From contig JASCQW010000112.1 in the NCBI GenBank assembly GCA_030264375.1, forward strand, positions 27,749,105-27,812,388: 63,284 nt of DNA, written 5' to 3'. The position numbers were made by a program, and so were the translations under genes. Origin of the DNA: Carcharhinus longimanus (lineage: Eukaryota). This document shows positions 1 to 63,284 of the stretch, piece after piece. The number at the start of each line of letters is the position of its first letter. Within the stretch, counting starts at the first letter, position 1. A model generated the notes under the pieces. That model was not told the DNA's origin, did no database searches, and worked only from the letters and a program-made list of their open reading frames with translations.

Positions 1-60
1 TGGTCGGCGCAACATCGTGGGCCGAAGGGCCTGTTCTGCGCTGTAATGTTCTATGTTCTA
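1..60 (+). mobile_element. 3' tail of a young CR1-clade (HER1-like) LINE
   Basis: gggccgaagggcctgttctgcgctgtaatgttctatgttcta tail; 59/60 identical to the reverse complement of 19411-19470. Confidence 0.8.
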
Positions 61-515
61 AATATACTGTTTACACTGGATAAGGGTTAGCTCAATTCTG
101 CCAGCTCTTTGTGAGGCTGTGTGTGTTAGCTGGCTTGATTATAAGTGACCATTTGATCTGCAGAATATTTTTTGAACAGGGCAAGCTAAGTGGTAATGGA
201 GGAGCTGAGTTACTATAACATTTCAGAACGTGAATGGAAAATAATTCAGAAATGAGAGAATGCTGTATATGTTTTTAAAAATCTGTATTAGTCAGATCGC
301 TTCAGTGTTTTCAACAATTATTTGGTTTCTTCTAAAAAATTAATTATATGGACAGAGTGTTTTATAGCAAATCATCTTCTCCAGATGGAAAGTTCCTCAG
401 CATAAATTATATTAGGACTGATTAGTAATGTAATGCCCTCAGCCAGTTAATGTAATTTTAAAACATTTCAAAACTCTATTTTATACACCTAAATTGCTGG
501 GTTTTTTTCCTGCAG

Positions 516-568
516 GCACATAGTAATGACATTCTTATTTTCTCTGTACAACCGAAGTCCCTTGTCAG
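516..568 (+). CDS. KLHDC2: KLHDC2 penultimate coding exon (AHSNDILIFSVQPKSLV-R)
   Basis: ttttcctgcag acceptor and AG|gtaagg donor; 53 nt. Peptide matches the recalled vertebrate KLHDC2 C-terminal region and joins in frame to 2765. Confidence 0.93.
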
Positions 569-914
569 GTAAGGGCATGGTTTTGCCAAGGTAAACACCT
601 GCCAGTTTTGCTCATTCATAATGAATTAAAATACGTTTTTTCTTCTTGACATGAATAAGCTGTATCAATACTGTATTAAGTGGGTTTGACAGTCTGAATC
701 CTATATTTGTGGATCTGAATCCAAAATATCAAATTGCATAATTCAGCAATAATTAGCAGCCTAACTTAAATGAGGTGCACAGGCACTCATCCCTCTCACA
801 CACTCATCTGTCTTGAAGGCCCAACACAGCCCCATAAGTCTTGCTATCCTGCCCCTCACAGGCCCCACTCTCCTTTCCTGATGTCCTCACATCCTTGAAC
901 ATAAGGGAACAGGA

Positions 915-1665
915 CTGCTAGACAAGGTAGTTACAAAGGTGTATGTGATGCTTTTCTTAAAACCTGACGCACAAAAGAGTAGGGAGCTATGCTGGCTCTG
1001 TATAAAACACTAGTTAGGCCACAGCAAGAGTAATGAGTAAAGTCTTGATCATTGCATCACAAGAATGTGATATAGTTGCAATAGAGAAGTCATAAAGGAG
1101 ATTTACCAGGATATTGCTCAGAGTGGAGAATTTTAGCATCAAGAGAAAGTTGGATAGGCTACTATTTTCTTGGAACAGAGATTTAACTAACGTGTATAAA
1201 AGTAAGGGATCCAGAATGGATACATGAATAGAGAGGGATTAGAGGAATACAGACCGAATGAGGGCAGAAGATCTTTTTTTTAAGTTAGGGCATCATGATC
1301 GGCACAAGCTTGAAGGGCCTGTTCCTGTGCTGTACTTTGTTCTCTTCTTTGCTTTTTGGATAGAAAGGACCTTTTCCCTTAGAGAGGTTATTAACAGGAG
1401 CACACATTTAGAGTAATTGATAGAGGGAGTTAATTTTTTTATTTTTGCTCAGAGGGTGCTAGATGCCAGGAGCTCACCCCCTGAAAAGGTGGTAGAGGTA
1501 AAAACTCTTAAATTTAAGAGGTACTTGAATATGTATTTCATTGATGAAATTAACAAGGCATCAGACCAACAGCTAGAAAATGGCATTAGGCTAGCTTTTT
1601 GTGGCTGGTACTGACATGATGGGTTAAATGGCCTCTTTCTGTGGTGTAAATTTCTTTGATTCTAT
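915..1665 (+). mobile_element. decayed CR1-clade LINE 3' fragments (one nested in another)
   Basis: LYKTLVRPQ-like RT C-terminal remnant at ~997-1025; two CR1-type tails (~1345 and ~1660). Confidence 0.7.
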
Positions 1666-2764
1666 AATTAATCTGCCTATCTTATTTTCTTCAGTAATCT
1701 GTGGTCATGTACTTCAAGGTCTAGTCCTCTACACATCTTGCTTTCTTACTATTCATTATGCATGTTTATATACAGAAGATTCAGTAGTATGTGAAATATA
1801 TCTTCATCATCCTCTGACTGTTAATCCCAGTGTCGTGTTGTGAACAATTTGCAGTAAAGGCAGAAAGTATCCCATCAGAAAACAATGTAAATGGATGATC
1901 CCAAATTTAATCTAATTTTCCTTTTCCGTCAGGTTCAGTTATAGAGGCCTTAATGGAAGGGAATTGTCTGCAGATTATTTCTCTACCCATTGTATTTCAG
2001 GGCAAGAAACACTCAGGGATGCTTAAAATGTACAAGCCAACGGCTGAAATTGTTCAGAGATCTTTTGTAGCTGCAGTTTACAAGAGAGCCACAGGGTGGT
2101 ACACTATTCTGGGTTAGATCACTGATACCCGCTTTTAAGGGAAGGAACAAAATGGTCCACAAACTCCTGATTGAGAATTGCATCGTAGGGTCATTTGAGC
2201 ACTTGAAGAAATGGCTACATAAACCGGGTTATATATTCTATCACTTACTGAACGTGTATATAAACAAATATCTGCTCCCACCTGGGGTACATTTGTAAAA
2301 TCCATATCTTGCTGTAGCATTGAGAGATTCAGAGAACACTTAGGGAAGTGCTCTCCACCTCACCCAAACAGCATTCTCTTCAATAATGTTATAGGAAATG
2401 TTAAGTAGTGTCCTTTTGTACGATATATTAAAATTTAATCATAGAATCCTACAGTGCAGAAAGAGATTATTCAATCCATCGAGCCTGCATTGACCACAAT
2501 CTCATCCAGGCCCTATCCCCATGCATAAACCCCCTGACACTAAGGGACAATTTAGCATGGCCAATCCACCTAACTAGTAAATTAGTTAAAGCAGTTAAAA
2601 GGATTAATTCGCTATCCCACTCTTCCAAAGTAGCATGAGTGCTAATTAAGTTGTTGAATTGTTTATGCTCTGAATGTGAATTTAAAGAAACAAACTATCT
2701 TCTACTTAAATGATTTGCTATACTATAAAAGTGTGCTGAATTTTGTGTTTTGTATTTTTTTCAG

Positions 2765-2888
2765 ACTTTGCCTAGAGGCAGTGATCCACTATAAAGAAAT
2801 GTTGGCCAATATTTGGGACTGTCTTCCAAAGCATCTGCTTCTTAGCATTAATCAACGCGCCGGGAGCAGTAACACATCTGGATCATAA
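2765..2888 (+). CDS. KLHDC2: KLHDC2 last coding exon (LCLEAVIHYKEMLANIWDCLPKHLLLSINQRAGSSNTSGS*), BC-box/Cul2-box region
   Basis: ttttttcag acceptor; 124 nt to TAA; phase matches the previous exon; ends in the characteristic -NTSGS. Confidence 0.94.
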
Positions 2889-3099
2889 AATCTGCCAGAG
2901 CAATTCCAGCTTCAGTCATTGTGTGATTTAGCTATTCTTTGTTCTAGCAGTTGGGAATATTTGAGGGGCAGAGAAGCATGATTTTTGATTTCTATTGGTA
3001 CCTGCATTTTTGCAGGCAAGTTAATATTTTGTTAAGTCTATTTTTCTTTTGAACATTAAGTTAATAAGTTTGTATGTATGGGATTCGTAGATTGTTTTG

Positions 3100-3105
3100 A
3101 ATAAA
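3100..3105 (+). promoter_or_regulatory. candidate KLHDC2 polyadenylation signal
   Basis: AATAAA ~210 nt after the stop codon, just before a CR1 fragment begins. Confidence 0.5.
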
Positions 3106-3144
3106 TGATGCAAAAAGAAAAAATGGTTTACTCTGTGAAGTGTC

Positions 3145-4105
3145 CTCTCAGCTGTGGAGTGCCAAATGGTTCAGTACTGGAACCTCAACTATTTATAATC
3201 TATATCAATGACTTGAATAAAGGGAGCAAATGTGTGGTAGCTAAATTTGCTATTGACACCAAGATAGGGAGGAAATTAAATTGTGAGGAAGATATAGTCT
3301 ACAAAGAGACTTAAATAGGTTCAAGGAGTGGACAAAAAAAATGGGAATATAAAGTGGGAAAATGTGAACTTGTCCATTTTAGTAGAAAGCATAGAAAAGC
3401 AGTATGTTATTTAAATGGAGAAAGATTACAAAACTCTCATTAGAGGAGGATCTGGGTATCCTGATACATGAATCTCAAAAAGTTAGTCTTCAGGTACAGC
3501 AAGTGATTAGGAAGGCAAATAGAATTGTGTCTGTACTCTATTCCCCTTGTAATAAAATAAGGAAGTATTGCTACAACTGCACAGAACATTGCTGAGACTG
3601 CAACTAGTGTGTACAGGTTTTGTCTCCTTAATTGAGAAAGGATATAAATGCTTTAGAAGCACTTTGGAAAAGGTTCATATGACTGAAGGGGGTTATATGA
3701 TAAATAAATGTTGAAGAATGTGGGACTGCATCCATTGGAGTTTAAAAAAATGAAAAGTGACCTTATTGAAACATGGTCCTGAGGGGACTTGACTCTTGAG
3801 TGCGTGGAGAGGATGTTTCTGTCGATGAAAGCAACTAGAATTAGGGGACACTTCAAAAATGAGTGTCTACTGAGATTGAGAAAATTATTTCTGAAGATTA
3901 TTGGTCTGTAAAATTCTGTTGCCCAGGGAGCATTGCAGTGAGAGTTATTGAATATTTTTAAGGCTGGTTCTTGATTGATAAGAGTCAAAAGATTTAGGGG
4001 GTAAATAGGAGAGTGGAGTTGATGTCACATTTAGATCAGCCATGATCTTATCAAGTGGCAATGCAGGATTGAGGGGCCAAATGGCCTCCTGCTAATTTGT
4101 AAGTT
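3145..4105 (+). mobile_element. decayed CR1-clade LINE, RT domain to 3' end
   Basis: GVPNGSVLEPQLFIIYINDL and KFAIDTK (degenerate GVPQGS/FADD) motifs, then frameshifted C-terminal RT and tail. Confidence 0.85.
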
Positions 4106-4267
4106 TGAATACAAAGCAATTCATATTGAACCCAGCCAGCTGATGTGGTTTATTTCCCATTCATTCAGTTCTTATGCCAAATAAATTAAGTGCACCTTCA
4201 AAACAGAAGGGAATGGAATCTCAGGAAATCTCTTTCATGGTTTATATCATTTCAGGATCTGTACATA

Positions 4268-4660
4268 TACAAAGAACAGCACAGCACAGGAAACAAGCCC
4301 TTCGGCCCTCCAAGCCTGTACCGCTCATTGGTCCAACTAGACCATTCATTTGTATCCCTCCATTCCCAGTCTGCTCATGTNNNNNNNNNNNNNNNNNNNN
4401 NNNNNNNNNNNNNNNNNNNNNNNNNNNNNNNNNNNNNNNNNNNNNNNNNNNNNNNNNNNNNNNNNNNNNNNNNNNNNNNNAGCCCTTCCCCAAAAGAGAT
4501 CCCAATGGTCCAAAAATCTAAATCCCTGCCCCCTGCACCAGCTCTCAAGCCACGCATTCATCTGCATATTCCTACTCTCACTATCACGTGGCATGGGTAG
4601 TAGTCCAGAAATGATTACCTTCAAGGTCCTGCACTTTAGCCTTTTTGCCTAACTCTCTAT
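4268..4660 (-). mobile_element. CR1-clade LINE: 3' tail, gap, ORF1 SGNH-esterase-like fragment
   Basis: VIISGLLP...NAWLESWCRGQGFRFLDHWDLFWGR on the far side of a 100-N gap from a CR1-type tail. Confidence 0.75.
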
Positions 4661-4819
4661 ATTCACGCTATCATCACAGTATTAAATCAAAAATTCCACA
4701 CTTCTGAAAGAAACTGGGTAATTACTTAGAGGAAAAATGTTTACAGGGCTATATTGAAGGAGCAGCGGAGCGTAACTTATTGGAAGGTTCTCTGAAATAG
4801 CTGGAAAAGGCACAATGGG

Positions 4820-5055
4820 AAAGCTTAGAGGAGATATGCGAGGCAGGTTTTTTTACACAGAGGGTGGTGAATGTCTGGAACACGCGGCCCATGGAGGTGT
4901 TGGAAGCAGGTACGATAGCGGCATTTGAGGGGCAACTAAATGAAAACATGGATAAGATGGGAAATGGAGTGTGTTTTAGTTTAGGCAGGCATCTTGGTCG
5001 GTGAAGACTTGGAGGGATGAAGGGCCTGTTCTTGTGCTTTACTGTTCTTTGTTCA
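4820..5055 (+). mobile_element. CR1-clade LINE 3' end
   Basis: FFTQRVVNVWN-like terminal peptide followed by the gggcctgttc tail. Confidence 0.75.
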
Positions 5056-5227
5056 ATGGACCAAATTGCTTTACTTGTTCTGTATTATTTATTGATTTAT
5101 GCCTCAGTGAAATATTATCAGCCTTTGGCACCTGAATATTTATTTCCTTTTATTTGAGAATTCCACTGAAGGGCCACAGTTCAGGACATATGCATAGGGC
5201 CTGTAAGCTCTCTGTTTAACATTGTTT

Positions 5228-5462
5228 TGAAGTTTATTTATTACTCACAAGTAAGGCTTACATTAACACTGCAATTAAGTTACTGTGAAATTCCTCTAGT
5301 CGCCACACTCCGGCACCTGTTTGGGTCAATGCATCTAATCAGCACATCTTTCTGACTGTGGGAGGAAACCCACGCAGATATAGGGAGAATGTGCAAACTC
5401 CACACCAACATCAAGCTGTGTCCCTGGTGCTGAGAGGCAGCAGTGCTAATCACTGTGCCCCC
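5228..5462 (-). mobile_element. V-SINE (HE1-like), alternative-tail subfamily
   Basis: V-domain gtggagtttgcacattctcc on minus; tail ends in taataaataaact. Confidence 0.75.
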
Positions 5463-6202
5463 CCTTCCTCTGGTGGCACATTGATTGTTCACCATCTTTA
5501 TTGGCTGTCTTTCTCCAATCTTCACTTATTTTCTCAGAAACATTAAATTGCATTGCCACTGCACAAGTTTTTTCAGCAACTGCTGCAACTTAATTCTAAA
5601 TTGAGCTGCGGATTTCTTATTCTTTCTTGAAGGCATCGTGATAGCTCAATAGGCTGGGAGATTGCATTAGAATTGGTGGTGATTTTCCTCTCATGTATCT
5701 TCAAACTAATGAACCATGGTTTAAGTATTGATAAGTATTAATAACCGCAACGCGGTTTGACCCTGAAAACTCAAGGTCGACTTTTGCATTAGGAGTACAA
5801 AAGATTCTGTCCTTCCAGGCAAAAGGGTTGACTTTTACATGGGTATATACTTTATATTGCACTTTTAATGTAGTTCTAATGTAACAAGGCATTTCACAGC
5901 AGCAAGCAAGTTATGGAACAGCTATACGAGGGGATATTAAGGTGTGTGACCAAAAGCTTGGTCAAAAAGGTAGGTTTGATGGAGTGGCTTAAAAGCATGC
6001 TCTTAAAGAACAAGGTGGAGAGGTTTAAAAGGGAAAAAATTTCAGAGCGAATGGCTGGCCCAGATGGTTGAAGTCATGGCCACTAATGGTAAAATGGAGG
6101 AATGCCATAGATCCCACGGTTGGAGGAACTTAGAAGCCTGGAAGGTTGTAGTGTAGGGGAAGTTACGGGAGGGTGGCTAGGGCAAGACAGAACTTGAAAA
6201 GA

Positions 6203-6558
6203 GGGGGAGCACGCTCGGTAGCACAGTGGTTCGGGCAGCATGGTACCACAGTGGTTAGCACTGCTCCTTCGTTGCTCCAGGGACCTGGGTTCAATCCCTG
6301 GCTTGGGTCCTGTCTATGTGGAGTTTGCACGTTCTCATGTCTGCGTGGGTTTCCTCCCACAGTCCAAAGATGCACGTGTTAGGTTGAGTGGTCATGGTAA
6401 ACTTGCCCCTTAGTGTCCTGAGATGTGTAGGTTAGAGGGATTAGTGGGAAAATGTTTAGGGATATGGGGGGGGTAGGGCCTGGGTGGGATCATGGTCAGT
6501 ACAGACCTGTTGGGCCAGATGGCCTCTCTGCACTGTAGCGTTTCTATGATTCTATGAA
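6203..6558 (+). mobile_element. tRNA-derived V-SINE (HE1-like) with CR1-type tail
   Basis: A/B boxes (cagtggttagc, gggttcaatcc), V-domain, and tail ctgcactgtag...tctatgattctatga. Confidence 0.85.
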
Positions 6559-7739
6559 AAAGCTACTCGAGACTTTTGTATCTTTTTCCCAGCGAAAAAC
6601 AGTGGAAGAGTCCCGCAGCCCGCAGATCCAGTAGGTGATCTAAATTTTTAAAGCTTATTTATAAGTAAGCTTACATCAACACTTCAAAGAAGTGAAAATC
6701 CCCCTAGTCGCCATACTCCGGCACACCGAAGAAGAATTTTGTATGGCCAATGCACCTAACCAGCATGTCTTTCGGACTACAGAGATGAACTGTGGTTGTG
6801 AAAGGCGCTATGTAAAATATAAGGTTTCTCCTTCCCTTTTCTATATTGAGCTTGAAGCAGCAATCTCACCATGACCCTGTTTGAACAGGTTTAGTTTTTG
6901 ATCATAAACAGCAGCAGGCAGTACTGCACAAGATAAAGTTTACGATACAGGGGGATTTAAAAATATACGTACAAGAGCTCTAATAGAGAGGTTCACAAGT
7001 GGTCTGAATTGGCTAAGGACATATCTGCATAAACTAGCAAACCCAACTTAATTACCTGCAGTTAAGATTTCATTAGCACAAAGGGAAAACAATTAAAAAC
7101 CCATTTAAACGCACTGAGTTTTGTCTAACATTGAAAGGACCTGGATAAAGATGCATCTTAATTATATTTTAAAGCAATGATAATGAGCAGACATGTTGCC
7201 ACAGGCAAGAAAAAAAATGGAGCGCACTAACTGCTTTCTTGCTGCATCCCGAGTGTGCAGGAAAGAGTCTTGAAAACGTCCAATCAATAATGTTTTCCAT
7301 TTGCTACCAAAAACGCATTGCTCAAGACAAGTCATTTTCAGTCTCCATCCCTGCCAATTCGCATTATGTAAACGAAGTCAATCTTTGCAGCTCATTAATA
7401 ATTAGCCCTTTAATTATTACAATGCAAAATCCTTGTCAGAACCAATTAACCTCTTGTTCTCAAAGTGCTGCTCCAAAACACCAGAAATACAAAAATCAAT
7501 AGCTCGCCTCAAGACAGCCCCACAGCAAGTTCTACGAATGCAGTCCGTCAAAATGAGAAATATAATTAAAGTGCAATCAATTACCGTGTTCGAAATGGGT
7601 GCAGTTTTGGACTTTAACCTAAAAGACAGATGTTGAGTTAACACAAAGATTCACTGGGATGCTGCATGACATTATAAAGCAGCAGGGAAAATTGGGATTG
7701 TTTCCATTAATGATTGGAACCAATAAAGATTGGAACCTT

Positions 7740-8022
7740 AAATCCAGGAGAGCACTCCAGTGCAGTACCAAGGGAGTGCTGCACTGTCAGAGGTGCCGTC
7801 TCTTGGCTGGGATGTTCAACCTTTTCTGCCCTCTGCAGAAGATCCAGCAGCCCTATGCGACAACTGGGAGAATTCTCTTAGCATCCCTTAACAAACACCT
7901 CCAAACAGATCATGTTGCGTTTCTCCACAGAATAACAGTTCATGGCCGCAGGAGCAGTTCATCGGTTGTGAAGCATCTGTGGGATGTCCTGAGGATACGA
8001 AAGGTGCGACACAAATGTAAAC
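7740..8022 (+). mobile_element. Deu-domain SINE remnant (SacSINE1-like)
   Basis: gcagtaccaagggagtgctgcactgtcagaggtgccgtc resembles the recalled Deu-domain core. Confidence 0.65.
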
Positions 8023-8214
8023 TGATGACAAGGAAGAAATGGTTTTCAAAATGCTCTAATTTTCTCAAGGACGACATGCACTGAACCCTAGTCTCAAGGT
8101 ATTCCTCACAGAATCACTGTAAATGGTCACCTGATCAGAGGTTGGAGGCAATGTTGCAAAAGCAAATGCCACAATCTCCCTTGCTTCAGGAGTGTGTTTG
8201 TCTGGGTGTTTTAT

Positions 8215-8575
8215 TTATTCATTGGATCTGAGGATTGCTGGCAAAGCCAGCTGTTATTGCCCATGGACTTGCCCTGGGGATGGTGGTAGAAAACTGACAG
8301 AGGGAATTTAAGGCTTCTGCCTCAGCAATCGTGTAGGGACAGTGATATATTTCTACGTCAGGATGAGTGGTAACTGCAAGGAAACTTGCAGTTGGTGTCG
8401 TTCCCATGCATCTATCGTCCTGTTCTGGGTGGCAGAGGTCATGAGTTTGGAAGATGTTGTTGAAGGGTTTTTGGGTGAGTTACTGCAGTGCATCTTGTGA
8501 ATGGTACACACTGCTGCCACTCTGCTAATGCTGCAGGGAGTGAATGTCGAAGATAGTGGGCAGGATGCCGATAAG
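8215..8575 (-). mobile_element. LINE 3' fragment (same family as 25120-25370, 49170-49415, 52040-52260)
   Basis: Shared gggcaataa...gctggc 3' end among the four copies. Confidence 0.6.
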
Positions 8576-9305
8576 GAGGTCATGGAGTTTTTCAGAAGAC
8601 AATTAGAATTCTTGTTTGGGTAGTGGAGAGTCAACCAGAAATCATGGATTGTGTTGAAACCAATGAGGTTCTGAGAATAATGCATTCTCAACATGAAGAG
8701 GATCTTAGGCTACAGGTGTGGTGTTACAGAGCATGAACTAGAATTTAAATATTACATTAATACCAGATAATAAGCCAACAAGTTTAAGGCGTTAAGCTCT
8801 GCCGCATCTACCAACTCTATATACCATCTTTATATAAAAAAAACACAATTGACAAGAACGAAAGTATCTGAAATCTTGAGACTGAATTTTGCAGGAAATA
8901 TTTAGAGAAGTTGAGTTTTGATAAGACTGGGGTATCCTTGACACAGTGGTTCCCACATTGGACTCTTGAATGCGGTTGCCTTGTTGGTCAGAATCTTTTC
9001 ATGGACACTTCCACAAATCAGTGCCAAAGCAAACACGGAGTTAAATGTGGACAGGGCAGATAACATTCACATCTAGCAATCAGCTTTACGCAAGCAATGA
9101 CGCAACACATCACAAAGAAATCCCTTCCTTTCTCTCCTCTCATTGGATTGCTTTGCTAACAGGGCTTGTTTCTACAAGATAGGGAAATGGCAGATTAAAG
9201 GCTAAAATCAACACTTAGAATGGAGACTCATTCACTAGATCCACTTCAACGTCACCATGAGATTGTCCATCACAAAGCACACAAAATTAGAATGAAGGTG
9301 AGTGA

Positions 9306-9642
9306 ATCATAGAACCCTACAGCACAGGAGGAGGCCATTTTGCCCAACAGGTCTGCACCAACTCTCCAACAGAGTATCTTACTCAAGCCCACCATCTGCC
9401 TTATCCCCATAACCCCAAGCATTTACCCCACTAATCCCCCCAATTTACACATCTTTGGACATTAAGGGGCAATTTAACATAACCAATCCAACACCTCTTT
9501 TGGAGGTATGGGAGGAAATCGGAGCATCCGGAGGAAACCCACAGAGACAGGGAGAAAACATGCAAATTACACACAGTTACCCAAAGTTGGAATTGAACCT
9601 GGGTCCCTGGTGCTGTAAGGCAGCAATGCTAACCGTGCCGCA
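9306..9642 (-). mobile_element. V-SINE (HE1-like)
   Basis: Reverse complement of the 6233-6558 family. Confidence 0.8.
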
Positions 9643-10012
9643 GTTCTAGAACAGAATGAAGGCCATTTCATCCTAACAGGGCTGCGATTCTTCCCAATAT
9701 CGAGCTTGAAATACTATCTTGCATAATTCCCTTCAATGCTAAGCATCTTTAAAAAAAAAATTCATCCAATAGTGAGAATCGAAAAAGAGAAGTGTCAGAC
9801 TAAAATCTCAGGTGTTGATTCCTTTTGAGTCAGCCAGGATCCAATAAAATATCAATATGCAAAAAACTGGCCATCCTTTTATCAGATACTGAGAAACCTG
9901 CTGGAGAATTTCAGCAGTTAGTTCTTTTTATTTGCACTAAACTTCTTGTGCAAAGGAGGGAAACGGCATTGGACAATGGTATGCTACAGAGCAACAGGCA
10001 GCATAGTTCACA

Positions 10013-10490
10013 GGGGAGGCAATGGCCTAGTGGTATTATTGCTGGACCATTAATCCAGAAACTCAACTAATGCTTTGGGGACCTGGGTTTGAATCCCGCT
10101 ATGGCAGCTGGTGGAATTTGAATTAAATAAAAAATATCTGGACTTAAAATCTAATGATGACCACAAAATCATCATCAATGGTCTGAAAAACCCATCTGGT
10201 CCACCAATATCCTTCAGGAAAGGAAATCTGCCATTCTTGACAAAGGGTCATCTGGACTCGAAACATCAGCTTTTTTCTCTCCTGCTGAGATTTTCCAGCA
10301 TTTTCTCTTTTGGTTTCAGATTCCAACATCTGCAGTAATTTGCTCTTATCCTTGCCTGGCCTGGCCTACATGTCACTCCTGAGCCACAGCAATGTGGTTG
10401 ACGCTCAACTGCCCTCAAAGGGCAATTAGGGACGGGCAGTAACAGTTGGCCAACCAGCATGGCCCATGTCCCACGAATGAATAAAAGACT
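10013..10490 (+). mobile_element. tRNA-derived SINE (second family), interrupted by a Penelope-like fragment at ~10237-10347
   Basis: A/B boxes (tggcctagtgg, gggtttgaatccc); homologous uninterrupted copies at ~25810-26150 and ~38910-39270. Confidence 0.75.
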
Positions 10491-11373
10491 AAATCTAGCA
10501 ACCCAGTTAAATTACCCACTGATCCCAATGAACTTGTGCTCCCCAATCCCCAACGCACTTGAACTATCATAACCAATGGTGCCACGAATTGAGCCAACTT
10601 GCATAAAATTGTCCATTAAAACAGGAAGCAATGCTCCATGAAGATCTTTACTGTGAATTATCCAATAATTAGATGGTGTTTCTGCAGTTGACAACGTGTT
10701 ATCCATAACAATATAGGACTCTAAACCCTAAACCCAATCCAGTAGCCTAAGCCGACATGGGCTGAAGTTTAAACACCAACTCTAATTTACTGCCTGGAGT
10801 CAACCCAGGAGGGAACTTGCTCCATAATGGACACACTATCCTTCCACATGCATTAATAGTACATTCTAAAGATAAGAACTGGGTCACAAGAGGGGGGAAA
10901 TAAAATCACTTAATTCAACAAATGCACAATAAGAGTTTTGTTCCTTCTCTGTTCTGCAAGCAGCTCAGTGCGAGATTCTGGCCAGCCCTGCCTGGCACGC
11001 GTCAGCGCCACTGCACACTGCTGTCTGTGCTAATTAAAGGGCAGCCTGACCCAATTAAATCTGCACAGGCTGAAAGATCACTTACCGTTTCATCTAACGC
11101 TCTGTTTCTTTGGCCACCGTAGTGGTATTAACTATTCTGGAAAATGCAGAGCCTGGGCAAGTGGAACTGAAACCCCATAGAGCTTTAAAATTCTATCTGG
11201 GGCACTTGCAGCAAATTGCTCACGTTAATTTTGAAGCTCTATGGACAATAAAGCTTTAAACCGGCCCACAGCACCTTCACTGGGAAAGCTGAACAGAGTA
11301 TTTGGTGGCAGGAGAGGTTCAATATTTCCTGGTCAATCCCAGATACTGGGACACAGCCAATTCCAACATTGCC

Positions 11374-11589
11374 CTCATCTTCCCTGCTCCAGGCTCAGAC
11401 TGGGATCACATTCCAGGAATGTTCTCATCCTCTCTGCTCCAGGCTCAGACTCCAGAAATGTCCTCACCCTCTCTGCTCCATGATTAGACTGGGATCGGAC
11501 ACCAGGAATGTCCTCACCCTCTCTGCTCCATGTTCAGACTGGCATCACATTCCAGGAATGTCCTCACCCTCTCTGCTCCAAGATCAGAC
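11374..11589. repeat. 50-bp minisatellite, ~4.5 copies
   Basis: Units start at 11374, 11424 (39 bp, deleted), 11463, 11513 and 11563. Confidence 0.9.
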
Positions 11590-11726
11590 GTTTAAGATCA
11601 GACGTTTAGATTGAAAAAATGAACAGCAGCAGCAGCTAAAGTTTCATTCCACAAGAGAAAACACTGGAAAATCTCAATAGGTCTGGCAGCATCTGTAAGG
11701 AGCGAAAAGAGCTGACGTTTTGAGTC

Positions 11727-11891
11727 CAAAGTAAAAAGTCTGACAACACCAGGCTTTAGTCCAACCTATTTATTTGATAATCTAACCCGAAAGCTAGTGA
11801 GTATATTATCAAATAAATAGGTTGGACTAAAACCTGGTGTTGTCAGACTTTTTACTTTGTTTACGCCAGTCCAATGCCGGCATACCCACAT
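11727..11891. mobile_element. Penelope-like terminal repeat in fold-back form
   Basis: 55-bp arms 11727-11781 and 11805-11859 (1 mismatch); same family as 57682-57812 and 55200-55280. Confidence 0.7.
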
Positions 11892-12080
11892 CCTGTGGCC
11901 AAGCCAGTTCTCTACCCATCTAGCCACCTCTCCTTGTATCCCATAAGCCTTAACCTTTTTCACCAACCTGCCACGAGGGTCTTTGTCAAACGCCTTACTG
12001 AAATCCATACAGATGACATCCACGGCCCTTCCTTCGTCAACTGTTTTTGTCACCTCCTCAAAAAACTCCACCAAATTTGC
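11892..12080 (-). mobile_element. CR1-clade RT fragment
   Basis: NLVEFFEEVTKTVDEGRAVDVICMDFSKAFDK motif. Confidence 0.85.
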
Positions 12081-12139
12081 ACTACACAAATGCCAGGTAA
12101 ATACCATATCCAACAAGTCTAACATTATTGGTTTGCAAA

Positions 12140-13260
12140 AAGATAAATCGAGGTCCTACAGTCAGAAATGGGAATTTATAATGGGAAACAAAGAAATGGC
12201 TGACCAATTAAATACTTTAGTTCTGCCTTCAGAAAGGAGGACACAAATAACACATCACAAATGTTGGGGAATACAGGGAGGGAGGAATTGAGGAAATCAG
12301 TAGTAATAGAGAAATGGTGTTGGGGAAATTGATGGGATTGAAGGCCAATAAATCCCCAGAGGCTGATGTTCTACATCCTAAAGTACTTGAAGAAGTGGCT
12401 CTAGAAGTAGTAGATGCATTGGTGGTCACCTTCTAAGATACTATAGACTCTAGAACAGTTCCTACAGACTGGGGGGTAGCTAATGTAACCCTGCTATTTA
12501 AAAAAGATAGAGAAAATAGGGAATTATAGACCAATAAGCCATATGTTAGTAGTGGGGGAAATGCTGAGTGTCCATTATAAACAATGTCCATTATAAAACA
12601 ATTTAATGACAAAGCACTTGGAAAACAGTGGCAGAATTAGACAGATTTGCATGGATTTGTGAAAGGAAAATTATGCTTGATAAATCAAATGGAATTCTTT
12701 GAAGATGTAATTGGTAGAGTTGAAGTGCCAATGGCTGTGGCTTACTTGGACTTTCAGAAGGTTTTTGATGAGATCCCATAGAATTTAGTGTGTAAAGTTA
12801 AAGCACATGGAGTTGAGAGTGGGTAGAAAACTGGTTGGCAGACAGGAAACAAAAGAGAAGGAATAAACAGGTATTATTTCCAGGTGGTGAGCAGTGAATA
12901 GTAGGGTACCACCATATCTCCTTCAAGGAATGAAAGTCAACACTGAATCCCTCAACTCCCTGGATGACAAAAGAGGAAATGTGAAGCAGAAAAAGGGAGT
13001 ACGTGTCAAGTTGATAATATAACAGACCCAGACTTAAAAATTTAGAAGGGCAGTGAAACCTGACAGAGCTTGAGAAGAAACTGGCAATTAATATCAAGGG
13101 GAATCTGAAAGTCTTCTATATGCCTATAAATAGTAAAGGGTAATAGGAGGTGCAGTTCTGATGAGGGACCAAAAATGGATCTGTGCTTCAAGGCAGAGGG
13201 CAAAACTGAGGTATTAAATGACAGACAGTATTTTCTCCCTTGATAAAGACAGGTGCAACA
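12140..13260 (+). mobile_element. decayed CR1-clade ORF2 fragments
   Basis: Frameshifted ANVTLLFKK, NYRPISH and YLDFQKVFD-like motifs. Confidence 0.75.
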
Positions 13261-14151
13261 TAGTATTAAATTGAGCTACTCAATGGACTGAAAAATTGAG
13301 AAAGTCTAGTTTTACCAGTCACATCGACATCTTATGAACAATGTTTTTTTTACCTTTTATCCCAGTTTTTGCACTTTTGGTATTTTGCAACTCTTATCAA
13401 CCCACTGACAAAGTGCTTTGGAGTTTGTTTTGTAAACCATTCCTGCTTGCGGTTCTGGCAGCCCTATTCTGTGCTCAGTGCTGCTGATTTGTCAAGGTGT
13501 CCATTTAAAATAAGTCAGCATCAGGGAACATCCATGGCCAGTTATATAAGTAATGATTGATTCTTGTGTGCTTTCAGTCAGCTTGGCCTTAGTTTCTTAC
13601 TGTTTTGAGTAACAAAGAACAACACAGCACAGGAAACAGGCCCTTCGACCCTACAAGCCCACGCTGCCCATTTTAACACAGTGCCTCATTCCAATCCATT
13701 TGAGCATTTTGCCAAACATTGGTATGCAATGGGGTACTATGACCTATCACATTTTTACATCCAGATGAAATGTCATTAAACAGTTTTGACTGTGTTGTCA
13801 CTGACATACAAAGGCTGTAATTTAAATAGTTTGATAAACATTTTTAATTTGGCAGCAGCTTTATAATTACAGCAGATTGTGGTAGATCACATTCTTTGTT
13901 GATATGTACTGTAAGTGACACAATGCCAAATGTCAGTTTGGCACAGACTATATAATTGGTGCTGGATTTTTGTGCATGTATTTACTGTTTTCAAACAGCA
14001 GTATTTTCACACACTACATTAGTTGCAATTTGACATTGGTGGCATTAAAGTAAATATTCCCTGATGTTTATATTTGCCCAAAATATGATAGCCCATATGA
14101 TTACTAAACAAACATCATTCACATTCTAAACTCATTTCCTGGGAAAGGTTC

Positions 14152-14428
14152 ATGGACAGTACGGTGGCACAATGGTTAGCATTGCTGCCTCACAACACCA
14201 GGGCTGCAGAGCCTGGGTGACCGTGTGAAGTCTATGTTCTCCCAATGTGTGTGGGTTTCCTCTGTGTGCTCCAGTTTCCTTCCACTGTTCAAAAATATGC
14301 AATGGGGGATTAACAGGACAAGTATGTGGAGTTAAAGGGAATAGGGTCTGGATAAGATGCTCTGTCAGAGAGTCAGTGCAGACTCGATGGACCAAATGGC
14401 CTCCTTCTGCACTGTAGAGATTCTATGA
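14152..14428 (+). mobile_element. V-SINE (HE1-like), internally deleted
   Basis: tRNA-like head and CR1-type tail. Confidence 0.75.
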
Positions 14429-15809
14429 AATTATTGCAGGATGTCTAGTAACAATATCAGTATGTGTACTACTGTGGAGAAAAGGGATAATGAAGGGAGT
14501 AGGATAAACTAAGTATTCAAAAGGGAATCTTCATCATGCACCTTTATCATCATTACTGTTCAATTTCAGCTTTAAATACAGGAATGATTTGTCAATTTTA
14601 TAGCTTTTGCTGATGCAAAGGATAGGTGCACAATCTCATTTCTGCTCCAATTAATAGTCATAGAACAGATAAGGAAGGTTATGTTCACTATGTAGAGTCA
14701 CTGGGGAAGGAGGCAGTTGTGAAACAAATAAATTGTTCTGTGAAGAGCTGGGACAGATAAACAAGGGTGTACATGAACAACATAACTTTCCACTTCATCA
14801 ACAATTGAAACATAGAACAGATGCTTAATGTTATGAAATTTGAATGGGTATTCCTAACACTACTTTCTAAGGATGCCAGGATTACTGATCACAACTATTT
14901 TTCAGCTTAAGTCCTTCAAGTTTCATCTTCTGTTTTACATCAAGAAAGGAACCTGGATAACAGAATGTATTTTAAAAACAAAAATGAGAAAGGATCAGGA
15001 TCGATGCTGCATAATGTATGTTCTTTAAAATCTGTTCTATTTAAAAACAAACTGAGAAACATGATTATCCCACAGCTTGGAATCCTCAAATTAATACTTA
15101 GCCTTTCACTGAAAGTGATAACATGTAGAAAGTTGCATGGGATGGCAATAATGTATGGCTACCCAACCAACTTGATTCTTTTGAGTGCCACTGACTTCTG
15201 AAGGACAAGTTTGCTAATGAGTGATCCATCCATTCTTAAAAGGATTTCAAAAATCAATGAAGTCAATTGACAGAAAAGAGCAAGGCAGACCTTTCAAAAA
15301 GTTGCATTTTTTTTAACCTGGCCTGTCTGCAATGTTAGAAGAGGAGGTTGGAAACAGTTTGCTGCATACTCAAACTAAATATGAGGCAGCCAAGAACAGT
15401 TTTGAGAACGGTGCTTTACTTTTGCTGTCCTCAATATATGCGCACGTCTGTATATATCTCGGTCACCCTTTACCAACATTTGTTATTCCTGATATGTCAA
15501 AGTTGATAAAAGCTACTGATGATCATCAATAAGGGGATATTGGACATGTTTTGAAATGAATTACCTACAATTAATGAAAGCCTCAGTTTTGATATTAATT
15601 TGAAAATTATTTTTTATACATTAATAGAAATTAATGCAATAATGCTCACCTTTTCTAAGATTTTTTACCAGTAATTTGGTAAGTTGGACATCAAAATGTT
15701 TCGGTGGCAACAAAGTGGTCTTTCCAAACCAGGCATTAAGATATATATATTTTGGTGGACACAGTTAATTAGTCGGGCATATTGTGTCTGTGAATGTTCA
15801 ACAGTCTCT

Positions 15810-15815
15810 TTTATT
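15810..15815 (-). promoter_or_regulatory. candidate NEMF polyadenylation signal
   Basis: AATAAA on the minus strand ~170 nt after the stop; usage unverified. Confidence 0.35.
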
Positions 15816-15983
15816 TCTAAGCTTTGATCAGCACCAAACCAAAAACAGAGACACATGTTTATCACTTATTCGGGTTGTTTAAATCATTCTTAATAAGCAG
15901 TTCTGAAGGATTTTCACCATTAGACGTGCTACACCTTGATGGACAGTCCTTGAAGATATTTGACCAACGTAAATCCTGTGTAA

Positions 15984-16061
15984 TTATTTCCGTTTCTTGG
16001 CTAATAAATTAGGCGCTGAAATCTTCACCCTGCCAGGTATGTTTCTTGACAAGTCAGTATC
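15984..16061 (-). CDS. NEMF: NEMF last coding exon (DTDLSRNIPGRVKISAPNLLAKKRK*)
   Basis: ctttag acceptor; 78 nt including TAA. Confidence 0.96.
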   Translation of the reverse strand, partial: DTDLSRNIPGRVKISAPNLLAKKRK

Positions 16062-17271
16062 CTAAAGAAGATAGAAAAAAATGCATTAAGTATCACATAA
16101 AACTCAACTTTCCAAAATTTTTGATGGATTCTGTGGTGATCAGAACATATCCTCATACATGATCCTGAAATTAAGATTAGAATATTTTGGGGCTGTAGCT
16201 TTAAATTTCGGGTAAATGAAAGAAGTCACGTGACCTTGAGTCTACCAGGTTTGATTGTTAGAGATCAATGGTAGATTCACTGTTTTACTGTGAAAGTGGT
16301 CCAAGTTATTTATGCTTGGAGACAATGGTCAAAATCCCAAAATATAGCATAAGTAGATATCGAGTCTCCCAAAGTCCCAGAAAAGTGTTTTAGGTAACTA
16401 ACATATCTGATAGTTCAAACTGATGTGGTTTGAACTATCCATTTATTTCTACAATAAAAGGAAGTTGGGATCATGGATACCTAATTAGTTTTACGTCTAA
16501 ATAGAAATATTGATTTCTTGCCCCACTGACATGGGGAAGAATATAGAGCAAGCCATTAGATCAGGTTACAGGCCTCCCTATAAATCGATGAGCATTATAG
16601 CAGTTTTGTCCTGTGGGGTCAGCACAGAGAAAAAGGCTACTTTGCAAACCTCCATGACCAGATGCAGGAGATTAAGAGATCCTGCATCTTCCTGCATCCT
16701 TCCATGGATTTTGGGAGACTTGTTCTGGCATGACCAGGAGGAAGAAGAATCACTGGAACAGTCTTCACTGCTGGCTATAGATTTAAGAAACTCTCCGAAA
16801 ACTGAATGAAGTGCCTGGAGACAACTGTTCAAAGTCATTACTTGGCAAAATGGGAATGTGAGAACTCATTGGAAGTTGGGATCCACAATTGTGGGTTGTT
16901 TGCTAAAAGAACTGTAATTCTGTAGAGAGTATGATGAAGGGTAATAAACATACAAGGGGAATTCACTAAGTTGCTGACAAAAGGAAAACCATGTTTAGTC
17001 AATGTTTTTAGTCATATGTTACAGTAAAAGTTTTAAAATGTGAAATCTTATTGGGTCATTCTGATTTCAAATTTCCATTTATCAGTCTCTATAGCGATCG
17101 TAACACAAAAGAAACACATACAGCTATGGACTTAACAGATAAACACTTTAGTATAGTAGTTAAAATATACAGTTTTTCAAGATAACTGAAAATCTATATT
17201 TTTCAGTAAACAATGAAATAATGAATACTGAAATGAAATATTTCATCAAGTATTAAAACAAAAATAGAACG

Positions 17272-17900
17272 AGATAGGACATGCAATAGGCCATTTGGTC
17301 CATCGAGTGTGCTCTGCCAGTCAGTATGATCATGGCTGATGATCACCTGCTTTTTGTATCCCTCAATTCCCTGAAACATCAAATATCTGTCTATCTCAAC
17401 CTTAAATATATTAAATGATGGATTATTTACAAACATTTGGAGCACAGAATTCCAAAGATTCATGACCCTTGAGTCAAGAAATTTCTCCTTCTTTTCAATT
17501 GTCCCCTTATCCTAAGGCTGTGTATCCTGCACCTCATGTTTTAGATTTGCTAGCCAGCAGGAGCAATCTTTCAGCATTTTGTGTGTTTCAATGAGATCAT
17601 CTTTAATTCCGGAAAATATAGGCCCAATTTACATATCCTCTCATCATAGGCCAACCCTCTTATTCCAGGAATTAATGTTGTGAACCTTCACTGTGCTGCC
17701 TCCAATATCCTTAAAAATGGAGACCAAAACTCTCTCAGTATTTCAGGTATAATCTAACCATAGCCCTGTACAATTACAGCAAGACTTTTTAATTCTTCTA
17801 TTCCAACCCTTCTGCAATAAAGGCCAATGTGACATTTTCCTTCCTAATTATCTGTATGCTAAATTTGTGTTCCTTGTACAAGCATTACCAAGTCTCTCAA
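17272..17900 (-). mobile_element. decayed CR1-clade LINE 3' part
   Basis: MNLWNSVLQ...FNIFKVEIDRYL C-terminal peptide and tail. Confidence 0.75.
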
Positions 17901-18700
17901 CACATCTAAGTAGTCATTAACAAAGTAGTATGAGCTTTTGGCATTATCCTACACCAAATTACTGCAATGATCTATAGGCAAGTGCTCACCATATATTCAA
18001 AGTTAATTTAATATACATTTCCTTAAAATAACACATTATCCTGCACATTTTTTATGTTAAACATGCAGACCATATTAATTTTATAGATACCTAATGATCT
18101 GTAATTTGAGTGATGTAACATGAATCTTCAGGTCAGTGACAATGCTGTATGTATTGCTGCTGCCTGCAATTTTTTCCCCCTCCCCATCAAAAAAGGCTTA
18201 GACCAGGTTTAATCTGTCTAAATTTCCTTCATTAATATCAACATAAGTCGCACTGATCTGTTTCCGAGTCTCTCACTGTAGCTCAGAGTTAGAGACAATC
18301 CTACAGGATCCCGAGCAGCAGGGAATTGCTCATCTGAAGTTTAAAACTTCTCAGGCAATTCCCACATAGGTCCACATGTCAAGACTGCCACAGGATCCTG
18401 ATGTGAATATTCCATCATATGTATGGTCTCCAGTAATCAGGAGACTGAATAATTTGGGCCACTGTACTTATCTAAAAACTGCCTCAACAACCACATTAAT
18501 AACTTTCTCCCGTATAATGTTCATGAATTGTTATGAAGGAGAAAAAATAGACATTTTACATATAATTGTAGTGATCTAGAAACTGTGGCTCAAAAGATAT
18601 CAGTTATACTTATAAATATATACTTCCTACAAAATTCTTTTGTTTGATACCACATTTGAAGAGGATAACATTCTACTGTGCAAAAATAAAATATATTTAC

Positions 18701-18780
18701 CTTCACACTACGTAATAAATCTTTCTCCCGCTGCATAGCTTCTTTAGAATGCATGAAGTTGTGCAAGGCTGTTTTAGCCG
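18701..18780 (-). CDS. NEMF: NEMF exon ~32 (AKTALHNFMHSKEAMQREKDLLRSVK)
   Basis: ttttag/gtaaat; 80 nt. Confidence 0.96.
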
Positions 18781-18866
18781 CTAAAAGGCAAAAAACAAAA
18801 ACCATTTCACAAGGACAATCTGAAACAAAATTGTGAAGAAGATAGTGGGTCAAAGATTTTACATAC

Positions 18867-18910
18867 CCTTTCCTTTCTTCTGTGTGCCCGGAGTGAGTTT
18901 CACCTTGTAC
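18867..18910 (-). CDS. NEMF: NEMF exon ~31 (YKVKLTPGTQKKGK)
   Basis: ttttag/gtatgt; 44 nt. Confidence 0.96.
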
Positions 18911-19410
18911 CTAAAATAAAACATTACATATAAGTGGTTTGATTCATTTGTGTGTCAAATATATTTGTTTCTGTTCGGTAACTTATAGTATTCGCACTAC
19001 AGCAAAAAAATTTATAAGACAAGCCATAGCTGTACTAAAATAGCAAAAAATGCAATGATTGCAATCATATGTGAAAATACCTACTTTGATTCACACCACT
19101 GATTAATGGCACTGGAGACTGTAAAGAATATGGGCCCAACAACATTGTGGCAATAGCACTGAAGGCTTGTGCTCCAAAACTAACCGTACATCTAGCCAAG
19201 ATGTTCCAGGACATCTACCACACTGACAAGTATTTAGCAATGTGAAAAATTACTACTCTAAACTACTCTATCACGAATGACTGTATGGGGATTAATGTTG
19301 GCCAAGTCGTCAGAAGACTCCCCACTGTTTGGAAAAAGCCCTTTAATAAAAGTGTCATCTTAATGAAGACGCATCCTACAATACTGGGATATCTCAGTAA
19401 TATACCGAAT

Positions 19411-19750
19411 TAGAACATAGAACATTACAGCGCAGAACAGGCCCTTCGGCCCATGATGTTGCGCCGACCAATTAAAAAGCAATGACNNNNNNNNNNNNNN
19501 NNNNNNNNNNNNNNNNNNNNNNNNNNNNNNNNNNNNNNNNNNNNNNNNNNNNNNNNNNNNNNNNNNNNNNNNNNNNNNNNNNNNNNCCTGAACACCCTCT
19601 CTGAAACATCCCGGACCCCAGCCCCTGGGAGGCAACACACCAGCCCTGAGTCCCTACCATTACTTCTGACTCTCCTATCTGTCCCCCTAACTGTGGAGTC
19701 CCCAATCACCAGGCCCAATCTTTTACATCCCCTAACCACCTGAGCCTTCA
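19411..19750 (-). mobile_element. young CR1-clade LINE: tail, gap, ORF1 esterase fragment
   Basis: LVIGDSTVRGTDR...CCLPGAGVRDVSER (GDS block of an SGNH esterase); tail nearly identical to positions 1-60. Confidence 0.8.
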
Positions 19751-20573
19751 CAACAGCCTAGATTATGCACTCGCTGAATTGAGGCTTGAAGCAACAATTC
19801 TCTCACTTGGGTGAGAACGAATAAATGAGTGAACCATGAAAGTTAATCTGATTAATTACAGATTCGGTATTCTAGCACCCCTGGAACCATGACCGTGCCA
19901 GAGTTTGGATTTTCCTGGATTTTGAAACCAATTCCTTCACACTGGCTGTCTCTATAGCACACACTGTACTGATCACTTAAAAATAACAAAGTTGTAAATC
20001 ACAGGACAGAGTTTTTGAATTTGTAACGATAATGGGCAGGAGCATTGAAAATTTAAAAGTTTGATTGGGCAAATTTTCAAAAATGTACTATTCTTACAAT
20101 GGAGTGATTCTTGCAGAAAAAGAGCATTCACTTGGACTGCAATAACAGGGACAGAGACAAACAGCTGATTTCTGATCCTTTCAACTGAAAGCAGCTGGGA
20201 ATGTTGCAATCCAAATGTTCCTGCTATGGAACAGGCACCTTTGTGTCCAGAGAGTAGAGAAGACCATGGACAGGAGGCAGGTCCTAAAACACTGCAATGG
20301 ACTCAATCCTGTGAGCGCACAACTCTCATCGATTCCATCCTCTGGGATTGGCTTAAGAATGGCCTTTTCATTCTCATGCTTACTCTGTTCTGGGAGCAGA
20401 ATCTAAGGGTTTCTGGACATTTGGTTTCTGGACAATCCCCCTGCCTTCGGACAAACAAATTTGACACATTGATCTGTACTCACTTATATATGATTCTATT
20501 TCTTCCTGCCAACTCTGGCCATTCTGAACCTTAAACAACTTAATTATTGGCAACTGTTTGTAATAAAACTTAC

Positions 20574-20680
20574 TTATAGTTAGTCAGGGCAGTGTATGGA
20601 GCACAGAAAGGTACAGCGAACAGCAACACATCTTCTGGGTGAGGCTGACCAGTTAGTGAGTTCAGCAACTTCTCACCCTC
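20574..20680 (-). CDS. NEMF: NEMF exon ~30 ([35 protein letters not shown]), NFACT-C
   Basis: ctttag/gtaagt; 107 nt. Confidence 0.96.
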
Positions 20681-22859
20681 CTAAAGTAAAACATAAAGAT
20701 CTATTAAACTTAACTTCAATAGTCAATCATAAGTTTTCAAAATACACTCTTGTTCTACTTAAATGCATTTACGATAAAGCAATTTTCTTCATCTACTATA
20801 CTATTAAACAGCAATTTTTATTCTTAATTCTGGAAGAAGCTTACTGATAGCAAAATCAAGAACATTTGTGATTATTTGTGGTGAAATCACATCCAAAAAG
20901 AGGAAATTTTGCCTTCACTTTTTGGCCTCTTTTGTCTCCATGCCTTAATTTTGGCTCCATCTCTGTAACCTCCGTCAATCCTACGACCCTTCAAGATCTC
21001 TAGGTTTCTCCAACTTTGATCCCTTGCACATCCTCACACCTTTTGCCCCAGCACAACTAGCCTTTCCTTCAGCTATCCAGAAGAGTCACTCATTCCTTCC
21101 TTAAATCATTCTGCCTCTCAACTTCTCTCTCCTCCTTAAAACCTACTGCTTTACCCATGATTTCTGTTACCCTGCCAATTGTCTAGTTCATGGGGTCAAC
21201 TTGCTTCTGTAAAATATCTTGGTGTGTTATATTGCTTTACAAGCATTATATAAATATGCATATATCACTGTTATCCTAACCTCTTGCATTGAATGCAGTG
21301 AATTAGGAGAAAAGTAGTACTTATTTATTAGTGCTCAGTATAACTTCAGAATTTGTGGCAAGTTTTCTAGGTGTTCGTTGCAGGAATAGTAAAGATGTAT
21401 CACATAATTAGTCCATCTGGGAGCAAGTTTCTCGAACGTTTTCAAATAAACCTCCTAACTGCAGAGGATTCAGAGAAGGGAAAAGTAAATCACAGTGAGG
21501 GAAGACAGAGCAAGTGAATGGAAAGTGTTCGAATGGGCCCCTAGTGCCCATTCTTTGAATTTGACCTGTGACATTGGATATCAATGGGTTCTTAAGTACA
21601 TTACAGTCAAGCCATATGGTGATCAGGAATGGGAGCCTTGAATAATTTTTGTCATTCACAAAGCTAAATCCCTGAGAGGTCCACTGATTATATCACCCCA
21701 ACATTCAAGTTGAGATTGGTAACACAAAATAATTGTATTAACTGTATATTTTAACATTTAGTAACAATTTAGATTGACATTTATATCGCTATAATTCAAC
21801 TAAAATTATTTTTGTTTCCCAATTTTTTTCTACATTGTATTTTTTTAAAAACTTATTTTCCCTTTTTGTTAAATATCAATGTTTCATATATTTAATTCTT
21901 TAAATAAAGTCTCTTTATAGCTTTTACATTCCCAGCCAGACCATTTCAGAGGTTGCAGCAATTTTAGAAAAGACTAACTGGCTGAAAACTCTACAATTTT
22001 GAATTAAAAGACTTGTTTAGTTGTGGGTCAGATCAGAGCAAATGATGTACACTTACATATCAAAATAGCGAATTTATTCCTGGATTAATATATTGCTGTC
22101 GAAACGGAAATGGCCTATTTGGACCAACCAGTAATGGCTTATCCTCCACACAAGCAATCAGGCTAAACCCATGTGCTTAACATTTTTTCGACCTTTATCA
22201 ATATCCTCATCCAATATATTTTGGCCCTCAGCATTATTTACTATATTTTTTGTTTTAATTCTGCATGCAAAAGTGGACACCACTCCTTCTAATCGCTGCT
22301 GTACGCCAAACAGAATGAGTCCTGAAACATGACCACTATTGCCCATCTCCAACCATCTGAGCAACCGTTCTTGACTCATATTGTTTCCCCCGGATCAGTT
22401 ATCCTTAATAATATTTTCCTCCTTTATCTAATGCCATGCTCCTGAATCTTCTTCAGTAACTGCTACCTTGTCCATGGCTTTCTAAAATATACACCACATT
22501 CATTGCATTTCCCTTAACAACCACTGTCCATCATTTTGCAAAAGAGATTTATCATTTTGACAAGCACAGCTTTCTGAAATCTATATTAGCTGTTTATAAT
22601 TATTTTATTCTCATCTAGATATTTAGTAATTTCATCTTTAATTAAATATGTCAATTTTTCCCCACCACAGGGTGTTAATATAATTGCCCTTTTAGCTTAT
22701 CATGTTAGCCATTCTTTAGTTCCACTGTCAATAGAATCTATTCTTAACTCATTCCCACATTATGTTGAATGCTCAAATGCCGTGGCAGCTGATAAGGGGA
22801 GGCAGTTAATAAATACTGAAAATTATATCAAGGGATTTACTTATTAATAACCAACCAAC

Positions 22860-22898
22860 CTCAACTGCTTGCAGATCTTGTTCAGGTTCCTCCTGGTC
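22860..22898 (-). CDS. NEMF: NEMF exon ~29, short exon (DQEEPEQDLQAVE)
   Basis: atttag/gttggt; 39 nt, phase 0-0; resembles the short EEQDL-type exon expected here. Confidence 0.75.
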
Positions 22899-23605
22899 CT
22901 AAATGTTAACAAAATAACACAAATTAACAAAATAATAATGAAATTCTCAATGAAGTATACTGTGCCACTTTTGTTAATTGATTTGATCTCTGTTTGTGGG
23001 ATCAGCAGTGGAGGTTCGAGATCTGGTGAAATCCAGACCTTACGAATCTCGCAGGCGAGATTGCAATGTCTGATTTTTGCCTGCTGGCCTTCACCAGCAA
23101 CCATAATGGGCAAAAACCTGACTTACATTTATTTGAATAAATTTGAATAGTATTCACCCCCCCAAAACCCCACCTTGCCAGACCTTTCCCCTTCACCCAG
23201 ACTTGAACCTATTGGATCCCTCCAAGGGTGCAAAGATGGGTATAGTCCCTGGGGGAGACGGATATAGCCTAGCACTGCACCCATTCAAGGGCAGGCCCTA
23301 ATGGGAACCTCACCAGGAAGGGGATGGGGGTTGCATATGTATGTGTGGTGGAGAGTAGAAAGGAAGAGAGCGTTCAACGAAGGAGTGAGGCAACGCCAGC
23401 AACAACTGCTGGGATGGGGATGGGGAGGTGGAGGTGGGAGAAGTGACAGAGATGTCAGTGATTGCTGTTGGAGATAGAGAGTGGGAGGGCTGAGAGTGGG
23501 AGATGCCAATAATTTTAAGGGGGTGGGATTGAAAAGGGAGGATGCAATGATCACTGTTGGAAAGGGGTACTGAGGTTTGCCAGCACTAATGTGGTTTTTG
23601 GGCCG

Positions 23606-23607
<2 letters not shown>

Positions 23608-23693
<86 letters not shown>
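23608..23693. repeat. compound (GT)n-(TA)n-(GT)n microsatellite
   Basis: Directly visible. Confidence 0.97.
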
Positions 23694-23694
<1 letters not shown>

Positions 23695-24089
23695 TGGTAG
23701 TGAGAGAGGGACGAGAGAGATGCTGGCGTTGAATGGGAAAGGTGGGGAAAGAGATGCTGGCAGTCATCACTGGGGTTGCTCCTGAGACATCCATGATGGG
23801 GGAAGGAGAGCATTATTTCTATTAATTCTTGGTCTGATTGGAGTGGTCTGATCACTGTGCAGCCAGCTTTACCAGCATGGTTAGGCCCCACCCTACAAAA
23901 TGATAACACAAAACACATTCCCCTGCTTGTGACAAAATCCCATAAGATCTGGTGAGAAAACCTGCCCGTTTCTCTGGAGAAGAACGTGCCAGTTTTCAGT
24001 CAGATCCTGACACTGCTCCATTTTTTTGGTAAGATTCAGTCCAATGTTTTTCATAGTATTAATGCTTAAAATGTGCTTCAATGTCTTAC

Positions 24090-24290
24090 TTCTTGGTGAT
24101 CTTCCAGGGCAGCTCCCTCTATCGTAACGTCTGCAACATGATGCGTCACAAGTTCAAGATCTTGTCCTTTGCCTTCAACAACACTCGCTCTGATCGAAGG
24201 CGGCTGCTTAACCTGCTGTTTTTTAACAGGTTGTTTAATTTTGCCCTTTTTTCCTTTCTTAACCTTTTCCTCTTTGCTGGGACCTGCTGA
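24090..24290 (-). CDS. NEMF: NEMF exon ~28 (SAGPSKEEKVKKGKKGK...EDHQE)
   Basis: tccag/gtaaga; 201 nt. Confidence 0.91.
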
Positions 24291-24369
24291 CTGGATTCAG
24301 GTATTATAAATTAAAATACAATCAACTAAAGCATTTTAAAATATCTGTTTAATGCAAACTTATCCTTAC

Positions 24370-24447
24370 CCCAAGTAATTTCATCATTAATTCACGATCC
24401 TCTTCATCTTGATCTTTATATTTTTCTTTAATTTTCTTCAGTTTAGC
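24370..24447 (-). CDS. NEMF: NEMF exon ~27 ([26 protein letters not shown])
   Basis: atcag/gtaagg; 78 nt. Confidence 0.96.
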
Positions 24448-25809
24448 CTGATTACGCAAAGCAGAAGACAATACTTTTAGATGCAGCAGTTGTGTCTGAA
24501 GTTAAGCAGCAATATTTTCCCTTGACTGAAATGCAAGTTCACTGCAGTGTCTGTCACTCACCTCAGTACAAATTCTTAATGATAAAGAAAAGTGGGTGGC
24601 AATTCTCACCCGATTATCAAAAAATTTAACAGTCCTTTCTGATTTATACTTTTTAAGGGTGTTCATAAAGATTAGATAATGGAACTCTTCCCGTTACAAG
24701 GCATCCAGTATAATATCACGCGGCCTGATTCATCACAGCCAAATTCCGATTAAAGCTCCCTTTACTCTTCACCATCAATATGCTTCAATCTCAATACAAG
24801 AACACTTTTTAAAAACAAATTCCCCAAACCCCAGCTTGTGGCCTCTCAGCGTCAAAATGAGTGTCAAAGTAAGGAAGCATGTTGGGCTTCTGTCCACTAA
24901 GAATTGGACTGATCAGCCAAGTACATCTCACATAGGACCCAGCAGTCAGCAGAGTGAAGATGTTGTCATCCAATTAGGCTGCATTAGATCTGAACTCACG
25001 TGGCAGAAGTGATGAAGTGAAAGTAACCTAAAGCACAGCCATTCGCTTTCTCTGTATCCATACTTTTTCTTTCAGACAGGGACTAAGGAAACTAAGACCT
25101 TTTTCTGCCAAATGTTAATTCATTCATGGGACATGGGCGTTGCTGGCTGGCCAGCATTTATTGCTTGTTCTCAGTTGCCCTTAGAAAGGTGGTGATGAGC
25201 TGCCTTCTTGAATCACTGCAGTCCAAGTATTGTGCGTTGACCCACACGCCATTAGGGAGGGAATGCCTGGATTTTGACCCAGCGACTGCGAAGGGGTGGC
25301 ATATGTTCTCAAGTCAGGATGGTGAGTAACTTGGAGGGGAGCTTGCAGGTGGTGGTGATCCCATGTCACAGGATTCACCCTGAAAATCTTCCAAAACAGT
25401 CAATGACCATCACAGCTACAGGATCACATAGCTTAAAACCAAACATTAAAAATAAAGCATGAATAAAGAACCAGGCAACAAAAAGAATGAGCCGGAGAAC
25501 AGCAGCAGCAATGCAAGACAATTAAGCAAAATGGATAGGCTCTTTATTCAGAATTTATGAAATGTGAATTAAAAGTAGGAAAGTTAAAAAGGATGCCCAA
25601 ATCCAGTATGGAGATCTGTCCTTGAAAGTCATTCATGACCCTACTTGGGCCCAAATCGAGGGTTGTGGAGTTGATTGTGGCACAGACCAAGTCATATTAA
25701 TACAGTAGAAATGAATTGTTGATCAATAAATGATGAAGCTAAAACAAGAGAAATATCCCTTTTAAATGTTTTCAATTATCCTAATGAAGTTTTTGATGGG
25801 TGCTTTTTA

Positions 25810-26150
25810 GTGGGAAGACAGTTGCACTGTGGTATTGTTGCTGGAGTAGTAATCCACAGACCCATGGTAATGTTCCAAGGACCCAGGTTTGAATCCCACC
25901 ACGGCAGATGGCGAGATTTGAATAAAATTCAAATTCAATAAAAATAAATCAGTAACTAAAAGTGGAATTAAAAGAGGACCATGAAGCCATTGTCGATTGT
26001 CATAAAAATCCATCTAGTTCACTAATGTTCTTCAGGGAAGGAAATTCATCTTTACGTGGTCTGGCCTACATGCGACTCCACAGCCACAGCAGTGTGGTTG
26101 TCTCTTAAAAGAAATTCCGGACGGGCAAGCTGCACCATCATCCAGAAGAA
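25810..26150 (+). mobile_element. tRNA-derived SINE (second family)
   Basis: Homologous to 10013-10490. Confidence 0.75.
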
Positions 26151-26575
26151 TTAATTTTAAAAACAAATCAAACTGAGGCTCTGCATTTAGGAAAGTCTTA
26201 CATTTAGAACTGCATACTTCAAGTTGCAAAAATAAAATTATATATTCAGCCAATTTATGTTGCTAAAATATAGTACCAAAACAAAACGAGATTTCAAATG
26301 TGTTATAAAAGGAAAACATACAGCATGTACAGCAATATCTAAAAATAGAAGTGCAGACCATTCTTCGACGCTGCTGATTGGCCTGCTGTTGCATTTTGAC
26401 ATTTTTCTTTTTCTATTTGAGATTTCTAGCATCTGCAGTTTGATTTAACATCTCCAGCACAAGTATTGAATGATTCTTATACTATTGAATAATTCTGACA
26501 GCGTATAACAAACCCCATTTAATGGGTAATAATTTAGAATTTAAGACAGAACACATGACCATCTCCTCTCATTAC

Positions 26576-26717
26576 TTTTTGTCCTCTTTTCAAAGGCTGC
26601 TGTGGAGGAGGTGGTTTTTTAGCATCCTGCTCTTCGACAGATGGTGTTTTCTTGTCTTCAGATTGATTTGTTAGTTCTGAGTCTTCAGATTCGGGCTTTC
26701 TCCTTTTCTTCATTTCT
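26576..26717 (-). CDS. NEMF: NEMF exon ~26 (EMKKRRKPE...QPLKRGQK)
   Basis: gtcag/gtaatg; 142 nt. Confidence 0.92.
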
Positions 26718-27221
26718 CTGACGCACATAAAAACACAGAGTAGAACAAACTCATGTATTACAAACATAGTAGCTGCTAATTCAACATCAGCGATTTTCAC
26801 TTTTTAAACCTGTCACTAAACATCTTGCTTAATCTGGGCAACAATTACAACATTTATTTTGGTCCCTTTTTCAATTCCTACTAAATAAATGCAGTTTCCA
26901 TTCCAATTGAAGATAGAGGGGAGCAAAATCTTTAAATCTTCAGGATACAAAGAAACTCCCATATCCCACTTCCCAAGGAATGCATTCCTTATGAATGAAG
27001 ACAATTAGATAACATATGGCTGAAGTAATCAGCATGGTCAACCAAATCTGTGAAGCAAAGGTTTACTTAATTCAACAGANNNNNNNNNNAAAGTAGAATC
27101 TTATCACCAAGCCATCATCACAACAATTCCAAAAACATGCATGTTCTTTCAGTGACCAGTACAGGAGTACAGTACCAAATAATAGCTTGTTTATTTTATA
27201 ATACTTATAAATGATACTCAC

Positions 27222-27271
27222 TTCCTCTCTTTGGCTGTTAGGTGTTTCCGACTTTGTGTTTTCCCATCAAC
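27222..27271 (-). CDS. NEMF: NEMF exon ~25 (VDGKTQSRKHLTAKER)
   Basis: ctgcag/gtgagt; 50 nt. Confidence 0.92.
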
Positions 27272-27549
27272 CTGCAGAAAGGTACAAACTTCTACACTTA
27301 TATCATTGGATTCACTAAGTTCACAATGAATATTTTGAAGCTCTACAATATTACAAATGTAGCATAACACAGGAGACAGACAAAAATGTCATTACCATGG
27401 CCAGTATGAAGCAGAAAACAGTTTTAATCTCAATTCTAACTGAAAACCATGACAGTCTGAGAAAAATGCTATAATTTCTCCAATGTTAAAATATTAATTA
27501 TAGTTCTTCCTCATTCCTTTCTCCTGCCCAAATACCCTTGTCTACCTTG

Positions 27550-27851
27550 TCCAGGGATGTGGGTATAATATGTAGGGATATGAGGGTAGGGCCTGGGTGG
27601 GATTGTGTTCGGTACAGACTCAATGGGCCGAANNNNNNNNNNNNNNNNNNNNNNNNNNNNNNNNNNNNNNNNNNNNNNNNNNNNNNNNNNNNNNNNNNNN
27701 NNNNNNNNNNNNNNNNNNNNNNNNNNNNNNNNGGGTATAATATGTAGGGATATGAGGGTAGGGCCTGGGTGGGATTGTGTTCGGTACAGACTCAATGGGC
27801 CGAAGGGCCTCTTTCTGCACTGTAAGGTTATGATTCTATGATGATTCTATG
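27550..27851 (+). mobile_element. V-SINE 3' part spanning a gap
   Basis: gggtagggcctgggtgggat body and CR1-type tail. Confidence 0.75.
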
Positions 27852-28820
27852 AAAAATGCCATACACAAGTCACAAGTTTCACTGACACATATATTATTCA
27901 GCAAAATTAACAGATTTTAAGCATGCTCATCCAAGAGAAAGTACAGAACAGGGAAGCTGTAATGTTGGACCTGGATACAACAATAGGGTGATAAAATTAT
28001 CCGACACCCTACAGAGTTCACACTGATCGTGCATTGGGATTGCAAAATTGTCTCTGCGTGTTGGAGGCCAACATTTGAATCCAACCCAGGTCACAGGTTG
28101 AAAGTCTCATGTTGGAACAAGGCAAAAGGAGCTCTATGCCTTTAGATATGTCTTATGACCTAAAAATTCATGTTCCTGAAATTAAAAACATATTAAATTC
28201 TATGGCATAGTTTTCTATGGCATATTTTTCTATTTCATGAAAGGAAATCATCCAAAATACAAGTTTGGGAGTGGGAATCCATACTTTCAAAAGTCAATGT
28301 TTTGCTGGTTTCTTTATTCAGTACCTGGAAAATTTAGTTTTTTTTAAAAAAAGACTGCACATTTGTGCTTAAAACACATTTCAAGTTTTGCTTTTAATTT
28401 TTGGGATCATTAAAATGAGGAACAGGACACTTCATTTTTGGCACATCTTTCAGAAAAGACTCTCAAAGGAAGGTGAGATGAATAACAAAGTAACCAGTGT
28501 CCTAAAAATTTGAGATAATCACATGCCCAGAACTAAAGTAAAAAAACATTTTAATTCTGTTTATTAGAATATTACCATTTTTGAGATCCATCTGAAGGAA
28601 ACTACCAATTTAATATCAATTTTCACACAAGTATTAAGCCTGAAACTAAATTTGTTTAAGAACCTTATCAAATCTGGATTCCAGAGATAAAAAGAAGCAT
28701 TCTAACTCACTGCAACACTCAAACACAGTAAAATATGATTTTAACAAATACCTTACTAACATTTATGCATCTTCCCAACCTGCCAGGAGTATATGTAAAA
28801 GTTAAACTAAAGTATTTTAC

Positions 28821-28875
28821 CCAAACTTCTTCAATTGGTTCATCTTTACAAGATGGAAAATACATCTGCAAAGGT
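28821..28875 (-). CDS. NEMF: NEMF exon ~24 (PLQMYFPSCKDEPIEEVW), poorly conserved
   Basis: tttttcaacag/gtaaaa; 55 nt; supplies exactly the phase change needed between the flanking exons. Confidence 0.75.
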
Positions 28876-30376
28876 CTGTTGAAAAATAAGATTTAAAACA
28901 GTAGTTAAACAATCAGATTTATTTTATCAAATATGACATTTTCATAGCCCCATAATGGCTGGTTTATGTAAAATATATTTGGATAATTTACATTTTGAAA
29001 ATCAAAAGAACTTTTAGCTTAATGGCATCTTGAAAAGTAGACTGCATGAAAGGTGAATTTTGTGTTTTCCCACTTGCAAAGGGGCCCCGTTGTGACACTA
29101 CATACTCAAACTGCCTCAATGGATCATCTCTCAGTGGCAGAACAATGCACCAGCCAGAACAGCTAACAAGTTATTTTGTATTCTATAAATTGGCGCTTTT
29201 AAAATTGGTGATTTTGTTTGTGCATATCACAGCTGAATTGTTCCTTTAATAAAAAATCCAAAATATTCTACAGGCGAGGAGTAGCAGAATGACCCAAACA
29301 GAAACAACATCAAACCCTAAACAGAAACAAGGATATAAGTTAAGGGAAATGACCTAAGGCATAGTTGAAGAGTAGATTTTGATGGTAGATGAGATGTTTT
29401 TAAAAAACAAGAATTCTAGAGCGGAGCCAACAATATTATAGGGTCTAGTAACGTAACTAATAAGCAATTACTAAAGAATACCATTATTCTAACCAACAGT
29501 TCATCAAAAACAGAATTAAATTAGCAAGTGCCTCAAAATCCAGCACAGATTATGGTGCAATTTATTGGAGTGAAAGTATGCTTTAAATATTGGGCCATTT
29601 TACCAGTGGGATGATAGATAGCAATTATTTATGGCAAAAACAAAATCAACTCGACCAGATATATTGAAAGGTGCAAGTGTGCCAAGTCAGATCTGGTTCA
29701 TGAATGGGTCAGCCCTGGCTCAGTTTGCCATACAGTCACCTCTAAGCATGCAGGTTGTGGGATTATAAAACAAAACATGATACCAGATCTCAGAAGGAGT
29801 TATTAGGGAAGATAACCAAAAGGTTGATCAAAGAACTATGTTTCAAGAATGTCTTAATAGAGGAAAACAAGTAGAGGGGAGAGAGGGGGAAATCCAGACT
29901 TTACACCCAAACAGTGAAAGGCAGGCCACCAATGGTACAGTGATCAGGGAATCAGGGAATGTTCAAGGGACCAGAATTAGAGGGGTGCAGGTATCTCAAA
30001 AATGTTTCTGACTTGGAGAAGATTGCACAGATAATGAAGGAGGCAAGGCCATGGAGAAATGTCACGATCTGGTACATTTTTCTGCAACGTCTGAAAACCA
30101 GGAAGATCCTATAAAATCATGGGACAAAACAAGTAGCTAGATAATCTGGCAAGTTCTGTCTGTTGCCTGGCAATGCTACAAATTCTACCCAGCATTAGAA
30201 GAACAAGTGAAAACATTCCTGAAAAGTTGAGGTGGTAAGGTTTCAACTCAAGAATAACCTGTTACACAGAATACAAAAATAGAGCAAAAAAAAGCTAACA
30301 GAAGCCCTGCAATTACAATTGTAAATTGTAATTGCAAGCCATCTTATGACCTAAAATAACTCTACATGAAAATTAC

Positions 30377-30824
30377 CTCTTTGACTGAAGATGTGACAGA
30401 TCAATAGTTGTGTCAGGATAACTAATTTCTCCATTTTTTTCTTCATCTTGACCTTCCTGAACCTTCTGGGTATCACTGGAATCTTTCAAATCAGCTTCCT
30501 CTTCAGCTTGTTTGTCTGATTCACCTTCAGTTTTGTCCTGTTGACCCTCTGCAACTTCTTGCACCTCTGCATATTGGTTATTTTCTGATTCGGTACTGGT
30601 GTCTTCACTGTCACTGCTCTCATTATCCTGCTGATCCCCTGCAATCCTTTGCACGTTTTCAGATTGTTTGTTTCTAGCTTCAGTACCGGTCACTTCACTG
30701 TCATCACTACTGCTCTCATCAGAGTTTTGCTGACTTTCTGCAATCCCTCGTACCTCTTCAGACTGCTGGTTTTCAGATTCTGTGCTGATCTCTTTATTTT
30801 CATCACTACTACTTCCATCATTGT
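30377..30824 (-). CDS. NEMF: NEMF exon ~23, long acidic exon ending YPDTTIDLSHLQSK
   Basis: aatcag/gtaatt; 448 nt open frame, phase-compatible on both sides. The acceptor is pyrimidine-poor, so the 5' boundary is less certain. Confidence 0.86.
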
Positions 30825-31450
30825 CTGATTGGGTTTAATAAAATAACTTATTAAAAAAATACATAAACCTATAAATCATAGTCATATATAATATTAATTG
30901 AGCAAATCACACTTTGGAAAAGAAGCTTAAAGAAATAGACCATCATTTCTGACGATATGGATAAAGTCTTACCAAAATGTGGTGGAGTGCTGTTTCAGGC
31001 AAGAAAACCAACATGTTTCTGTCCAGATTCTACCACACTCAACCAAAATAAAAATCAAGGAGTGTGACTGGCACTCCTCACTTGTCTATCCGCTCCCTGC
31101 CCACAACTACATTTGCATTAAAACCCCCTTCCCCCCATAGAATTCCCACAGGGAACACAGCTTGACAGGTTGGCATGATGCAATCTGTGCCAAGGAGCAG
31201 TGCCATGGGTATTGTCAGGACCATGTCCCTTGTTCCCCGGGGGGCTATGCTTACCTTTATGACCTTGAGACTTCTATGGCAGATTCACATCTGTGTGAAC
31301 CTACTGTAAACCATGCCGACATGACATCATGTTGATGTAGTCTGAAGGTAGGGCAAGGGGTCAAGATATGGCAAGGGAGCTTGTTAATTATATACCAGTT
31401 AAACAGTAAAAATTGTGTTTCTGGTTTGCAAAAATGAATGGAAAGCTCAT

Positions 31451-31682
31451 CAAAAGAGAAAATGCTGGAAAACCCCGCAAGTCTGGAAGCATCTGTAAGG
31501 AGAATGAAGGGCTGACATCAAGTCGAGATGACCTTTTTTGTCAAACCTTTGACAAAGGGTCATCTGGATTTGAAATGTCAATTCTTTTCCTTCCTTACAG
31601 ATGTTACGAGGTCTGCTGAGATTTTCCAGCATTTTCTCTTTTGGTTTCAGATTCCAGCATCTGCAGTAATTTGCTTTTATCT
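31451..31682. mobile_element. Penelope-like fold-back element with apparent 14-bp target-site duplication
   Basis: Imperfect palindrome 31451-31643; flanks aatggaaagctcat (31437-31450) and aatagaaagcttat (31683-31696). Confidence 0.7.
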
Positions 31683-32669
31683 AATAGAAAGCTTATAACA
31701 TTATCAAAAGACAACTGTAAAGTGATAGCTATCACTATTCAAATGAAGATTATTCACCTCATGATACTTCTAATCTTTGAAATTTCACCAGTAATTTAAT
31801 GAATCTGAAAGACTGAATGAATGATTTCAAAAGAGACCTGTTTGACACATCCATGGAAAAAAACAGAAAAAAAGGATACAAAGTACATGCAGACACCATC
31901 TGTTTTGTGGAGCAGCTCACGGCGATGTTAAAGCAAAACAATTATTGAACAATGATGACATGCCCTGCAGTAGAACCTGGCTAAGGTACCCAAGATCCAA
32001 GTATGCTGCAGTTTGCACAATTTTACCAAAGTGGTGTTATCAATGTGATGGGTGAGAAAATGGAATGTAAAGCCTTCTGTTAGCCAAGGTCAAATGGTAT
32101 TATTCTGCCTGTGGCCATGCTCCAGCCATTATTCCTCCCTAGCAACCAGATAACTTTTAAGGAACTAAGTACGTGCTTAGGGGCATTAAAATAGATGGTG
32201 CATTATCAGTATCATGAGCTGATACAATTGACAGGTTGGTAGTTTTTAAGGACAAAGGAAAAGAAAATCTTGTGAATTTCTTCTAATTTTACACAATGTT
32301 TACACAATAGATATAAAATTAAATGAAAAACAATAGTGCTTTTTCTGGTTCGAGGAACAGCATCATGCATGGTGATAGGGAAGTCAATAGCTTAACCAAA
32401 TCACCCAACAGATTCACTTGCACAAACTACCTTCCTTTAAAAGATGCGCACTGTGAAAAATGCGTGACAAACACCTTTTTTGCCAATATAACTGAAAAGC
32501 ATAAAATGTATTACCATTCTTACATGGTAGCTACAAACTTTTTTAAATTCCTCTTAGAATAAAAATGCCGAATTCAATTTTAAAAAGGTTAGGATGAGCA
32601 AATAATTTCTCTGGAAACGCTTCAGAATCTTCTGTCATAAATTTTTTTCCATGGGCTTTCTTATATTAC

Positions 32670-32790
32670 CTAAAGGTGCAGTATCCTCAGAAAAAAGTTC
32701 AGATGTGGTGCTAGTTACTGTCTCCATGTCTTCATCCTGCACTTTTACTTTTCGTTCACCTATGTGCCTCCACAGAAATTGCTCATCAAC
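32670..32790 (-). CDS. NEMF: NEMF exon ~22 ([40 protein letters not shown])
   Basis: acttag/gtaata; 121 nt. Confidence 0.94.
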
Positions 32791-33431
32791 CTAAGTACAA
32801 GCAAACCATAGCACTTTTAAGATGTAGCTGAGAAACAGTCATAAAATATCAAGCAAGGTACATGTATATGTTCTAGTCCTGATTTTTCTACAAAATACAA
32901 ATTTCCACAAGATAAGCTTAATTCTAACAAGATTGATAATTAATAATCAAGAAATAAGATGAGATTGGGAGTTAGGTTGCAAAGTGAATTAATTCTGATC
33001 CCAACAATAATGGGATGAGAATATTCTCTTTCTGCTGGCTGCAAGCGTTCCACGTGCTATGATTTTAAACAACCCCAAACCATTCCTATTAGGCTTGGAC
33101 TCACACTACAAAACTGCCTCTAAATTGGTACTAATTGGAATTTTCATTCCAGAAAAGCCACATGTTGTGGGAAATGGAAATGTCACATTATGCAGCATGG
33201 CAAGTTTTTCTACAAGTCGGAGTTCAATCATGTAAGAGCGAAGGCAGCTTTACTGAAATAATTGGGAAGAAAATATGAAATATCAGAACTCAGCAATGTT
33301 AAATAGTCCCGATTCTGGCAAACTTCCATCTCTGAAAGGTGACTGACAAGCAGCAAACAAAGCCATTTCCAATGGGGTGTCTTCACATGATGCACCTTTG
33401 CTGATGGCTGCAGAGGCCAACCCTCATCAGT

Positions 33432-33988
33432 AGCATAGTGGTTAGCATAGCTGCCTCACAGCGCCAGGGCCCTGGGTTCAATTCCTGGCTTGGGTCATTG
33501 TCTGTATGGAGTTTGCACATTCTTTCTGTGTCTGTGTAGGTTTCCACCGGGTGCTCCTGTTTCCTCTCAGTTCAAGAGCTGCGCTGATTAGGTGCATTGG
33601 CCATGCTAAATTCTCCCTCAATGTACCTGGATAGGTGCTGAAGTGTGGCGAGTGGGGAATTTTCAGTAACTTCATTGCAGTGTTAACATAAGCTTACTTC
33701 ATAAAATCCCTATAGTGCAGAAGGAGGCCATTTGACCCATCAAGTCTGCACCGATAACCATCCCACCCAGGCCCTATGCCCACAACCCCACATATTTACC
33801 CTGCTTATCCCCCAATCTGCAAATCTTGGGACAATAAAAGGCAATGTAGCAAGGCCAATCTGCCTAATCTGCACATCTTTGGAGTGTGGGACGAAACCAG
33901 AGTACCTGGACGAAACCCACGCAGACAAAGGGAGAATGTGCAAACTCCACACAGACACCTGTGACACTAATAAATAAACTTTAAACTT
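33432..33988. mobile_element. V-SINE (+, alternative tail) with an antisense V-SINE nested at ~33700-33958
   Basis: Host tail split as taagcttact / tgtgacactaataaataaac; compare the intact copy at 36121-36418. Confidence 0.8.
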
Positions 33989-34129
33989 AAGAGGCAGGTT
34001 CTGCCACAACTGCTGCATATGAAGCTACTACGTAGTGTTATTTTCAGTGCTAGTATGTGTTGACAAGTTGCTGAAGTCACAGGCCATCATTGTGGTGTAC
34101 ACTAGCCCACAGGAGGTGTCACAATTTTC

Positions 34130-34570
34130 CTCTGTTGTCAGCTAGTAACTTGCAATAATCGATGTCTGGGGTCTTCATGTCACACTTAAAAGCATCCTTG
34201 TAGCAGATCTTTGGGCAGTTTACTGATCCAGCTACCTCGCTATACAGAAAGTCCTTGGGTTTGCAACCAACTTTCATCTTGCAGACTTGTCCAAGTCAAT
34301 GAAGAAGGCTCTATCTGATGAGTGATAACAAACTTGGGAACCTGACCTCTGAGAGGTTTGCTGCAATTGTGATTTTAACCTGCACAGATATATCTGCACA
34401 GTATGCACTGCAGACAGCAAAGGTGGAAATTGTTGAGCAGCTCTTCTTGATAGCTGCAAGTTGCCCATGGTTCACACCCATACAGCATGGTGCTGAGAAC
34501 ACCAGCCTTAGAAAGCATCAGATTGGTCCTAAAGGTCAGTTTGATGATATTCCATGATTGTCTACATAAT
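34130..34570 (-). mobile_element. RTE-clade LINE fragment
   Basis: VLSTMLYGCEPW...NNFHLCCLQCIL resembles the RTE C-terminal motif LLYGSETW...FHLRCLRRIL. Confidence 0.65.
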
Positions 34571-34924
34571 GCCGACATTATTACGTGGGAGAACTACAGT
34601 TTCAACCACTGAAGGTGTCAAGGCATTGGTCTTGATGGCTGCAAGATGAAAAACTTCAGCAACATGTCTCTCTTCGCAGCAGCATTCTATCCACTTCACT
34701 CAATTTCCAGTCTGTGCTAAAAGAATCAGAGGGGAAGGTTGTTCCTGGACAGGCTATGCATCGCAAGCCTCCCAAATTGAGTGCAATACTGTACAAATAC
34801 ATTTATTGCACAATGACTTGCTATAATACTTCAGTAGTCAAACATAGTTAAGGGACCTAACAACACTAGATTTTTTAGATTTCATTATTTCATCCAAAAT
34901 TTCTAGAAAATTTTCATACATTAC

Positions 34925-34983
34925 CTTAAACAAAAAGCCAAATCCCATCATAAGGTAAGACGGTGGGAGGTAGTTCTTCTTAC
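34925..34983 (-). CDS. NEMF: NEMF exon ~21 ([19 protein letters not shown])
   Basis: ttctag/gtaatg; 59 nt. Confidence 0.96.
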
Positions 34984-35410
34984 CTAGAAAAATGAAATAA
35001 TATTATTTGGGAGAGCAAGTAAATGCTGTAAAAATAGTAAAGCATCTGCAGCAAACACTGCTCAAATATCAGATTTAAGGGAAAAAAAAAACTTGTTATG
35101 CTAAAACATATTTTCTTTATCTTAAAACCTGTTGATTATGAAGAAAGTTATCTTAGTCGAATCAAAATAATACCCAATCTCCCTAGGCTTCTATCTTCAC
35201 ACGGCCACACTTGGGAAAGGATCAATAGCTTTATAAGCAGCATTCTTTTTATATAATTTAAGTTTTATATATAAAAATAAGACTTGTAGTTCAAGAATGG
35301 TGCAAAAACTCCAACTGGCTGAAATCCTGAAATAATGGATATATTGCTAAAATGATCAAAATAGTCAAATTACCAAACAACCAATAAAGATCAATGTCAC
35401 TAACATTCTA

Positions 35411-35530
<120 letters not shown>

Positions 35531-36120
35531 TTAAAATAGATGTAAATTAAAATTATACACCAATTGTGCAGAGAACCATGGAGGAAGCAGCACAACACTT
35601 GCACGTTGGAGTGAAGTCCCAGGCTAGTAAGTGAAGTTATTAGCAGTCAAGGATTGGAAGGAGGGAAAGTTTTAAAATGTCACTGTGAAAGATTGGGATA
35701 AAACATCAACATGGGATTCAGTACAGTGGCATTGGTCAGGAGCAAGGAAATGTTCTACAAAGGCAGTCTACAAAGGATATAAAAGTAAAATCAAATAAAG
35801 TTCAATTTCATTTTTTGAGGGAGAAGATTGGTGTGGCTCTAGAATTTTCCAGATCGGCAGCTTAAACCATTATACTGACCATCTAGGAAAAATATAATTT
35901 CTGCTAGTCTCAAAACTAGACAGGTACATTGCACTGTAGAATTACATTAGATTACTTTACTGTCATCATGAAATTGTTTCAGTCATCACTGTGCAATTCT
36001 TCGAACAAAGCTTGTAAATTGGCCTTTATATTACTTCAGGAGAATCACAGCTGTTTAAAAATTTACATTGCACCATAGAGCAGCAACAAAAATTTGCAGT
36101 TACAATGAATTCCTAATTCA

Positions 36121-36418
36121 CCGTGGACAGCACAGTGGTTAGCACTGCTGCTTCACAGCACCAGGGACCTGGGTTCGATTCCTGGCTTGGGTAACTGTCT
36201 GTGCAGAGTCTGCATGTTCTCACCGTGTCTGCAAGAGTTTCCTCCAGGCGCTCCAGTTTCCCCTCTCAGTCCAAAAGATGTGCAAGTTAGGTTGGCCATG
36301 CTAAATTTTCCCTCAGTATACCTGAACAGGTGACAGAGTGTGGTGACTGGGGATTTTCACAGTAACTTCATTGCAGTGTTAATGTAAGCCCACTTGTGAC
36401 AGTAATAAACAAACTTTA
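36121..36418 (+). mobile_element. V-SINE, alternative-tail subfamily
   Basis: A/B boxes, V-domain, and tail ...cacttgtgacagtaataaac. Confidence 0.8.
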
Positions 36419-37369
36419 ATGTTAACCAAGCCAGGTACCAGGTGGAGAATTGACTTTGCCTCATGAGGATAAGGTCCCGAAATAACTGACATTCTTTTCT
36501 CTAATATCATTTATTTCGGTGCTCAGCCATGTCATGGTGTGCAAGCCAGGGATCAGATCTATAGCCCAAACAATATAATCCACATTTTGTCCCATCCACC
36601 CTAAATAATAAATGAAAATACAATTAAATCTGTTTTAAAATAGGAAATGGAAGCCCCAAAAGAGCAGTTTGGTGATGGGGATGGAAGTAAGAGATAAACA
36701 GCTGAAGGTAGACTGATAGGAGACCAGTTCATGCCTCCAAATACCCCAACAATGAGTTATACCCATCATTGCTGCTCTACTGATGAAAACACCAAATGAA
36801 ATCTAGGCACTGAGCTATACACGAGGAATATGGCAGCACAAGTAATTCTGCTGCACCTTCTCGTGGACAGACATTCATTGTACAGCAAAGCTTATGCTGA
36901 TGCGCTCTGCTGGGAATGAAGTGTGGTACAGAATCTCCAGAGCGAAAGGTGGAAGATACTTAAACAGATTTTAAAAGCAATTTAAAAATATGAAACACAA
37001 GACATAGCCAATAAATGGTACACTCATATGATTTGGTCTTTACACATGCTAATATTGATTCCTGATTACTGGGCCCTCACTACATAGAATTCTTAACTTG
37101 GCCAGGACTACTGCAGCATTTAAAAAATTAAAAAAGTAAAAATAATTTGCAGGTGTTTGTTTGGCATAAAATAATTACTAAATAAACTGTATTTTGATAA
37201 ATTAACCATCTTCACTAACATAATGGTAAATTTTCTTCTTCATCACCTAAGGCATATTTGTGAATTGCCTATTCAATTTTTATGCCATTGGTGTCAATAG
37301 GTAGACAATTAGCTCGGTCACATTACTGACCAGATGGTGAAAAGGAAAATGTACCCCATGATGTTTAAA

Positions 37370-37742
37370 TCAGCCATGGCTCACATACTGTTGCGACCTT
37401 GCCTGAATCAAAAGGTTATGGGATCAAGTTCCACTCGACAGATTTAAACATTCAGGAAATGCAGCAGCACTGCTAAGGTACCATCTATTGGAAGAGACAT
37501 TAAACTGTCCCTGTCTTAAGTGGATGTAAGAGATCACTACTTGAAAAAAAAGCAGATGATGTCTCCCTGATGCTTTAGTCAATAGTTATCAGCAACTTAA
37601 CTAAATAAAATTATCAAGTCTTATTGTATGTATACTGTTATATTTCTACATTCCAACAGTGACGACACTTCAAACATTATTCATTGGCTGTAGACCACTT
37701 TGTGATTTCTGAAAGGAACCATTAAAGTGAAAGTCCTTTTCT
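37370..37742 (+). mobile_element. Deu-domain SINE remnant
   Basis: tRNA-like head, degenerate Deu core, and a tail similar to 7740-8022. Confidence 0.55.
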
Positions 37743-37827
37743 TTCCATTGTACTGAAAAGGTTAATGATGATTTTTAACTACTGAAGTCTAACGTGGGAA
37801 TCTCAGCAGTGCAATGTTGCAAAATCA

Positions 37828-37980
<153 letters not shown>

Positions 37981-38052
37981 TCAATAAGGCTGTTCATGAA
38001 AAACATAGTAGCAGAAAGATCAGTTGCAACGTTGAATAGCAAATGAATTAAC

Positions 38053-38115
38053 CTTTTTGGTTCTTGATAACACAGCTGGTGGCTCCATGGAGGTCAGCAT
38101 GTACATAAATGTCAC
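38053..38115 (-). CDS. NEMF: NEMF exon ~18 ([20 protein letters not shown])
   Basis: tccag/gttaat; 63 nt. Confidence 0.96.
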
Positions 38116-38272
38116 CTGGAGAACAGGAATCAAAATGTAATTATGATTTTAAAAAACCATCATATAAATAAAGTGCAAATATAGCTGTGCCTCAGTATTC
38201 CTGGTACAGGAAAATGCATAAATGGTTAAAGTTCCAGATCCACTATTCAGTGAATGCCAATGGAATATGTGT

Positions 38273-38274
<2 letters not shown>

Positions 38275-38309
<35 letters not shown>
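38275..38309. repeat. (AC)n microsatellite
   Basis: Directly visible. Confidence 0.97.
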
Positions 38310-38311
<2 letters not shown>

Positions 38312-38909
38312 TTGTATGTATATAGGATAACACTTGGTTCTGAATAATTAATCAATACTTACCATTTTATAGAAGAATAATAGCTAGAGACAGGTTTTGG
38401 AAAGCGATGGGTGGAGGGAAATCTGTACAATCAGTTGATATACAGGATTATACAGATTTCTCAGAAATCTGATAAGTCCACATTTAATTTCCTGGAACTC
38501 CAGGAGATTCGTACAAGCTTGTTGAAATCACAAAAGGCACAGATTATCACATTTAAACAAGCAGTCAGTGTTTTCAGAAGAGGTAGCATGGGGAGAAAAA
38601 AATCCTTCTCAAAGCATTTGAAATACAAAAATGAGGAAACAATACTTTAGTTCAAAACAGTCAAACCCCATTGTGAAACTGCATTCAGGTTTGGGTACCA
38701 AACCTCGTGAAAGACTCACCAAATGAGATTAGAGCTTAAAAAGTTTAAATCATGCAAAGAGTTTGCATCAACTTAATTTACAAATATCACCTGTACTTCC
38801 TTGAGTTCTGAGGAATGATTTAATCAAAGCATTTAAATGATAAAATGATTTAATAGAGTTGATACAGCAAAATTGCTTCTTCTAGTGATGCCAACAGGTT
38901 CAATTCCCG

Positions 38910-39270
38910 TACTGGCAATGTCACTGGACCAGTAATCCAGAAGTCCAGGCTGAAGTTCTGGAAAGATGGGATTAAGTCTCACAATGGAAGCCTGTAGAAT
39001 TTAAATTCAATGAATAAATCTGAAATATAAAGCTAGTCTCAGTGACCTAGACAAATATATCAATTTCTCTAAATATCTATCTGGTTCGCTAATATCTTTT
39101 AGGGAAGGAAATCTGACATTCTTACCTGACCTGGCCTACATGTGACTCCAGACCCATAGCAATATGGTTGACTCTTAACTGCCCTCTGAAATAGCCAAGC
39201 AAGCACCAGGTTCAAAGGTAATTAAAGATGGTCTTGATGGTTATGCCCACATTCCAAGGAAGAATTTTAA
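38910..39270 (+). mobile_element. tRNA-derived SINE (second family)
   Basis: Homologous to 10013-10490. Confidence 0.7.
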
Positions 39271-40151
39271 AAAAGGAACCCCGAACAAGGGAGCAAAATT
39301 TTAAAATTAGAGCTATTAATAAGGGTGAAATCAGGAAGTACACAAAGCGTATGCGAAATCTGGAACTTTTCCCCTGAAAAGGTTGTGGATGTGAGTGAAC
39401 TGAAACTTTCAAGACTGAAAATTATTTTATTTTAGGTGAGATTCAGGTGAAATAAAGCAACAGTGGACAAATGGAACGCAGTTACAGATTGACCATGAAC
39501 TAGTGGAATAGCAGAACAGGTTCAACAGGTTGAATTGGCTTCTCTGTTCCAATGCCCAGATGTTATAAAAAAAAACTTGTAAATATTAAAAGATTAAAGG
39601 TAAGTCATCATAGTCTCAAACGATCATACGGTGCTGTAGCATTAGGGGAGGGAAGAGCAGACTGGTGGTGATTTAACCTGAGGAGCAACACACTTCAGGC
39701 AGAGGGCAACGTTGAGCAGGTGGGCCATTATGAATAACTTCAGCCAGTACAGGAATTGAACCTGTCGGCATCACTCTGAATCATTTGCCAGCTGTTCAGC
39801 CAACTGAGCTAGACTCTCAGGGCCATTTGGTGAAGCAAGGCTCAAGAGAAGTCCTAGGGAGCTGAGGTGGCAGAAGGTTGCTAGTTCCTTACTGGAAAAG
39901 GTTAGTGCTCAGAGAAGACCCACAAGTCATCTGTAGTTCAGTGCAGCAAGACACTGGAGTTCAGAGAGATCCAGGAGCAGCACCAGCTTAGCAAAGCTAG
40001 TGGTCGGCAAAAGAGCTGGAATTGTTTTGTGAGGTGAGCAGCTTTGTGAAAACCTAGGAATGCAGTTTCAGGAGAAGAGGTTGAACAATTTGGAAGTGAG
40101 CAGTTGTCAAGGCAGTCTGAGTCAGAATGGCTCAAAGGAATTTAAAGGCTA

Positions 40152-40492
40152 GAATCATAGAAACCCGACAGTGCAGAAGTTTGTCATTTGGCCCATTGAA
40201 TCTGCACGGACAATAATCCCACCTAAGGCCTATCCCCGTAACCCCACATATTTACCCCACTAATCCCTCTAACGTACATATCCTGGGATTCTAAGGGGCA
40301 ATTTAGCATGGCCAATGCACTTGACCTACACATCTTTGGACAGTGGGAGGAAACCAGGGCACCAGAAGAAACCTATGAAGACATGGGGAAAATGTGCAAA
40401 TTCCATACACTCAGTGACCCAAGCCAGGAATCGAACCCAGGTCCCTGGAGCTGTAAGGCAACAGTGCTAACCACTGTGCCACCATGCCATCC
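40152..40492 (-). mobile_element. V-SINE (HE1-like), near full length
   Basis: Reverse complement of the 6233-6558 family. Confidence 0.82.
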
Positions 40493-41107
40493 CTTAAAGT
40501 CTAGATGTTCAAAAGCATGGCATTGACATCTCTGGTGAGAAAGACAGTATTTAGCAAGGTTTTGAGATTCTCAGTGGACACTCAAGTCTTTGGAAGAGGG
40601 GTGTGTAGAGGCGGTGGGGTGGGGGTTGCTGGCTGACAAAACGATAGGATCCATCTTGGTTGCACCTGCTATTTAAGGTGCATGGTGATGTGGTGCAACC
40701 ACAGTTTGACGTTTGTATTTACCTCATTTTAATTCTGAATGTTAAAATAAAAGATAGATTGAAGGGCATTTTACTTTTCTGACTTTGTATGGTAGTTTAT
40801 TTTTTAATGTAAACTTAAGAGTTATGTCAAGAAAAACATCTCCGCTCAGTGCCTGATAATCTACAGAGCTATGTAACACAGACAAGAAGACTAATCAAAA
40901 TTAGATGGCTTGGTGGGAGAACTAATTTATTGGACACATGAGCTTTAACGTGCAATTCAAACTCCTCCTTTCCAGAAGTTTAAACAACTTATCTTAATTC
41001 CCTGCCGATTTTGCATTATGCATCAACCAGGCAGAAATGTGTGTTAATAAATGTGGATGCAAAAAATATTAGTCTCTGGGAGAAGAAAACAAGCAATACA
41101 TACAAAC

Positions 41108-41211
41108 CTGATTTCAGATATCGTTTGACAATCAATTCATTTTGCTGCTGATCTCGACCTGCTATTACAAGGTAGTTTTCGCTGCTGATGAACCACAAGA
41201 ATTTCTCAAAC
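41108..41211 (-). CDS. NEMF: NEMF exon ~17 ([34 protein letters not shown]), NFACT-R start
   Basis: tggtag/gtttgt; 104 nt. Confidence 0.97.
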
Positions 41212-43294
41212 CTACCAAAGAAAACAAACTACGGATAATTAAATACAATAAATTAAAATCTTTTCCTCTGAGGTTTCAGGTTGTTCATTATAACAGACAA
41301 ATTGGAAAGCTAATAGCAAATCTTATACACCCCAGAGCTAAAAAGATTCACTACAAATTTATAAAGATAATGTTTCAAACATAAGTATTAAATATACCTT
41401 CCAACACAAATTAGAATATCTTTAGAAATGGACAAAACCTGACATGTGCATATGCACTACTCAATTTAAAAAACATACATCTAGAATAGATCATAACTGC
41501 AATTTAAAAGTAAAAACACTGAAAAAAAATTCAATTTATGGACTTCAAATCGATGACTGGCATCTGTATTGTATCTAATCTAATAACACTGGGCTCAATT
41601 TAACAGGACTTGTCAAGGAACTTGAAGAAAGCAGCCCACAAAGATTAAGCGATTTCTGTGGTTTGGATTTCCCTTTTCCCAATGTCAGTTCGCAAATGGT
41701 GCAATGTCAAGGGGGCCTTCTGGAGTCCACCAACAACATGGTACCATTAAATAGGCTAAGCAATGAATCACATTAAGGTATGCTCACAGACAGTAAACTA
41801 CAAAGTAAAACGCAATGATATTTTGTTTTATTAAACACAAGGTGGGAATGCACACATGGGATTAATGTGGAACTTGAAATATCAAACTACGAAAAGGAAT
41901 ATCTTAAATATGTGAATTATCATAATGGAGAATTTTGATATTTCAAAAATACAAAATTAGCTTTGCAGGGCCAATGAGCTGGTTCCGCAGTGATTGTGGA
42001 CTTAGTACACAGTTATAAACCCAGCTAAACCTTATTCAATAAGATACCATCTATCCAAAGGTGTTCACAGGAAGACTAACAGCATAGAAGGTCAAGTTTT
42101 TAGTGATTGTACATCCTGAGGGAAACATAAAATCAATGATACAACTTCTAGATTTCAGTGTTTCAACGAAAGCTAACAGTTTTGCAGCCATCACAACTGC
42201 AAATTGGGCCATTCTTAACTGAATTTCAGCACATGCTATTGCAAAATATAGTCTCCCAAGTTCAATAAGAATGAAAAGATTTATTTATTCATCATAAGTT
42301 TCCCTAGAAGAAATTATGAGAAACAAAAAAAAAGTGCTACACCAGTGACATATGATTCTGTACATCATTAACTAAAAAACTGTTTCAACATTTATTGATT
42401 ATGTTACACTGCTTCACCTCAACTACATCTAGTTTAGAACAAAGAACAACACAGCACGGGAAACAGGCCCTTCAGCCCAACGAGCCCACGCCACCATTTT
42501 AACATTATGAGTGCCCTCCTCTACCCATGACCTTTGTCTACACCTACTGGGGAAGGTTGAGGGAAGACTAATTTAGGGACAATTTGTTACACCAATCAGC
42601 CTAAGAGCACATTTTTGGGTTGTGGGAGGAAACCAGAGCACCCGGAGAAAACCCACACAATCACGGGGAGAACGTGCAAACTCCCGCAGACACCGGCCCA
42701 AATCCATGTATCTGCACAGCAAACAGTGATAGTCACTGAGCTGTCATGTTGCCCGACAGATGGTCCAGTTTAAGCATACACTAACGATGTGAAGTACTGG
42801 GCAACTCTCGAAGCAACATCCAAGAGCAGGCCTCGCACGACCCACCACGTGTATGCCCNNNNNNNNNNNNNNNNNNNNNNNNNNNNNNNNNNNNNNNNNN
42901 NNNNNNNNNNNNNNNNNNNNNNNNNNNNNNNNNNNNNNNNNNNNNNNNNNNNNNNNNNCGCAAGCACGGGGAGAATGCGCAAACTCCCACAGACACCGAC
43001 CCAAATCCATGTATCTGCACAGCAAACAGTGATAGCCACTGAGCTGTCATGTTGCCCGTCAGATGGTCCAGTTTAAGCGTACATGAACAACATGAAGCAC
43101 TAGGCAACTCTGGAAGCAACAGCCAAGAGCAGCCCTCGCACGACCCATCACGTGTACGCCCCTTGTTACTCATGTACAAAAAACATCCTACAGGGATTTA
43201 GTAGTGTTGCATATGAGCAGATCATGCTTTCATTTCTCTTACCTAGGTTTGAACCTGGTCCAATTAGTCATTTGCTAGGACTGAAATTGAGTAT

Positions 43295-43927
43295 TGCTGG
43301 AAAAAAATACATTTTGTGAAAGCTTTTCATCTTGCACTCATCAGAACAATCACAAAAATACCATAAACAGGAGAAATAACTCTGTACTGTACTCGAGTGC
43401 TGATTAATTGGCAAGTGGACTCCGATTTTTAGAGGCATTGCCATGGAGCATGTCCCAGCTAATGGAAACTGACAGTTAACTGCTAAGCATTATTTGAAAA
43501 TTTAAACCAGGCAGCATGATTCTGATCAATCAAGCAGTGAACCAGAAAATAATTATTACATATTTTGATTAGCTGAAATAGGCACAATGTATGCATATGT
43601 TCTTTCTGTCTTCAAAGAACAGGACACTGCGCATTAATAAATGTAGCTTCCAGCACACGGAAATGCACACACTGTGAGGCCGACTGTCAATCTTAACTTT
43701 GTTGTCAGCGTACGTTTTAATACAGTGAGGATTATTTAGCAATTGTTGTCCAATTACAGAATTATCTCTAAAGTTGGACACGGTACTTTGCGTTTTTGGA
43801 AGCACGGGCTAGGTATACTCTGCAGCTTGCCAACTGCAAACAGCAGAAGGGACATGCTATTTGATGCAATCCACCAGTCTCTGGGACATACATCCTAAAT
43901 ACCTGGCATCACCCTGGCACTGAAATG
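43295..43927 (-). mobile_element. Penelope-like element 3' remnant (GIY-YIG endonuclease plus terminal repeat), copy 1
   Basis: Minus translation FQCQGDARYLGCMSQRLVDCIK*HVP ... LEATFINAQCPVL; hammerhead-like motif at 43314-43349. Confidence 0.75.
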
Positions 43928-44394
43928 CCTGGTTCCAACTGAAATGCTCTGAACATTGCGCAGCAACAGATTATGATGTGAATGAAAGAAATTGTAAAAA
44001 TGCTCGTGCTTAGGAGATGCAGTCCTGATCACAAAACAAATTCATTATTACACGCTTATGTCCCACTGCTGAGATAGCAGGTACTTAAGTGGGAGACAAC
44101 TTCTGTACNNNNNNNNNNNNNNNNNNNNNNNNNNNNNNNNNNNNNNNNNNNNNNNNNNNNNNNNNNNNNNNNNNNNNNNNNNNNNNNNNNNNNNNNNNNN
44201 NNNNNNNNCTCTCGAAGCAACATCCAAGAGCAGGCCTCGCACGACCCACCACGTGTATGCCCCTTGTTACTCATGTACAAAAACATCCTTCAGGGATTTA
44301 ATAGTGTTGCATATGAGCAGATCATGCTTTCATTTCTCATACCTAGGTTTGAACCTGGTCCAATTAGTCATTTGCTACTACAGAAATTGAGTAT

Positions 44395-45025
44395 TGCTGG
44401 AAAAAAATACATTTTGTTAAAGCTTTTCATCTTGCACTCATCAGGACAAAAATACCATAAACAGGAGAAATAACTATGTACTGTACTAGAGTGCTGATTA
44501 ATTGGCAAGTGGACTCTGATTTTTAGAGGTATTGCCATGGAGCATGTCCCAGTTAATGGAAACTGGCAGTTAACTACTAAGCATTATTTGAAAATTTAAA
44601 CCAGGCAGCATTGTTCTGATCGATCAAGCAGTGAACCAGAAAATGATCATTACATATTTTGATTAGCTGAGCAGGCACAATGTATACATATGTTCTTTCT
44701 GTCTTCAAAGAACAGGACACTGCGCATTAATAAATGTGGCTTCCAGCACACAGAAATGCACACACTGTGAGACCAACTGTCAATCTTAACTTCGTTGTCA
44801 GCGTACGTTTTAATACACTGAGGATTATTTAGCAACTGTTGTCTAATTACAGAATTATATCTAATGTTGGACACTGTATTTTGAGTTTTTGAAAGCACGG
44901 GCTAGGTATAGTCTACAGCTTGCCAACTGCAAACAGCAGAAGGAAGGGACATGCTGTTTGATGCAATCCACCAGTCTCAGGGACATACAGCCTAAATACG
45001 TGGCATCACACTGGCACTGAAATGC
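44395..45025 (-). mobile_element. Penelope-like element 3' remnant, copy 2
   Basis: FQCQCDATYLGCMSLRLVDCIKQHVP; hammerhead-like motif at 44412-44451. Confidence 0.75.
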
Positions 45026-45928
45026 CTGGTTCTGACTGAAATGCTCTGAACATTACACACCAACATATTATGACGTTAGTTAAAGAAATTTTAAAAATAC
45101 TAGTGCTTAGGAGGTGCAGTCCTGATCACAAAACAAATTCATTATTATACACTTATGTCCCACTACTGCAATAGCAGGTACATAAGTAGGAGTCAACTTC
45201 TGTACAAAACAAGGCAAGAATGATTAAAGCTGCAACTTATACCACTGAACCCAAGAAAATAAATGCCAGCAGGCTCAAAAATCACAGCTCTAACGTGTGA
45301 AATGTCACATTAATGCAGGGGTGGGGTGGATTGTAAGTGTTCATCATCTGAAATTGGATCAAAGGGAACTTTGTACTGAAGCAAACCTTGCTACATGTTT
45401 GATGCCAATACAAAATGCATGGAAGAGGAAACTATTCATTTCTCATCAAAATTATTCCTCATTTTTCACTGGCATATTGGCTTGATCACTTTTGTTGACT
45501 CAGTCACTGTCCTTTCCTTTGAAGATGCACCTGACCCTCCCAGTCATAGCACTGTGAAGATCAGGAAGTGGCTGTGTGGGGAAAAATACAGATGCCAACC
45601 CACATGCTCATCTTTTCAGGCACCGCAATAACCCAAAAATCCAAATATAAAACGCGATTAAACTATTACGAGTTCTTGCTTCACTTATTTTAACCACGAA
45701 TGTGAGTTAAATTTTCTTGGTTGATTTACCTAAATCCATCACTCACTCTCAGTTAATTGTTACCAGTCATGTTGGTGATATTCTAAGTCTATCTTAACCA
45801 GAACAACTTACTGTTACTCCAGCCCATTTAATAACTGAATTATCAAAATTAGTAGTGTGTAGAGGTGGATTAGTCCAATTCAATTAGAGCCCATTCTACA
45901 TGTATACAATACATACCACACAACCTAC

Positions 45929-46017
45929 CAATACACTTTTCGTGCCTTCTGAATTGTAATGACTGTCTGAACTTCTTTTAGCGTCTTTTTTGTCTTCTTT
46001 TCTGCTGATTTAAATGC
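45929..46017 (-). CDS. NEMF: NEMF exon ~16 ([29 protein letters not shown])
   Basis: tttcag/gtaggt; 89 nt. Confidence 0.96.
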
Positions 46018-46908
46018 CTGAAAGAAAAACAAATTAAGAATAAATGAATAAAAATGGATTTAAGTTAGAGATTTTTAAAAAAAGTTTTAAAAAGTGATTT
46101 AATTTAGTCACTTTGAATCTGAAATCTGCAGAACAAGTAGATATCAGATTATAATCAGTTAGAATAGTGAAACTGAAACAAAAATTCCAACCAAATGAGA
46201 TACATTCTGGAATCCTGAAGAAAATTAAAAAGATATGGATAATGTTCTGGGTAATATATCATTAAAGAGTGCCATAAACACAGAAGTGGTTCCCAAAATC
46301 AAGGGGTTATCTACGTTATCCTAATATTTAAAAAGGAGCAAGATGTTCATAAAACAATCAAGGGTGAACAAGACACCCTTAATTGAAGTCAAAATTAAAT
46401 TCTCTGGCACTAATGACATAGAGAACAAGGTTAAAAATAAAATCTCTAGTCTTAACCCCTCCTTTTTTTTATTCACAGATGAATGGGGATGCAGCATTTG
46501 AAGGCACCTTCTTGCCATACAGAAAGAAAACAAAATCAGAACTGAAATTAACACTAGGCCACTCTCATGCACTACATGGCAATCCAAAATTGGCAGAAGT
46601 TCACGGGCTAGAGCGCTAGCTCACGAACCACAAGGATCGATAGCCCAGTAAAATTTAAACCATAAAAAAGGGGAGCGAAATATAGCATTGACTTTCTAAA
46701 AGCCATGAGAGAAATTAATTGCACTGCCCCACTTCTTGCTTTTCACAGCGTTGCTACAGACACATTGAAGGAGAAATTCAATAGAAGTGTCACTACACGG
46801 GCATATGCTGATTTCCAGGTCAGGCAGCACCACAAGGCCAATACACATGCAGCTTGGGCACCATTCTTCAGTGATGACTTTTGTCTTTCAATGTAAAACA
46901 TTTCCTAC

Positions 46909-46972
46909 CTTTTCTGCAGCTTCAACTGTTTTCTTTTCCTTCATTGCTGCATTTCTTTTGTGATCGTAGTAT
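46909..46972 (-). CDS. NEMF: NEMF exon ~15 (YYDHKRNAAMKEKKTVEAAEK)
   Basis: tgcag/gtagga; 64 nt. Confidence 0.95.
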
Positions 46973-47239
46973 CTGCATCAAAATATCATTTGAAAAACAA
47001 AATGCTTAAAACATAGTTAAAACATATTAACTATCAGCTGTAATTAAATTTAGAAACAACTGGCTTTAGAATAAGTTGACCCAATTTTTGTATTTGCCCT
47101 TTTTCATTACGGGATGGCTTTTTTTATAACTGCATTCTTCAATTATTATTAACCATACGTGCAGCAATTGTGAAATCTGTTTATTTAACTACAAATTTGT
47201 AGCACAAGGTAATTCAATGGTGACATGTAGGATCAAGCT

Positions 47240-48292
47240 GATTATTTCATTTATTATTGTCTCATGCATTAGTATACAGTGAAAAGTACTGCTTCTTGCA
47301 CCCCATACAGACAAAGCATACCATCCATACCGAAGGAAAGAGAGTGCAGAATATAATGTTACAGCTAGGGTGTAGAAAAAGACCAACTTAATGCAAGGTA
47401 TGTCCATTCAAAAATCTGTTGGCAGCAGGGAAGAAGCCGTTCTTGAGTCGGTTGGTACGTGTCATCAGACTTTTGTATCTTTTTCCTAACGGAAGATGGA
47501 AGAGAGAATGTCCGGAGTGCGTGGGGTGTTTAATTTTGCTGGCTGTTTTTCCCTGGCAGTGGGAAGTGCATATAGTGTCAATTGGTGGGAGGCTAGTTTG
47601 AGTGATAGACTGTGCTTGATTCACAATCCTTGGTAGTTTCTTGCGGTCTTGGACAAAGCAAGGGCCATACAAGCTGTGATACAACTTGAAAAAATGCTTT
47701 CTATGGTGCATCTATAAAAGTTGGAGAGAGTTGTAGCAGACATGCCAAATTTCCTTGGTCTTCTGAGAAAGTAGAGGTGTTGGTGGACTTTCTTAACTAT
47801 AGTGCTGGCATGGAGAGACCAGGACAGGTTGTTGGTGATCCAGACATCTAAAAAACAACTGAAGTTTTTGACCAGTTTTACTACATCCCCTTTGACATAG
47901 ACAGGAACATGTTCTCCACTACATTCCTTTAAGTCGACGACTATGTCCTTCATTTTGTTGACATTGAGGGAGAGATTATTTGTTGTCGCACCAGTTCATC
48001 AGATTCTCTATCTCTTCCTTGTACTCCGTCTTGTCATTGTTTGAAATCAGACCCACTATGGTGGCGTCATCAGCAAACTTGAAAATTGAATCGGTGGGGA
48101 ATTTGGCCAGTCATAAGTGTATAATGAGTATAGTAAGGGACTGAGGTCACAGCCTTGTGGGGCACCAGTGTTGAGGATGATTGTGGAGGAGGTGTTATTG
48201 CCTATCCTTACTGATTGCTGTCTGTGGGTTAAGAAATTCAGAATCCAGTCACAGTGGGAGGCACCGAGCTCCAGGCCACAGAGTTTGGAAAT
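47240..48292 (-). mobile_element. Rex1/Babar-type LINE, RT domain to 3' end, decayed
   Basis: [12 protein letters not shown] and KKVHQHLYFLRRPRKFG...NFYRCTIESI motifs. Confidence 0.8.
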
Positions 48293-48894
48293 GCATTAGC
48301 TGCAGCTTGGAAACTGAGAAAGTAGTGAACATAGACTAGAGAGAAAGAAGAATAACGAGCAGGTCACCCAACCCATGCTTATGCAATTTTTAGTAAGCAA
48401 CTCAAGCATCTATGGCAGAGCCTTAACAATTTATCCCTGCTAGGAAAACTGACTGATGCATAGGAACTTTGAGGCAGAGAAAATTACATAAAATTGGGAT
48501 TTTTGGTAATTTAGTGATTATGGGACCACTTCAGAATGTATAAAATCAAACTCTACACTTCAGAAGTGTGAAATATTTAAGGTAGCAGTCCATGGTGCAT
48601 TGTTTGACAATCCTAAAAGCATGACTCAAAGTTTTATAAATTTCTTTATGCTGAAATGAAAGAGGCTAACTCACCATTAATGGTAAGATTATTCATAAAA
48701 TATTCTACGTCAGTGATGTCAACAAGAACTGATAAATTATTTAATTAGAAAATCAGATTGCCCAATTTGTTTAAATATTAGAGGCATTTTAAAATTGGAA
48801 TAAGTACAAATTCAAATCCATAACAACTGTGTTTATATTATCAATTTTGGAGTAAGTATCACAGAAAATATAGGTTTTCCAGATGAATACCTAC

Positions 48895-49083
48895 CTTTTT
48901 GCATTAGCATATGCAGACAGACCAAGATCCACATCCACCAACACTGGTTTGTTTTTTTGGATCATTTTCTTCCCCTGTTGCTTTTTGTCCTTTTTCTTCT
49001 TGCCTTTTGTTTGTTCATTCTGAACAACTTCATCCGCAGTAACGTCATCTTCCTGGTCTTCATCATCAGTTATGTATGGGTTT
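48895..49083 (-). CDS. NEMF: NEMF exon ~14 (NPYITDDED...[16 protein letters not shown])
   Basis: tgtttag/gtaggt; 189 nt. Confidence 0.95.
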
Positions 49084-49759
49084 CTAAACAGAATGCAGAA
49101 TTAAAATTATATACTATATACAGGTTCCTGACACAGACTTCACAATAATCCATTGGGCCAGCAGGTGCTGAGGAATGCCAGCATCTGCAAGTTTCCCCTC
49201 CAAGCCAATCATCCTGACTTGGATATATGTAGCTGTTCCTTCACTGATGCTGGATCAGAATCTTTGAACTTCCTTCCTAAAAGCGCCGTGGATATGCGCA
49301 AACCATACTAATTGCAGCAGTTCAATAGAGAGGTGGTTTCTCAAGGGCAATTAGAGATGGACAACAAATGATGGACTTGTCAGTAATTCTCATATCCAAT
49401 ATACAAATAAAAAAACCTACACCATCCCACTTTCCTGTCAAAATATAAGAAGCACAAGGAAACAGAAATAGCAAGGTAGGAAGAATACATCAAGATAGGA
49501 GGTCATTTTTACGGTCTCACCTGCTGCAGAAAAGACCATGGCTTTCATCTGTAAGTAACGGGTTCTTTAAAAAGGCACAACTATTTAACAAATTGCCTTG
49601 GCAGGAATAGTGACTGGGCCGGTAAACAAGCCAATAAATGTCATCAAAGCTTTGACAGAACTTTCTATCAAAGGTAGTAGGCACATGGGAACACCGCCAT
49701 CTCCAAGATACTCTCCAAGTCACACAGCATTAAGACAACTACAACAATTTACATAACGA

Positions 49760-50690
49760 AATACGCCAAACACTTGAACATTATAATATGAAGTCATTGA
49801 TCCACATAAGGAGAACTAGGCCAGAGGACTAAAAGCTTGGTCAAAAGAAGCACATTTAAAGAGTGTCTTAAAGGAAGAAAGTAAGGCAGAGATGTGTGGG
49901 GGGAGGTGGTGGTGTTTCAGAGTTTAGGGCCTAGGTACAGTAAATGGTGTAGTAATTAAAATAGACAATGCACAGCAGGGCAGAATAAAAGAGCAGTGCA
50001 GATATCTCAGAGGACTGTGGGGTCGGAGGAGATTGCAGATATAGGGAGGGGCAAGACCATGGAAGCAATTGAAAAACAAACCTGAAAATTTTAAAATCAG
50101 GACATTGCTAATGTAGCTCACGAGTACAGGGGCAAACAGAAATGGGACTTGGTGGGAGTTAAGACATGAGCAGCAGGGTTTATGATCTCAAGTTTATGGA
50201 GGGTAGAATGTGGGATCCTAACCAGGAATGCACTGGAATAGTCAAGCTTAGAAGTAGTGAAGACGTGAATGCGATTTCAGCAGCAGATGACAGGGGTGAA
50301 GTTGGGCAATAATCTGAAAATAGTGGTCTTAAAAAGGTGGAAAAAATTAGATTGGAAGCGAACCTTGGGATCAAAGACACCAAGGCTGTGAGCAATTGGT
50401 TTATTCTCAAACTGTTGAAGGAGGAGGGATGTAATCAGTAGCTAGCGAACAGTGTTTGGAGTTATGTCCAAAAATAATGACTTTATTCTTTTCATTACTT
50501 AATTGGAGGGTTTGTGTTTATCCAGTAACAGATGCTGGGTAAGCAGTCTGATAGTTCAGCAATGCTGCAAGACTTGAGAGAGGTGGTAGCAATGTCAAAC
50601 TGACTGTCATCAGTATACATGTGGAAATTAATACTGTGCCTTCATATGATATCGCCAAGAGACCACATGTAGATGAGAAAGATCCTTGGG
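49760..50690 (-). mobile_element. decayed L2-type LINE
   Basis: HGLAPPYICNLL C-terminal motif and a YTDDSQ-like RT remnant; related tails near 5880-6200, 20930-21270, 29790-30060 and 53870-54180. Confidence 0.65.
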
Positions 50691-53589
50691 GATGTAAGAT
50701 TTCAATAACATAACAAATTTAGAATTTTAGATGAACGAGGACTAACACTTGGGATTTCATATTTGCCACACTTTAAATACTAGCTTAAGTTCTTGCCTGC
50801 TGGAAGAGAGGCAATTAGTCAAAAACAAGCTGCTCGCACAATTTGCAGCTACGAGGCAGTTTATATCAGCTGGAAGTGCTAGTTGTGTGTGAAGAATGTA
50901 CCAACAAGGGCCTGAAGTTGCAGCATTTCCTTTGTTTAAAATTCACACACAAGGTTTCTTAAGAAATGACGGTTCAATTCTCAGCATGAATTCCTCACTA
51001 TAGTGATACAAGATAGGTGCTGCTAGTTTAACACATATACATTTCAATTAAAATAGTCTTCCAAAATTTTGATTAATTAAATATATCAACAGAGTAAATC
51101 ATTTATCATTTAGGAAGACATCCATTTTGCTCATCTCTCCTGTGCCACAAGCTAACATATGATACTGAGGAGTCCCAGGGTACGCTTCAACAAGTTCCCA
51201 TACTTATGCAAAAGCCAACCAGCCCACAATTTGTGATAAGAATGTAACATGATTTATGTCACCTGTCCATTAATTCATGTAACTCCATAGATGTCACTGA
51301 ATAAAGCATCTGTCTCTCAATCACTGACTACATGACTTCAGCAATGAAGGTGGAGAGAGAAGTGTGATCTCACTTTAAATTAATTGAAGAGTTAATATGA
51401 CCTTATATGATGCAAAGAACCTCAGAATTAAGGATAAATATCCAAGGTTTCAAGACATTGTTGGCACAGTCACCCACTGTTCCAATGGTGACAACTCTCC
51501 TAAGTCACAGCTCAAAACTGAAATCAGGACAGAGACAAAAACTTTGCTTGTACTGTCAGCACCTGAGGGAATCCAGACTCCCAGGTGGGAGAGGAATATT
51601 CTTGCTGTCTTTACTGCCTTTTGTTAATTATATTTACCATTACTGCTTATTAAATTCCTACCCTGCCTTTCTCACTTGATTGTATCTTGTTGGCTAGCTC
51701 AGCGAGACCCACACAAATTATGGATTTGGGATACGAAGTTAAATTAACTAAAATTACCAGCAGCCTAAATTTTAATCATATTCTAATTCTTACAGTAATG
51801 TGGGAAGTAACCACACTTGGACAGGATGAGAAAGTGTTGCTAGTGATACTCTAGTTGCAATAAAGGTAGATAACAATGTAACCAGGTGTGACTAGTTCCA
51901 CCCAGCTGGATAAATGGACAGGCTTTGGAGGAGGATGATCTGGTCAATTTTATCAAAGGCTGCCGATTAGGTCAAGGAGAATAAGGAGAAGTTTACCTAG
52001 GTCATAATCGCACAAGATGGCATGTGATTTTGTCGTGTACTAATTTGGTACTGTGGCAGGAGCAGAAACCTGATTGGAGGGATATATTGTGGACAATACA
52101 TCACCATTCCTCCCAAGATGATGGATCAAAATCCTAGAACTCCCAACCCAACAGCACCATGGGAACAGACTACTAAACTTCAAGAACTCAAGTGCAGTTA
52201 AAAATGGACAATACATGCGGGCCTTGCCAGTGATGCCCACATCCTGTGAATGATTAAAAAATGTAAGTGCACAGTGCTCAGTGTGGTCTGCCCAAACACC
52301 AAATTCTGTTCTGGTCATCAGGTCACAATGGAACTATTTATGTGACAGAGGCTCTGTAGGAGAGAGCCATATGGCTGTTCCCAGTGTCACAGGTCTGTGT
52401 TATTAGGAAACACTGGAAAACAGTCTTCTAGTTTGGAAAGGAAGGAGCTGAAAGACGATCTATATAGATAAGACAACAATAGAAATAGACCAACGGCCAA
52501 TTCTTGCCTTAGGTACATAACACAACATGCAACATTAAACACTTAAAGAGATTGATGTATTCCCTAATATTTAACCTTACAATGTTGTCAGTTGGGTGAT
52601 CACAACATGTTAATAAAGCAGCAGTTATACATCTGTCCCTGATGCCATCTTTAAAGGTCTGATTATTAGAAATGAGTCATTTTAATCAGTAATATATTGT
52701 GCCTTTGCCAAATTGGTTTGGATTTGTGTAACTGCAAATATACTTTGGATCGAGCAATGTAAAATGATTCAAAGGTCAGTTAAATTTAAATCACCTCCAA
52801 TCTTTGACATATGTGGCTGAAATCTAGCTCAGGAGAATTACTGATTGCTCATATGGGGTTTAGGTTGAATGTCAGCAATTCTATGAGTATATTTCATACA
52901 TACAGATATGTTCTACAATCTACATAGACATCTTACGCCAAAATACAATTCCAAAGCCTATTAGCTTATTCAACAAGTTATTTATAGTGGGACAAAAAGC
53001 ACAGAAACCAAACTAAAGGCATCATACGTAGATTACTGACCCCAACAATTTAGGTGCATGTAACAGTGTGCTGTTGTCAGTTTTTTTTTAAATGTATGGA
53101 AGAGTTTTAAAGTCTCTTTAACAAAAGCCTAAATGACATTTCCAGTGGGACATTTCTCCATTCTAATATAATTAAGGTTCATCATAAAATAATTTAACAG
53201 GGGCATTTCATACTTTACACCAGAAATCTGAACTTTAGTGTTATAGTCACACATTTATATACTTGCTGCAAACTGTCTTAAAAAATTAGCAGCTCAAACA
53301 CTCGTTTGTCTCAAATATAAATGTTAGTATTTTGTCGATCCCATAAATTATCAGAATACAAAGAGTCATTCACCTTAAGAATTTGAACAACCATCTACAC
53401 ATCATCAGGTATTTATTGTACTATTAGCTGCCAATTTACCATAAATTTGGATAAGATAAAACATCATTTTTTCAGAATTGCAAAATAACAAGTGTTTAAA
53501 CTATTTTTTGTATTCAAATCCTTCTTCAAAATACAGTACATCTTTAACTATATTTTTTAGATTAAGATTGATGAAAGTAAAAAGCTTAC

Positions 53590-53798
53590 TTCAACAACAT
53601 TGTGATATGATTTGTGTCTAGCTTCAGCTCTTTTATGGCACAAGCTACAATATCTTCTTGTTCCTGTGCTTCTTTTACAATACTCCCAATTTCAGTCCAG
53701 TCAATCTGATTGGCTAAGGCACTGCGTATCACTTGAATAGCTTTATCAACAATGTTCAAATTGATTTCAATTAACTCTCCCTTAATCTTATCGTATTC
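53590..53798 (-). CDS. NEMF: NEMF exon ~13 ([14 protein letters not shown]...[13 protein letters not shown]...NHITMLL)
   Basis: caatag/gtaagc; 209 nt. Confidence 0.96.
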
Positions 53799-54189
53799 CT
53801 ATTGAAAGAGAAACATAGATAAAAAAAATTTAATTTTTTAACATTGTAAATGTAACACATAGATAAATATCACTTTTAACAATGTGCCAAGATATTTCGG
53901 TGGTATAATTAAAAGAAATATCTCCAACCAAAGAAAAATACATTCAGGAGAAAACCAAAAACTTGGTCAAAGAAGTTGATTTTAAGAAGTGTCATAAAAG
54001 AGAGAGATCTGAGGAGTAAAGTGAACAAATTTCAGAGCACTGAATCATGGCAGAGTACCTGGGTGGGATGGAAAGGGGCGTGGGTCAAAGGTCTGAAGCA
54101 ATGTAAACAAAAGGATCAGAATATTAAATTTGAGGCATTGAGGGTAGGAACCAAAGTAGGTCAGCGAGGACCAGTGATAGAATGATAAA

Positions 54190-55555
54190 TCAGCAAATGA
54201 AAGGGACAGAAGAACTCATGAAAACCACAATCATCAGGGGAAGTGGTACTGAATAAATTGATGGAGCTGTGGGTTGACAAGTCCCCAGGTCCTGATGGGC
54301 TTCACCCAAGGGTCTTAAAAGAAGTTGCAAGTATGATAGTTGATGTGTTGGTTTTAATTTTCCCAAAATTCCCTAGACTCAGGGAAGATTCCATTAGATT
54401 GGAAAATAGTGATTGTAACTCTTCTATTCAAAAAGGAAAGGAGACAGAAAGCAAGAAACAACAGGCTAGCTGGTTTAACATCCATTGTAGAGAAAATGTT
54501 AGAAGCCATAATTAAAGATTTTATAGTAGGGCACTCAGATAAATTCAAGATAAATGAGACAAAGTCAACATGGTTTTGAGAGGGAAATCGTGTTTAACCA
54601 ATTTATTAGGAGTTGTTTGAGGAAGTAACATGCTGTGGGTAAAGGGGAACCAGTGAATCTAACCAGTAAAGGCATTTGATAGGGTGCCACAGAAAACAAA
54701 AGGTCATGATGAAATGGGTATCATATTGGCATGGATAGAAGAATGGCTAGCTAACCTACACTAGGGTGTAGGCATAAATGGGTCATTTTCTAGTTGGCAA
54801 ACTGTAACAAGTGGTGTGCCACAGAGTTCAATACTGGGGCCTCAACTTTTTACAATTTATATAAATTACTTTGGTGAAAGGACCAAAAGGTATAGTTACT
54901 AAATTTGCAGATGACACAAAAATAAATAAAACATAAGAAGGTGACAAAGGGATATAGATAGATTAAGGGAGTGGGCAAAGATTTGGCAAATGGAGTATAA
55001 TGTGGGAAAATGTGAAATTGTCTATTTTGCAGGAAGAATAAAGAAGAAGCATATTATCTAAATGATGAGAGCTCGCAGAGCTTAGAGACGTAGAGGGATG
55101 CGGGTGTTCTTGTGACTCGCAAAAGGTTAGTTTGCCAGTAGAGCAGGTAATTAGGAAAGCTAATAAAATGTCATCATTTATTGCAAGGGAAATTGAATAG
55201 ACCTGAAGGAGCAGTGCTCTAAAATCTTGTGATTCCAAATAAATCTGTTGGACTTTAACCTGGTGTTGTAAGACTTCTCAGTTGTAGAGGGCTTTGTAAG
55301 AGTAAGTGACCATTTGATTGGAACTGAAGGGTGGATGTGGAGAGAATATTTCCTCTCACGGGAGAAGGCAGGTGGGAGCAATCTTTGATTTTTTTTAGGC
55401 AAGGCTATATAGATTTTCTACAGCCGGGGAGTAAAAGGTTATTTGGGGCAGGTGGATATGGGGTTAAAGTCAGCTCAACCATGATTTACTGAATGACAGC
55501 AGGCTTAAGAGGCTGAGTGGCCTATTCCTGCTCCTAATTCATACATTCATATGCT
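54190..55555 (+). mobile_element. decayed CR1-clade ORF2 and 3' end, with a Penelope-like fragment at ~55200-55280
   Basis: KSPGPDGLHPRVLKE, SGVPQSSILGPQLF and KFADDTK motifs. Confidence 0.85.
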
Positions 55556-55724
55556 AAGTCATGGTAAACAGAATTTGGTGTAGGATGATAGAAGCAGCAG
55601 CATTTTGGCTGAGCTTAGTTTATGGAGAAGGGTGGTAAGAAGAACTGGAATAGCCTAGTCAGAAAATAACACAGCAGGGATGTGGTTTTCAACAGTACCT
55701 GGACTAAGTTAGGAAAGACATAAT

Positions 55725-56510
55725 GGGCATGATTCCCTGTATCAGCACGGTGCCTTTGGAGGGATTCACGACCAGCGCCCAGCAGATCGCAGCTATCCCA
55801 GAAATGTAGAGAGATGCAGCCTTTTTTTTAAAAAGAGTAATCAGCCTCATTCCGGAAATCAGCATGAGGCTGATTACAGTATGGGATGGCATCGTCCAGG
55901 CTAGTTAATGTTTCCCACCCCGTCGAGACAGATTCCCACCAGTGGGGGGTCACGTATGGTCCCCATGAACAGGAAGCAGGTATGGTCATCCTGCTGGTGG
56001 GGACAGAGGCCATTGAGGCCCCCCCAGGGTGGGGGAGTGCCCCTTGAACAGTGCCAGTGTGGCACTTTGGCAATGCCAAGGAGGTGGGGGTGTTGGGCTC
56101 GTCATGGAGAGTGGGGGTTGGGGTGGACATGGAGGGAGGGTTACAGAAACCGGTGATTGGGTCATGGAGGCCTGCGATTGGGAGGGAGGGTCATGGAGGC
56201 CGGTGATGGGGGGAGCCAGTGCGCATGCGTCAATCTCCACGCTGACAGCTTAGCACATGTGCACTGGCCTGCTCAGCATGATGATTCTGACCTCTCTGGC
56301 AGGTTCAGGCTCTATTCACCTTCCCCCCACCCCACCACCTCCCTCCTCCCACTCACCCACCCCCCCTACCAATGTGAATCAGGTTACAGACTCTGCGATG
56401 CATAGATCCCCGGAGATTCATTCCACTCAGCTCGCCCAAAAAATGGGCTGGAAAGTCTCCAGTATTCCTGCCCTTTGGGCACTTAGGTTTTTTTTGAGAG
56501 AATTGCCCCC
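55725..56510. mobile_element. GC-rich non-coding interspersed element, possibly a non-autonomous DNA transposon
   Basis: Sharp GC-rich block in an AT-rich intron with weakly inverted ends (gggcatgattc / gaattgccc). Blocks of similar style at ~22980-23967 and ~61050-61640. Confidence 0.35.
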
Positions 56511-56685
56511 ATAATGTCTTCAATCTAAACCAATGGGAGTTATCCATACAAAATAACAATTACAAATGTACGTAATATCCCTTAAGATTACTATTGATGT
56601 ATGGATGATAGATTAATGTTCACAGCAGCAAACTTACAATTAGCCATCATATACTCTACTATTACAGGTGTATAATTAAGCTTAC

Positions 56686-56763
56686 CTGATTTGCTTGCAA
56701 GGCATCTAATCTTTTCTCATGGTCTTTACGAACATTTTCCAATTTCTTCAATGCTTGCTTTTC
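56686..56763 (-). CDS. NEMF: NEMF exon ~12 (EKQALKKLENVRKDHEKRLDALQANQ)
   Basis: ttataag/gtaagc; 78 nt. Confidence 0.94.
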
Positions 56764-57681
56764 CTTATAACATGGAATATAAGGTATTATATCTATATCA
56801 TGCATTTTGTCCACAGTGATCATCAATGGTGTATCTTTTCACTTGGAAAATTGAAATATTTTCAACTCTTTTGAAAACGCTTGTAAACCACGCATTAATC
56901 TGCTTACACATCAATATAGATTATGTTTTTATACTATTATCAGGGAATAAACCATCACCCTGCAATTTTGTGGGGTATTCTATTTTGGTGAGAGCCCAGC
57001 TGAACTGCGAAGTGTAAAAGAATAAACAACTAGTTTCAGCCCTTTGCATTATTACCCTCATCAAAATTAGAGCTGGAGGCGAGGAGAATCTCAGAGCCCT
57101 AATGTTTGTAGAACTTCAGAATAACTGGTCTAGTAATGTTCTTCATTTTCTATTTAATGAAACAGTCATAAATATACTAAATTATGTATTGCATTAATAA
57201 AAGTACTGTGAATGCATCCAAAAGTTCTGATTTTTAAGCCAGAAATAAATTTTGGATATAAATAGTAAATGGTCACCATACAATATGCAAGAAGGTTTTA
57301 AGTAGGGCAAGGCACAAATAAATTTTGAAAACTTCCAATGGCTTAAAATTTAATAATAAAACAGTAGAACATTCTGGCTACAACGGTAATGGGAAGAACT
57401 ATTCTCATTTGAAAGCCACAAAGAGGTATAGGTAGCATCTAGCACATTATTGAAAGGGGGTAAATGTGGATAAGTTTGGTTAAATCTTTTTAAAATCACA
57501 TAAGTTAAAAAATGACCTGTTTGTTGAATTTAGGAGATTGGAAAACAATTTTAGGAGCAGTACTTCACAGATGAATATTTCAGCATTATGTCCTCAGTCA
57601 TGTGCCAGGAACAGATGATTAGGGAACTTGATACACAAGGAAATGTGGGGTATCAGGAATAAAGATGCTACCTTGCGGGGC

Positions 57682-57812
57682 CCACCTGACGAAGGAACAG
57701 CCAGTTCCTAAAGCTAGTGGCGTTTACTACAAATAAACCTGTTGGACTTTAACCTGGTGTTGTGAGACTTCTTATTGTGTTTACCCCAGTCCAATGCCAG
57801 CATCCCCACATC
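57682..57812 (+). mobile_element. Penelope-like terminal repeat with degenerate hammerhead motif
   Basis: CCAC CTGACGA AGGAAC AGCCA GTTCC TAAA GCTA GTGG followed by the aaataaacctgttggactttaacctggtgttg family tail. Confidence 0.7.
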
Positions 57813-58264
57813 ACTGCATAGTTCTGACAGAGATGGAAGCAATACTGTAAGGATGGGATATATCTGAAGGAGGGAGGTACTAATTTACCTGTAGAGGATC
57901 ATTTTCTTCCCAGGCAGTGAAAAAAAAAAATCAAAAAAAAAAAATCTTTTTGTCAATGTTATTATGAATGCCCAGTGGTGCTGAAATTATATTGCCGCAA
58001 AAGATGAACATAAAGTCATTTAACAAAGTTGGTGAAATTTGATAAGTTATTCTACACAGAAATGGGTCATTCAGCTCAACTACTCCATAGCAATATTTAT
58101 GTACCATTTAAAACTATTTTTATTTAGATTACCAGAGCCAGGAATCCTTCTAACCACGGTAACAGTGTTTTTGACTGTGTAGTTGCAGAGAGAACATCAA
58201 TAAAATAAATTAAGTAAAACAGTGTGAATTTTTTCAGTGCTTTTTAAAGATAGTGAAATCTTAC

Positions 58265-58327
58265 CTGCTGCAAAGCTTTTAAGTCTATTTTCTGGCTTTC
58301 TAATTTTGAGTAAAACTCATCAACTGC
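58265..58327 (-). CDS. NEMF: NEMF exon ~11 (AVDEFYSKLESQKIDLKALQQ)
   Basis: ttcag/gtaaga; 63 nt. Confidence 0.95.
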
Positions 58328-59519
58328 CTGAACAAAAAATATATTTTTACAAAATTAGCCCAAAAAAAACCTTGAACACTAATAAGAAACACACAGTAGA
58401 ATTTATGTTGCTGAGGTTCTATTGTATCAGTGTTGGGCATCCATGATTTCCCCTGCCAAAGTGGTCTTTGAATTTTGGTATCAAATGGATATCACAACCA
58501 TGCCAAATCTTGCCTTTGCACACACTACACACGCACTTGCAAGAGAAGTTGCTCTTTAGTGATTAGGATAGGAAACTTATTAACTGATTGGTACTGCAGT
58601 ATACCTATCTGCATCTAGCTGACATGAATGAACCCAATACAGACCCGGGATGAATGTAAGACCTTGCTGGTTTGTATGATTTGTCCAAAATCAATTATTT
58701 ATTATTGGAATAATATTTCTTATGACGGTTTTTACCACTATAAATTTTATCACAATTTTGCAAAGGGTTTTATTTTCATGTAACAGTTACAGATAATTTA
58801 AAGGTTTTGACTTTATTTTATATATAATTTATAGTCAAATAAAAGCAAAGCACAAAATTATTCATTCACACTTTATCTTCAATGTTAGGACAGAGAGAGT
58901 TTTCACTAAAGCAATATTTGCAGCTGATCTATTACAGACTGCCAGACAATTATTTCTGTATGCCTCTAATTCTCATTAACCGTTCCAATAGTCTATAACT
59001 ACAAATGAGACAAAATGCCAGTGATTGTTTTACGTAATCTCCTCTATCCAGCAAAGAGATTACTGCAGGGAACTAAAACATACATCTTCAAATAATACAT
59101 ACAGAAGAGGAAAACTAACTTATCTTTCTACACAAAATACATAAATCCAAGTTATTTTCTTTCTGTTTCTTTATAAAAGCCTATGGTTAGCGGACCAATG
59201 TGTGTTAAATTGAAATTAAATTGAAAAATAACTTGAAATATGCTATTAGCAATAAGAAACCACGTTCTCATTTTTGACTTTTGCTTAGACAGTGCAAGAA
59301 TATGAATTGGATGTGCCCAACAAAAATGATCATTCAAAAAAAATTTGAGGCTTTTTTGCATATGTTGCAACCAAATAATCCCACGTTAAATACAGAACAG
59401 CTGTTTAATCACTGATGTCTTTGCCTCCATTTTTATTATAAAAAGCACTTATTATTACTGAAAATACAAGCTATATCAAAACCATATACTAACATCAAAC
59501 TGAAATGCAAAATCCTGAA

Positions 59520-59815
59520 AGCACTAGGGAGCAGAGGTTTAAGGTGTGAGGGCAAGGTTTAAAGAAGATGTACAAAGCAGATTTTTTTTTTTTTACAGAG
59601 TAGTGGACTGGAGCCTGGAGTTCGTTGCTGGGGGAGATAGTGGAAGTGGATACAGTAGTGACTTCTAAGGGCATCTTGACAAGTACATGAATAGGATGGG
59701 AATAGAGGGATATGGTCCCCAGAAGGGTAGGAGGTTTTAGTTAAATCGAGCAGTTTGGTCGGTGCAGGCTTGGAGGGCCAAAGGGCCTGCTCCTGTACTG
59801 TAATTTTCTTTGTTC
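59520..59815 (+). mobile_element. CR1-clade LINE 3' end
   Basis: Same family as 4820-5055. Confidence 0.75.
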
Positions 59816-60195
59816 ACTAGTAAATAGAAAGAGTAAATGAAGCCGTGCAAGAATTCTCAACTCACTGCCAAAATCTTGTAACTAGAGTCCCTTTAAGTTA
59901 CTGCACTGTTCGTGAGAAGTCTTGTTCCCATGCAACTCAAAAGAGTAAATTCATATAAGTGCTGCCTATTTTTTTCTAGTGGCAGCATGTACTTTTAAAC
60001 TTGCTTTCTATATGCAAATATTACAACAAGGGATCAATGTGCTCCTTCAAGAATCTATCATATTTGTTACATGATTAAGAAATAAGCACAATATATCCAT
60101 GTCCTATTATTAGGCATCTTACATTTATGTCTAAATAAGACTGAACATTTTAGAAAGAAACAAAAAGAAAATAAGATCCAGAAGTATATTATTAC

Positions 60196-60271
60196 CTTAT
60201 CAAACGAGTCAAACACTATACACGAATAGTTTGTATGTTGTTCAAAAAGAAATGGATGAAATTCCTCATAT
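60196..60271 (-). CDS. NEMF: NEMF exon ~10 (YEEFHPFLFEQHTNYSCIVFDSFDK)
   Basis: ttttacag/gtaata; 76 nt. Confidence 0.95.
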
Positions 60272-60353
60272 CTGTAAAAGACAAAATCATTTTTTCAAAG
60301 AGATAGTCTAATAGCCCTACAACCATATGATAATGCAAGAAGTATAAACTTAC

Positions 60354-60424
60354 GTTAGTAACTCTTCAGGTGGCTTGTCTGGATCCAAACTTGGCTTTTT
60401 TTCTCGTTTTTGTATAATATAACC
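60354..60424 (-). CDS. NEMF: NEMF exon ~9 (GYIIQKREKKPSLDPDKPPEELL)
   Basis: atag/gtaagt; 71 nt. Confidence 0.94.
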
Positions 60425-60529
60425 CTATCCAAAAAACAATTAATACAATTTGTCTATTTCAGGGTTATAAGTAGTTTAAAATTTAAATGGGTGCATGGTT
60501 TTAAAAATATCTCCAGACACATCTTTTGT

Positions 60530-60775
60530 TTCTTTTCTTGTCCCATTTCCACTCCCTCTGTTTTTGCACCATTAAATTCTGTAATTTAATCTCTCCTGTC
60601 CTCTACCCTAACGGAGGCATTTTTTTCATTCTTCTTCCTACCCATTCCACTTCAAAACCTATTACATTTTCCCAGTGCTGATGTATGACCACAGACCTGA
60701 AACATTAACTTTGTTTCTCTATAAAGATAGTGCTGGATCTGCTGATTTCCAGCATTTTCTGTTTTAATTTCAAAT
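60530..60775 (+). mobile_element. old Penelope-like terminal repeat remnant
   Basis: ctgatgt...gacctgaaacattaac followed by gctgatttccagcattttctgtttt, similar to the 31451 family tail. Confidence 0.5.
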
Positions 60776-62403
60776 TTGATATAGTGAGCCTTCAAGGTAA
60801 GGATATCTTTGGAACACCTCAGATATTCATGCTTGAATTTTTGTTTTGTTGCGCTACTTGTGAAAACAGGCCATTTTGCTCAATGAGTCTATTTAGGCAT
60901 TTATTCGCCACAAAAGAAAATAGTGCTAGCCACACTTAGCTGTCCTGTTCCGATATCCCAGTTTTCTTTATATATCTGTAATTTTACATTAAATGTTGCC
61001 ATATCCTCAGGTCTCTGTAAAAAGGCCCTTTTCATTCTCTAAATATTTCAGAGGCGAGCTTACTAGATTCACGCCCGGTTTCTCGCTTCTCGCGATCTTG
61101 CCAGCTCTGGATACTTAAATATTATTAGTGAGTCTCAGATGCAATTGCCCAGGCTTACTTGTCTTAATGACCTCACTGGTAGAGGTCCTCACCAGTAAGG
61201 ATTTGGTCCCCATCAATGGGGAGCTGATGTGATGGCCTCTCCGGTGGGACGGGATGCCATTGAGGCCCAGGTGCAGGGCCTAAGGGGAGGTTAGGGGGAG
61301 GATGTGCATTCAGCAATTGGGGCAGCAAGTCAACCGGGCCAGGAGGTTGGGGATGATCAGCTGGGGAGGCCAGCGAACAGGCTGAGGGGGAAAACTGACA
61401 GATCTCTCTGCTCTGTTGCACATATCATGATAGTACAAAGATCATGATAGTACCCTCTTCTGCGAGCAACTAGTTTTCTGCTGAGAATAGACTCCATCCA
61501 TTTGCTCTACTGGCATGAATCATATTTCACCTCTTTTTTTGCACAAAGTGCCATTAGATTGTGTCTGAAGGCTTGCTGAAAAAATGGGCGTGATTTTCTC
61601 CCATTTTCATGCTCATTCAGCACTTAGAATTTAAGCACCCCCCCACCCTCCATTGCATTTCATTTGGCTTCTATTATGCCTCACTTTAGACCCCACAACC
61701 ATTACAAACTGTATACTTTATCTACTTCATGGTATTTCTATACAAGTTATTTTTAACATCAACCCCATAATCAGAATTATACCCACTGTAAAACCTCAAT
61801 ATCATTCCTGCAACTTGGAAGTGAATACCACAATCAGTACTCTAACTGACATCTTATAAGCCCATCATTACTATTGGCTTGTGTTTTGTATATATATAGA
61901 ATTCCATTAATGTTTTGGCTTTTAAAATAATCTAATCAACCCGAGGTCAAAGTCATAGAGCAATGCAGCATGGAAACACCATGGTGTTGCCTAAAATGTT
62001 TCGTGAGCCTGTACCCCTTCCAAAATCCCCAAGTTTTCCCAGTGCACTAAGCCTATTTCCCTTGAATATATTTACTCCTATTATAATTTTAAAGTCAAAA
62101 TGTCTTGTCTCACACTTGCTGACACTAAATTAGAGTTGCCATTTTAAGCCCACTATCTCAAACTTATCAATATCATTTTTTAGTTTCCTTTGGCATGCTA
62201 AAGAATTGAGCTTTACTTCCTGTTTTGAAGTCATCGACAGGCTATTTCTACAGCTATATACAATTCAGCAATATACACTGGAAAGCATGAGCAGAGGCAA
62301 AAATGATATCTGAAACGGAGATCCAATTACAGAATATGGGAAATTAACTGGCAGAGAAGAGGTAGGCTTGGCATCACAAGGAAATAATACTACAAGAGTC
62401 TAC

Positions 62404-62477
62404 CTGTCCTTTAAAGTTACTTGTCATCTCCATAAATTCCTCAGCCTTCTGTAAAGCTGCCATAAGCTTTTCTCCAT
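62404..62477 (-). CDS. NEMF: NEMF exon ~8 (DGEKLMAALQKAEEFMEMTSNFKGQ)
   Basis: tttccag/gtagac; 74 nt. Confidence 0.92.
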
Positions 62478-62671
62478 CTGGAAATGGGAAGTATGATTAA
62501 AGGCAAAATTTAAAACTGAAAATTAAAACAGAAAAAATCTCAAATTATTCTTTCATTTGTCATACCAAAGATTACAATTATTCTTACAATAATGTTATGC
62601 CATTAAACTATTTTCATAAAATGCACTATTTTCAATAACATTGCAATTAAAATCTGTTCCTGTAAACTTAC

Positions 62672-62761
62672 CTTTAGACAAATCAAAATCATGGCCTACT
62701 TTTGCATTACCAGATATTCCAATCTTCATCAGACAATGTTCAATCAACGTTGCTCCACAAG
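62672..62761 (-). CDS. NEMF: NEMF exon ~7 (CGATLIEHCLMKIGISGNAKVGHDFDLSK)
   Basis: ttttacag/gtaagt; 90 nt; in frame with the next exon. Confidence 0.9.
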
Positions 62762-63122
62762 CTGTAAAATGAAAAAGGTATTTTGATGGTTAGAAAATGT
62801 CGTCATTTCAAATCTCAAGAAAATGAAAATATTTTTCAATGTCTAATCTGTAAAATAACTGGCCACACTCAACCAGTTTTATTTCAGTGCTGAACTGGAA
62901 ATAAATCTACATCTTGCATGTGCTTGAAAATGATATTCTACAGTCGACATGCAGTATTAAAACTATTAAAATTAAAAATCTATTAGAACTGATCTAATTG
63001 GAAGCACTTCCTGAGAACAAATGAAGTTTGTTACTTTGTTTAGATGTGTCAAGTAAGCCAGCATTATGCCTTTAAACCCTGACATGAGTTATAGCTGTAT
63101 TTGCTGGTGACAATACCATTTT

Positions 63123-63284
63123 GGGCGGCACGCTAGCACGGTGGTTAGCACTGCTGCTTCACAGCTCCAGGGTCCTGAGTTCGATTCCCGGCTCGCGTCA
63201 CTGTCTATGTGGAGTTTGCACATTCTCCTCGTGTCTGCGTGGGTTTCCTCCCACAGTCCAAAGATGTGCAGGTTAGGTTGATTG
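63123..63284 (+). mobile_element. V-SINE (HE1-like), cut by the window end
   Basis: A/B boxes and a well-preserved V-domain. Confidence 0.85.

Follow-up and report, generated by a model that had tools for sequence, protein, structure and literature searches.

A fold-back stub in Carcharhinus longimanus points to a Penelope-like retrotransposon subfamily founded with a U3-A8 minimal hammerhead

The element at positions 31437-31696 of the window, i.e., of the whole 63,284-nt stretch of Carcharhinus longimanus DNA analysed here, is probably a dead fold-back stub left by a Penelope-like retrotransposon (PLE) subfamily that bears an endonuclease and was founded with a U3-A8 minimal hammerhead. U3-A8 is the founder state of this subfamily rather than the outcome of copy decay. 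Judged from sequence, there is a good chance that the founder core was competent and acted on RNA that did not serve as template, and that it is dead in the copies of the window.

Architecture and decay of the window copies

The element body (31451-31682) consists of two PLE terminal-repeat fragments in head-to-head orientation, flanked by a 14-bp target-site duplication. The left duplicate (31437-31450) adjoins the end of the inverted arm and pairs with the right duplicate (31683-31696). Both adjoin the element ends and are identical in 12/14 positions with two transitions, just as a preliminary description of this DNA had claimed. The imperfect palindrome reported there is confirmed as well: the reverse self-match of 31451-31643 reaches 76% over 202 columns (E 9e-30). 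Its centre is 31545-31548, which reads ACCT here and AGCT in most relatives, so the central 'cc' results from one point change within the 4-bp palindrome common to both arms. These four bases provide the 5' strand of helix I for both arms, and we infer that they mark the RNA 5' end.

The inverted terminal-repeat (pLTR) arm (31451-31548, minus strand) covers family positions +1 to +99 and has no tail. The direct pLTR arm (31545-31682, plus strand) covers +1 to +136 and alone carries the 'tail' of about 36 bp (31645-31682, plus strand) between the preferred 3' ends (+100, +136); tails of this kind are described in passages of PMC8557442 and PMC11167929.

Both arms begin with a decayed minimal hammerhead. 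The type I motif of the right arm (31545-31583, plus strand) reads as it had been quoted, with the U3-A8 core TTGACAA at 31549-31555, GAAA at 31572-31575 and the cleavage triplet (GTC, i.e., GUC in RNA) at 31577-31579. Helix II (31557-31571), however, had been taken to start at an A; an extra A (31556) separates A9 from G10.1, and helix II therefore begins at the G. In the left arm (31510-31548, minus strand), TTGACAA is retained (31544-31538) while GAAA is lost. Within the window (31547-31557), the U3 and A8 changes make the core a perfect 5-bp inverted repeat around A6.

A second copy of the subfamily is located at 10237-10347 (plus strand) inside another repeat; it consists of one arm, which has the tail but lacks 19 bp internally. 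Its sequence is as quoted, and the earlier caution that the first TT may be host DNA was correct, since a probable 6-bp target duplication (10233-10238 / 10348-10353) includes this TT as its final two bases (10237-10238). The minus-strand fragment seen near 11705-11727 also belongs to the subfamily (11649-11728, 5'-truncated) but lacks core positions 3-9; because positions 3, 8 and G12 are absent, it has no bearing on the core. With regard to the minimal-hammerhead descriptor, the right arm breaks helix I, G10.1-C11.1 and the 15.2/16.2 pair, the 10237 copy breaks helix I and the 15.2/16.2 pair, and intact core and helices are found in neither of these two, nor in the left arm or the 11705 fragment. 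That is, every core in the window fails the descriptor, in line with the decay that had been suspected for the individual copies. An Rfam scan of the window yielded no hammerhead family at E<=1.

The window holds further repeats. A near-perfect hairpin at 11727-11859 (58-bp arms, 97%) adjoins the 11649-11728 fragment and seems to be a fold-back that stems from another PLE family and retains part of a GAAA in its loop; weak Rfam miRNA matches there are merely the hairpin. Immediately upstream of the same fragment, 11363-11589 is a minisatellite of about 50 bp. Related families have left terminal-repeat remnants with no scorable core at 60690-60780, 26360-26440 and 9860-9920, which are older and more diverged, and a tandem repeat of about 1.1 kb with 90-95% identical units covers 42658-45205.

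Parent element

The proposed PLE origin is borne out by the relatives of the element, which combine an ORF for reverse transcriptase (RT) and GIY-YIG endonuclease (EN) with the same terminal repeat. In copies reaching upstream, a decayed ORF shows RT motifs and a GIY-YIG domain joined by a C-x4-C-x2-C linker, and in these relatives (the window stub has no ORF) the RT motifs and the YIG motif share one reading direction. Pfam matched 6/8 fragments, with best E-values of 1.5e-4 for RVT_1 and 0.001 for GIY-YIG, both below the curated cut-offs. For three earlier, poorer fragments no Pfam match was obtained, and a PDB sequence search with one fragment returned only two unrelated decarboxylases (E 0.74). 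Among 35 loci selected by ORF, 23 are orientable and 21 have a hammerhead, with U3 in 20/20 downstream cores.

Locus L208 is a complete unit, composed of inverted repeat, partial tandem, ORF and terminal repeat with 3228 bp between the hammerheads. Its arrangement equals the layout published for endonuclease-bearing PLEs in passages of PMC3846280 and PMC8557442. Partial tandems that make up pseudo-LTRs, often with an inverted 5' copy, are observed in L208, L207, L209, L142, L160 and L172. The C-x4-C-x2-C motif between RT and EN can be read in L143, L148, L156, L170 and others; a section of PMC8557442 reports the cysteine linker motif for Neptune and also for Nematis. This motif points to the Neptune or Nematis clade.

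Six loci (L016, L048, L053, L059, L293, L335) belong to a further PLE-type hammerhead family, in which the cores have C3 and helix I is 3 bp long; its C3-A8 copies resemble CpG decay.

Founder state and selection on the fold

We counted exact 16-mers ending in the common helix II start throughout the 2.68-Gb assembly. Here, TTGACAA occurs 4573 times, CTGACAA 2254 times, CTGACGA 1543 times and TTGACGA 204 times. Linked differences among the copies separate two subfamilies, namely the U3-A8 subfamily of the window and a C3-G8 sister. For each of the two backgrounds, we left positions 3, 7 and 8 open and counted 100 listed matches by hand; in each case, these are the matches at the head of the listing, largely from one or two contigs and not drawn at random. 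Among the matches listed for the U background (100 of 1558), 91 are U3-A8, 4 U3-G8, 2 C3-A8, 0 C3-G8 and 3 other; U3 is present in 96, and positions 7-8 read CA in 89 and TG in 1. Among those listed for the C background (100 of 1245), C3 is present in 90, and positions 7-8 read CG in 25, TG in 37, CA in 29 and otherwise in 9. The CA:TG counts of these first-listed samples, i.e., 89:1 vs. 29:37, are significantly different (Fisher p ~1e-16).

In a core-blind sample anchored downstream of the ribozyme and likewise taken from the head of the listing, U3-A8 is found in 47/51 scorable copies (90 fetched). The suggested co-occurrence of U3 and A8 in the founder is thereby upheld: helices I and II are intact in the family majority, which is not CTGANGA and forms a 4-bp helix I. 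The recurrence of U3-A8 in both arms and in the 10237 copy is real, too, but reflects the inheritance of one event and no independent covariation. Contigs of four sequencing runs (four organisms) align to a U3-A8 copy, which speaks for presence only; among the matches listed, neither position 3 nor position 8 shows an alternative letter at the 10% level, given an 80% likeness filter that favours the U3-A8 subfamily. Among the sequencing runs listed as containing the sequence, none is an RNA run.

The majorities of the two subfamilies differ at six of the 39 motif positions, namely 3, 8, 17, 1.1 and two bases of loop II. Each of these differences is compatible with the hammerhead descriptor and both majorities pass it, while random six-change sets pass in 0.25-0.28% of a neutral simulation. 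A Watson-Crick swap at 3 and 8 arises by chance in 1.1-2.4% of the simulated six-change sets. The direction of change follows from the sister, whose terminal repeat is at a distance of about 10%. Divergence within the subfamilies is 7.7% (n=38 of 40) vs. 8.6% (n=35 of 40), such that their age order is not separated (p=0.14), and the direction is hence read off the general C3-G8 consensus. An intermediate subfamily did not turn up; the 20 U3-G8 and 20 C3-A8 copies inspected sort by eye onto the two known backgrounds. The master lineage would have passed from C3-G8 to U3-A8 via two transitions, one of them at a CpG, in either order.

TTGACAA might instead have arisen copy by copy through decay of CTGACGA, i.e., CpG loss at G8 combined with C-to-T at position 3. 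The large number of C3-A8 16-mers fits this idea, and 4/100 C-background copies among the matches listed did arrive at U3-A8 in this way. Yet CpG decay is roughly symmetric, as seen in the sister, and the U background has a single TG beside its 89 CA, which led us to reject per-copy decay. Furthermore, the two other CpGs of the motif are retained in about half of the copies (17/34 and 15/34), and U3 is kept in nearly all U-background copies listed; we consider such an origin extremely improbable. A neutral swap, in which the master no longer needed its ribozyme and a successful master copy took both transitions along, carries more weight but still appears unlikely. It would agree with G8 being within a hypermutable CpG, with the lack of any 5' end at the cleavage site (see below) and, following portions of the respective papers, with hammerhead mutants that leave anole PLE insertion in vitro unaffected (PMC11167929) and with PLE clades that thrive without canonical hammerheads (PMC8557442). 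In a variant of this explanation, the perfected inverted repeat with 5-bp arms around A6 could have been favoured otherwise, e.g., for cDNA self-priming, and four fold-backs (L025, L043, L050, L051) are indeed centred on the core inverted repeat. The C3-G8 sister, however, lacks the perfect repeat and forms fold-backs at a similar rate (15/47 vs. 21/55). Neutrality is also at odds with six out of six motif differences preserving the fold (about 0.003), and a single template switch cannot yield both changes because, by sequence logic, they are on opposite arms of the inverted repeat.

It is thus likely that the U3-A8 swap was kept by selection on the predicted self-cleaving fold. The evidence for selection is good but short of conclusive, since the swap is one event and a promoter constraint may overlap; that is, part of the constraint on the fold could stem from promoter elements overlapping +1 to +39.

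Copy ends and fold-back formation

We assessed 5' ends in 90 downstream-anchored copies, 11 of which were dropped for N, leaving 79 informative ones. Most of them (41/79) have their end at -6 to +5 of helix I; 15 reach beyond this range upstream, and the remaining 23 begin only after +5. No U copy (0/79) and one C copy (1/30, at +38) end at the cleavage site (+34 to +38). Fold-back arms starting at +34 to +36 (5/180) are at about the local background by hand count. A fossil trace of cutting is therefore absent. Where a TATAAA-like motif is present in the 45 nt upstream, its position is exactly -30 in 41/50 U and 7/13 C copies. Given the clustering of 5' ends and this spacing, we infer an RNA start at helix I; judged by the motif spacing, the first nucleotide of element RNA would also be the first of helix I and come 30 nt behind the TATA box. 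Clear target duplications are present in 4/17 simple copies, compared to 1.5% in the control.

The 3' ends are bimodal with peaks at about +100 and +136, and single-arm copies end at +100 as well. From 90 fold-backs, 11 were dropped for an N flank, leaving 79, and 22 more for a non-standard end, leaving 57. Here, 55/57 combine a long with a short arm, 2 have two long arms and 0 two short ones; the window element is a long-short fold-back, too (+99, +136). Within the proposed mechanism, reverse transcription would start internally at +100 or +136 and run to the 5' end, giving stubs of 100-136 bp. For fold-backs, priming would take place from both nicked target strands, each at one of the two starts, and the resulting cDNAs would join via the self-complementary AGCT, yielding the window element along with its 14-bp duplication. 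According to PMC11167929, the protein of the anole PLE is able to cut both strands and to extend them, with two internal sites as its starts. Among the routes to fold-backs, twin priming from the two nicked target strands with an AGCT joint fits best.

The pile-up of 5' ends could also be due to a splice acceptor, i.e., to copies made from RNA spliced at the pyrimidine tract and AG before the core. In both subfamilies, the sequence agrees with an acceptor, 7/79 ends are at +3, and the Drosophila virilis Penelope intron ends at helix I according to a section of PMC4209133. Since truncated copies show no common upstream exon and some target duplications adjoin helix I directly (L247, L048, L234), the splice reading is less likely than an RNA start at helix I; with TATAAA fixed at -30 in both subfamilies as a further counterpoint, we regard it as quite improbable. 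For the fold-back shape, the competing route is snap-back, where one cDNA or antisense template primes itself and the endonuclease trims the shorter arm at +100. Such self-priming was proposed for palindromic junctions of rotifer PLEs in part of PMC3846280, the tail is ascribed to endonuclease resolution in a passage of PMC8557442, and short hairpin remnants are visible at some junctions. On the other hand, an end at +100 is also seen in single-arm copies, and junctions sharing one AGCT have no hairpin loop (gap -4, both arms from +1; 10/90 fold-backs by hand count). Two adjacent RT starts are also shown in vitro in the portion of PMC11167929 considered. Overall, snap-back is less probable than twin priming.

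Structure and putative activity of the hammerhead

With regard to the descriptor, the family majority has all required core features, i.e., UGA-N-N-A, GAAA, an NUH triplet and a Watson-Crick 3-8 pair. It further shows a helix I of 4-5 bp, a helix II with G10.1-C11.1, an extra base after A9 and a palindromic 15.2-16.2. Predicted folding of the first 136 nt assigns pair probabilities of 0.99 to helix II and 0.41-0.85 to helix I. In the lowest-energy fold of the monomer, the core pairs with the cleavage triplet (-9.8 vs. -8.3 kcal/mol). Cofolding two monomers resulted in an alternative duplex and not in a dimeric hammerhead, using a method that cannot score the tertiary fold.

Helix III is impossible in the monomer because only two bases are found between A15.1 and U16.1. 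The ribozyme would hence cut only as a dimer or with the help of protein, and cut RNAs would not be the templates of inserted copies. According to sections of the respective papers, such minimal motifs were proposed to act as dimers with weak cleavage in vitro (PMC4209133), and the anole PLE hammerhead depends on protein, and insertion in vitro does not require this hammerhead (PMC11167929). The lack of copies that begin at the cut is consistent with weak or dimeric cleavage and with dispensability for insertion.

More speculatively, the ribozyme (transcript nt 1-39) might be a decapping switch, i.e., cap and 35 nt would be removed after protein binding or dimerisation. It would then sort element RNA and be catalytically needed, since 3-8 was swapped while the other changes kept the fold, but would not define copy ends. 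We put this forward as a tentative reading with rather low odds in its favour.

In both subfamilies, a long hairpin is predicted for +53 to +129 (about 31597-31675 in the window), in which the tail pairs with the region after the ribozyme. The +100 end is near its top and the +136 end just beyond its base, which makes it a candidate protein-binding or RT-start structure.

Significance and comparison with known systems

Whether the weak minimal hammerheads of animal PLEs act is an open question in the portions of PMC4209133, PMC8557442 and PMC11167929 considered here. Here, a compensatory change is fixed in a subfamily of thousands of copies, next to a C3-G8 sister, and concerns a pair whose importance is confined to the active tertiary fold. 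At the sequence level, this is evidence that selection acted on the fold, and the U3-A8 and C3-G8 subfamilies provide a ready matched pair for an assay. Furthermore, the stub ends offer a population-scale view of the likely RNA start and copying start, and searches for CUGANGA only overlook a large family in the Carcharhinus longimanus genome.

The preliminary description overstated the novelty of U3-A8, as the variant is published in PMC3088659 and PMC4209133. Natural U3-A8 hammerheads are mentioned as 'several examples' by Perreault et al. (2011, PMC3088659), with the statement that such covariants had proved active in vitro before, and Cervera & de la Pena (2014, PMC4209133) give about 1,300 matches for U3-A8 in PLE minimal hammerheads of Schistosoma mansoni, both in the passages considered. 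We found no vertebrate U3-A8 PLE with a C3-G8 sister in print, where most subscription papers and the repeat databases were outside the search; a passage of a retrozyme preprint (bioRxiv 10.64898/2026.07.22.740005) states that one chondrichthyan was sampled. As far as searched, the vertebrate U3-A8 case with a matched C3-G8 sister appears to be new, while variant and layout are already published in other animals.

The Perreault hammerheads show the same 3-8 covariation, but the respective passage names no PLE link, and the present motif is minimal with no helix III in the monomer. Closer are the Cercyon-related PLEs of S. mansoni. As far as the consulted portion of PMC4209133 goes, they share the type I minimal hammerhead in the terminal repeat, U3-A8, the extra nucleotide after A9, G10.1-C11.1, the palindromic 15.2-16.2, the short helix I and a dispersal in >1000 copies. 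In contrast, the family studied here resides in a 2.68-Gb genome, has the cysteine linker motif and is accompanied by a close C3-G8 sister; in the portion seen of the PMC4209133 alignment, all vertebrate rows are C3-G8.

Concerning the architecture, passages on Adineta vaga Pen2a (PMC3846280) and in PMC8557442 describe the same head-to-head inverted repeat, junction overlap, target duplication and TATA motif, as well as a tail of 30-40 bp on one end only. Compared to these endonuclease-bearing PLEs, the two arms found here are stubs of 99 and 136 bp that have no ORF and meet at helix I. The Anolis Poseidon PLE PAc, as presented in sections of PMC11167929, likewise has two preferred 3' ends bounding a tail with a hammerhead upstream, and no sign of cleaved RNA as template. 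PAc, however, is C3-G8 and belongs to the Poseidon clade, while the family of the window has the cysteine motif between RT and EN as in Neptune and Nematis.
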